A program made the position numbers and the translations under genes. DNA of 20,000 nt from an uncultured virus (IMG/VR IMGVR_UViG_650716090_000002). Taxonomy: Duplodnaviria; Heunggongvirae; Uroviricota; Caudoviricetes. Positions within the stretch are counted from its first letter, which is position 1. Each line of letters starts with the position of its first letter. Below the pieces are notes generated by a model that saw only the letters and a program-made list of their open reading frames with translations, had not been told where the DNA came from and did not search any database. The stretch is taken from IMG/VR virus record IMGVR_UViG_650716090_000002. One strand, given 5' to 3'. Of the stretch, positions 1 through 20,000 are shown one piece after another.

Positions 1-193
1 ATTCTTTAATTCGTTTCTCCAATCGTTCAAAACGTTCAATAAAGATTTCTCTAGTTTCTAAAAGTTTTAATTCTGACTGTTCGATTTTGTTTTCTAAACA
101 CTTAATATAATTATCAACTTCTTTCAGCCAATCATTGTGTACTTCAACTAATCTATCTTTTTCTTCATTTAAATATTTATCGTATGCTATCAT
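1..193 (-). CDS. Hypothetical coiled-coil protein, truncated at the window edge (MIAYDKYLNEEKDRLVEVHNDWLKEVDNY...)
   Basis: Translated by hand: ATG at 193, AGGAG RBS at 203-199, frame open to position 1. Confidence 0.7.
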   Translation of the reverse strand, partial: MIAYDKYLNEEKDRLVEVHNDWLKEVDNYIKCLENKIEQSELKLLETREIFIERFERLEKRIKE

Positions 194-204
194 TTTTTCT
201 CCTA

Positions 205-348
205 TCATCGTTTCTCAATAGATATAAGTGCAACACAGATACCTAATAAAATAGGCATATACCAGTTACCAAAATTAAAACCAGTTGTTTCACAAAAAAT
301 ATAATATAATCCAATGTATCCAGTCCATTTATACCAATTTGTTTTCAC
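205..348 (-). CDS. Small hydrophobic protein, 47 aa (MKTNWYKWTGYIGLYYIFCETTGFNFGNWYMPILLGICVALISIEKR)
   Basis: Not in the ORF track. GTG start overlaps the upstream stop (GTGA), AGGAGG RBS at 360-355, fills the gap in the operon. Confidence 0.65.
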   Translation of the reverse strand: MKTNWYKWTGYIGLYYIFCETTGFNFGNWYMPILLGICVALISIEKR

Positions 349-629
349 TTCATCCCTCCTTTGAGTCTGTTCAATTTTTCTTTAAATTCTTTTTCATGCA
401 ATTCATAATCAGATTTTGCTTTTTGGAAATTTCTATCCATTTCTTGCATACGGATATCGTGCTTAAACTTCGCAACATATTTCCCGGCGTTATAATTCAT
501 GATTAAAATAAATACGATAAAAGAAATTATCAGTGCCATAACTATCAAAAACGGCACAAATACAATAAACCAAGACACTTTAATAACTCCAAGCGCCTTA
601 AGCAAAAATAATATAAAAGTCAATATCAT
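345..629 (-). CDS. Membrane protein with two N-terminal hydrophobic segments and a charged coiled-coil tail
   Basis: ORF track; abuts the upstream stop; hydrophobic N-terminus. Confidence 0.75.
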   Translation of the reverse strand: MILTFILFLLKALGVIKVSWFIVFVPFLIVMALIISFIVFILIMNYNAGKYVAKFKHDIRMQEMDRNFQKAKSDYELHEKEFKEKLNRLKGGMK

Positions 630-917
630 CTATTGTCCACCCCTTACAAATGAAAAGTCATTATCTTTAAGAACTTGATACAATACCTTTCCTACACGGT
701 CAATCACTTCTTCTTGATCATCATAACCAGCCTCTTTAAAGCAACCATGGAGTATTTCATGCACTAGTGTTTGTTCCTCGACTTGTTTAGATAGCCACTT
801 TTCAAGTTCTATCTTAGCTTCATAATATTTAATTCTACCAATAACATCTTCTTTAATTGCTAAATCATTGACTTTTACTATCTCATATGTCAAACCTCCA
901 ATTTTAACGTTTTTCAT
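630..917 (-). CDS. Small HExxH (ImmA/IrrE-like) metallopeptidase-motif phage protein
   Basis: QTLVHEILHG motif followed by EE; AGGGG RBS. Confidence 0.7.
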   Translation of the reverse strand: MKNVKIGGLTYEIVKVNDLAIKEDVIGRIKYYEAKIELEKWLSKQVEEQTLVHEILHGCFKEAGYDDQEEVIDRVGKVLYQVLKDNDFSFVRGGQ

Positions 918-1038
918 TTTTATCCCCTAACTGTTCTTTAATAACATTGTAAGTACTCACAATAATTGCAAGCGCAATTACTAATGCAATCAAAAATAAA
1001 ATAAATCCACATAATTCACTAAATAAAGTCCAAAACAT
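904..1038 (-). CDS. Small single-TM protein, 44 aa (MFWTLFSELCGFILFLIALVIALAIIVSTYNVIKEQLGDKNEKR)
   Basis: Translated by hand; TAATG stop/start coupling with the head morphogenesis gene; AAGGAG RBS. Confidence 0.7.
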   Translation of the reverse strand: MFWTLFSELCGFILFLIALVIALAIIVSTYNVIKEQLGDKNEKR

Positions 1039-1958
1039 TAGCTATTCTCCTTTTCGTATCTGTCTACATAATCATCTGGGATAACCATTGCAAAAGTGCT
1101 CCGGCAATTAGCGTGCATTGGTGGGAAGTTTACTCCGACTTGCTTAGTTTTCATTGGGAATTTTTGTCCATCAAGCCCTTTGCATAATGAAGAGGTATGA
1201 CCGTCTAACACAGCTACGAACTCGAACTCGTCATACAGCCCACTGTCTTCAAATGGCTTCATCATTGCTTGGTTGTTGATATAAGTACCTTCGGTTGTTA
1301 ACAACCTATTTAAATTACTGTTTGACTGCTTGTTGAACCTATCTCGTAATTGTTTTGTTAACTTGTCAAAGCTATCTCCTCGGATAATGCCATTTTTAAA
1401 GTCGGTTGTTAGATAATTAACCAACTTTTGTTTATTCCCCCAAATCGCTTCGGAAAAATCTCCTTGACCAGTCCAATTATCACGGATTAAAGTTTCAACT
1501 GCTACGTCATCAATCTTAAAGCCCATTGTTTTTGCTGTTTCTTTATAACCTTTTTTAAACGTCTTAGCTAAATGAGCACTAACAGCTTCTTGTTCAATTG
1601 CTCCAATTTCTAATTGTTGCATCTTGATACTTAATTCAAGCCCTTGAAGTCTATCTAATTTATAAATAGAACCACGGATAGGAGCTAAATCTTTGTACTG
1701 TGGATATTTTTTAACAAAATTATCATAATTCTTATAGAGCAAGTCTCTATCTTCTTTTGATAGTTTTTGCAATAAGTCCCTATACTCGATTACATTATCT
1801 TTTCCATACTTGCTAAAATACACCCCTATTTCACGTTCTAAGAGCGTTTCTTGTTTAGAGTAGTATTTGTTCATCTTATCTTTCAAAAGGCTCTCGTCAT
1901 GCTCTAAAGAGGTCCACAGTTCATTCTGTCTTTTTTTCCAATAATTATGTTTGTTCAT
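1038..1958 (-). CDS. Minor capsid / head morphogenesis protein (SPP1 gp7 / Mu gpF family)
   Basis: YWKKR N-terminus; AVLDGHTSSLCKGLDG and NFPPMHANCRS motifs; follows portal. ATG at 1958 preferred over TTG at 1964. Confidence 0.92.
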   Translation of the reverse strand: MNKHNYWKKRQNELWTSLEHDESLLKDKMNKYYSKQETLLEREIGVYFSKYGKDNVIEYRDLLQKLSKEDRDLLYKNYDNFVKKYPQYKDLAPIRGSIYKLDRLQGLELSIKMQQLEIGAIEQEAVSAHLAKTFKKGYKETAKTMGFKIDDVAVETLIRDNWTGQGDFSEAIWGNKQKLVNYLTTDFKNGIIRGDSFDKLTKQLRDRFNKQSNSNLNRLLTTEGTYINNQAMMKPFEDSGLYDEFEFVAVLDGHTSSLCKGLDGQKFPMKTKQVGVNFPPMHANCRSTFAMVIPDDYVDRYEKENS

Positions 1959-3255
1959 TAGCAATTACCCTTGGGATATATGGACTGATTTCTTCTTGTT
2001 CTTTTTTGATGCGCTCTAATTCTGACTTTGGATTATCTATATTAGATAATATAGCAAACAATGCTTCGTCAGAAATAATGCCTTTCAATGCACCTACAAT
2101 TTGACTTTCCTCTAACAGGTTAGATGGCACGTTACGAGTGAATTTATATTTAATAGATGCCCATTCATCGCCTGAAATATCAGATGTCGGAAACGTTGAG
2201 ATAATCTTGTATCGTCTATTCATCCCAGACGTGAATTTACGCTCTTTTGTTTTTGCTAAATTATCCATAGCCTGCAACTTGTATCTTAGTGACACTCCAC
2301 TAGAATTGCCAAAGTTTTCATCCGATAAATTAACCACCATAGCAGTTCTAAAAATCAGATCTTCTAAACGATTGAGCAAATTTTCCTGCGTTCCATCTGC
2401 ATCTGGTTTTTGTAAAAACTCAACTATCAAATTTTTTGAATTATCATCTTTCAGATTAATAATTCTGCTATCCCGTAAAGTTTTTAGGTTTTCTTCTTCT
2501 AATTCTGCACCTAATACCAACAAATAAGCATCTGCGTAGTATTCGACATCATTAGCTTTCTCTGAAAGTGCTTTATTAAATGCATTAATCAAGGTGATAA
2601 CATTGTCAAACGCGCCTTTCTTTTCCTCGTTTTCAACATATTCAACCATTGGCACACCGTCAAAGTTATGCGCTTGAGGTTCACTAAAATCATATCCGTC
2701 TTTACCTAAAATAAAATAGGTGATTGTACGATTGTCTGAAAAAGTACCCTCAATCAGTCCGTCTTTATTTTTAAAGTATCGAACTGCAAAGAGAGGTATC
2801 TCTCTAATTGAGTCATCATAAATCATAAATGCGTCCATTGGTGTTAGATATGTCATACCAATCTTTGCAGTTTCATCAGAAAATATAAGCTCATATCCAT
2901 GACCATAGATGGAACATATCTTAGATAACTCTGCATTATTGTCGTCTTGGTCATTATATCCATCTAAAAACTCAAGATACTTATTAACTTTATCATTATC
3001 GTGACTTACTTTAATTGGATTCCCGATAAAATACCCATTGAATGTGTCAACAATATACTTTGCAAAGTTAACAACCAATCTGTTATCTGGCTTATATTTT
3101 TCTTTTGCTTCTTGTTCTAAAATGTCATGCAAGCCCTCATACATTTTCTTTCGTTTTAAATAGTGTGGAACAAGTTTTGAGTGCTCAGCAATTGCCTGTG
3201 TCAGCAACTCACTTGTCATTTCTGTATCTCTTGGTTGTATAAAAATATTTGACAC
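1945..3255 (-). CDS. Phage portal protein, SPP1 gp6-like
   Basis: 436 aa; DNRLVVNFAKYIVD, YGHGYELI and FGNSSGVSLRYK motifs; directly after terL. Confidence 0.95.
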   Translation of the reverse strand: MSNIFIQPRDTEMTSELLTQAIAEHSKLVPHYLKRKKMYEGLHDILEQEAKEKYKPDNRLVVNFAKYIVDTFNGYFIGNPIKVSHDNDKVNKYLEFLDGYNDQDDNNAELSKICSIYGHGYELIFSDETAKIGMTYLTPMDAFMIYDDSIREIPLFAVRYFKNKDGLIEGTFSDNRTITYFILGKDGYDFSEPQAHNFDGVPMVEYVENEEKKGAFDNVITLINAFNKALSEKANDVEYYADAYLLVLGAELEEENLKTLRDSRIINLKDDNSKNLIVEFLQKPDADGTQENLLNRLEDLIFRTAMVVNLSDENFGNSSGVSLRYKLQAMDNLAKTKERKFTSGMNRRYKIISTFPTSDISGDEWASIKYKFTRNVPSNLLEESQIVGALKGIISDEALFAILSNIDNPKSELERIKKEQEEISPYIPRVIANEQT

Positions 3256-4475
3256 TAGATCCCCCCTCTAAATGTTTTAACTATTGTTTTACTGTGCGCA
3301 TCGCTATATATTGCATATCTCAAAGCATCAAGAACATCATCATATTCTTTTAACGGTTCATCTTTTGTGCTATTAGGTTTCCACTTATACTGATAAATCT
3401 CATCAAAAAAGCGAGGAATTACTTCACGCTTGATAAATAACTTATTTTCTTTAAACTTTTTAGCAACATCTTCTATACCAGCGATTACTGCTTTTTTTGC
3501 ATTTCTTGCCTTTAGCTTTTCTTTTTTAAACCTAGCGACATGCTCTGGCCTTGCTGAGTCAGCCCAAAAGACTACATCGCCATATTTAGCTTTGAACTCT
3601 TTTGCTCTATCAACCCACCAATCGATTTCTTTGTACTGTTCTGATATGCCATCAACAAGATATTGATTCCCTTTGATGTCTTCGCCAATAATCACAATTG
3701 AACCGTAGTGGTCATAACCCCAGTCAACGCCAGCAAAATAACGCTCCATCTCTGGTAAGTTATCCACAATGTGAATATCTTTGTTGAAATCGCTATAAAT
3801 TGCACCTTCAGCAATTGTCCAAAGGCCTAAAATATCTCTATCGTAAAACTTACCGTTGGGAGTTGCTGATTTGATGTTCTCGATATATCTTTTTGAAAGA
3901 AACGTGTTGTCATCTAACTTAAAAGCAAAATCGATGATCATCTTGTCTTTATTATTGATATAGTCACGATTAAGCCAATGGTTGGGATTGTCTGGATTGC
4001 TATCCCATACTATACGCGCATCAGTCCCAGAACACCGTGAAATGATTTCTTTGAACACTACTTCGTTAGCAAGTGACGCCTCGTTTACATAAGCACCAAA
4101 AGAAGTAAAACCACGAGCACGTTTTAGTCCACTGATTGAACCAGTATAGACTTGAACGACTTTAACACCTCTAAAAGTGAAAGAGCCATGTTTATCATAC
4201 TTAGGTTCGAAACCATATTTATTGTATAGCTCTTGCAACACGTTGTTTTGAATACTTGTTGAAGACGTGCCAGCTAATATATACATTGGTTCATCTATGC
4301 CTAATCTATCCGCTATGGATCGCACACGGTCAAGCTCAGTTATAAACGTGTCATTATTAACAACAGTCTTACCTGCTCGCTTAGCACCATGCAACCCGCA
4401 AATAAACCAGTCGTGGTTCCAAATATAACTAAGCACTTCTAATTGTCTAGGTGTGTAGATATCAGATAGGCTCAT
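3255..4475 (-). CDS. terL: Terminase large subunit, PBSX family
   Basis: Walker A GAKRAGKT, Walker B-like AYVNE, DSNP coupling motif, nuclease motifs GVDWG and DDVLDALRY. Confidence 0.95.
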   Translation of the reverse strand: MSLSDIYTPRQLEVLSYIWNHDWFICGLHGAKRAGKTVVNNDTFITELDRVRSIADRLGIDEPMYILAGTSSTSIQNNVLQELYNKYGFEPKYDKHGSFTFRGVKVVQVYTGSISGLKRARGFTSFGAYVNEASLANEVVFKEIISRCSGTDARIVWDSNPDNPNHWLNRDYINNKDKMIIDFAFKLDDNTFLSKRYIENIKSATPNGKFYDRDILGLWTIAEGAIYSDFNKDIHIVDNLPEMERYFAGVDWGYDHYGSIVIIGEDIKGNQYLVDGISEQYKEIDWWVDRAKEFKAKYGDVVFWADSARPEHVARFKKEKLKARNAKKAVIAGIEDVAKKFKENKLFIKREVIPRFFDEIYQYKWKPNSTKDEPLKEYDDVLDALRYAIYSDAHSKTIVKTFRGGI

Positions 4476-4950
4476 CAGAAATAGCCTCCTTGATTTTATT
4501 CATCAAGTTCGAAATCTTATCGTCTTGTCCTTCATCGCCACCAACTTGTAATTTAAGTTTATCGATTTCAAGTTGCATTTTTTCTGCTTGTTTAGATGTT
4601 GGATAACGCTTGAGAATTTCAACTATCGCTTTAATAACTGTGTTATTATCAGGCTTTTTAAATATTCGATTAACTTCTCCAGTTATAGGGTTCATCATCA
4701 GGATTTCTTCTTCACGCTTACCTTTTGCGATGTCGGAAAGTATCGATAAAGCTTCAGTAGCTGTTAAAATATTTTCAGACTGCATCTTCTCGACTTGATT
4801 TTCAATATATGATTTTATCCCTACATTTCCCAACAATTCTTTAGATCGTTTGTTTGCATAATTTTCACTATAACCAGCCTTGATTGCTGATTGGTAAGCA
4901 TTCCCAGAAGCGATATACTCATCTGCGAATTGTCTTTGTCTTTCGTTTAT
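4462..4950 (-). CDS. terS: Terminase small subunit (162 aa if started at ATA 4950)
   Basis: Frame extends 38 codons upstream of the track start and encodes the typical TerS HTH N-terminus (NERQRQFADEYIASGNAYQSAIKAGYS). AAAGGAG RBS at 4966-4960; in-frame TAG at 4956-4954. Confidence 0.85.
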   Translation of the reverse strand: MNERQRQFADEYIASGNAYQSAIKAGYSENYANKRSKELLGNVGIKSYIENQVEKMQSENILTATEALSILSDIAKGKREEEILMMNPITGEVNRIFKKPDNNTVIKAIVEILKRYPTSKQAEKMQLEIDKLKLQVGGDEGQDDKISNLMNKIKEAISDEPI

Positions 4951-4977
4951 TTTCTATCACTCCTTTCAATGCATAAT

Positions 4978-5000
4978 AAAAAGCCACTCAATGAGTGACT
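4978..5000 (-). terminator. Intrinsic terminator closing the structured RNA, upstream of terS
   Basis: AGTCACTCA-T-TGAGTGGCT inverted repeat followed by a T run on the minus strand. Confidence 0.7.
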
Positions 5001-5078
5001 AATTGCATATTAAGTTAGAGCGATATGCTATTCTCTAACCCCTTCGCGCTATGACCTCGTAAGGATTCATACGCTCTA

Positions 5079-5182
5079 TAGGAACAGTCGGATTCGAACC
5101 GACACTATCTCATATAGGAAGCTAGCCTATGAGCACGTATATCTATCCACGTATCAGTATTCCTCACTGATTTATATTCCTA
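5079..5182 (-). ncRNA. tRNA-like module with acceptor stem, T-arm and three internal hairpins (non-canonical cloverleaf)
   Basis: TAGGAATA/TGTTCCTA stem stacked on GTCGG-TTCGAAT-CCGAC; internal hairpins ATCAGT/ACTGAT, ACGTG/TACGT and CTCATAGG/CCTAT(AT)GAG. Confidence 0.65.
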
Positions 5183-5392
5183 ACCACTTCCACCATCTTA
5201 CACAATAGGCTAGTCATCCTATTTATGTGTGACAATGTATGACACTGAAAGCATAGTCAACTCCACTCGGCATTTGCCCGTCAGCGGTTTTACCAATCGT
5301 CATTGGAAGGAATATGACTATCAACCTCAGTAAAAACCAACACGTCAGTACGTAACTGCCTTTCGGAATGTTGGGTAGCTCTTTCGAGCAGA

Positions 5393-5433
5393 CAACCATT
5401 GCACGAATCGAACGTGCGTCGCCAGTATGGTTA
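5393..5433 (-). ncRNA. Mini tRNA-like module (acceptor stem + T-arm, no D or anticodon arm)
   Basis: TAACCAT-ACTGGCGAC-GCACG-TTCGATT-CGTGC-A-ATGGTTG. Confidence 0.65.
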
Positions 5434-5469
5434 CAGCAAATATCTAAAGCGGTCTGTTTTTAAGACCTA

Positions 5470-5517
5470 TTGAGATAGCAGGAATCGAACCTGCGATACT
5501 TCCAATGATTATCTCAA
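5470..5517 (-). ncRNA. Mini tRNA-like module (acceptor stem + T-arm)
   Basis: TTGAGATA-ATCATTGGAAGTATC-GCAGG-TTCGATT-CCTGC-TATCTCAA. Confidence 0.65.
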
Positions 5518-5640
5518 CTGGTTCCCGTTGGGGTACCGTTCCAATTCAAAATAGTAAGTTCGATTTATTTATAAGTAATCGTCTAATCATATGTAGACCA
5601 GTTGTTAATTGTTATCTCTTCTTACTATTTCGATAATATA

Positions 5641-5660
5641 ATAATAACACGTATTATTAT
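5641..5660 (-). promoter_or_regulatory. Probable late promoter: extended -10 (TG-T-TATTAT) within a 20-bp near-palindrome
   Basis: ATAATAATAC/GTGTTATTAT directly after the arpU stop; no good -35, consistent with an activator-dependent promoter; predicted +1 (~5634) coincides with the first helix of the structured RNA. Confidence 0.55.
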
Positions 5661-5667
5661 GCATAAA

Positions 5668-6117
5668 CTATTCATTTACTGTATAAAAACTAGCCTCTTT
5701 CTCCACAATTAGAGAACCCTCTCGATACAGTTCCGCAAAGGCTAATAAAGCTATTTCTAGCTCATCATAATACATGCTCTCAGATATACATAATTCTGCA
5801 TAAATCATCTTATCAGATTTTTTATAATTACTTAGATACTTGTCGTATAAGATTTTTCTTCTTTCCGCTTCAAGTATATTGCTTACCGCTTGTTCAATTG
5901 CTTCAAGTTCGCTCTCTGCATCCACTCTAGTAATTGCCAATCTCTCAACTGGTTTACTAGGTGCGCCGTGAGCTTGTCTTGGCTCAAATGAATAAGTAGC
6001 TGTTATCTTTTGTTTGTCCACATCTTGAGCGATTCGTCTCCAACGTGGATATTCTCTTAGTTTACGCTTTGCATTTGCTTTGGTTTTCTTTTCGTCAATC
6101 TCTGGAAAAAACATCAA
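5668..6117 (-). CDS. arpU: ArpU-family phage late transcriptional regulator
   Basis: FPEIDEKKTKANAKRKLREYPRWRRIA N-terminus, C-terminal HTH ending ALLAFAELY; located before the packaging module. Confidence 0.9.
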   Translation of the reverse strand: MMFFPEIDEKKTKANAKRKLREYPRWRRIAQDVDKQKITATYSFEPRQAHGAPSKPVERLAITRVDAESELEAIEQAVSNILEAERRKILYDKYLSNYKKSDKMIYAELCISESMYYDELEIALLAFAELYREGSLIVEKEASFYTVNE

Positions 6118-6131
6118 TCAGCCCCCATTTA

Positions 6132-6188
6132 TGGTATAATATAGTTACGAACATATACCAAGGCGCTCTTTCGTGGGGCGCTTTTTGT
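6132..6188 (+). ncRNA. Short antisense transcription unit opposite the arpU leader
   Basis: TGGTATAAT at 6132-6140, then terminator GGCGCTCT-TTCG-TGGGGCGC-TTTTT at about 6162-6186. Confidence 0.55.
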
Positions 6189-6353
6189 TGTCTTATCGGA
6201 GTAGCTATACCTCTTTTCTTTTTTATTTTCGGACAGGCACACGATCCGCATTGAAATTCTCACGATGCCTTACTTAATTTCAGATAACCGATAATCTGAT
6301 TTAGATTAGTATTTATGGCGTAAGGAGACCTCCATTTTTTAATTTCGGTTAAT

Positions 6354-6394
6354 ACCAACCGCAGGAATCGAACCTGCGTGATACCTTTGTTGGT
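6354..6394 (-). ncRNA. Fourth mini tRNA-like module, upstream of arpU
   Basis: ACCAAC-AAAGGTATCAC-GCAGG-TTCGATT-CCTGC-G-GTTGGT; 17-nt T-arm identical to the 5470-5517 module. Confidence 0.65.
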
Positions 6395-6570
6395 TATAAT
6401 TCTTTAAGTGGCACAAATTTAAATTGTGGAAACTGTTCTGCTTCTTTACGTGTGATATGACGTGCTTTATTGATATTCATTGTCATGACTAAAAAACCAG
6501 CCCTACTTCTCCACAGAACGTAATAATTTTCATCTATTTTTGACTGCAACACTCCTAATTCTTCGTTCAC
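6394..6570 (-). CDS. Small phage protein, 58 aa, paralog of 7386-7604 (MNEELGVLQSKID...TRKEAEQFPQFKFVPLKEL)
   Basis: Translated by hand; GTGA coupling to the upstream gene; shares both termini with 7386-7604. Confidence 0.8.
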   Translation of the reverse strand: MNEELGVLQSKIDENYYVLWRSRAGFLVMTMNINKARHITRKEAEQFPQFKFVPLKEL

Positions 6571-6935
6571 TCCTCTACCTCTTTTACTTCGTAGTTAGGA
6601 TTTTCAAACACTTCTTCAAATCCTATTCTTTTTAATTGTGTACGTGTAAATTTATGACTAAATTGAGGTGCATAATCGTCAGTATCAGACCAAAAGCATT
6701 TGCCTGTTTCGCTGTCGTAATTAAGAACATTGACACATTCATCCAATCTTTTATCAACAACTATGTATCTTGTTTCATCAGCCATAAGTTCCAAATAAAG
6801 TTCAGGGATTTCAAATCTTGTTCCGTTTGGCAACTCTAGAACAAGTTTTGGATTAGACCAAGAAGAATCAAGAAAACTTCTCTCTTCTTCAATGACTCTT
6901 GCAGTTAGTTTAACTTCTTTTCCTAAATAGCTCAT
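6567..6935 (-). CDS. Hypothetical phage protein
   Basis: ORF track; ATGA coupling; EVKEVEE tail carries the next RBS. Confidence 0.8.
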   Translation of the reverse strand: MSYLGKEVKLTARVIEEERSFLDSSWSNPKLVLELPNGTRFEIPELYLELMADETRYIVVDKRLDECVNVLNYDSETGKCFWSDTDDYAPQFSHKFTRTQLKRIGFEEVFENPNYEVKEVEE

Positions 6936-7147
6936 CCCTCTACCTCCTCAATCTCAAACCAATGTTTATTCCCACCGTAATCAATCCGTGTAACGTTTTT
7001 ATCCTCTACTAAGTCAAATCCATAGGCACCAAATTTAAACTCGTTACGGCACACGTCGTGGAATCCTTGGATTGCTTGATCCTTAGTTTCAAAGCTACCT
7101 TTTAAAATGCGTTCTGCATCGTCACAGTAATATAAGTTGTATGTCAT
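6932..7147 (-). CDS. Hypothetical phage protein (likely start MTYNLYY)
   Basis: ORF track 6932..7168; ATGA overlap at 7147-7144 with GAGGGA RBS. Confidence 0.75.
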   Translation of the reverse strand: MTYNLYYCDDAERILKGSFETKDQAIQGFHDVCRNEFKFGAYGFDLVEDKNVTRIDYGGNKHWFEIEEVEG

Positions 7148-7389
7148 AATTCCCTCACTGATACCCAAACATAATCTGGATACTTCTCCATTGATATTTC
7201 TTTACTGATTAAACAATCACGCTGATAATTATGATTATTCAACAGAATTTCACTAGCAAGTGTTTTCGGCACCTCAATTGTAGGTGGTCCTACTTTCTGA
7301 CCGTTTACATATTCTTTTAGGTTTTTAAACGTGTAATCAGTTTCTGTCTCACTTACTATAACCGCTCCTACCCAATCTGGTTCATTCAT
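7144..7389 (-). CDS. Hypothetical phage protein
   Basis: ORF track; ATGA coupling; GGAGGAG RBS. Confidence 0.75.
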   Translation of the reverse strand: MNEPDWVGAVIVSETETDYTFKNLKEYVNGQKVGPPTIEVPKTLASEILLNNHNYQRDCLISKEISMEKYPDYVWVSVREL

Positions 7390-7604
7390 CTTAACTCCTC
7401 CAATTCTTTAAGTGGAACAAATTTAAATTGTGGAAACTGTTCTGCTTCTTTGCGTGTGCAGTGGTAGGCGTATTCTAAACACTCTTCTTTTTCATCTGTT
7501 TCCAAAATCGTAAATTTTTCTCTTTTTGTAAGCGTAGTTAATAAAACATATCTAAACCAACTATTTTGTAACTCTAGCAATAACACTCCTAATTCTTCGT
7601 TCAT
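7386..7604 (-). CDS. Small phage protein, paralog of 6394-6570
   Basis: ORF track; shared terminal repeats. Confidence 0.8.
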   Translation of the reverse strand: MNEELGVLLLELQNSWFRYVLLTTLTKREKFTILETDEKEECLEYAYHCTRKEAEQFPQFKFVPLKELEELR

Positions 7605-7792
7605 TCTTGTTTCTCCTCGAATTTTATTGTTGATATTTGATTTGAATTAAAAATTGTTTTTTCACCTTTTGAATGATTTATTTCAAAAATATAATTTCTG
7701 ATAAAACAGTCACTAATATATTTTATAGATTCGTCATCAATATTGTGGAATTCAAAAGTATCGTTATTAGTCATTCTTATTGTTGCTTTCAT
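7601..7792 (-). CDS. Hypothetical phage protein (likely start MKATIRM)
   Basis: ATGA overlap at 7792-7789 with GAGGTGA RBS. Confidence 0.75.
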   Translation of the reverse strand: MKATIRMTNNDTFEFHNIDDESIKYISDCFIRNYIFEINHSKGEKTIFNSNQISTIKFEEKQE

Positions 7793-8355
7793 TCCGTCAC
7801 CTCTTTCTTCCACTTCCACGCCCACTCGAAATCTTTGCGGATTTCTTGTTCTGTGAGTTGATATCGACTATTATTTTTCCAACAAGTATCGAATTCGTTG
7901 CACATCACAACGTCTCCAACGATAGACCTTGCAAGTACTGTAATTGCAGGTGTGTTCGGATTCGGAATCTCCACAGTATACAACTTCTCTTTTTCGACTG
8001 TGTAGCCATAAAGCCATGCTTTTGCTATAATTTCTGTGTAATCACTTTCTTGTTGCTTGATATATAAACTTAATTCAACATCGTCAAAAACGTTCTCTAA
8101 AGCATGAGATAATCTGCATCCCTGTTCCTTATATTTTTCTATCCAATCAGCCACAAATTTCGGCACTACTGGTTTTGGTTGGTCTAGTTCTGTTGTCACT
8201 CCTTCCCATTTTGGATTAACACTAATTGTCCTAGCCAATGTATTTATTTTTAGAGTAGTTGTATTTTCTATGTCATGCATATTCTCAATATCTATTGCTT
8301 CGATATATCCGTAAAGTGAAACTTTTTGACCTATTTTTAAATTTTCAATCTTCAT
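7789..8355 (-). CDS. DUF1642-domain phage protein
   Basis: KPVVPKFVADWIE ... AKAWLYGYTVEKEKLYTV ... LTEQEIRKDFEWAW signature. Confidence 0.85.
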   Translation of the reverse strand: MKIENLKIGQKVSLYGYIEAIDIENMHDIENTTTLKINTLARTISVNPKWEGVTTELDQPKPVVPKFVADWIEKYKEQGCRLSHALENVFDDVELSLYIKQQESDYTEIIAKAWLYGYTVEKEKLYTVEIPNPNTPAITVLARSIVGDVVMCNEFDTCWKNNSRYQLTEQEIRKDFEWAWKWKKEVTE

Positions 8356-8358
8356 TTT

Positions 8359-8994
8359 CTACCTCCATTCAATATATGGGCTTTCAACATGCACTATTGC
8401 ATCTCCAATCCACTTACGGACGTTAAACTCTTTTTCTGCTAACTCATTTCGTGGCATTACGTTCAAATCACTAAATTTCATATAGTCATCTTTTGTGTTC
8501 TGAATAAAGTACACGTTTTTAATTTCTCTAGTCAGTGCATCACCATGGACTACAATGCCATTCATCCCACGTATCAGCATGTTAAAAAGTAGAAAAGGTA
8601 TAGCTCTGTCAGATAATTCTTCTACGTGATACCAATAGTCAGACGGTTTATAAGTAAGCAGGCTGTCATTCTTCCTTTGCTCATGCCACGCTTGAATCAT
8701 AATGCTTCCAGTCCCTGCTGCGACTTCAAAGTAACTGTTCCCACCAACTATTTTTGAAAGCATCTTACTTAGCGCTTGTGGTGTAAAGTCCTGCTTCTTA
8801 TTCTTTCTATCAGCTTGTTCTTCTTCAAAGTATTGCATAAACCATTCATACGACATGTCCCATTCATGCTCTAAAAACTGTTTGAATAGTTCCTCGCGAT
8901 CTGACTTGTTAAACAGTATCTCCATTAGCCTGTTTGGTGCTTTGAATACTTCATCAATGCCTAGTAGTTCGTGTATAATTTTAGTTGTTAACAT
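8359..8994 (-). CDS. N-6 DNA methylase-like (HsdM-like) SAM-binding protein lacking an NPPY/F motif
   Basis: QDFTP, motif I-like FEVAAGTGS and HGDAL present; no motif IV visible. Confidence 0.75.
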   Translation of the reverse strand: MLTTKIIHELLGIDEVFKAPNRLMEILFNKSDREELFKQFLEHEWDMSYEWFMQYFEEEQADRKNKKQDFTPQALSKMLSKIVGGNSYFEVAAGTGSIMIQAWHEQRKNDSLLTYKPSDYWYHVEELSDRAIPFLLFNMLIRGMNGIVVHGDALTREIKNVYFIQNTKDDYMKFSDLNVMPRNELAEKEFNVRKWIGDAIVHVESPYIEWR

Positions 8995-9031
8995 TTATCC
9001 CCCATTTCTAGTAAGTTCATTTGCTACCTCT

Positions 9032-9454
9032 TTAAGCTTCTACCACAGGGAAGTGAATGTTTCCAATAACTAGAGAACCAACGCTATAATAATATCCGTT
9101 ATGTTCTGCTTCACACTCTGCTAATGCGATTGTATTTTGATTATGATAAATGGTAACTTTGTTTATATGCCTTACACTCCAATCATCATCATCACTAACT
9201 TGTTCTCCAATTTCTACATCTGTTATTACAGCGTCAAGTTTTACGTTTTCAAACTTGCCACCTGCATAAGCACAACAATCACTTTCTGATAATTCAATTG
9301 TTACTTCTGTGCCATCTTCTAAAGTTAAATGTTTTTCATCCCATTCCACGATACGTTTGAATAAAAGAATTTCTTTTAATTCATCAATAGTGCCATATCG
9401 TGTATTTTTACCATCTGGCGCATAATAATCTGGTAATTCAATTGTGTATTCCAT
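9032..9454 (-). CDS. Hypothetical acidic phage protein (SDCCA and NGYYYS motifs)
   Basis: ORF track; GGGGGA RBS. Confidence 0.8.
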   Translation of the reverse strand: MEYTIELPDYYAPDGKNTRYGTIDELKEILLFKRIVEWDEKHLTLEDGTEVTIELSESDCCAYAGGKFENVKLDAVITDVEIGEQVSDDDDWSVRHINKVTIYHNQNTIALAECEAEHNGYYYSVGSLVIGNIHFPVVEA

Positions 9455-9456
9455 CT

Positions 9457-9648
9457 CTATCCCCCATTTCCAGTAAGCTCTGCAATCCTCGCAATTATAT
9501 TTTCAACAGATGTTTCAGTATGAAAATATCCTTGACTTTCACATTGTATCACTGTGTATTTCCCGCCATTTTTAATGTCGTTTTTCTTATAAATAGAAAT
9601 AATCTTATCAACATTTATATACATTCCTTCTACTTCTAAAAACTTCAT
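9457..9648 (-). CDS. Small hypothetical protein ending ARIAELTGNGG
   Basis: ORF track; RBS supplied by the upstream GGGGGA. Confidence 0.75.
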   Translation of the reverse strand: MKFLEVEGMYINVDKIISIYKKNDIKNGGKYTVIQCESQGYFHTETSVENIIARIAELTGNGG

Positions 9649-9650
9649 CC

Positions 9651-9875
9651 CTATCCCCCATTCCCAGTAAGTTCAGCAATTCTCGCAGTCTTACCAGCCG
9701 ATTCTTCACTTACTTTTTTAAGCTGTTTTTGCGTTCTGTCTAGTTGTTTAGTTAGTCCGTCAATTTGCGGTTGGTATTTTTCTATTTGATAACTAGAACC
9801 GATCCATATACCTGTCAGTAATATAATCAGATTTAAAATAACTATTTCAATTCTATTAAGAGTGTACTTTTTCAT
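9651..9875 (-). CDS. Single-TM coiled-coil phage protein ending ARIAELTGNGG
   Basis: ORF track; N-terminal hydrophobic helix. Confidence 0.8.
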   Translation of the reverse strand: MKKYTLNRIEIVILNLIILLTGIWIGSSYQIEKYQPQIDGLTKQLDRTQKQLKKVSEESAGKTARIAELTGNGG

Positions 9876-10159
9876 TCTTCCACGCTTTCTATAAATCTTT
9901 CCATTTGGTCATAAGAACTTCCAGGCATATTGCTCCATTTTTCAATCTGTTCGCTTGGGACTTCATAGTCACCATCGTAATAATCTGCTAGACGACATTG
10001 TGAACTGTCTAAATCATCCTTGTACGTTCCGTCTTTGTACCATACTGTAATTACCTCATCACCTGATAATACTTCTACTTGGATATAGTAAATATTTTCA
10101 ATATCGCCAATATAAACCGGTATTCTGTCGTCTTTGTAATCAACAATGTTAATTATCAT
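9872..10159 (-). CDS. Hypothetical acidic phage protein
   Basis: ORF track; ATGA coupling. Confidence 0.8.
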   Translation of the reverse strand: MIINIVDYKDDRIPVYIGDIENIYYIQVEVLSGDEVITVWYKDGTYKDDLDSSQCRLADYYDGDYEVPSEQIEKWSNMPGSSYDQMERFIESVEE

Positions 10160-10518
10160 TCCACTTCCTCCAAAAATTCCAAATAGCGTGGGTCAATAGC
10201 TTCAACTTCTGCTCGTGTGAATTTGGTTTTGTACGCTGTGCTTTCATGATATACATCAAGCTCTTTTAAACCTGTGTTTTTGCTAATATTTAAATATCCC
10301 TTTTCGTTATTTATCAACTTCACATAATACAAAGGCTCTCCCACTTCCCATTTACCATAAAGGATGGCTTGTATAACAGTCAAATTTCTATCAATTCCAA
10401 ACAGTCTATTAGAAATAACTTTTTCAATTGCTTTATATTTTTGCTCTTTGGTTCTTATTCCGTTTACATTTACAAAACATGTTAGCCAGCTATCTTCGTT
10501 TTTATTAAGCTTAATCAT
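10156..10518 (-). CDS. Phage protein with DUF1642-like C-terminal region
   Basis: AILYGKWEV..LYYVKL..GYLN..KTKFTRAEVEAIDPRY pattern; GGAGG RBS. Confidence 0.7.
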   Translation of the reverse strand: MIKLNKNEDSWLTCFVNVNGIRTKEQKYKAIEKVISNRLFGIDRNLTVIQAILYGKWEVGEPLYYVKLINNEKGYLNISKNTGLKELDVYHESTAYKTKFTRAEVEAIDPRYLEFLEEVE

Positions 10519-10520
10519 TG

Positions 10521-10757
10521 TTATTCCTCCATTAACTTCCTCATACGAGTAAGAACATTTTTATCTGGTAAGTCTTCCTCGTTATATAACCGATTAGCTT
10601 TATTTGCTGAAACGTTTAGCATTTTGCCAATCTCTACATAGTTATCAGTGTTTAACCAATCTTTAAAATTCCTTAGTTCGTCCAATGGTGTTAAATACTG
10701 CTTGTTGTTGACAGTTACTGCGAACTTTGTTTTTAGCTTGTTGCTTCCTTTTGTCAT
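10521..10757 (-). CDS. Hypothetical protein, possible HTH
   Basis: ORF track; EIGKMLNVSANKANRL. Confidence 0.7.
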   Translation of the reverse strand: MTKGSNKLKTKFAVTVNNKQYLTPLDELRNFKDWLNTDNYVEIGKMLNVSANKANRLYNEEDLPDKNVLTRMRKLMEE

Positions 10758-11113
10758 AGGTATAAACTTTCTATCATAGCCATTTTGTTTTTTATTCTCC
10801 TGATAGAACGCTTTTTTTCTCTCTCCTCCAATTCATCAACTAGATATTTTATAGCAATAGCAAGTTCCTTCATCGGATTTTTCTCTCTTTGACTTACGGA
10901 TAAACTGATCATCGCCTTGAATTCTTTTTCAGTGTAATATTTTTCAAAATATAGCAATTTTGACGGTGCTGGTAGTCTCCCAATTCTTTTTGACTGTGCA
11001 CAAGATTGATATATTCTGTGATATATTTTCCCATCTGTCATTCCAAATTCGTCATACAGGCTTTTTCTTATATCATCATCAAATCTTTTGTAAAATTCAT
11101 CTACTAAATTCAT
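10754..11113 (-). CDS. Hypothetical phage protein
   Basis: ORF track; ATGA coupling to rusA. Confidence 0.8.
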   Translation of the reverse strand: MNLVDEFYKRFDDDIRKSLYDEFGMTDGKIYHRIYQSCAQSKRIGRLPAPSKLLYFEKYYTEKEFKAMISLSVSQREKNPMKELAIAIKYLVDELEEREKKRSIRRIKNKMAMIESLYL

Positions 11114-11559
11114 AATTCTGTAATTTCAACCTCAATTCTAGGATTTGGACTGTATACCTTTTTTGCAACAAGATAGCAGATAATGTTGTCATCAGACCAA
11201 ACATTTTTTGCTTTTGTGATACTGTCAAAAACAGACTTTACTAGATTATCAATATCAGGAAGCTTGTCGTGCCATATAAGCTCGTTTACAAACCTGATGA
11301 ACTTTTCCTTGGTCGACTGTCTTGAACGCTCTGACGGCTCTTTTTTGAGCTTCTCAGGGGCTTCCATGAAGAAAGTGACATCTACTTTTATTGGTGTCTC
11401 GTAAAATGGCCCTTTGTATAGATTTTTGACTAGCATTGTGCAAGCACGTCGCCAAACTCTCATGTTCCTATCTTCTCTGACAATAATGCGATTGTTTTTT
11501 ATTGATGATCGTGGTCTGCTCTGTGGTTTTGGTTCTATCGGTATTATTAATTTTGTCAT
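11110..11559 (-). CDS. rusA: RusA-family Holliday junction resolvase
   Basis: PKPQSRPR, PDIDNLVKSVFD, WSDDNII and PRIEVEI motifs. Confidence 0.92.
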   Translation of the reverse strand: MTKLIIPIEPKPQSRPRSSIKNNRIIVREDRNMRVWRRACTMLVKNLYKGPFYETPIKVDVTFFMEAPEKLKKEPSERSRQSTKEKFIRFVNELIWHDKLPDIDNLVKSVFDSITKAKNVWSDDNIICYLVAKKVYSPNPRIEVEITEL

Positions 11560-11574
11560 TGTTTTCAAAAATTA

Positions 11575-11730
11575 AATGCACTTGCCTTATATATCTGTGA
11601 GAATATTTTGGCAAAGACAAGTGCGAAATTCCTTATTCATCAGTCCTGTTAAACTTGACGTTAAGAAAATAAGTTTCCTTTCTTGCTAGGACGATTTAAT
11701 ACTGCAAAGGCCTAGCTTCACTTTGCAATA
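11575..11730 (-). promoter_or_regulatory. Structured intergenic leader of rusA (pseudoknot plus hairpins)
   Basis: ATTGCAAAG/CTTTGCAGT stem whose loop GCTAGG matches downstream CCTAGC; 11-bp GCACTTGTCTT/AAGGCAAGTGC stem. Confidence 0.5.
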
Positions 11731-11738
11731 AATACTTA

Positions 11739-11903
11739 TCATAGTAATTCGACATCGAAAATCAATAACTCATGAGAACTAAAACATAATAAATTTTTGT
11801 ATGTCTCCTTGAATTTTATTCCAGCCATGAAAGAATTAACTGCTTCAATTTCTGCACCTAAATCTAACTGTGCTATTTTTCCTGTAACATAGTATTTATT
11901 CAT
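11739..11903 (-). CDS. Small hypothetical protein, 54 aa (MNKYYVTGKIAQLDLGAEIEAVNSFMAGIKFKETY...)
   Basis: Translated by hand; TAATG coupling; GAGG RBS. Confidence 0.75.
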   Translation of the reverse strand: MNKYYVTGKIAQLDLGAEIEAVNSFMAGIKFKETYKNLLCFSSHELLIFDVELL

Positions 11904-12700
11904 TAGTAAACCTCTACTCTAGTTGTAAGCATATTCGCCCTGCAATAATCGCAATGGCCACATGCAACTGGTTTTTCTTTACCTTTTTTAACACGGTCTA
12001 ATCGTTCAATCTCTTGGGCTAAGTCATTTAATTCACTTTGCATAGCATCGATATTTTGAATTCGTATCGCCCTGGTGTCTGATGGCGTCTCTTTTGTGAC
12101 TGCGTAAATGATAGGTTCGAAAGGTTTATTGTACGTTGCTTCAAGCATGTTTTTGTAGGCACCCATTTGTAAAATATAACCATACGCTTCAAACCATCTT
12201 ACTTTTCCGTTGTTCGTCCAAATTAGATCGTCAATACCAGCTTTAGTGGTTTTTATATCTACAAAATATCCACGTTCAATATTTAAACAATCGATTTTCC
12301 CTTTGAATTCAATATTCCCAAGTAATCCAGTAATCGCCACTTCTTTTTCACCTTGGTATAAAGCTGTAAAGTTGCTATCAGCCTTTAACGCTTCAATCAT
12401 CTGTTCAGCGACAACATATTCTTTTTTTAGTTGTCCTTTTGTAGTGCCACGGCTCGAAATCATCTCAGCACCGTTCAGTTTCTTGAATTCTTCATGAGCT
12501 TCTTGACTTTCAAAGAAAGAGTGGACATAGTTCCCGACGAGTAACGCAGTGTTACTGCAGGTAGCTTCCCAACTTCCTTGTAATTCAGAAAGCGCCCTTG
12601 CTTCGCATTCTCTAAAACGCTTGTACTGACTAATAGACCAGTATCTGATAGCTGACTCATGGCTGTAGTAGTCCTTTCCAAGTAAGTCCAGTTTATCCAT
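11903..12700 (-). CDS. PD-(D/E)XK exonuclease (RecE-like, DUF3799-type), RecT partner
   Basis: SISQYKRF, GNYVH, KGKIDCL..VDIKTT, QMGAY and CGHCDYC motifs; adjacent to recT. Confidence 0.85.
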   Translation of the reverse strand: MDKLDLLGKDYYSHESAIRYWSISQYKRFRECEARALSELQGSWEATCSNTALLVGNYVHSFFESQEAHEEFKKLNGAEMISSRGTTKGQLKKEYVVAEQMIEALKADSNFTALYQGEKEVAITGLLGNIEFKGKIDCLNIERGYFVDIKTTKAGIDDLIWTNNGKVRWFEAYGYILQMGAYKNMLEATYNKPFEPIIYAVTKETPSDTRAIRIQNIDAMQSELNDLAQEIERLDRVKKGKEKPVACGHCDYCRANMLTTRVEVY

Positions 12701-13628
12701 TCATCAAGTCTCCTAAATTATCAAATAATGGGATATCTTCGATTTCACCAGTTTCAGAATTATATTCAGGAATTTCAGTATCTTCTAAAACGTCCGTATT
12801 TTCTTCTGTGACCTCGTTTTGTTGTTCTGCGACTAAATCTTCGGTAACATCCTTGACAGGCTTGTTTGGTAGGTTATTTTCAGTCTGAGGAGCTAATAGG
12901 TCAGATAAGTCATTGTTATTTTGAGGAGTAATGTCTTTTACCTTTCGTTCTTCGTCAAATTCGTTTGCAGTTGTTCGATTTACTGCGTCTACAAATAAAT
13001 CATTATCATCACTAGTATTAAAGAATTGTTTGGCTGCTCGATTAATGACTGTTCTTTTTGCCATTTCTTGCGGAAAATCATTTTGGACATTTTTTATCTT
13101 AGATTTTGACCAAGACTTATCGATTTCTTTTTTTGTCATAACTGTCAGAATTTTTTCCCCATCCTCTTTTTCAATTATGCAATATGACCCAACAATTTCA
13201 TTGTCTGCATTCATCCAGTCAGTATCGTGGCTAACAAAGACTTTGCGCCCGTTCTCATTCTTAATTTTGAAATCATCCCCCTTGTAGATAACTTCTGCAT
13301 AAATATCTTTTACTTCAGGCAACTGTTTTACAACTTTCATAGTCCCGAAGTATGATCTGGTTAGTTTAACTGTATTCCCATAAGGGATAAAGTAACATTG
13401 GCTTTTTGCTGGTGATAATCCTTGCGTTACCATATCCAACAGAGCATTATAAATACTATCTTGATCTTTATTTAGTAGACTTCCGTTTTTTAGCGCATAG
13501 TATGCTGAGCTTAAAGCATTGCTTACACTATAATTTGGAGCAATCATCAATCCGTCACCGTCTTGCATTTGACTGATTCTAGTTGCGACACTTGAAGTCA
13601 CTTGTTTTTGTGTTAATTCATTGGCCAT
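12693..13628 (-). CDS. recT: RecT-family single-strand annealing recombinase
   Basis: QGLSPAKSQCYFIPYG, RSYFG and EMAKRTVINRAAK motifs; acidic tail. Confidence 0.92.
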   Translation of the reverse strand: MANELTQKQVTSSVATRISQMQDGDGLMIAPNYSVSNALSSAYYALKNGSLLNKDQDSIYNALLDMVTQGLSPAKSQCYFIPYGNTVKLTRSYFGTMKVVKQLPEVKDIYAEVIYKGDDFKIKNENGRKVFVSHDTDWMNADNEIVGSYCIIEKEDGEKILTVMTKKEIDKSWSKSKIKNVQNDFPQEMAKRTVINRAAKQFFNTSDDNDLFVDAVNRTTANEFDEERKVKDITPQNNNDLSDLLAPQTENNLPNKPVKDVTEDLVAEQQNEVTEENTDVLEDTEIPEYNSETGEIEDIPLFDNLGDLMNG

Positions 13629-13826
13629 TTATTTCCTCTTTCTGTGTTTGAGCTGAAAATTATCAGCTTTTAATCTTCTGTTTTCGTTTGCTAGTGTTAG
13701 CACTCTATTTTGGAGTTTGTCTATTTCTTGCCCTAGTAGCTTTTGAACTTCAAAATAATTACTTTCCCAATCTTCACTGAATTCAAATTCCGTCGATTTT
13801 TTCATATAAACCCTCGATACTTGCAT
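13629..13826 (-). CDS. Small coiled-coil phage protein (start uncertain, possibly ATG 13805)
   Basis: ORF track; heptad pattern. Confidence 0.65.
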   Translation of the reverse strand: MQVSRVYMKKSTEFEFSEDWESNYFEVQKLLGQEIDKLQNRVLTLANENRRLKADNFQLKHRKRK

Positions 13827-13992
13827 CGATATCTGATAACCCAGCGCTTAGGTAAGCAGTGCATGCCGCCATTAACACACGAGTTAACTCAGGATCTTCA
13901 AATCTTGAATAAACTTCTTCAATATAAATATCTAAAACATCAAGTTCATGTCTTGTTCTATCCCTAATTATTTCTTTCTCACTTGCTTCCAT
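13783..13992 (-). CDS. Hypothetical phage protein (likely start MEASEKE)
   Basis: GGAGGAG RBS before ATG 13992. Confidence 0.75.
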   Translation of the reverse strand: MEASEKEIIRDRTRHELDVLDIYIEEVYSRFEDPELTRVLMAACTAYLSAGLSDIDASIEGLYEKIDGI

Positions 13993-14320
13993 ATCTAATC
14001 TCCTCCGCAATTGCTTTGAAATCATTGAGGTCTACAGCCTCAACTTTTTTGATTCTCTTAATAGTTGTTGCGACTTGCCCTTTATTAGGTCTTAAACCTA
14101 TTTGTCTTTCTTCCTCATTGTTTGGAATAAAGTATCCACCATCTTTTTCTTTAATGGCACATACTGGTATTCCTTTGTGAATAAGCGATTCAACCATTTT
14201 TTCAACTTGTCGTTTACTCATTTTGAAGACTCTTTCAAATTCTTTTCTAGGTCGTGGGTGTTCCATTCCATGTGGAATAAAACAAAAGAATCGTTTTTCA
14301 AGTTCTGTTAGTTTTTCCAT
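13979..14320 (-). CDS. Winged-HTH phage protein
   Basis: MSKRQVEKMVESLIHKGIPV..GGYFIP pattern; GAGGG RBS. Confidence 0.75.
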   Translation of the reverse strand: MEKLTELEKRFFCFIPHGMEHPRPRKEFERVFKMSKRQVEKMVESLIHKGIPVCAIKEKDGGYFIPNNEEERQIGLRPNKGQVATTIKRIKKVEAVDLNDFKAIAEEIRYGSK

Positions 14321-14543
14321 ATATTTCCCTCAAATTCTGTAATCTGATTTTTTCAGCTTCATCAGTTGTTATTTTATTTCCAAAGGCGTACAGGTTAACC
14401 CAGTTGAAATTTATTCCAACTCCGTCAATCTCTTTTCCATGTGCGCAGTATTTTGCAAAAGCGTCAAAGGTTTGTTGACTAGCTGGTTTACCAAATTCCT
14501 TAACTAATCGATCGTTGAAGTGTTTAAAAAGCGTTTGGGTCAT
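14298..14543 (-). CDS. Hypothetical phage protein
   Basis: ORF track; GGAGGT RBS. Confidence 0.8.
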   Translation of the reverse strand: MTQTLFKHFNDRLVKEFGKPASQQTFDAFAKYCAHGKEIDGVGINFNWVNLYAFGNKITTDEAEKIRLQNLREIYGKTNRT

Positions 14544-14576
14544 CTACTACCTCCGCATTATCACCTAATACAAAAC

Positions 14577-15332
14577 TTAGTAAGTCGGGATCTTCATAGT
14601 TGGAGTTTGACCAGTCGGGAACATTTGTTTTTTTGCTTGAATCTTGATTAGTTTTATTTTTTGTTCAAATCGTTGGCGTTCTCTATCTTGTAGTTGTGCC
14701 ATGGTTTTAATTCCAGCTTGTTTCCAATTACGTAGAATAGCTAAGACATATTTCATGTTACGTTTATTGTTATCAGCTGATTCTGTAATTGCTTTACAAA
14801 CTACTTCAATTTCCATTCCATCAATGGAATAATATTCCTCTAACTGTGTTAATTGATAACCATCAATAAATAATCCATGATTTTGACAATGTTCACTGAT
14901 GATGACGGAAATATTTTTTTCACTATCCTCATCTAATCTATTCTTATCTAATCTATTCTTATCTAATCTAATCTGTGGTACGCTTTCGTTACGTAGTTGG
15001 TACGAGTTCGTATCGTCTAAAATTATCTTACTTTTTTCATCAGTATAGATTGACGGTTTATACATGTCCTTCCTGATGACATTGTGTATTTTCCAATCCT
15101 TGATAAGGATGATTCCACTATCAAAATTCAAAACAAATTTTTTTGTTAAAAGCACATTCATATCATCATTGCCTGCGCCGATATTTCTCATTATTCTTTT
15201 TGGTGAATCTACAAATCCGTCATCATCTGCGTGCATGTTAAGATGAAAATATAAATTTTGTGACGACGCTGGCATATCAAGAAATCGGTCGGTATCCGTG
15301 ATAGTATTGCTAAACATTCTTTTTTGTGCCAT
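14577..15332 (-). CDS. Phage replication initiator / replisome organizer with DnaD domain; probable frameshift near the C-terminus
   Basis: MAQKRMFS..FLDMPASSQNLYFHLNMHADDDGFV N-terminus; YVLAILRNWKQAGIKT DnaD motif; the -1 frame continues NVPDWSNSNY to a stop at 14524. Confidence 0.9.
   Translation of the reverse strand: MAQKRMFSNTITDTDRFLDMPASSQNLYFHLNMHADDDGFVDSPKRIMRNIGAGNDDMNVLLTKKFVLNFDSGIILIKDWKIHNVIRKDMYKPSIYTDEKSKIILDDTNSYQLRNESVPQIRLDKNRLDKNRLDEDSEKNISVIISEHCQNHGLFIDGYQLTQLEEYYSIDGMEIEVVCKAITESADNNKRNMKYVLAILRNWKQAGIKTMAQLQDRERQRFEQKIKLIKIQAKKQMFPTGQTPTMKIPTY
14931..14974. repeat. 15-bp tandem repeat inside the initiator gene; probable replication origin iterons
   Basis: (AGATTAGATAAGAAT)x2 + AGATTAGAT, encoding RLDKN-RLDKN-RLD. 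Confidence 0.75.
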
Positions 15333-15343
15333 TTATTTCCTTT

Positions 15344-15568
15344 CTAAAACGCTCTATCTTTGCCCCAGACTTTTCCGCAAGAACCTGGTGTTGGACCTTC
15401 AATGAAATTTGTCCGTCTTGGTTTTTCAACCTTTCGGATGACTAAATTGTTATCAACCACTGTCTGCATCGTCTGTTCAATTGTCTTTTTGTTACTATTG
15501 CGATTACCCATATATGCAATTAGTGCAATAAATGCTAATACTATAATCGCTGTTATTGGATTTTCCAT
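15344..15568 (-). CDS. Small single-TM phage protein
   Basis: ORF track; AAGGAG RBS; hydrophobic N-terminus. Confidence 0.8.
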   Translation of the reverse strand: MENPITAIIVLAFIALIAYMGNRNSNKKTIEQTMQTVVDNNLVIRKVEKPRRTNFIEGPTPGSCGKVWGKDRAF

Positions 15569-15598
15569 ATTTGTTTCTCCTTAGCACTCCCCAGCGCT

Positions 15599-15853
15599 TT
15601 AATTTTTCATTAAGTGTAAAACTTCGTTAATGTCTGCTAAGCAATACATTTTGTCTTTACCCTGCTTTCTGCTTGGTAGTCCATACGATTCCATTTGTTT
15701 GATATACTGCCAAGAAAAGCCTTTAATCTCTTTTAATTCTTTTTGGTTGTACCAAATATTTGTGTCACGTTCAGCAATTGTTTCGATCGCTTTATCTGCA
15801 ATTTGTTTTGCAAGTGATTCAACTAAGTCATCAAAACTTTCTTGTAAGTTCAT
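15599..15853 (-). CDS. Excisionase-like / MerR-type HTH DNA-binding protein
   Basis: WYNQKELKEIKGFSWQYIKQMESYGLP..KMYCLADI pattern; position in the early lytic operon. Confidence 0.65.
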   Translation of the reverse strand: MNLQESFDDLVESLAKQIADKAIETIAERDTNIWYNQKELKEIKGFSWQYIKQMESYGLPSRKQGKDKMYCLADINEVLHLMKN

Positions 15854-15930
15854 TGATTAGTACCTCTCTTTCGTGGTATAATAGTGTTAATAAATTTTGT
15901 TTTGAGTCCGATAGCAGTCGGACTTTTTTT
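15853..15930 (+). ncRNA. Short antisense transcription unit opposite the leader of the xis-like gene
   Basis: TTGATT (15853-58), 18 bp, TATAAT (15877-82) with TG extension; terminator AGTCCGA-TAGCAG-TCGGACT-TTTTTT at 15905-15930. Confidence 0.6.
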
Positions 15931-15934
15931 GTTG

Positions 15935-16138
15935 TTATCTAAATTCGTCTAAACTTACCCCTAGTACATCGGCGATTTTAACCATTTTAGAAAAGCTAGG
16001 GTCGTGATATTTAATATTTTCAATGTTTCTACGACCTAATCCAGTTGCATTTCCAAGCGATTCCATTGAGTGATTCTTACGCTTCAAAATTTGCTTAAAT
16101 TTTTCCCAGTCAATCCCAAAATATTGTGTTTTTTTCAT
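15935..16138 (-). CDS. XRE/Cro-like HTH regulator (likely start MKKTQYF)
   Basis: SMESLGNATGLGRRNIENIK..PSFSKMVKIADVLGVSLDEF; AAGGA RBS. Confidence 0.85.
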   Translation of the reverse strand: MKKTQYFGIDWEKFKQILKRKNHSMESLGNATGLGRRNIENIKYHDPSFSKMVKIADVLGVSLDEFR

Positions 16139-16261
16139 ATATATTCCTTGTCTAACCACTATATATAGTGGTATAATATTTTTATGATTAATCGATTGAA
16201 TAAGACCTCTTAACTCCTTATGCAAATCGCACAGTCAAATATTTTAGAAAGGAGAAAAAAT

Positions 16262-16477
16262 ATGCCTTTTTACATTTGTAATAAATTAGCAGATGACAAG
16301 AGTAGACATGAAGTTCACGAAAATACATGCTCTCATCTGCCTCTTAAAATAAACCAGATTGAAATTGGTTTTAAAAATAATTGTCAAGAAGCTATTCGTC
16401 AAATGTACGAATGGAATCCAAGTGGTTATAAATTTGATGGTTGTTGGTATTGTTGTCGTCCTTGCAATCATGGATAA
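16262..16477 (+). CDS. Small His/Cys-rich putative metal-binding protein, counter-oriented
   Basis: AAAGGAG RBS; HEVHxxxC and DGCWYCCRPCNH motifs; own TGGTATAAT at about 16169-16177. Confidence 0.8.
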   Translation: MPFYICNKLADDKSRHEVHENTCSHLPLKINQIEIGFKNNCQEAIRQMYEWNPSGYKFDGCWYCCRPCNHG

Positions 16478-16793
16478 TCTTATCAATCTCAATTGAAGAT
16501 TTTGAATGCAATTCATTTATCAGCATACTATCCAAGTATTCAACGACAATTTTTAATCTAGTATTCTCTCTTTTGAGTGCTAGATTCTCTGTTTTTATGA
16601 CATCATTTTCTTTCATAAAATTACCTTGCATCTGATTAGATATGCTATTTAGTCGAGCTGGCATTTCTGTTAAATCATCAGGATTTATAGCTTTAGCCAA
16701 TTCATCAGAATCTATCGTTAAATCGATAGGTTCTTTTAATTCAGCTAGGATTTCTTTGAGCAAATCTCGTATTTCTTTTAGTAGTTTATTCAT
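16392..16793 (-). CDS. Hypothetical coiled-coil protein; 3' end overlaps the counter-oriented gene
   Basis: AAAGGAG RBS; ORF track. Confidence 0.7.
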   Translation of the reverse strand: MNKLLKEIRDLLKEILAELKEPIDLTIDSDELAKAINPDDLTEMPARLNSISNQMQGNFMKENDVIKTENLALKRENTRLKIVVEYLDSMLINELHSKSSIEIDKIIHDCKDDNNTNNHQIYNHLDSIRTFDE

Positions 16794-16805
16794 GTTCTTT
16801 CTCCT

Positions 16806-16991
16806 TTATGCAATTTCATCAACGAGTTCATTAACGAGCTCGTTTTTCTTATCGACTAATTCACGAAACTTGGCTTTAAAGATTTCTTTGCCGAATTTAT
16901 CCTGACAATAGTTTTCAAATAAACTATCAATGTTTTGGATATGTGTTTCAAGAATTGCTGAGTAAGCTTCAAATTGTTCTGTTTAGTTCAT
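16806..16991 (-). pseudogene. 61-codon ORF with a premature TAA at codon 3
   Basis: AGAAAGGA RBS, then ATG AAC TAA followed by 58 open codons (TEQFEAYSAILETHIQ...VDEIA) ending next to the downstream RBS. Confidence 0.7.
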
Positions 16992-17003
16992 GATCATTCC
17001 TTT

Positions 17004-17732
17004 CTAAGCTAGGCGCTTCTGGCCTAGAAACTTGTTGATAAAGTATTGTTGCCCTTTACCAGTTACTTTTGGTGTTTTGTTAATACTGATATGACCGTCT
17101 GCGTGTTGGATATTGGTTTCTTTAATTTCAAACAACTTTAATTCCATTGATTTTTGAGTTGGCATATTCCAACTGCTACTTTTGCGATTGATCAGATAGC
17201 CATTTTCTCGCAACCAGCTAAATAACCGATTAGCACCAATTTTGTAGCCATTTTGACTAATCAACTTTGCTAAGTCTCCTACTAAAATAGATGTGTGACT
17301 TGCGCTTACTGCGTCTGCGAAGATTACTTTTGGCTTATCTGCTTCAATTTGCGCCTGTAACGTATGGACCTTCTTATCAGCCATAAGCAAAGCTCGTGCC
17401 ATGATTTTCTCAGGGCTGTTAAAGTCCTTTTCAACTTGAATGAAGTATTTGCGGACTTCTTTGCCTTTGTCAGTTCTTGACATCATCGCTAATTGCTTAG
17501 CCATATCAATTGTTAAAGCAAAATCATCTAGGTATTGGATGTTTCCATTTCCTCCGATAACGGGTGTACCTTTAGGTACGCTTGTAAATTCTTCATTTTC
17601 GATAAACAATTTTGAATTTTGGTCAAACCAAGCACTAAATCGTTTTGAGATTTCAAGCCCTTTATGCAAGTCTCTTGCACTTACGACTGGTTCGTGATTT
17701 TCGTTTAGTGTGATGTTAATAAGTTCGTTCAT
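17004..17732 (-). CDS. Phage antirepressor (AntA/AntB N-domain + KilAC/ANT C-domain)
   Basis: VSARDLHKGL, DMAKQLAMM, KPKVIFADAV and TPKVTGKGQQYFINKF motifs; AGAAAGG RBS before ATG 17732. Confidence 0.93.
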   Translation of the reverse strand: MNELINITLNENHEPVVSARDLHKGLEISKRFSAWFDQNSKLFIENEEFTSVPKGTPVIGGNGNIQYLDDFALTIDMAKQLAMMSRTDKGKEVRKYFIQVEKDFNSPEKIMARALLMADKKVHTLQAQIEADKPKVIFADAVSASHTSILVGDLAKLISQNGYKIGANRLFSWLRENGYLINRKSSSWNMPTQKSMELKLFEIKETNIQHADGHISINKTPKVTGKGQQYFINKFLGQKRLA

Positions 17733-17743
17733 ATAATGCCTTT

Positions 17744-17971
17744 CTATTTTTGGAGTTGTTTCAGTTTCCATTTTGGTGACTTTCTGGGTAAAAAAATTTG
17801 TGACAATGGCAGTTCAAAATATTTAGCGATTTCAAACATCTCATCTTGTGTAAATTGAGCTTTACCAAGTTCTTTTTGTCCATATTGATTCTTGCTAATA
17901 TGAATAATATCTGCCATATCTTCTTGAGATAGCTTCTTTTCTTTTCGCAATTTATATAGTAATGCTTGCAT
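17744..17971 (-). CDS. cro: Cro-like XRE repressor
   Basis: LRKEKKLSQEDMADIIHISKNQYGQKELG HTH; AAAGGAGGT RBS; divergent from cI. Confidence 0.85.
   Translation of the reverse strand: MQALLYKLRKEKKLSQEDMADIIHISKNQYGQKELGKAQFTQDEMFEIAKYFELPLSQIFLPRKSPKWKLKQLQK
17765..17779. promoter_or_regulatory. Probable distal repressor operator
   Basis: TTTCCATTTTGGTGA, 14/15 identical to 18700-18714. Confidence 0.55.
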
Positions 17972-18023
17972 CCAATACCTCCTTTCTGTGGTATAATTTA
18001 AATAAAAATGTTGAGGTGGAAAT

Positions 18024-18407
18024 ATGAAACTGAATTATGATTGTATCCGTGACATACTACTAACAGTTGAATCTTTAGATAGAATTGATTCTAGTGTTTA
18101 TTTAGATGATTATAAAAAATATAAATTACTGGAAAAATATTCTAACGATGAAATTCAATATCATTCAATAAAATTAATTCAAGAAGAATATGTTCAGGGA
18201 TTAAAAGTATCTGGAAGCGATATTACTAACGCCATTTTCATGGAAGATTTGACTTGGAAGGGGCATGAGCTACTAAATGATATTCGCTCTGAATCTGTAT
18301 TTAAAGAGACCAAAACTAAAGTAATAAATTCAATCGGTACCGTATCGCTTTCTATTTTTCAACAATTAGCAGTTGACATTGCGATGAAAACACTCGGTCT
18401 AAAATAA
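18024..18407 (+). CDS. DUF2513-family protein
   Basis: MKLNYDCIRDILL ... DLTWKGHELLNDIRS signature; TGGTATAAT at about 17989-17997; GAGGTGG RBS. Confidence 0.85.
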   Translation: MKLNYDCIRDILLTVESLDRIDSSVYLDDYKKYKLLEKYSNDEIQYHSIKLIQEEYVQGLKVSGSDITNAIFMEDLTWKGHELLNDIRSESVFKETKTKVINSIGTVSLSIFQQLAVDIAMKTLGLK

Positions 18408-18563
18408 TTTTATTTCTACTCCACTAACTAAAGCGTAAGCGTTTTGTTTATACTTTTTGAATTCTTCTAAATTAAATGATTTGATAGCTAAATTAATAGC
18501 ATTGCACTCAAAAAGATAAATGTTATCATTATTGTTTTTATAATAAACGATAATTTCTTTCAT
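18399..18563 (-). CDS. Small hypothetical protein, 54 aa (MKEIIVYYKNNNDNIYLFECN...), first ORF after the lytic promoter
   Basis: Translated by hand; AAAGGAG RBS at 18580-18574. Confidence 0.55.
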   Translation of the reverse strand: MKEIIVYYKNNNDNIYLFECNAINLAIKSFNLEEFKKYKQNAYALVSGVEIKLF

Positions 18564-18583
18564 AACATTTCCACTCCTTTCCT

Positions 18584-18605
18584 ACTCCCTAATGGGAGTT
18601 TTTTT
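18584..18605 (+). terminator. Intrinsic terminator for the DUF2513 transcript
   Basis: ACTCCC-TAAT-GGGAGT followed by a T run. Confidence 0.7.
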
Positions 18606-18643
18606 ATTAGCATTAAGATTTTGTAATCCTTAAGCTTGATTAT

Positions 18644-18728
18644 AGTATATCACCGTTTTGGTGACCAGTCAATAAAAAAATGTCTTTTTACAAAAAAAGT
18701 TTCCTTTTTGGTGATTTAATGTTATAAT
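18644..18728. promoter_or_regulatory. Lysis/lysogeny switch: divergent promoters with operators
   Basis: Leftward TTGACT (18672-67), 17 bp, TATACT (18649-44) with palindrome TCACC-GTTTT-GGTGA (18650-64) in the spacer. Rightward TG-T-TATAAT (18720-28) with variant operator TTTCCTTTTTGGTGA (18700-14). Confidence 0.8.
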
Positions 18729-18759
18729 AATTTCAATTAATATATAGGAGGAAATAATT

Positions 18760-19503
18760 TTGGAACTAAATAAATTCGTTGGCTCAAAAATAAAAGAATT
18801 CAGATTAGAGAAAAAATTGACCCAATCACAGCTTGCCGACATACTCGAAACCACTAAACAAACTATTAGTAGATATGAAAAAGGAGACAGAAAAGTAAGT
18901 CAAGATACCTTATTTGATTTAACGGAACTATTTGGGAAGTCTATCGATGATTTTTTCCCTCAAACCACTACTAAACACGAACTAAAAATTCCAACTTCTC
19001 CTCTCGTAAATAAAATTACAAATAAAGTTGTAGAACTTAACGTCCCAAGAAAACAAAAAGTTTTAGATTTTGCAACAAACCAATTAAAAGAGCAAAATAA
19101 TAAGATTACTTCAATTAAAGAACATTTATACGAGTACAAAGTATATGAAAAACTATCAGCTGGAACTGGATATGGTTACTTTGGCGATGGAAATTATGAC
19201 ACTGTTTTCTATGACGAAAAAATGGACTATGACTTCGCCTCTTGGGTATTTGGTGATTCAATGGAGCCGGCTTATCTAAATGGTGAGGTTGTCTTAATTA
19301 AACAAACAGGATTCGATTACGATGGCGGAATTTATGCAGTTGAGTGGGATGGACAAACGTATATCAAAAAGGTTTATCGTGAAGAAAACGGATTGCGTTT
19401 AGTATCATTAAATAAAAAATACAATGATAAGTTTGCATCTTTTGATGAAGACCCTCGTATTATTGGAAAGATAGTCGGCAATTTTATGCCGAAGGATTAT
19501 TAA
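18760..19503 (+). CDS. cI: CI-like repressor (XRE HTH + S24 autopeptidase)
   Basis: N-terminal HTH; SAG cleavage site, GDSM serine and YIKK lysine; AGGAGG RBS with TTG start. Confidence 0.93.
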   Translation: MELNKFVGSKIKEFRLEKKLTQSQLADILETTKQTISRYEKGDRKVSQDTLFDLTELFGKSIDDFFPQTTTKHELKIPTSPLVNKITNKVVELNVPRKQKVLDFATNQLKEQNNKITSIKEHLYEYKVYEKLSAGTGYGYFGDGNYDTVFYDEKMDYDFASWVFGDSMEPAYLNGEVVLIKQTGFDYDGGIYAVEWDGQTYIKKVYREENGLRLVSLNKKYNDKFASFDEDPRIIGKIVGNFMPKDY

Positions 19504-19504
19504 A

Positions 19505-19529
19505 AACCATTTGTGACGAGCAAATGGTT
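19505..19529 (+). terminator. Hairpin after cI
   Basis: AACCATTTG-TGACGAG-CAAATGGTT; weak U tract. Confidence 0.45.
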
Positions 19530-19571
19530 GTAAATGAGTTTAAAAATTTAATATAAATAAGGAGATTTATT

Positions 19572-20000
19572 ATGAAAAAATTATCACTACTTGCTACTAC
19601 TTTAGTTATTTTTACGCTTGTCGGTTGTTCGAATGATAGAAATAAAGAAACAAAAGTTAACAATGAACAAAAAACGGTTAAAAAAGCAACTAAAACAAAA
19701 AACGTCCCTCACAAATTATCTGACTTTAAAACAGCTTTAGAAAATGAAGGATTACAAGTTACAGAACAAGAAAAGTCATCTGCGATTGTCCAAGCTGATG
19801 AAGGAATAGGATACGTTCTTGATGACGGTAGTTCAGTTGAAATTTATAAATACAAAAATGGGGAAACATTTAATGAAGTGAAAAAAGATAAAGAATTACT
19901 TGGAAATCCCGTTAAAATCTTTGGAAATTTCGTTGTAATGATAGTTAATGAGACGAGTCATCAGACTGATATTGATAAAGCTTTAGAAAAATTTAAATAA
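19572..20000 (+). CDS. Lipoprotein in the lysogeny module; superinfection-exclusion candidate
   Basis: MKK + hydrophobic core + LVGC lipobox; AAGGAG RBS; immediately downstream of cI. Confidence 0.8.
   Translation: MKKLSLLATTLVIFTLVGCSNDRNKETKVNNEQKTVKKATKTKNVPHKLSDFKTALENEGLQVTEQEKSSAIVQADEGIGYVLDDGSSVEIYKYKNGETFNEVKKDKELLGNPVKIFGNFVVMIVNETSHQTDIDKALEKFK

Follow-up and report, generated by a model that had tools for sequence, protein, structure and literature searches.

Structured RNA modules and tRNA mimics between arpU and terS of streptococcal phage Javan384: a putative late RNA island

Phage tRNA clusters can be co-transcribed with other stable RNAs, as in the tRNA region of T4 with its species 1 and 2 RNAs; they are polycistronic non-coding units in which tRNA-shaped and small stable RNAs are separated by tRNA-processing enzymes, and it is to these that we liken the unit proposed below. 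tRNA-like processing signals are found in mascRNA (at the 3' end of MALAT1), plant mitochondrial t-elements, the tRNA-like domain of tmRNA and the Y RNA YrlA; such acceptor/T-arm mimics do not decode, and their recognition by RNase P, RNase Z or the CCA-adding enzyme sets the ends of other RNAs. GOLLD and ROOL rank with the largest bacterial RNAs whose function is unknown. Both have been located within phage tRNA islands or close to them (bioRxiv 2024.12.08.627333). For Ltr-type late regulators (ArpU/RinA/LtrC), repeats and a promoter were described directly behind the regulator gene, with a terminator in the ltr-terS intergenic region, and the phages tested there have their ArpU sites just distal to arpU (Quiles-Puchalt 2013, PMC3753634); passages of that study on the ltr-terS region mention neither a long structured RNA nor tRNA-like elements. 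In S. pyogenes SF370, sRNA-seq and Northern blot detected Spy_sRNA544833 (Le Rhun et al. 2016, PMC4829319), which the sRNA table of that paper carries as an unnamed candidate labelled '5' UTR or 3' UTR' without structure, family or function, and without a description of downstream modules. This table and general statements on GOLLD and tRNA islands are all that our literature search on the unit found.

The DNA analysed here (the window, i.e. the whole stretch of 20,000 nucleotides) is that of Streptococcus phage Javan384 (100% match), and its features of interest are collected in Table 1. An initial annotation had proposed a single, possibly new, ornate RNA of ~650 nt in an ORF-free block at the head of the late operon, and sequence, coordinates and setting of the block are as it described. 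The island (4977-5649, minus strand) is flanked by arpU, whose product matches NCBIfam TIGR01637 (141.2 bits, cutoff 43.1) and phrog_248 'transcriptional activator' (E 3e-47), and by terS, the frame of which, opened at 4953, aligns with Terminase_2 from residue 3 onwards. No ORF of at least 60 aa exists in 4978-5634; the only two there (58 aa at 5399-5223 on the minus strand and 43 aa at 5505-5636 on the plus strand) match no PHROG family and are cut through by mosaic breakpoints, which is why we reject them as genes. The island is non-coding and has RNA-level structure on the minus strand; to our minds it is probably the 'late RNA island' of a temperate phage of streptococci, a modular unit processed at tRNA mimics. 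Its modular anatomy, RNA-level conservation on this strand, the homology of its leader to an sRNA and the presence of GOLLD or tRNAs within the same frame in relatives are direct observations, whereas cleavage by RNase P and RNase Z is a prediction drawn from the shape of the mimics.

Table 1. Features of the Javan384 island and its neighbours, in the order of transcription (positions are those of the window)
Feature	Positions	Strand	Details and basis
T0, fourth minihelix, upstream of arpU	6352..6395	-	begins at last base of the preceding ORF's stop codon
arpU, ArpU-family late transcriptional activator	5668..6117	-	adjoins unit on its upstream side
Promoter region P1	5633..5667	-	TGTTATTAT at 5649-5641 and second TATTAT at 5638-5633; no -35
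Conserved leader RNA, ~88 nt	5546..5633	-	model R1, covariation, SF370 homologue
T1, tRNA top-half mimic	5470..5516	-	7-bp acceptor UGAGAUA/UAUCUCA, T arm GCAGG-UUCGAUU-CCUGC, discriminator A
Hairpin GGUCU-UAAAAAC-AGACC behind T1	5451..5467	-	letters and MFE; homology to relatives' hairpins uncertain
T2, minihelix	5393..5432	-	acceptor AACCAU/AUGGUU, linker CUGGCGAC, T arm GCACG-UUCGAUU-CGUGC, discriminator G
Cargo segment B, ~228 nt, T2 to T3	5165..5392	-	junction, nested-helix domain and hairpin AAUAGG/CCUAUU (5223-5218/5209-5204)
Hairpin GCUC-GAAA-GAGC, then three-way junction	5337..5389	-	outer stem CCAACAU/GUGUUGG, CC-GAAA-GG, CAGU-UACGU-ACUG
Conserved 44-nt block with hairpin CCAAU-GACG-AUUGG	5288..5331	-	5' side of nested helices
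Nested helices ACUGAG/UUCAGU and AUAGUCA/UGACUAU	5331-5326/5249-5244; 5321-5315/5259-5253	-	MFE; weak comparative support by eye
T3, cloverleaf-like tRNA mimic	5079..5164	-	acceptor AGGAAUA/UGUUCCU, T arm GUCGG-UUCGAAU-CCGAC
3' module	5005..5074	-	hairpin GCGUAUGA/UCAUAGCGC with bulged G and hairpin GUUAGAG/CUCUAAC; MFE
Intrinsic terminator	4971..5000	-	stem AGUCACUC/GAGUGGCU, then U5, then invariant AUUAUG closing the unit; terminator scan
terS, first late gene	4462..4953	-	Pfam Terminase_2, E 3.1e-23

Both borders named by the initial annotation, an extended -10 and a terminator, are borne out. The two P1 elements (TGTTATTAT and the second TATTAT) are kept in relatives, where the motif TATTAT-AG/TA-TATYAT stands upstream of every leader, and P1 goes unlisted in a consensus promoter scan because it has no -35; we presume that it depends on ArpU. 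At the other end, the scan returned a terminator stem at 5000-4982 with 8 pairs, the tail TTTTATTATG and TTTTT downstream, that is, a G+C-containing hairpin followed by a U tract. A terminator occupies the 3' end in 34 of 38 unit types, its upper stem varies with compensation (read by eye) and, together with UUUUUAUUAUG, it closes the unit whatever gene comes next, be it terS, an HNH endonuclease, a methylase or a hypothetical gene. As the terminator stands directly before terS (the ribosome-binding site of which begins ~10 nt past it), the late genes need read-through or antitermination. Within the terminator TAGTCA-17-TATTAT scores 9 of 12 in the promoter scan, but a promoter there is unlikely, since in relatives the ribosome-binding site starts only 1-10 nt past TATTAT and transcription would thus begin in or after it. 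A model in which the unit is processed at tRNA mimics gives no account of read-through or antitermination at this terminator.

Directly behind the promoter follows the leader, a stem-closed fold composed of an outer 13-bp stem (5633-5621/5558-5546), an internal loop AAGA/GAA, a 3-bp helix GAU/AUC and an inner hairpin GUCUA/UAGAC, with GAAGAGAUAA and AAUCRAAC as invariant motifs. Our model R1 recovers it at 5544-5635 (86.8 bits) and finds 49 copies at E <=2.2e-7 in 91 sources. Among 28 distinct homologues, the alignments of which were fitted to R1, 88.9% of cells are paired, 15 of the 21 pairs are changed on both sides (a value reached in 0/500 shuffles) and covariation amounts to 0.306 vs 0.178 in shuffles and <=0.162 in slid controls. 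Compensatory changes affect the 13-bp stem as well as the inner GTCTA/TAGAC, pairing is kept partly via G-U and so in a way valid on one strand only, and the MFE z of the leader is -4.41. Covariation among homologues, for which the initial annotation had suggested a search, is therefore found in the leader, and it is found again in the three-way junction (7 variants, see below). In prophage 370.1 of S. pyogenes SF370 the leader homologue (92 bits with R1) is Spy_sRNA544833, and Northern probe OLEC3161 for this sRNA is reverse-complementary to the leader in locus L088 without a mismatch. The published length of 84 nt (coordinates 544833-544916; PMC4829319) agrees with a stem-closed leader. By this homology, the 5' part of the island appears to be known already as a transcript from S. 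pyogenes and, as a transcript, is not new. Leader and promoter strings are absent from the readable supplements of a dRNA-seq paper on S. pyogenes S119, the ncRNA table of which includes prophage ncRNAs (PMC6431027).

A leader that begins at a promoter and is always separated from the first late gene by a conserved terminator may also be seen as a cis-acting element of the late operon, with the 88-nt RNA, alone or with ArpU, rendering RNA polymerase terminator-resistant and the tRNA-like cassettes being passengers. Processive antitermination has precedents in HK022 put, B. subtilis EAR and Q with lambda 6S RNA. Consistent with such a role, the spacing of 1-10 nt between TATTAT and ribosome-binding site in relatives leaves no space for a separate promoter, the invariant unpaired nucleotides of the leader suggest a binding surface and the 84-nt RNA accumulates in an uninduced lysogen (PMC4829319). 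Against it, two relatives (L090, L091) with promoter, one mimic and terminator have no leader, nor does pneumococcal L117, which retains the terminator; in S. suis phage Javan565, moreover, the leader precedes GOLLD amid different flanking genes, and a search past the tRNAs revealed no terminator-like site. Matches to antitermination RNAs (put, EAR) were also absent from Rfam searches of the window (at gathering score) and of 4900-5720 (at E <=10). All in all, we regard terminator resistance conferred by the leader as unlikely.

We return to processing at tRNA mimics and to the T arms it builds on. The T-loop core GTTCGAWTC occurs four times in the window (at 5091, 5405, 5482 and 6365; expected 0.24), a count reached in 0/200 shuffles, and all four copies lie on the minus strand. 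The initial annotation had noted that its T-loops read correctly on this strand; they belong to tRNA-like acceptor/T-arm minihelices, and in relatives true tRNAs are found in their place. T0 to T3 have the 7-bp acceptor on a 5-bp T stem, the UUCRANY loop and the discriminator expected of a tRNA, with the acceptor of T2 consisting of 6 bp and an A-A mismatch at the seventh pair. In T0, T1 and T2 a linker of 8-15 nt is all that stands where D arm and anticodon arm would be (15 nt and containing GG in T1), and T3 has a D-like arm and an over-long, bulged anticodon-like stem in its MFE cloverleaf. CCA is not encoded in T1-T3. None of these three is a tRNA by Rfam at gathering score (29 bits) or by ARAGORN, which found 0 tRNA or tmRNA genes over the window; T1 scores 22.2 bits with the Rfam tRNA model and T3 merely 17.9 bits with tRNA-Sec. 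The 5' border of T3 is ambiguous because a second AGGAAUA copy is present at 5181-5175, and an alternative hairpin AUCAGU/ACUGAU (5171-5166/5158-5153) rivals its acceptor in the full-length MFE. The MFE z of T0 is -3.07; the values of T1 to T3 are weak (-2.0, -0.6 and -1.0).

Conservation of these mimics is at the level of pairing. Across 50 loci (159 kb) the gene strand carries 68 distinct T arms and the opposite strand 1, and 34 of the 68 have a 6-bp acceptor within 16 nt. In a set of 25 minihelix modules 10 of 12 pairs are changed on both sides (the percentage of paired cells holds by construction since the set was chosen by requiring paired stems), U is next to the discriminator in 25/25 and GG is retained in all 24 linkers of at least 6 nt. 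Phages of S. parauberis, S. pyogenes, S. agalactiae and S. uberis all keep armless mimics, in which acceptors and T stems change in a compensatory manner; the T1 acceptor of S. pyogenes phages is one such case. The T2 acceptor reads AACCAU, AACCAC, AGGCUU, GGGCUU or AGACCU and is paired every time; T0 is found at the corresponding place in 5 relatives, where its T stem reads GCAGG, GAGCG or GCACG and is paired throughout. For T3, the 5' acceptor strand varies only A/G and U/C against a near-invariant 3' strand (15/16 variants), hence pairing is retained through G-U on this strand alone. The T1 body measures 1 to 106 nt elsewhere, and in L066 the T1 arm and acceptor are part of an intact tRNA-Lys(UUU). 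Streptococcal tRNA genes are all CCA-less, with RNase Z cutting after the discriminator (PMC8549757), and mimic shape, missing CCA and U at position 74 (25/25) agree with these host genes. Unlike phage tRNA clusters, the Javan384 unit yields no canonical tRNA call with ARAGORN, has tRNA-shaped parts without anticodon arms and, in a small temperate phage, stands first in the late operon. With mascRNA, t-elements, tmRNA and YrlA we found no sequence or Rfam relation, and in contrast to them the mimics here are strung together in arrays, three or four to a phage unit, and their processing is putative.

That T1 takes the form of a complete tRNA-Lys in one relative, bears a 45-nt insertion in another and is armless in Javan384 could alternatively speak of a decaying tRNA cluster, the mimics being functionless remnants left by deletion and recombination at T arms. 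ARAGORN finds tRNAs in 9 of 39 relative loci and nothing in the other 30, and SF370 prophage 370.1 has its array reduced to one T1/T3 hybrid T arm with two positions unpaired, which shows recombination within the T loop and, as the array has collapsed there, that mimics are dispensable in 370.1. Were the modules inert remnants, our finding would shrink to a well-annotated non-coding spacer. Decay is, however, hard to square with armless forms that are kept in phages of four Streptococcus species with compensatory changes, with T2 and T0, which are never full tRNAs in any locus examined, with the GG in every linker of sufficient length or with the strand bias of 68 to 1, and we consider it very unlikely. 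Even less credible, to the point of being highly improbable, is an element acting as DNA through its inverted repeats (a pac/cos site, an ArpU-binding array or a recombination hot spot). Its position just upstream of terS and mosaic junctions at T arms and at TATTATG would suit such an element, but G-U pairing (T3 acceptor, leader) works on one strand only, T arms are confined to the gene strand, the same unit precedes terS, HNH endonuclease and methylase genes alike and the leader has been seen as RNA through its SF370 homologue (PMC4829319).

How the island is assembled bears on the initial annotation's central claim, a single ornate RNA. Homologues were drawn from 104 Streptococcus phage records (a search by ArpU protein in genome contigs gave 3 loci only), and leader plus closing stem are present in 46 of the 87 loci compared, amounting to 37 distinct units of ~0.2 to 1.1 kb. 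One leader type is joined to at least 4 different 3' modules. As its modules exchange independently, the island is a mosaic and most likely not one ~650-nt RNA; we see in it a tRNA-mimic version of the phage RNA island known with tRNAs or GOLLD (rather than one new giant RNA).

This kinship is seen most clearly where GOLLD itself is present. In L009, our positive control, it scores 254.5 bits and lies between the T1 minihelix and tRNA-Ser; the leader is upstream of GOLLD in at least three loci (L009, L118 and L119), and a tRNA begins 8-10 nt past GOLLD in 3 of 4 loci (in the fourth a minihelix follows after ~40 nt). GOLLD loci of streptococcal phages have, as Javan384 does, a late-regulator gene, a TATTAT-type promoter, leader, tRNA/minihelix modules, a similar terminator and packaging genes, so the island shares the tRNA-island location of this phage ncRNA; the cargo of Javan384, by contrast, consists of other, smaller cassettes. 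The Javan384 allele has neither true tRNAs nor GOLLD, whereas relatives hold tRNAs, GOLLD or other cassettes. As the initial annotation had judged by eye, the island matches neither GOLLD nor ROOL: GOLLD (RF02032, a covariance model of the conserved 3' domain) has 0 matches in the window at gathering score 150 and none at E <=10 in 4900-5720, and the same searches with the ROOL model were negative. When four streptococcal GOLLD 5' domains were compared with the unit by BLAST, nothing beyond chance matches of 8-20 nt emerged (best E 0.028), compared with 66-74% (E 1e-9 to 1e-39) among these domains themselves. Rfam as a whole has 0 matches in the window at gathering score; those at E <=10 in 4900-5720 are sub-threshold tRNA-like or chance and were all rejected, including a plus-strand tracrRNA match (20.9 bits against a gathering score of 70; E 0.96) and a pair of plastid UTR models to which the T arm read in reverse happens to fit.

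In Javan384 the position taken by GOLLD or tRNAs in relatives is occupied by segment B. Its three-way junction, reproduced by MFE, is present in 7 distinct variants with 98.9% of cells paired, 5 of 13 pairs compensatory and a covariation of 0.454 vs 0.209 when shuffled (0/500). The 44-nt block has an 18-nt core found exactly in 23 viral contigs and a BLAST match in 15 of 40 loci, and the 3' half of the segment (5287-5165) is common only to Javan384 and Javan383. In the 3' module, 5 of 8 pairs of the GCGUAUGA/UCAUAGCGC hairpin differ on both sides between Javan384 and the SF370 prophage with the bulge retained (by eye), and the GUUAGAG/CUCUAAC loop GCAUAU (5028-5023) can pair with AUAUGC (5010-5005). 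Most of the minus-strand helices in the initial annotation are present. Compensatory changes back its 13-bp stem, CCAACA/TGTTGG with CC-GAAA-GG and CAGT/ACTG, the terminator and, by eye, GCGTATGA/TCATAGCGC; for others (GCTC-GAAA-GAGC, ATAGTCA/TGACTAT, AATAGG/CCTATT, GTTAGAG/CTCTAAC) comparison is uninformative or the sequence is conserved without variation.

These helices, with two GAAA tetraloops and a covarying junction at a locus that holds GOLLD in relatives, are what remains in favour of a large ornate RNA, be it the entire ~650 nt or no more than the T2-T3 segment of ~228 nt, that would fold, perhaps multimerise and use its T loops for tertiary contacts instead of processing, as a new GOLLD/ROOL-like class. 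It would also fit the reported place of GOLLD and ROOL in phage tRNA islands, extra T-loop hairpins without acceptor stems in L009 and L089, and a whole-block MFE z of -3.27 (minus strand) vs -2.62 (plus strand); with single modules ranging from -0.6 to -4.4, the thermodynamic signal on its own is modest. Free recombination of modules argues against it, as do units down to ~0.2 kb, the restriction of the 3' half of segment B to one other phage and T arms that bear acceptor stems, discriminator and following U as tRNA genes do; long-range pairing between modules was not found beyond the leader's own stem. To us, an ornate RNA of this kind appears improbable.

Under the reading we favour, a modular unit processed at tRNA mimics, the island would be a single non-coding transcription unit from a promoter directly behind arpU to a terminator directly before terS, comprising the ~88-nt leader, the top-half mimics T1-T3 and interchangeable structured cargo between them. 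ArpU would activate P1 at late times; each mimic, built from acceptor stem, D-loop-like GG linker, canonical T arm and discriminator followed by U, would then be cleaved 5' by host RNase P and past its discriminator by RNase Z, as in the CCA-less tRNAs of the host. Such precursor cleavage would release leader sRNA, minihelices and cargo RNAs, while the terminator would stop most transcripts and read-through would yield late mRNAs. Points against this reading are the weak z values of T1-T3 and the failure of ARAGORN and Rfam to call them tRNAs, the A-A mismatch in T2, the hairpin that rivals the T3 acceptor, the collapsed array of 370.1, the leaderless units of L090 and L091 and the terminator before terS. 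Roles for these products, be it a tRNA-related decoy or supply or GOLLD-like RNA assembly, are guesses. In a more specific version, which we put forward tentatively and hold to be rather doubtful, minihelix arrays would form a cut-here system with which RNase P, RNase Z and the CCA-adding enzyme excise and mature cargo from an ArpU-driven precursor; 5392-5165 would represent a new class that stands in for GOLLD, and leader and CCA-tailed minihelices would be products too, for example decoys for acceptor-end factors.

With this locus, the link between GOLLD, ROOL and tRNA islands can be put to the test in streptococcal prophages, which are well studied, within a defined frame: a promoter behind the late activator, a leader whose SF370 homologue was seen by Northern blot, tRNA-shaped modules beside cargo and a shared terminator. 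Should the mimics indeed be processing signals, the production of GOLLD and its association with tRNAs would both be accounted for, and the cargo slot would be shown to be interchangeable. In addition, there are three conserved RNA motifs without Rfam entry (leader, minihelix and three-way-junction cassette), all of them present in S. pyogenes and S. agalactiae prophages as well as in Javan384, the phage of a fish pathogen (S. parauberis KCTC 11537).

Public wastewater, gut and aquatic runs (shares <=0.14), four of which gave short contigs over leader, T1/T2 and terminator, are uninformative on transcription. Pairing of the leader's GAGAUAA with the T1 3' acceptor strand was considered and rejected because L089 and L119 alter the leader motif yet retain the T1-type 3' acceptor TATCTCA. 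As a minor observation, AAUCGAAC of the leader is exactly complementary to the T-loop core in the S. parauberis type only, with one mismatch in the S. pyogenes type.

The gene-free block between arpU and terS (4977-5649, minus strand) is a modular, strand-specific and conserved RNA unit whose frame is common to GOLLD and tRNAs, and one part of it, the conserved leader of ~88 nt (5546-5633), has been detected as RNA in a relative according to a published sRNA listing (PMC4829319). Over 711 bases around the block, the sequence is 100% identical to Javan384, a Streptococcus phage carried as a prophage by S. parauberis KCTC 11537, and genes in the window run on the minus strand. Directly upstream, ORF 5668-6117 encodes an ArpU-family late transcriptional activator (NCBIfam TIGR01637, 141.2 bits, cutoff 43.1) that phrog_248 also matches and for which a Pfam search gave 0 matches; directly downstream come terS (Pfam Terminase_2, E 3.1e-23) and then terL. 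The letters of the block agree with the initial annotation, and its view of the block as ORF-free holds in that no ORF of at least 60 aa was found; two shorter ones, 58 aa (minus) and 43 aa (plus), matched no family in a PHROG search and are crossed by mosaic breakpoints in relatives. A terminator scan recovered the proposed terminator as a hairpin at 5000-4982 with the tail TTTTATTATG, and the extended -10 noted previously (TGTTATTAT, 5649-5641) is indeed present and, like a second TATTAT at 5638-5633, conserved upstream of every homologue; a -35 is absent before both and a consensus promoter scan lists neither.

The main rival for form sees the block as a single ornate RNA. The whole block folds with a z of -3.27 on the minus strand versus -2.62 on the plus strand, and single modules with -0.6 to -4.4; thermodynamics by itself is only suggestive. 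In a distant BLAST search, partial matches occurred in 104 phage records, all Streptococcus, which come in segments (query 1-202, 1-383, 561-699), and only Javan384 itself matches at least 80% of the query. Alignments with Javan383, Javan407, Str-PAP-1, 315.5, Javan271 and Javan629 show a common frame with exchanged contents. Searching viral contigs with a pattern of two invariant motifs from the leader gave 80 stretches; among 87 loci (these stretches plus phage loci), leader and closing stem occur in 46, corresponding to 37 distinct units, and the remaining 41 are chance pattern matches. From leader to terminator, units span about 0.2-1.1 kb (657 nt in Javan384), and at least six unrelated types of 3' module follow the same leaders. 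A terminator-like hairpin with a T run, mostly followed by ATTATG, is present in 34 of 38 unit types examined and was not found in four within the DNA covered; its upper stem varies with compensation, and it is kept whether the next gene is terS, an HNH endonuclease, a DNA methylase or a hypothetical gene.

The frame includes tRNA top-half mimics, all built from an acceptor-like stem, a GG-containing linker, a 5-bp stem with loop UUCGAWU, a 3' acceptor strand, a discriminator and U.

tRNA mimics in and near the block (window positions)
Mimic	Positions	Strand	Location
T0	6395-6352	minus	fourth mimic, upstream of arpU
T1	5516-5470	minus	in block
T2	5432-5393	minus	in block
T3	5164-5079	minus	in block

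ARAGORN calls none of them; T1 scores 22.2 bits against Rfam tRNA (below the gathering score of 29) and T3 17.9 bits against tRNA-Sec. Four copies of the T-loop core GTTCGAWTC lie in the 20-kb window, each on the minus strand (expected 0.24; 0 of 200 shuffles reach four). Across 50 loci (159 kb) the gene strand has 68 different T arms and the opposite strand one, 34 of the 68 with a 6-bp acceptor within 16 nt. A DNA-level site, against which this strand bias counts, is a less likely reading. So is a decaying tRNA cluster, favoured by the intact tRNA-Lys(UUU) at the T1 position of one locus (L066) and disfavoured by the maintenance of pairing: among 25 short modules, 10 of 12 minihelix pairs are changed on both sides (covariation 0.766 versus 0.200). 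As this set was selected for paired stems, its percentage paired proves nothing, and changes at fixed positions are more telling. T2 acceptor variants (AACCAU, AACCAC, AGGCUU, GGGCUU, AGACCU) and T0 T-stem variants (GCAGG, GAGCG, GCACG) are paired in all cases, while the T3 5' acceptor strand shows only A/G and U/C changes against an almost invariant 3' strand (15 of 16 variants), so that pairing is kept via G-U on this strand alone. T1 carries a 45-nt insert in Javan629 and elsewhere a body of 1-106 nt, acceptor and T arm being constant. In layout the mimics equal streptococcal tRNA genes, which are all CCA-less, with RNase Z cutting right after the discriminator (PMC8549757).

T0 lies upstream of arpU, which thus has mimics on both sides; its first base is also the last of the preceding ORF's stop codon, a position kept in five relatives, where the T stem comes in three versions, each fully paired. 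T3 could use either of two copies of AGGAAUA, 17 nt apart within 5153-5181 (minus), as its 5' acceptor strand, and because a hairpin AUCAGU/ACUGAU can form over the second one it also has a competing fold; Javan629 shares this layout. SF370 prophage 370.1 (L088, 1331-1372) shows a collapsed array, with a junction inside the T loop that joins the T1 arm (5' half) to the T3 arm (3' half); the hybrid has two unpaired T-stem positions and a new acceptor pairing that is kept, helped by an A-to-G change. Two further loci (L089 3350-3450; L009 280-345) hold a tRNA-like element in which T-loop hairpins take the place of the inner arms, so that ~100 nt contain three T loops.

True tRNAs occupy the same frame. 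Of 39 related loci, nine have tRNAs called by ARAGORN (Trp, Ser, Leu, Lys, Ile, Val) and 30 yield none. At gathering score, an Rfam scan of 27 sources placed GOLLD in one, L009 (254.5 bits, E 2.7e-71), between a T1 minihelix and tRNA-Ser, and the sequence recurs in 26 Streptococcus phage records, three of which were examined. S. uberis Javan636 has the order arpU, leader, tRNA-Ser, GOLLD, tRNA, T2, T3, terminator, terS; S. suis Javan565 has the leader, then GOLLD and two tRNAs amid other genes; and pneumococcal phiARI0746 lacks the leader but places, in this order, tRNA-Ser, GOLLD, a minihelix, a terminator and terS behind an LtrB-type (DUF1492) regulator gene and the same promoter motif. A tRNA starts 8-10 nt past GOLLD in three of the four loci and a minihelix ~40 nt past it in the fourth. 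Judged by its sequence, Javan384 is a GOLLD-less, tRNA-less allele of the island because streptococcal GOLLD 5' domains, 66-74% identical to one another, do not match its unit. Directly 3' of GOLLD in Javan636 (L119, 2595-2672), ARAGORN calls a tRNA with anticodon UUA ('tRNA-Stop') that has a T1-type T arm and acceptor and may be an ochre-suppressor-like variant of phage tRNA-Lys.

For the leader, a covariance model made from 23 sequences (R1) finds 49 copies at E <=2.2e-7 in 91 sources and, in a later scan, also those of L092, L093, L118 and L119; five further weak matches were rejected as chance. Across 28 distinct sequences, in an alignment that is itself fitted to R1, 88.9% of cells are paired, 15 of 21 pairs are changed on both sides (0 of 500 shuffles) and covariation is 0.306 versus 0.178, with at most 0.162 in slid controls. 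All four helices show compensatory changes; the three-pair GAU/AUC helix becomes CGC/GCG in Javan636 and has two of its three pairs changed on both sides in L089. The leader is already known as a transcript, since the Northern probe OLEC3161 (PMC4829319) corresponds exactly to the reverse complement of prophage 370.1's leader and the sRNA candidate listed there, Spy_sRNA544833, is an 84-nt plus-strand RNA (544833-544916, between SPy_0677 and SPy_0678; coverage 33) marked validated in S. pyogenes SF370 (Le Rhun et al. 2016, PMC4829319). Its length is compatible both with a leader bounded by the closing stem and with an RNA that starts a few bases further on and ends where RNase P is predicted to cut. 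In S. parauberis-type leaders, invariant AAUCGAAC (5571-5564) is exactly complementary to the T-loop core GUUCGAUU (T1 5490-5483, T2 5413-5406, T0 6373-6366), and S. pyogenes-type leaders have AAUCAAAC instead, with one mismatch; on sequence, this may be either an alternative pairing or chance.

Between T2 and T3, the cargo comprises a small hairpin and a three-way junction (98.9% paired, five of 13 pairs compensatory, seven distinct variants). A conserved 44-nt block lies 3' of the junction, its 18-nt core exact in 23 viral contigs, and is followed by a nested-helix domain whose full copy is common only to Javan383. In the 3' module, a hairpin with a bulged G differs, by eye, on both sides at five of its eight pairs when Javan384 is compared with the SF370 prophage.

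ArpU is described as binding repeats directly behind its own gene to turn on late transcription, and the ltr-terS spacer as containing a terminator (PMC3753634). We envisage that a promoter behind arpU would drive the island, that RNase P and RNase Z would cut at the mimics to free leader, minihelices and cargo, and that the terminator would halt most transcripts, late mRNA coming from read-through. The main rival for function takes the leader as a cis-acting antitermination element. Phage tRNA islands containing GOLLD or ROOL are already known from the literature, and GOLLD is annotated in pneumococcal phage records. Our literature search, which covered PMC3753634 without its supplementary figures and PMC4829319 and PMC6431027 without their images (these may bear on the promoter and on transcript sizes), found no published description of the shared frame, a leader structure or family, the minihelix mimics, the three-way-junction cassette or the idea of tRNA-shaped modules excising cargo.

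Around the unit, a terminator-like hairpin of 10 pairs at 6160-6184, between T0 and arpU, is well formed only when read against the genes, on the plus strand. ATG, GTG and TTG are all absent at the true start of terS, whose Terminase_2 alignment covers the frame opened at 4953 from its residue 3 onward; GenBank starts the gene at the first of the common start codons, TTG 4836, at a cost of ~39 residues. Since a ribosome-binding site AAAGGAG (4966-4960, minus) sits 9 nt ahead of it, ATA (4950-4948) is the likely start, and the letters of this region are identical in Javan383, Javan407 and L089. In phage 315.5 (L003, 2437-3300), the annotation splits the large terminase subunit into two CDSs ~190 nt apart, for which a frameshift, an intron or a sequencing error could be responsible.

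Follow-up and report, generated by a model that had tools for sequence, protein, structure and literature searches.

Possible tRNA-derived processing signals in a mosaic array of tRNAs and tRNA look-alikes of Streptococcus temperate phages

The locus described here raises the question of what a series of tRNA-like folds that are not tRNAs is doing in front of the packaging genes of a temperate phage. The window, which is the entire stretch of 20,000 nucleotides analysed, derives from an uncultured virus (IMG/VR record IMGVR_UViG_650716090_000002), and blastn places the region, with 100% identity, in Javan384, a Streptococcus phage that resides as a prophage in S. parauberis KCTC 11537. The minus strand carries nearly all genes of the window, which are arranged from right to left as a repressor/antirepressor switch, replication and recombination genes, a late regulator, terS, terL, the portal gene and head genes. 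The late regulator is arpU, which matches not only the family model given in Table 1 but also PHROG 248 ("transcriptional activator"), and in terS the Terminase_2 match begins at residue 2 (translation from 4950). Between arpU and terS lies a gap of about 700 nt without annotated gene, in the interior of the phage and some 13 kb away from the window end that carries the repressor; this gap holds three modules on the minus strand, referred to here as A, B and C. A 58-codon ORF in this gap (5223-5399) was rejected, as its start lies within module B and a tRNA-Trp insertion disrupts it in close relatives, and so was a cos/pac site, as the same modules are found ahead of differing packaging layouts, in which either terS follows directly or an HNH endonuclease and then terS. 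The features of the region are listed in Table 1.

Table 1. Features of the region between the late regulator and the packaging genes, in window coordinates and in minus-strand order.
Feature	Position	Strand	Evidence
Fourth minihelix ("class 0")	6353..6394	-	script scan, sequence, model R1
arpU, ArpU-family phage packaging/lysis transcriptional regulator	5668..6117	-	NCBIfam TIGR01637, 141.2 bits vs cut-off 43.1
Conserved leader, immediately 3' of arpU	5545..5665	-	alignments of relatives
Module A, minihelix	5470..5516	-	sequence, MFE fold, Rfam tRNA model, model R1, class A covariation
Module B, minihelix	5393..5432	-	sequence, MFE fold, model R1, class B covariation
Module C, 103-nt tRNA-shaped RNA with five arms	5079..5181	-	MFE fold, long-form relatives
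Intrinsic-terminator-like hairpin AGTCACTCATTGAGTGGCT plus T run	4974..5000 (hairpin 5000-4982)	-	terminator scan, alignment
terS, terminase small subunit, first late gene	4462..4949	-	Pfam Terminase_2, 83.4 bits; PHROG 51

The initial annotation had reported three tRNA-like modules in this gap, and these are indeed present on the minus strand at those positions, as judged from the sequence and from MFE folding, which returns the expected shape for each of the three when folded alone. Module A consists of a 7-bp acceptor stem (TGAGATA/TATCTCA), a linker, the T-arm GCAGG-TTCGATT-CCTGC and the discriminator A at 5470, and module B of six acceptor pairs (AACCAT/ATGGTT) plus A.A at 7:66, the linker CTGGCGAC, the T-arm GCACG-TTCGATT-CGTGC and the discriminator G at 5393. 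That a linker containing TGG stands in place of the D and anticodon arms in two modules was correctly recognised, its length being 15 nt in module A and 8 nt in module B. The description of all three modules as mimics of the tRNA top half, however, applies to the minihelices A and B and not to module C. Here, the acceptor (AGGAATA/TGTTCCT, then U-A) and the T-arm (GTCGG-TTCGAAT-CCGAC), which is followed by the discriminator A at 5079, are separated by 71 nt, and since these fold into three extra hairpins in the MFE structure, a D-like arm and two further ones, module C is a long tRNA-shaped RNA rather than a top half. The two central hairpins comprise an 8-nt loop and a long bulged stem, without a readable anticodon loop. 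Fifteen relatives with the long form preserve the acceptor, the T-arm and two pairs of the D-arm, with compensatory changes in the T-arm and in these D-arm pairs.

A fourth copy was identified when the 20 kb were scanned by script for T[TG]C[AG]ANN loops closed by a 5-bp stem. Of the six sites returned, four lie in the two non-coding gaps, at minus-strand positions 6377, 5494, 5417 and 5103. Position 6377 is part of a minihelix that begins at the stop codon of an ORF (6394-6570), about 235 nt upstream of arpU, and that is composed of the acceptor ACCAAC/GTTGGT, the 10-nt linker AAGGTATCAC, the T-arm GCAGG-TTCGATT-CCTGC and a discriminator A. In six distinct relatives its T-stem shows compensatory changes from GCAGG/CCTGC to GAGCG/CGCTC to GCACG/CGTGC. 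A covariance model (R1) with a 48-nt design was built from 17 minihelices, the copy at 6397-6350 being the only one taken from this window. It scores module A with 24.1 bits (E 6.7e-5), module B with 22.3 bits (E 2.4e-4) and the fourth minihelix, which belonged to the model seed, with 67.9 bits; besides these three, nothing in the 20-kb window falls below E 2. The scores of modules A and B exceed chance.

With regard to known RNA classes, the modules are neither canonical tRNAs nor members of a known Rfam family. As had been expected, no canonical tRNA was called by ARAGORN in the window, and the Rfam scan of the window gave no match at the gathering score. At a relaxed threshold, the Rfam tRNA model aligns to module A with 22.2 bits (gathering 29), the D and anticodon arms being deleted, and the tRNA-Sec model aligns weakly to module C with 17.9 bits (gathering 47). 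A canonical cloverleaf with a D arm and a 7-nt anticodon loop was found in none of the modules by ARAGORN, Rfam or folding; what is found is a 7-bp acceptor on a 5-bp T-stem with a TTCRANY loop, followed by the discriminator, with pairing that is conserved in relatives. A tmRNA was found in the window neither by ARAGORN nor by Rfam even at E up to 10, and the Rfam search of 11 related loci gave tRNA matches only.

RNAs of the GOLLD/ROOL type lie near tRNAs in prophages, and the whole 0.65-kb gap could be conceived as one such large structured RNA, in which the T-loops would act as tertiary-contact modules. The folding energy of a 701-nt region is consistent with such an RNA, with -198.1 as opposed to -172.5 kcal/mol for shuffled sequences (z -3.1, 20 shuffles). 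However, in addition to the lack of an Rfam family at threshold, no GOLLD/ROOL match was obtained in the window even at E up to 10, each module folds independently, and the spacers between the modules are swapped wholesale among close relatives while the modules stay, so that we regard a single large RNA as extremely improbable.

The distribution of the modules among relatives is more informative about their origin. The gap is partially matched by blastn in 104 phage records, all of them from Streptococcus, and in all 12 records inspected a large gene-less gap lies downstream of the regulator gene or its match and precedes packaging, HNH-endonuclease or other late-region genes. Several of these gaps contain real tRNAs according to ARAGORN and Rfam: Trp in Javan383; Trp and Ser in Javan407; Leu together with a 96-nt "Ile" call in Javan271; Lys in Javan443. 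A scan of IMG/VR with the T-arm pattern of module C retrieved at least 120 stretches, and when ARAGORN was applied to 60 of these loci, 37 were without a tRNA call and the remaining 23 gave 26 calls, comprising 12 "tRNA-???" with irregular anticodon loops, Ser(gct) (6), Trp (2), "Ile" (2), and Lys, Tyr, Thr and "Stop(tta)" (1 each). Script scans showed that the T-arms sort into recurrent classes, which follow one another in a constant order along the gap. Within class A, one and the same T-arm and acceptor are combined with linkers of 1, 6, 12, 14, 15 and 17 nt in the minihelix form, of 39-53 nt in a tRNA-sized form and of 80-106 nt. At exactly the position of module A, the IMG/VR locus L041 carries an intact tRNA-Lys(UUU), with a downstream spacer, module B and tRNA-Trp that are nearly identical to those of Javan407, and the GG of the linker aligns with the D-loop GG of this tRNA. 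Since an intact tRNA stands at the module A site, the minihelices derive from tRNAs.

Modules are often separated from real tRNAs or from each other by spacers of 1-4 nt, as in tRNA operons; in L016, for instance, a class C module comes right after tRNA-Ser, and in Javan383 and Javan407 tRNA-Trp comes right after module B. In the whole 37.5-kb phage, R1 finds only the four modules. A search of genome contigs anchored on ArpU yielded 3 loci, and full-length R1 matches (E up to 0.001) were obtained in 10 of 151 sampled Streptococcaceae species genomes and in 3 of 151 sampled Bacilli genomes, the starting genome being one of these 3. The array thus described sits between a late-gene regulator of the ArpU/RinA type and the packaging genes, and the modules are understood here as tRNA-derived RNA elements within a mosaic array of real tRNAs and look-alikes in Streptococcus temperate phages. 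In modules A and B and in the fourth copy, a GG linker of 8-15 nt has taken the place of the D and anticodon arms, and the GG looks like a remnant of G18-G19 of the D-loop, which would still dock on the T-loop.

A derivation from tRNAs invites the reading that the modules are functionless phage tRNA pseudogenes, the middles of which were deleted by neutral decay and the conserved parts of which have either not yet eroded or have been spread by recombination. The tRNA-Lys(UUU) of L041 and the real tRNAs (Trp, Ser, Lys, Tyr, Thr, Leu) in the gaps of relatives fit this reading, as do the heterogeneous linker lengths, which span 1-21 nt among the minihelices, and the existence of damaged copies such as module A of Javan383, in which the T-loop reads TTTGAAT and one extra nucleotide interrupts the 3' acceptor strand. 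The claim that the stem sequences differ between the modules while pairing is kept was borne out, the alignments of relatives also showing covariation in acceptor and T-stem. In the class B alignment (17 distinct sequences), 93.1% of the cells are paired and 6 of the 12 pairs are changed on both sides, although, in this and the following alignments, shared descent and recombination connect the sequences and the cells do not represent independent events. The covariation score of class B is 0.461 as opposed to 0.215 after shuffling, a control in which relatedness is lost, with none of 500 shuffles reaching as high, and the slid controls, in which relatedness is kept, remain at or below 0.11. Class A (22 sequences) is paired in 100% of the cells, with 3 compensatory pairs and a score of 0.186 versus 0.139 shuffled (0/500 as high). 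The highest score is obtained for the minihelices with a 10-nt linker from classes 0, C and B, which align without gaps in a common 48-nt design, with stems that differ by class: 96.1% of the cells are paired, 8 of 12 pairs are compensatory, and the score is 0.765 versus 0.241, again with none of 500 shuffles as high. As G.U pairs, which are present in the stems of both class A and class B, form only on the minus-strand transcript, the constraint acts at the RNA level.

The presence of an acceptor partner was evaluated in unique T-arm contexts as six contiguous pairs within 24 nt, with shuffled 3' strands as the control; an earlier statistic (6/7 pairs, G.U allowed) had been dropped as too permissive in AT-rich DNA, where shuffles reached similar counts. 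A partner was found in 31 of 50 class A contexts (4.4 expected), in 30 of 36 class B contexts (8.5 expected) and in all 7 class 0 contexts (2.1 expected). For class C, the count is 18 of 76 (11.3 expected), with the long form in 41 of 76; the uniformity of the T-arm in this class is by construction, since its loci were retrieved by an exact pattern. No six-pair partner within 120 nt was present in 3/50 class A, 1/36 class B, 0/7 class 0 and 13/76 class C contexts, and across all unique T-arm contexts 24 of 208 lack an acceptor partner, which again fits decay.

Simple decay was to be concluded, according to the initial annotation, if homologs carried intact tRNA genes at these positions or if T-loops and stems were not conserved. 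The former is seen in L041, whereas the latter is contradicted by stems and T-loops that are conserved and covary across many phages, and this conservation argues against simple decay. It is difficult to reconcile decay with both stems being maintained by compensatory changes in the truncated state, with a 10-nt-linker, 48-nt design recurring in three classes that have different stems, and with the occurrence of minihelices in phages of at least six Streptococcus species and of divergent arrays elsewhere, such as L137, one of the loci matched by R1, in which four divergent minihelices stand in a row, each with a GG linker and each followed by A-T. The linker GG and the U after the discriminator, counted below, point in the same direction, and we therefore consider neutral decay improbable.

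The part of a tRNA that is recognised by RNase P, RNase Z and the CCA-adding enzyme is the acceptor/T-arm unit, and the 12-bp helix of acceptor and T-stem with its T-loop is the minimal substrate of these enzymes. Because it is this unit that has been retained, the modules are taken here as possible cis-acting signals at which host RNase P and RNase Z would cleave the late-operon leader, a proposal to which we give an even chance of being right. The flanks of the minihelices were compared with those of 28 tRNA genes parsed from G001, a related Streptococcus species, which served as the host tRNA set. All 68 unique minihelices have a purine as discriminator, a T follows the discriminator directly in 64 of them (27 of 28 host tRNA genes), and a T directly precedes the acceptor in 40 (16 of 28 host genes). 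In this respect, the minihelices resemble genuine host substrates of RNase P and RNase Z. A GG is present in the linker of 53 of the 56 minihelices with a linker of at least 4 nt, compared with a mean of 24.2 and a maximum of 34 in 1000 shuffles, and it is retained along with the 12-bp acceptor/T helix and the T-loop. The lack of an encoded CCA, which had been pointed out for modules A, B and C, is confirmed for all three; it is, however, unremarkable, since CCA is encoded in 0 of the 68 minihelices and in 0 of the 28 host tRNA genes, and tRNA genes of Streptococcaceae are all described as lacking it in a study according to which RNase Z cuts right after the discriminator (PMC8549757). For precursors without CCA, RNase P is described as acting before RNase Z (PMC1874595).

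The position of the array suggests when it would be transcribed. The segment 5545..5665 begins with TATTAT-type repeats, followed by about 100 nt that are kept in phages of S. parauberis, S. pyogenes, S. agalactiae, S. iniae and S. pseudoporcinus, and module A follows immediately. As shown by Quiles-Puchalt et al., regulators of the ArpU/RinA type (Ltr) bind repeats just 3' of their own gene and activate the late promoter of terS, and homologues from S. pyogenes and S. suis are among the regulators listed (PMC3753634). By analogy, this segment probably represents ArpU-binding repeats and the late promoter, and modules A-C, on the basis of their position and of the analogy with the ArpU/Ltr sites, most likely sit in the 5' leader of the late operon.

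In the proposed mechanism, the modules would be transcribed with the phage genes from the minus strand, host RNase P would cut at the 5' end of each module, and RNase Z would then cut after the purine discriminator. In this way, the leader would be cut at fixed points and neighbouring tRNAs would be freed, the products being small RNAs of 40-47 nt, or 103 nt for module C, that could receive CCA. The top half would remain under selection, as processing would require only this part. The suggestion of processing signals in the initial annotation is thus favoured by arrays that resemble tRNA operons, by host-like flanks and by the retention of helix, T-loop and GG, while transcription, cleavage and a benefit are what we infer. 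The benefit for the phage is not obvious, because a terminator-like hairpin, conserved in an alignment of four S. parauberis phages, separates the array from terS and sits some 20 nt ahead of the ribosome-binding site of this gene, and because cutting would leave a late mRNA with a 5'-monophosphate. Damaged copies, contexts without a partner and linker lengths such as repeated independent deletions would give were counted as evidence against processing.

If the minihelices were released and tailed with CCA, they could also act in trans, as decoys or sponges binding proteins that recognise the acceptor end or the elbow of tRNAs. We consider this role unlikely; candidates for such proteins would be defence toxins that modify the acceptor end, or host tRNA enzymes, with protection of the phage or a late re-tuning of the host as the effect. 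The retained part is exactly the unit of acceptor, T-arm and elbow, several copies per phage stand behind a probably strong late promoter, and in three Streptococcus genomes searched with R1 full-length matches occurred only within the prophage of G001, all other matches being partial and restricted to the T-arm. On the other hand, no binding partner is encoded nearby or suggested by any of the analyses, and the known phage counter-measures to tRNA nucleases are full tRNAs. Moreover, the acceptor sequences vary widely between the classes, and a shape signal therefore fits better than the mimicry of one tRNA species. It would go further to see in the minihelices a new class of phage small RNAs that are excised by RNase P and RNase Z, CCA-tailed and expressed late as anticodon-less stand-ins for tRNAs in counter-defence, with toxins modifying the tRNA 3' end or tRNA-dependent host enzymes as candidate targets; this appears quite unlikely to us.

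A role at the DNA level, in which the segments of T-arm and 3' acceptor strand would serve as recombination joints or as look-alikes of attachment sites, was considered because the region is a pronounced mosaic in which conservation centres on the modules. The 24 public sequencing runs listed as matching the stretch share no more than 0.14 of the sampled words with it, and all of them represent contigs from wastewater, aquatic or gut metagenomes; the four runs that were aligned to the stretch gave short contigs of related phages that cover the leader, modules A and B, the 3' half of module C and the terminator. Some contigs end at module borders (5389/5392, 5519 and 5104), which would suit such joints, and fragments of tRNA genes are reported as common integration scars (PMC9897764). 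Such scars copy a host tRNA on one side only, at its end, and lie at the borders of a prophage; the modules resemble them as partial, prophage-associated tRNA-like sequences with a T-arm and a 3' acceptor strand. The modules differ in that both acceptor strands are present and covary, that their G.U pairs are strand-specific, and that the array lies in the interior of the phage, between arpU and terS, and not at a prophage end next to an integrase. The 3' acceptor strands TATCTCA, AATGGTT, TGTTCCT and GGTTGGT (modules A-C and the fourth copy) occur in 0 of the 28 parsed tRNA genes of G001. A role of the DNA itself is thus judged very unlikely.

The interpretation as processing signals leads to a comparison with systems in which tRNA-like structures punctuate transcripts. 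For t-elements of plant mitochondria, cutting by RNase P and RNase Z has been proposed, and for some shown, to make mRNA ends (Forner et al. 2007, PMC1920247). The modules share with them a non-canonical tRNA-like fold, the conserved T-arm GGTTCRANYCC and the position beside genes; t-elements are embedded in longer transcripts, and their released form can carry a non-templated C or CCA (PMC1920247). For the modules, a tRNA-like acceptor/T-arm fold, the location on the minus strand and the position between arpU and terS are seen. In contrast, t-elements are described there as organellar and mostly cloverleaf-like (PMC1920247), whereas the modules belong to bacteriophages, have a short GG linker and occur in arrays mixed with real tRNAs. 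The tRNA operons of bacteria and phages, including those in which tRNAs are co-transcribed with mRNAs, have the spacing of 1-4 nt, the U after the discriminator and the lack of CCA in common with the modules, which also lie on the strand of the flanking genes. The difference is that the modules cannot decode: an anticodon arm is absent from A, B and the fourth copy, and a readable anticodon loop from module C. Minihelices of tRNA are made synthetically in the laboratory, and mascRNA is found in the nucleus of eukaryotes, where it results from tRNA-like processing; both share the 12-bp acceptor/T helix with the modules, which differ as a natural family of a bacterial virus and by an extra bulge bearing GG. 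A description of such elements was found neither in Rfam nor in the full-text literature searched, from the coverage of which most subscription journals are excluded.

The acceptor/T-arm minihelix, a textbook laboratory construct, is thus encountered here as a natural and selected element, arrayed in phages of pathogenic and veterinary streptococci. The proposed processing is directly testable, as the analysis provides a covariance model together with exact predicted cleavage sites, namely minus-strand 5' ends at 5516, 5432, 5181 and 6394 and 3' ends at 5470, 5393, 5079 and 6353. Should the released RNAs act in trans, they would constitute a novel type of small RNA in phages. If the modules are processing signals, the punctuation of transcripts by tRNA structures, which is known from organelles, would also shape the late-operon RNA of bacteriophages, and "tRNA pseudogenes" of phages should not be written off as debris.

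A hairpin of about 45 nt (AACCGCAAG...CAAGGGTCGCAACCTTGCTTGTGGTT) is conserved directly upstream of class B and class C minihelices, reduced tRNA-like elements consisting of an acceptor stem and a T-arm, and is followed by AGT; it is found in the related phage loci L019, L043, L005, L012 and others. Together with minihelices of two different classes, this hairpin makes up a repeated "hairpin + minihelix" unit. Four minihelices with unrelated sequences are present at locus L137 in another Streptococcaceae genome, spaced about 90-130 nt apart, and all four have a GG linker and A-T next after the minihelix. This array looks like an independent instance of the same minihelix design.

In many phages of the S. 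pyogenes and S. agalactiae type, module A has a linker of 1 nt and forms a nearly continuous 12-bp hairpin (TGGGACG-T-GCAGG...CCTGC-CGTCTCA-A in loci L013, L016, L024, L026, L029 and others). The positions G2-C71, G3.U70, G4-C69 and A73 of this hairpin resemble the acceptor marks of tRNA-Ala. The 3:70 G.U pair occurs in 10 of the 22 distinct class A minihelices and is absent from the window's own modules.

Coordinates of the features described in this part
Feature	Sequence	Position	Strand
Long-form module C	window	5181-5079	minus
Hairpins and stem 3' of module B	window	5390-5330	minus
Opening of the terS frame	window	4940-4965	minus
"tRNA-Stop" call	L062	1797-1874	minus
Array of four minihelices	L137 (genome G021, contig 1)	~321.2-321.6 kb	

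Directly 3' of module B, two GNRA-type hairpins are observed, GCTC-GAAA-GAGC and CC-GAAA-GG. Both are enclosed by a stem, CCAACA...TGTTGG, and TTTTT comes next, an arrangement that could be either a structured spacer or an internal terminator. In the alignment with close relatives, the position of these hairpins is occupied by tRNA-Trp.

The terminase small subunit gene, terS, is listed as an ORF starting only at 4836. Its frame opens, behind a TAG, with AAA-ATA-AAC, in a region that is identical in the aligned close relatives Javan383 and Javan407. The absence of ATG, GTG and TTG at the true N-terminus, the strong ribosome-binding site AAAGGAG 9 nt before the frame opening, and the Pfam Terminase_2 match, which begins at residue 2 when terS is read from 4950, together suggest that ATA or another non-standard codon serves as start codon.

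In its long form, module C has a hairpin loop in which UAGCU is conserved, in the window (CTAGCTT) as well as in L005, L010, L078 and other loci (relatives TTAGCTAA and ATAGCTAA); the stems flanking this conserved loop are completely different among them. Several class C variants (the L045, L107 and L007 forms) contain the anticodon-like loop CATTAGA, and in one related phage, L062, ARAGORN calls a "tRNA-Stop" with the anticodon tta. This element and the CATTAGA forms may be suppressor-type or non-decoding tRNAs of Streptococcus phages.

Follow-up and report, generated by a model that had tools for sequence, protein, structure and literature searches.

A structured leader RNA and an antisense sRNA gene precede late-activator genes in temperate phages of pyogenic-group streptococci

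tRNA-like structures act as processing signals in several settings, including the mascRNA at the 3′ end of MALAT1, the tRNA punctuation of mitochondrial transcripts and phage RNAs flanked by tRNAs. For RNase P, RNase Z and the CCA-adding enzyme, a minihelix is an acceptable substrate, and RNase Z is favoured when the unpaired base is followed by a U. Antisense RNAs are a familiar means of controlling phage regulators, as with paQ against Q and OOP against cII in lambda, and sar in P22. In Gram-positive temperate phages, the available text of PMC3753634 describes the ArpU, RinA and DUF1492/LtrB families as activators of terS transcription that set the timing of DNA packaging and lysis and therefore govern when phages move virulence genes and satellites. 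The accessible part of Kretsch et al. (10.1101/2024.12.08.627333) presents GOLLD as a large and structured RNA from phages, with no known function. From prophage 370.2 of Streptococcus pyogenes, the available text of Le Rhun et al. 2016 (PMC4829319) reports Spy_sRNA1212757, a Northern-positive RNA of 43 nt placed between the hypothetical genes SPy_1469 and SPy_1470 with no target assigned.

Here we analyse a stretch of 20,000 nt of phage DNA (the window), which is a Streptococcus parauberis prophage with 99.9% identity to phage Javan384. Its positions 6190–6397 on the minus strand are one member of a family of intergenic RNAs of ~205 nt (full match to covariance model R1, 194.6 bits, E = 3.4e-35). 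Members are structured RNAs of temperate phages that infect pyogenic-group streptococci, in which they come after the last early gene and ahead of the late-activator (Ltr) gene; we name the RNA the ltr leader and infer its function below. It appears to be previously undescribed: we found no published description in the literature searched. Searched with Rfam 15, riboswitch and ribozyme classes included, the window yielded no hit at the gathering score; lowering the requirement to E ≤ 10 over window positions 4700–6700 returned sub-threshold matches only, and the leaders of three loci (L133, L004 and L017) matched nothing at E ≤ 1.

On the 5′ side, the last early open reading frame (ORF; 6394–6570, phrog_2397) ends in a TAA stop at 6394–6396 on the minus strand, the third base of which is also the first base of the leader's first stem, and in an alignment of 19 phages the conserved block starts at the stop codon of the preceding ORF, even though these ORFs are otherwise unrelated. 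On the 3′ side lies arpU (5668–6114, minus strand; ATG at 6114, with TTG at 6117 also allowed by the ORF list). A first, sequence-only reading of this DNA had called the gene arpU, and its product is indeed an ArpU-family late transcriptional activator: TIGR01637 matches at 141.2 bits against a cut-off of 43.1, and phrog_248 (transcriptional activator) at E = 3e-47, with no match of the product in Pfam. A conserved small ORF within the leader was considered and rejected, the window's ATG at ~6334 being absent in the S. pyogenes members.

The leader family matches in 67 phage records, every one of them from Streptococcus. R1 matched 63 of 80 viral-contig loci chosen by motif pattern, all at full length and with 69–227 bits, and none of 80 chance pattern loci from genome contigs at E ≤ 0.01. 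On genome contigs the motif pattern is too loose, hitting at least 120 stretches in unrelated taxa, and these loci serve only as a specificity control that says nothing on the taxonomic range of the leader. Searching for related loci with the ArpU protein yielded only five. An activator-type start stands just downstream of 66 of the 69 leader matches; the exceptions, for which none was found, are the upstream copies of two tandem leader duplications (L004 and L049), which have no adjoining activator gene, and a single further locus (L057). The same cassette precedes genes of three activator types, ArpU (TIGR01637), RinA (TIGR01636) and DUF1492/LtrB. Conversely, the ArpU-type genes of L005–L007 and of the satellite Javan387 have the antisense cassette described below and no leader. 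The leader is thus not needed for activator expression as such, and is an accessory to activator genes rather than a requirement.

The 5′ end of the leader forms a tRNA-like minihelix of the acceptor/T-arm type (6353–6394, minus strand), recognized from covarying stems and from the minimum-free-energy fold (−14.9 kcal/mol, z −3.07). An acceptor-like stem (6394–6389 with 6359–6354) leads through a 10-nt linker, AAAGGUAUCA (6388–6379), to a T-arm stem (6378–6373 with 6365–6360) closed by the T-loop UUCGAUU (6372–6366); an unpaired A (6353) follows the acceptor stem, and then UU. Much of this had been noticed in the sequence-only reading, and we recover its 41-nt module CCAAC...GGTA right after the upstream stop (module at 6393–6353, TAA at 6396–6394), the GTATC in the module's linker and the identity of the T-arm GCAGGTTCGATTCCTGC (6377–6361) with positions 5494–5478. 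The longest word shared by the two T-arms is 18 nt, and ~2e-6 exact 17-mer matches of this kind are expected by chance. The 20-kb window contains six T-arm-like hairpins against 1.4 expected, an excess that does not stand clear of chance, with 18 of 300 shuffles reaching at least four; four of the six flank arpU. As had been claimed, tRNA-like acceptor/T-arm minihelices are present on both sides of the gene.

Across phages the T-stem covaries (GCAGG/CCUGC, GAGCG/CGCUC, GCACG/CGUGC) while the loop stays UUCRANU, and phages of S. parauberis, S. pyogenes, S. iniae, S. porcinus and S. pseudoporcinus have all retained the UUCRA loop along with a GG-containing linker and a 12-bp stack. Among 46 distinct leaders, 41 have an intact T-loop-type minihelix (18 with UUCRANU, 17 with UGCRAU and 6 others ~90 nt upstream) and 5 have none; in some leaders, plain hairpins stand beside ACCGA. 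A second minihelix type keeps to this architecture, with different stems and a loop of the form U-N-C-R-A, and in the UGCRAU minihelix the 6-nt loop departs from the tRNA T-loop. Judged from these sequences, the upstream minihelix is conserved under selection. No full-length tRNA version of it was seen in any locus examined.

Beyond the minihelix, AACCGA (6345–6350, minus strand) pairs with 6291–6286, forming an H-type pseudoknot between ACCGA and the loop of hairpin P3, ~58 nt away. P3 (6280–6299, minus strand; 6299–6294 with 6285–6280) was defined by covariation, and its loop, UAUCGGUU (6293–6286), contains the 3′ strand of the pseudoknot. The complementarity pointed out earlier is exact, with TAACCGA (6351–6345) being the reverse complement of TCGGTTA (6291–6285), and the ACCGA/UCGGU pairing covaries: its outer pair is AU in 9, GC in 9 and other in 1 of the 19 phages, and GC in 35, AU in 10 and other in 1 of the 46 distinct sequences. 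The TCAGAT (6299)/ATCTGA (6285) stem of the sequence-only reading also covaries across phages, and 100% of the P3 cells are paired, with compensatory changes in 5 of 6 pairs. The variable hairpin P4 (6236–6269, minus strand; GGCA 6269–6266 with UGCC 6239–6236, and a conserved AUCGUG on the 3′ side) is likewise 100% paired in the 46 sequences, has compensatory changes in 3 of 4 pairs and ranges from ~13 nt to ~45 nt among phages. A small optional hairpin in the A-rich tract, P5 (6199–6213, minus strand; GAG-G-UA/UACUC), was read from the alignment rather than counted formally, and is absent in Javan393, Javan383 and Javan407.

Other stems proposed at first sight fared less well. CCTTAC (6325)/GTAAGG (6273) is present in the window, but only four invariant pairs (CCUU/AAGG) are kept among phages, without covariation and in competition with P4. 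The GCAT/ATGC and CGGA/TCCG stems are also found in the window but are absent from the aligned S. pyogenes members, which have a covarying GGCR/YGCC hairpin instead, and we rejected them as conserved stems. The invariant single-stranded segments of the leader are CUCCUUAC, AAUCUAA, AUUAUUCAAGG and CCUGU. The first of these (6320–6327, minus strand; from alignment conservation) is anti-Shine-Dalgarno-like, and its partner may be AAGG at 6271–6268 or a downstream Shine-Dalgarno-like run.

Overall, the covariation analysis called for by the sequence-only reading supports the acceptor/T-arm minihelix, the ACCGA/UCGGU pseudoknot, P3 and P4. Across the 19 phages aligned with MAFFT, 95.2% of cells are paired and both partners change in 13 of 27 pairs, with a covariation score of 0.410 compared to at most 0.107 with slid partners. 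With 46 distinct sequences these figures become 95.1% of cells, compensatory changes in 19 of 27 pairs and a score of 0.436 compared to at most 0.100. RNAalifold on the MAFFT alignment recovered P1 and P3 only; the structure was then supplied by hand, because the two minihelix types are offset by one alignment column. G-U pairs are abundant in P3 and P1 across the 46 sequences, and those in P3 fit the minus strand only, as they would be A-C mismatches on the other strand. On this comparative evidence, the leader is shown to act on the sense (minus) strand. As a whole, the 283-nt stretch folds no better than its shuffles (z −0.42).

Upstream of the leader there is no conserved promoter of its own, so it is presumably transcribed as part of the early transcript. 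Nine studies contribute 20 RNA runs in which a homologous stretch (locus L033) is present, in the form of long contigs that are possibly DNA. Two raw-read runs show coverage on both strands, look unstranded and include reads from paralogous prophage copies with other minihelix variants. Sixteen fragments start at positions 622/623 of that locus, in the A-rich stretch before CGAGAACCUCC.

Just downstream of the leader and in the opposite orientation sits an antisense sRNA gene that the sequence-only reading overlooked (6132–6192, plus strand). It was recognized from its promoter and terminator pattern and would produce an RNA of ~45 nt: an extended −10 element, TGGTATAAT (6132–6140), follows the pattern TGnTATAAT, the predicted start is at ~6147, and a terminator scan places a stem at 6160–6184 with a U-run to ~6190. 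This element folds at −14.0 kcal/mol on the plus strand compared to −5.8 kcal/mol on the minus strand, and the combination of TGnTATAAT, hairpin and T-run recurs in 35 of 37 distinct homologous sequences. The sRNA lies opposite the stretch 33–76 nt upstream of the activator start codon. A sense-strand arpU promoter at this site is not supported: on the opposite strand the conserved ATTATACCA reads TGnTATAAT, and TTGGT stands at a variable distance from ATTATACCA.

Spy_sRNA1212757 shares its position, orientation, extended −10 element, length and terminator with window positions 6132–6192 (plus strand), where an extended −10 element and a terminator ~45 nt apart are likewise found antisense to and upstream of the activator gene. 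It is the S. pyogenes homologue of the window sRNA, expressed in lysogens according to the available text of its report, and is the neighbour of the leader, not the leader itself. Of 132 loci, 11 contain an exact match to its Northern probe immediately 3′ of the leader; the window has no exact match because its own sRNA has diverged in sequence. SPy_1469 is presumably the late activator gene. An orphan sRNA seen by Northern blot thereby gains a context and a likely target.

Downstream of arpU, the window contains further tRNA-like modules on the minus strand. M1 (5470–5516) combines a 7-bp acceptor (UGAGAUA/UAUCUCA) and a 15-nt linker with the same T-arm as the minihelix at 6353–6394, and is the window's best module against the Rfam tRNA model, at 22.2 bits with a cut-off of 29. 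In L004, GOLLD is followed by a tRNA (ARAGORN anticodon tta) whose 3′ part is matched by that of M1 (5492–5469); homologues of M1 have a linker of 53 in L003 and of 44 in L004, where both ARAGORN and Rfam predict the homologue as a tRNA. M2 (5393–5432) has the T-arm GCACG-UUCGAUU-CGUGC and a weak 6-bp acceptor-like pairing, although its minihelix is not the minimum-free-energy fold (z 0.07) and its conservation in L002 and L004 is confined to the T-arm. M3 (5081–5163) is a degenerate long tRNA-like element with the T-arm GUCGG-UUCGAAU-CCGAC and an acceptor-like pairing at a 54-nt linker, scoring below threshold against the Rfam tRNA-Sec model (17.9 bits, E = 2.9). These modules look like cut-down phage tRNA genes and are part of a distinct tRNA/ncRNA island, not of the arpU message. 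In related phages the same site carries tRNAs together with GOLLD (RF02032), located between the activator gene and terS at 245 bits in L004 and 262 bits in L007, where we required a match to its conserved 3′ domain of at least 150 bits; the tRNA begins 10 nt and 6 nt from the end of GOLLD, respectively. By analogy, this adjacency may offer a precedent for punctuation in the same phage group. In the window itself, GOLLD has no match at the gathering threshold, nor at E ≤ 10 within 4700–6700.

We tentatively propose, with a probability of roughly 45%, that a conserved ltr leader with minihelix punctuation and an antisense sRNA together gate the activator. The minihelix would mimic the part of a tRNA that is read by RNase P, RNase Z and the CCA-adding enzyme, and would serve as a processing 'punctuation mark' at which the early message is cut just after the upstream stop codon; given its shape, the minihelix is a plausible substrate for these enzymes. 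Cleavage would leave a compact, pseudoknotted RNA as the new 5′ end, which would govern how stable the activator message is and how well it is translated, while the constitutive antisense sRNA, pairing ahead of the activator start, would silence stray transcripts in the lysogen. Minihelix processing, leader and antisense sRNA could in this way form a threshold gate on the early-to-late switch. Several observations weigh against this proposal: 5 of the 46 distinct leaders have no intact minihelix, the UGCRAU loop is unlike that of tRNA, the activator genes of L005–L007 and Javan387 do without a leader, the region as a whole folds no better than shuffles, and the accessible part of an sRNA survey of a triple lysogen lists no sRNA from the leader itself. 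Moreover, if RNase P were to count 12 bp from the T-loop, its cut in the window variant would fall within the UAA codon. A structured RNA and an antisense sRNA in front of three activator families, in phages of S. pyogenes and its relatives, make a concrete and testable control point.

The leader could instead be a non-coding RNA acting in trans, excised at the minihelix on its 5′ side and at the sRNA:mRNA duplex on its 3′ side, with a host or phage partner; examples would be ribosomes, engaged through the 16S-tail-like ACCUCCUU, or other copies of itself, in a multimer whose 'pseudoknot' is intermolecular as in ROOL and GOLLD. We regard this as unlikely. It would account for the long invariant single-stranded segments that persist where stems have diverged, for the dispensability of the leader to activator genes as such and for the tandem duplications in which the upstream copy adjoins no activator gene; GOLLD and tRNAs in the next intergenic gap of the same phage group fit as well, and the distance between the pseudoknot strands would allow intermolecular pairing. 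Yet nearly every match is followed by an activator-type start, no partner is known, and no stable sRNA derived from the leader is among those listed in the accessible part of the triple-lysogen survey. The same low odds attach to the fuller version, in which the leader founds a new class of phage regulatory RNA, trans-acting or self-associating, released by tRNA-type punctuation and the sRNA duplex and timing the early-to-late switch by engaging the host translation or tRNA machinery through its invariant loops, among them ACCUCCUU as a copy of the 16S rRNA tail; if true, the leader would be a small relative of GOLLD and ROOL in kind, not in sequence. Less probable than this is a riboswitch-like switch that senses a ligand or factor, with the pseudoknot deciding whether AAGG pairs with CUCCUU or closes P4, so that CUCCUUAC is freed or hidden and in turn masks the ribosome-binding site of the activator. 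CUCCUU (6327–6322) and CCUG (6237–6234) do compete, in mutually exclusive fashion, for the invariant AAGG (6271–6268), and a conserved core with variable peripheral stems is what such a switch would show. But the terminator scan finds no terminator on the sense strand, the ribosome-binding site is ~200 nt away and past the antisense cassette, no Rfam riboswitch class matches, and neither alternative pairing covaries, because all partners are invariant.

Two further readings discount a role for tRNA enzymes or for the leader RNA altogether. The minihelix might be an evolutionary leftover, a fragment of a tRNA gene brought in by recombination that is at most a stabilizing hairpin, and we rate this lower again than the switch. 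M1 is visibly a cut-down tRNA whose L004 homologue is still predicted as one, the 18-nt identity between the two T-arms of the window points to recent exchange, and some leaders make do with plain hairpins beside ACCGA. A mere remnant would, however, be hard to square with a T-stem that covaries while loop, linker and stack are kept across the phages of five Streptococcus species, with a second minihelix type that rebuilds the same architecture and U-N-C-R-A loop on different stems, or with the lack of a full-length tRNA counterpart at any locus. Finally, the conservation might belong to the DNA or to the opposite strand, as a recombination boundary, a protein site or read-through of the antisense sRNA. 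The conserved block does begin exactly at a gene boundary, a common joint of mosaic phage modules, and the antisense promoter points into the leader. This is nevertheless highly improbable: compensatory changes keep the pairs, many of them as G-U, which the other strand would turn into A-C mismatches, and the strong antisense terminator ends at 6190, before the leader.

How does the ltr cassette with its putative gate compare with known systems? Like the tRNAs of RF00005, the upstream module has a 7-nt UUCGAUU loop and a 5–6-bp stem on a 6–7-bp acceptor-like stem, 12 bp together, with an unpaired purine after them; by the measure of a UUCRANY loop on 12 stacked base pairs, it is an acceptor/T-arm element (6 + 6 bp). 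Unlike those tRNAs it has neither D-arm nor anticodon arm and is not a member: the cloverleaf at curated score is missing, the Rfam model does not report 6352–6394, and ARAGORN finds no tRNA and no tmRNA in the window. It also differs from tmRNA in having no tRNA-like domain joined to a tag reading frame, again according to ARAGORN. The antisense sRNA resembles lambda paQ, OOP and P22 sar as a short constitutive antisense RNA opposite the message of a stage-committing regulator, whereas it faces a 5′ untranslated stretch, covering neither the coding region nor the ribosome-binding site, and its effect is predicted. As with GOLLD, the leader is a structured phage RNA next to tRNA or tRNA-like elements in the same phage group, although it is only ~205 nt long, precedes the activator gene where GOLLD follows it, and has no detectable similarity to GOLLD. 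With mascRNA and mitochondrial punctuation, it shares an acceptor/T-arm within a longer transcript at a gene boundary, the T-loop consensus and the absence of an encoded CCA. Unlike them, the leader module measures 41–43 nt, lacks D-arm and anticodon arm and sits in a phage mRNA directly against a stop codon, where its cleavage is predicted. With a covarying 41-nt acceptor/T-arm minihelix in an mRNA, nature would provide a clean test of whether tRNA-type punctuation operates in a bacterial virus.

The leader on the minus strand of the window (6190–6397), about 205 nt long, carries a conserved sense-strand fold with a mimic of half a tRNA at a cistron boundary, and it is linked to late-activator genes. 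In an unfitted MAFFT alignment of 19 phages, 95.2% of cells pair in the proposed structure, and both partners have changed in 13 of its 27 pairs. Covariation among arpU leaders, which the sequence-only reading had named as a check on its structured region, scores 0.410; shuffled alignments give 0.170 (none of 500 as high as 0.410), and sliding the partners by 1–3 columns gives at most 0.107. A model-fitted alignment of 46 distinct rows out of 69, which leans towards the proposed structure, gives 95.1% of cells paired, both-sided changes in 19 of 27 pairs and a covariation of 0.436 versus at most 0.100.

The fold opens with a tRNA-like minihelix (6353–6394), whose acceptor-like stem P1 appears as CCAAC/GUUGG, CCAAU/GUUGG or CCCCAC/GUGGGG among phages and whose T-arm-like stem P2 appears as GCAGG/CCUGC, GAGCG/CGCUC or GCACG/CGUGC. 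Right after it, ACCGA pairs with the loop of hairpin P3 to form a pseudoknot, the outer pair of which is A-U in 9, G-C in 9 and other in 1 of the 19 phages (10, 35 and 1 of the 46 distinct rows). P3 is 100% paired and has five covarying pairs; hairpin P4 (GGCR/YGCC) varies greatly in length. The strings named by the sequence-only reading all lie where it placed them, including the TCAGAT/ATCTGA stem and the exact reverse complements TAACCGA and TCGGTTA. Its GCAT/ATGC and CGGA/TCCG stems are present in the window but not retained in S. pyogenes leaders, and only the CCUU/AAGG part of its CCTTAC/GTAAGG stem is kept among relatives. The folding energy of the whole 283-nt gap is no better than that of shuffles (z −0.42), so the larger structure has no support from folding energy alone.

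The 41-nt module seen in that reading (6393–6353) begins immediately 3′ of the TAA stop, and its T-arm is indeed identical to that at 5494–5478, with a longest common word of 18 nt (exact 17-mers are expected at ~2e-6). Folded alone, it forms a 6-bp outer stem, a 10-nt linker, a 6-bp inner stem and the 7-nt loop UUCGAUU at −14.9 kcal/mol (z −3.07, matched by 1 of 200 shuffles). ARAGORN found no tRNA or tmRNA in the window and Rfam at curated thresholds found nothing; with loose thresholds, only the 5470–5516 module reached the tRNA model (22.2 bits; cut-off 29). Further T-arm-like hairpins (TTCRANN loop, 5-bp stem) lie away from the arpU flanks at 13596 (−), where acceptor-like pairing was looked for and is absent, and at 9502 (+); both are probably chance, because 1.4 are expected per window.

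Among 46 distinct leaders, 18 have this T-loop form (loop UUCRANU), with a GG retained in the linker that, we presume, could play the part of G18–G19 of the tRNA D-loop. In another 17 the layout is the same (outer and inner stems of 6 bp each, the inner one stacked on the 3′ strand, and a linker of 10–11 nt), and the loop, UGCRAU, is retained over differing stems (AGAGCC/GGCUCU, CAGGUC/GAUCUG). A plain hairpin stands beside ACCGA in the other 11; six of these carry an intact UGCRAU minihelix ~90 nt further upstream, directly after the stop codon, two hold truncated remnants and three have no minihelix. An intact minihelix with a U-N-C-R-A loop thus stands at the upstream-ORF stop codon in 41 of 46 distinct leaders, those ORFs being unrelated to one another. 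In one contig (L004, the same as L049) the leader occurs twice in tandem, at 1057–1222 and 1244–1429; in the upstream copy a plain hairpin replaces the minihelix and the antisense cassette is absent.

Sensitive BLAST with window 6118–6400 returned 67 phage records, Streptococcus only, of which 29 span 80% or more of the query; hosts among the matches include S. pyogenes, S. parauberis, S. iniae, S. porcinus, S. pseudoporcinus and S. urinalis. A motif pattern occurs in 108 stretches of viral contigs. A covariance model built from 19 phages matches 63 of the 80 viral-contig pattern loci examined, always at full length and with 69–227 bits (194.6 bits for the window leader), compared with 0 of 80 chance pattern matches from a bacterial genome collection at E ≤ 0.01; it does not match three loci that have ArpU homologues without the leader (L005–L007).

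Streptococcus phage Javan384, from S. parauberis KCTC_11537, is 99.9% identical to window 4837–6570 over the full length of that segment. The minus-strand order is small early ORFs, a 58-aa ORF (phrog_2397, 6394–6570), a 276-nt gap, the activator (5668–6114), an 830-nt gap, terS (4462–4836), terL and portal. The name arpU given to the activator is right, because the protein matches TIGR01637, the ArpU family model (141.2 bits; cut-off 43.1), as well as phrog_248; Pfam gave no match. The phrog_2397 ORF has a paralogue at 7386–7604 (−) with the same first 8 residues and C-terminal RKEAEQFPQFKFVPLKEL; the leader-adjoining copy terminates 7 codons sooner, at precisely the point where the minihelix starts.

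Leader and antisense cassette together precede three activator families: ArpU in the window, RinA in L065 (TIGR01636, 56.1 bits) and DUF1492/LtrB in L029, L051, L052 and L036 (170.7, 64.5, 30.1 and 26.8 bits). Quiles-Puchalt et al. 2013 (PMC3753634) show that transcription of terS is switched on by these families, and note that constitutive expression would come too early. In the satellite phage Javan387 (L254 1200–1730), the cassette (87.5% identity over 69 nt) precedes an ArpU-family gene (46.6 bits) and there is no leader; L005–L007 likewise have the antisense pattern without a leader. Cassette and leader can therefore be separated, the leader being accessory. Javan387 also has a second copy of ATATTATACCAT ahead of its ArpU-family gene.

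The cassette (6132–6192, +) lies between leader and arpU. Read on the plus strand, the conserved ATTATACCA that closely precedes the arpU ribosome-binding site is an extended −10 promoter, TGGTATAAT (6132–6140); a terminator hairpin (6160–6184) and a U-run come next, the hairpin being stable on the plus strand only (−14.0 versus −5.8 kcal/mol). This arrangement recurs in 35 of 37 distinct homologous sequences, with covarying terminator stems. The available text of Le Rhun et al. 2016 (PMC4829319) describes Spy_sRNA1212757, 43 nt, from prophage 370.2, between two hypothetical genes, with a predicted promoter and terminator and a 42-nt Northern band; context and target are not stated there. In 11 of 132 loci an exact match to its probe, on the sense strand, adjoins the 3′ side of the leader. 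By these matches the predicted antisense sRNA is a known sRNA, the S. pyogenes homologue being Spy_sRNA1212757, and on that text the leader's neighbour is expressed in lysogens. Spy_sRNA792465 (47 nt, prophage 370.3), from the same text, may be of the same kind.

We favour, at a probability of about 0.45, a joint reading in which RNase P, RNase Z or both would cut the minihelix, the remaining RNA with its pseudoknot would govern stability or translation of the activator message, and the antisense sRNA would quench stray transcripts. In one raw-read RNA run, 16 fragments start at L033 622–623, in an A-rich stretch preceding CGAGAACCUCC of the leader, and 3 reads enter adapter there; either a processing site or an artefact may explain this. 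An excised leader that acts in trans or self-associates is unlikely; the sRNA survey of an uninduced lysogen, in its available text (PMC4829319), lists none from the leader itself, consistent with its being produced solely as part of the early lytic transcript.

Less probable again is a sensing switch using CUCCUU, AAGG and CCUG as alternatives, to which the invariant CCUU/AAGG pairing, competing with P4 for the two G residues, is pertinent. We give a slightly slimmer chance to the minihelix being a relic in which tRNA enzymes have no role. That the conserved region works as DNA or from the opposite strand is very improbable: G-U pairs are frequent in P3 and P1, and in their place the other strand would have A-C mismatches. 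The RNA therefore acts on the minus strand of the window.

The view that tRNA mimics flank arpU holds in that modules lie on both sides, but those downstream belong to a separate tRNA/ncRNA island with which the late region begins. Related loci have predicted tRNA genes between activator and terS (Lys in L002, Val in L003, Ser and one with anticodon tta in L004, Phe in L007), and two have GOLLD RNA (RF02032) between the ArpU gene and terS (L004 2516–2900, 245 bits; L007 1328–1713, 262 bits), ending 10 and 6 nt before a tRNA, respectively; ARAGORN and Rfam find neither in the window. The T-arm and 3′ acceptor strand of M1 (5470–5516, −) match the 3′ part of the full-length post-GOLLD tRNA of L004 (2911–2987; ARAGORN anticodon tta, 'Stop'), and its acceptor pair spans a linker of 15 nt in both the window and Javan443 versus 44–53 nt in L004 and L003 (~2100–2200). 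On these shared elements and the shorter linker, M1 looks like a tRNA cut down by internal deletion, with the acceptor/T-arm half retained. M2 (5393–5432, −) retains the T-arm only, a minihelix not being its best fold, and M3 (5081–5163, −) is a degenerate long tRNA-like element. The probe for Spy_sRNA544833 (84 nt, sense, prophage 370.1, as given in the available source) falls in Javan488 (L133 1751–1780), ~100 nt downstream of the activator and shortly ahead of a T-loop-like element that has its homologue at window 5100–4972. A sense-strand intrinsic terminator, AGTCACTCATTGAGTGGCT then TTTTT (4982–5000, −), stands shortly before the terS ribosome-binding site and is conserved in Javan488 (~1912–1935); the island may therefore be transcribed as a separate unit, or read-through may be required for the late genes.

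The leader belongs to no Rfam family, and no account of it turned up in our searches of the literature; processing signals that resemble tRNAs, and antisense RNAs that control phage regulators, are themselves already known kinds of element.
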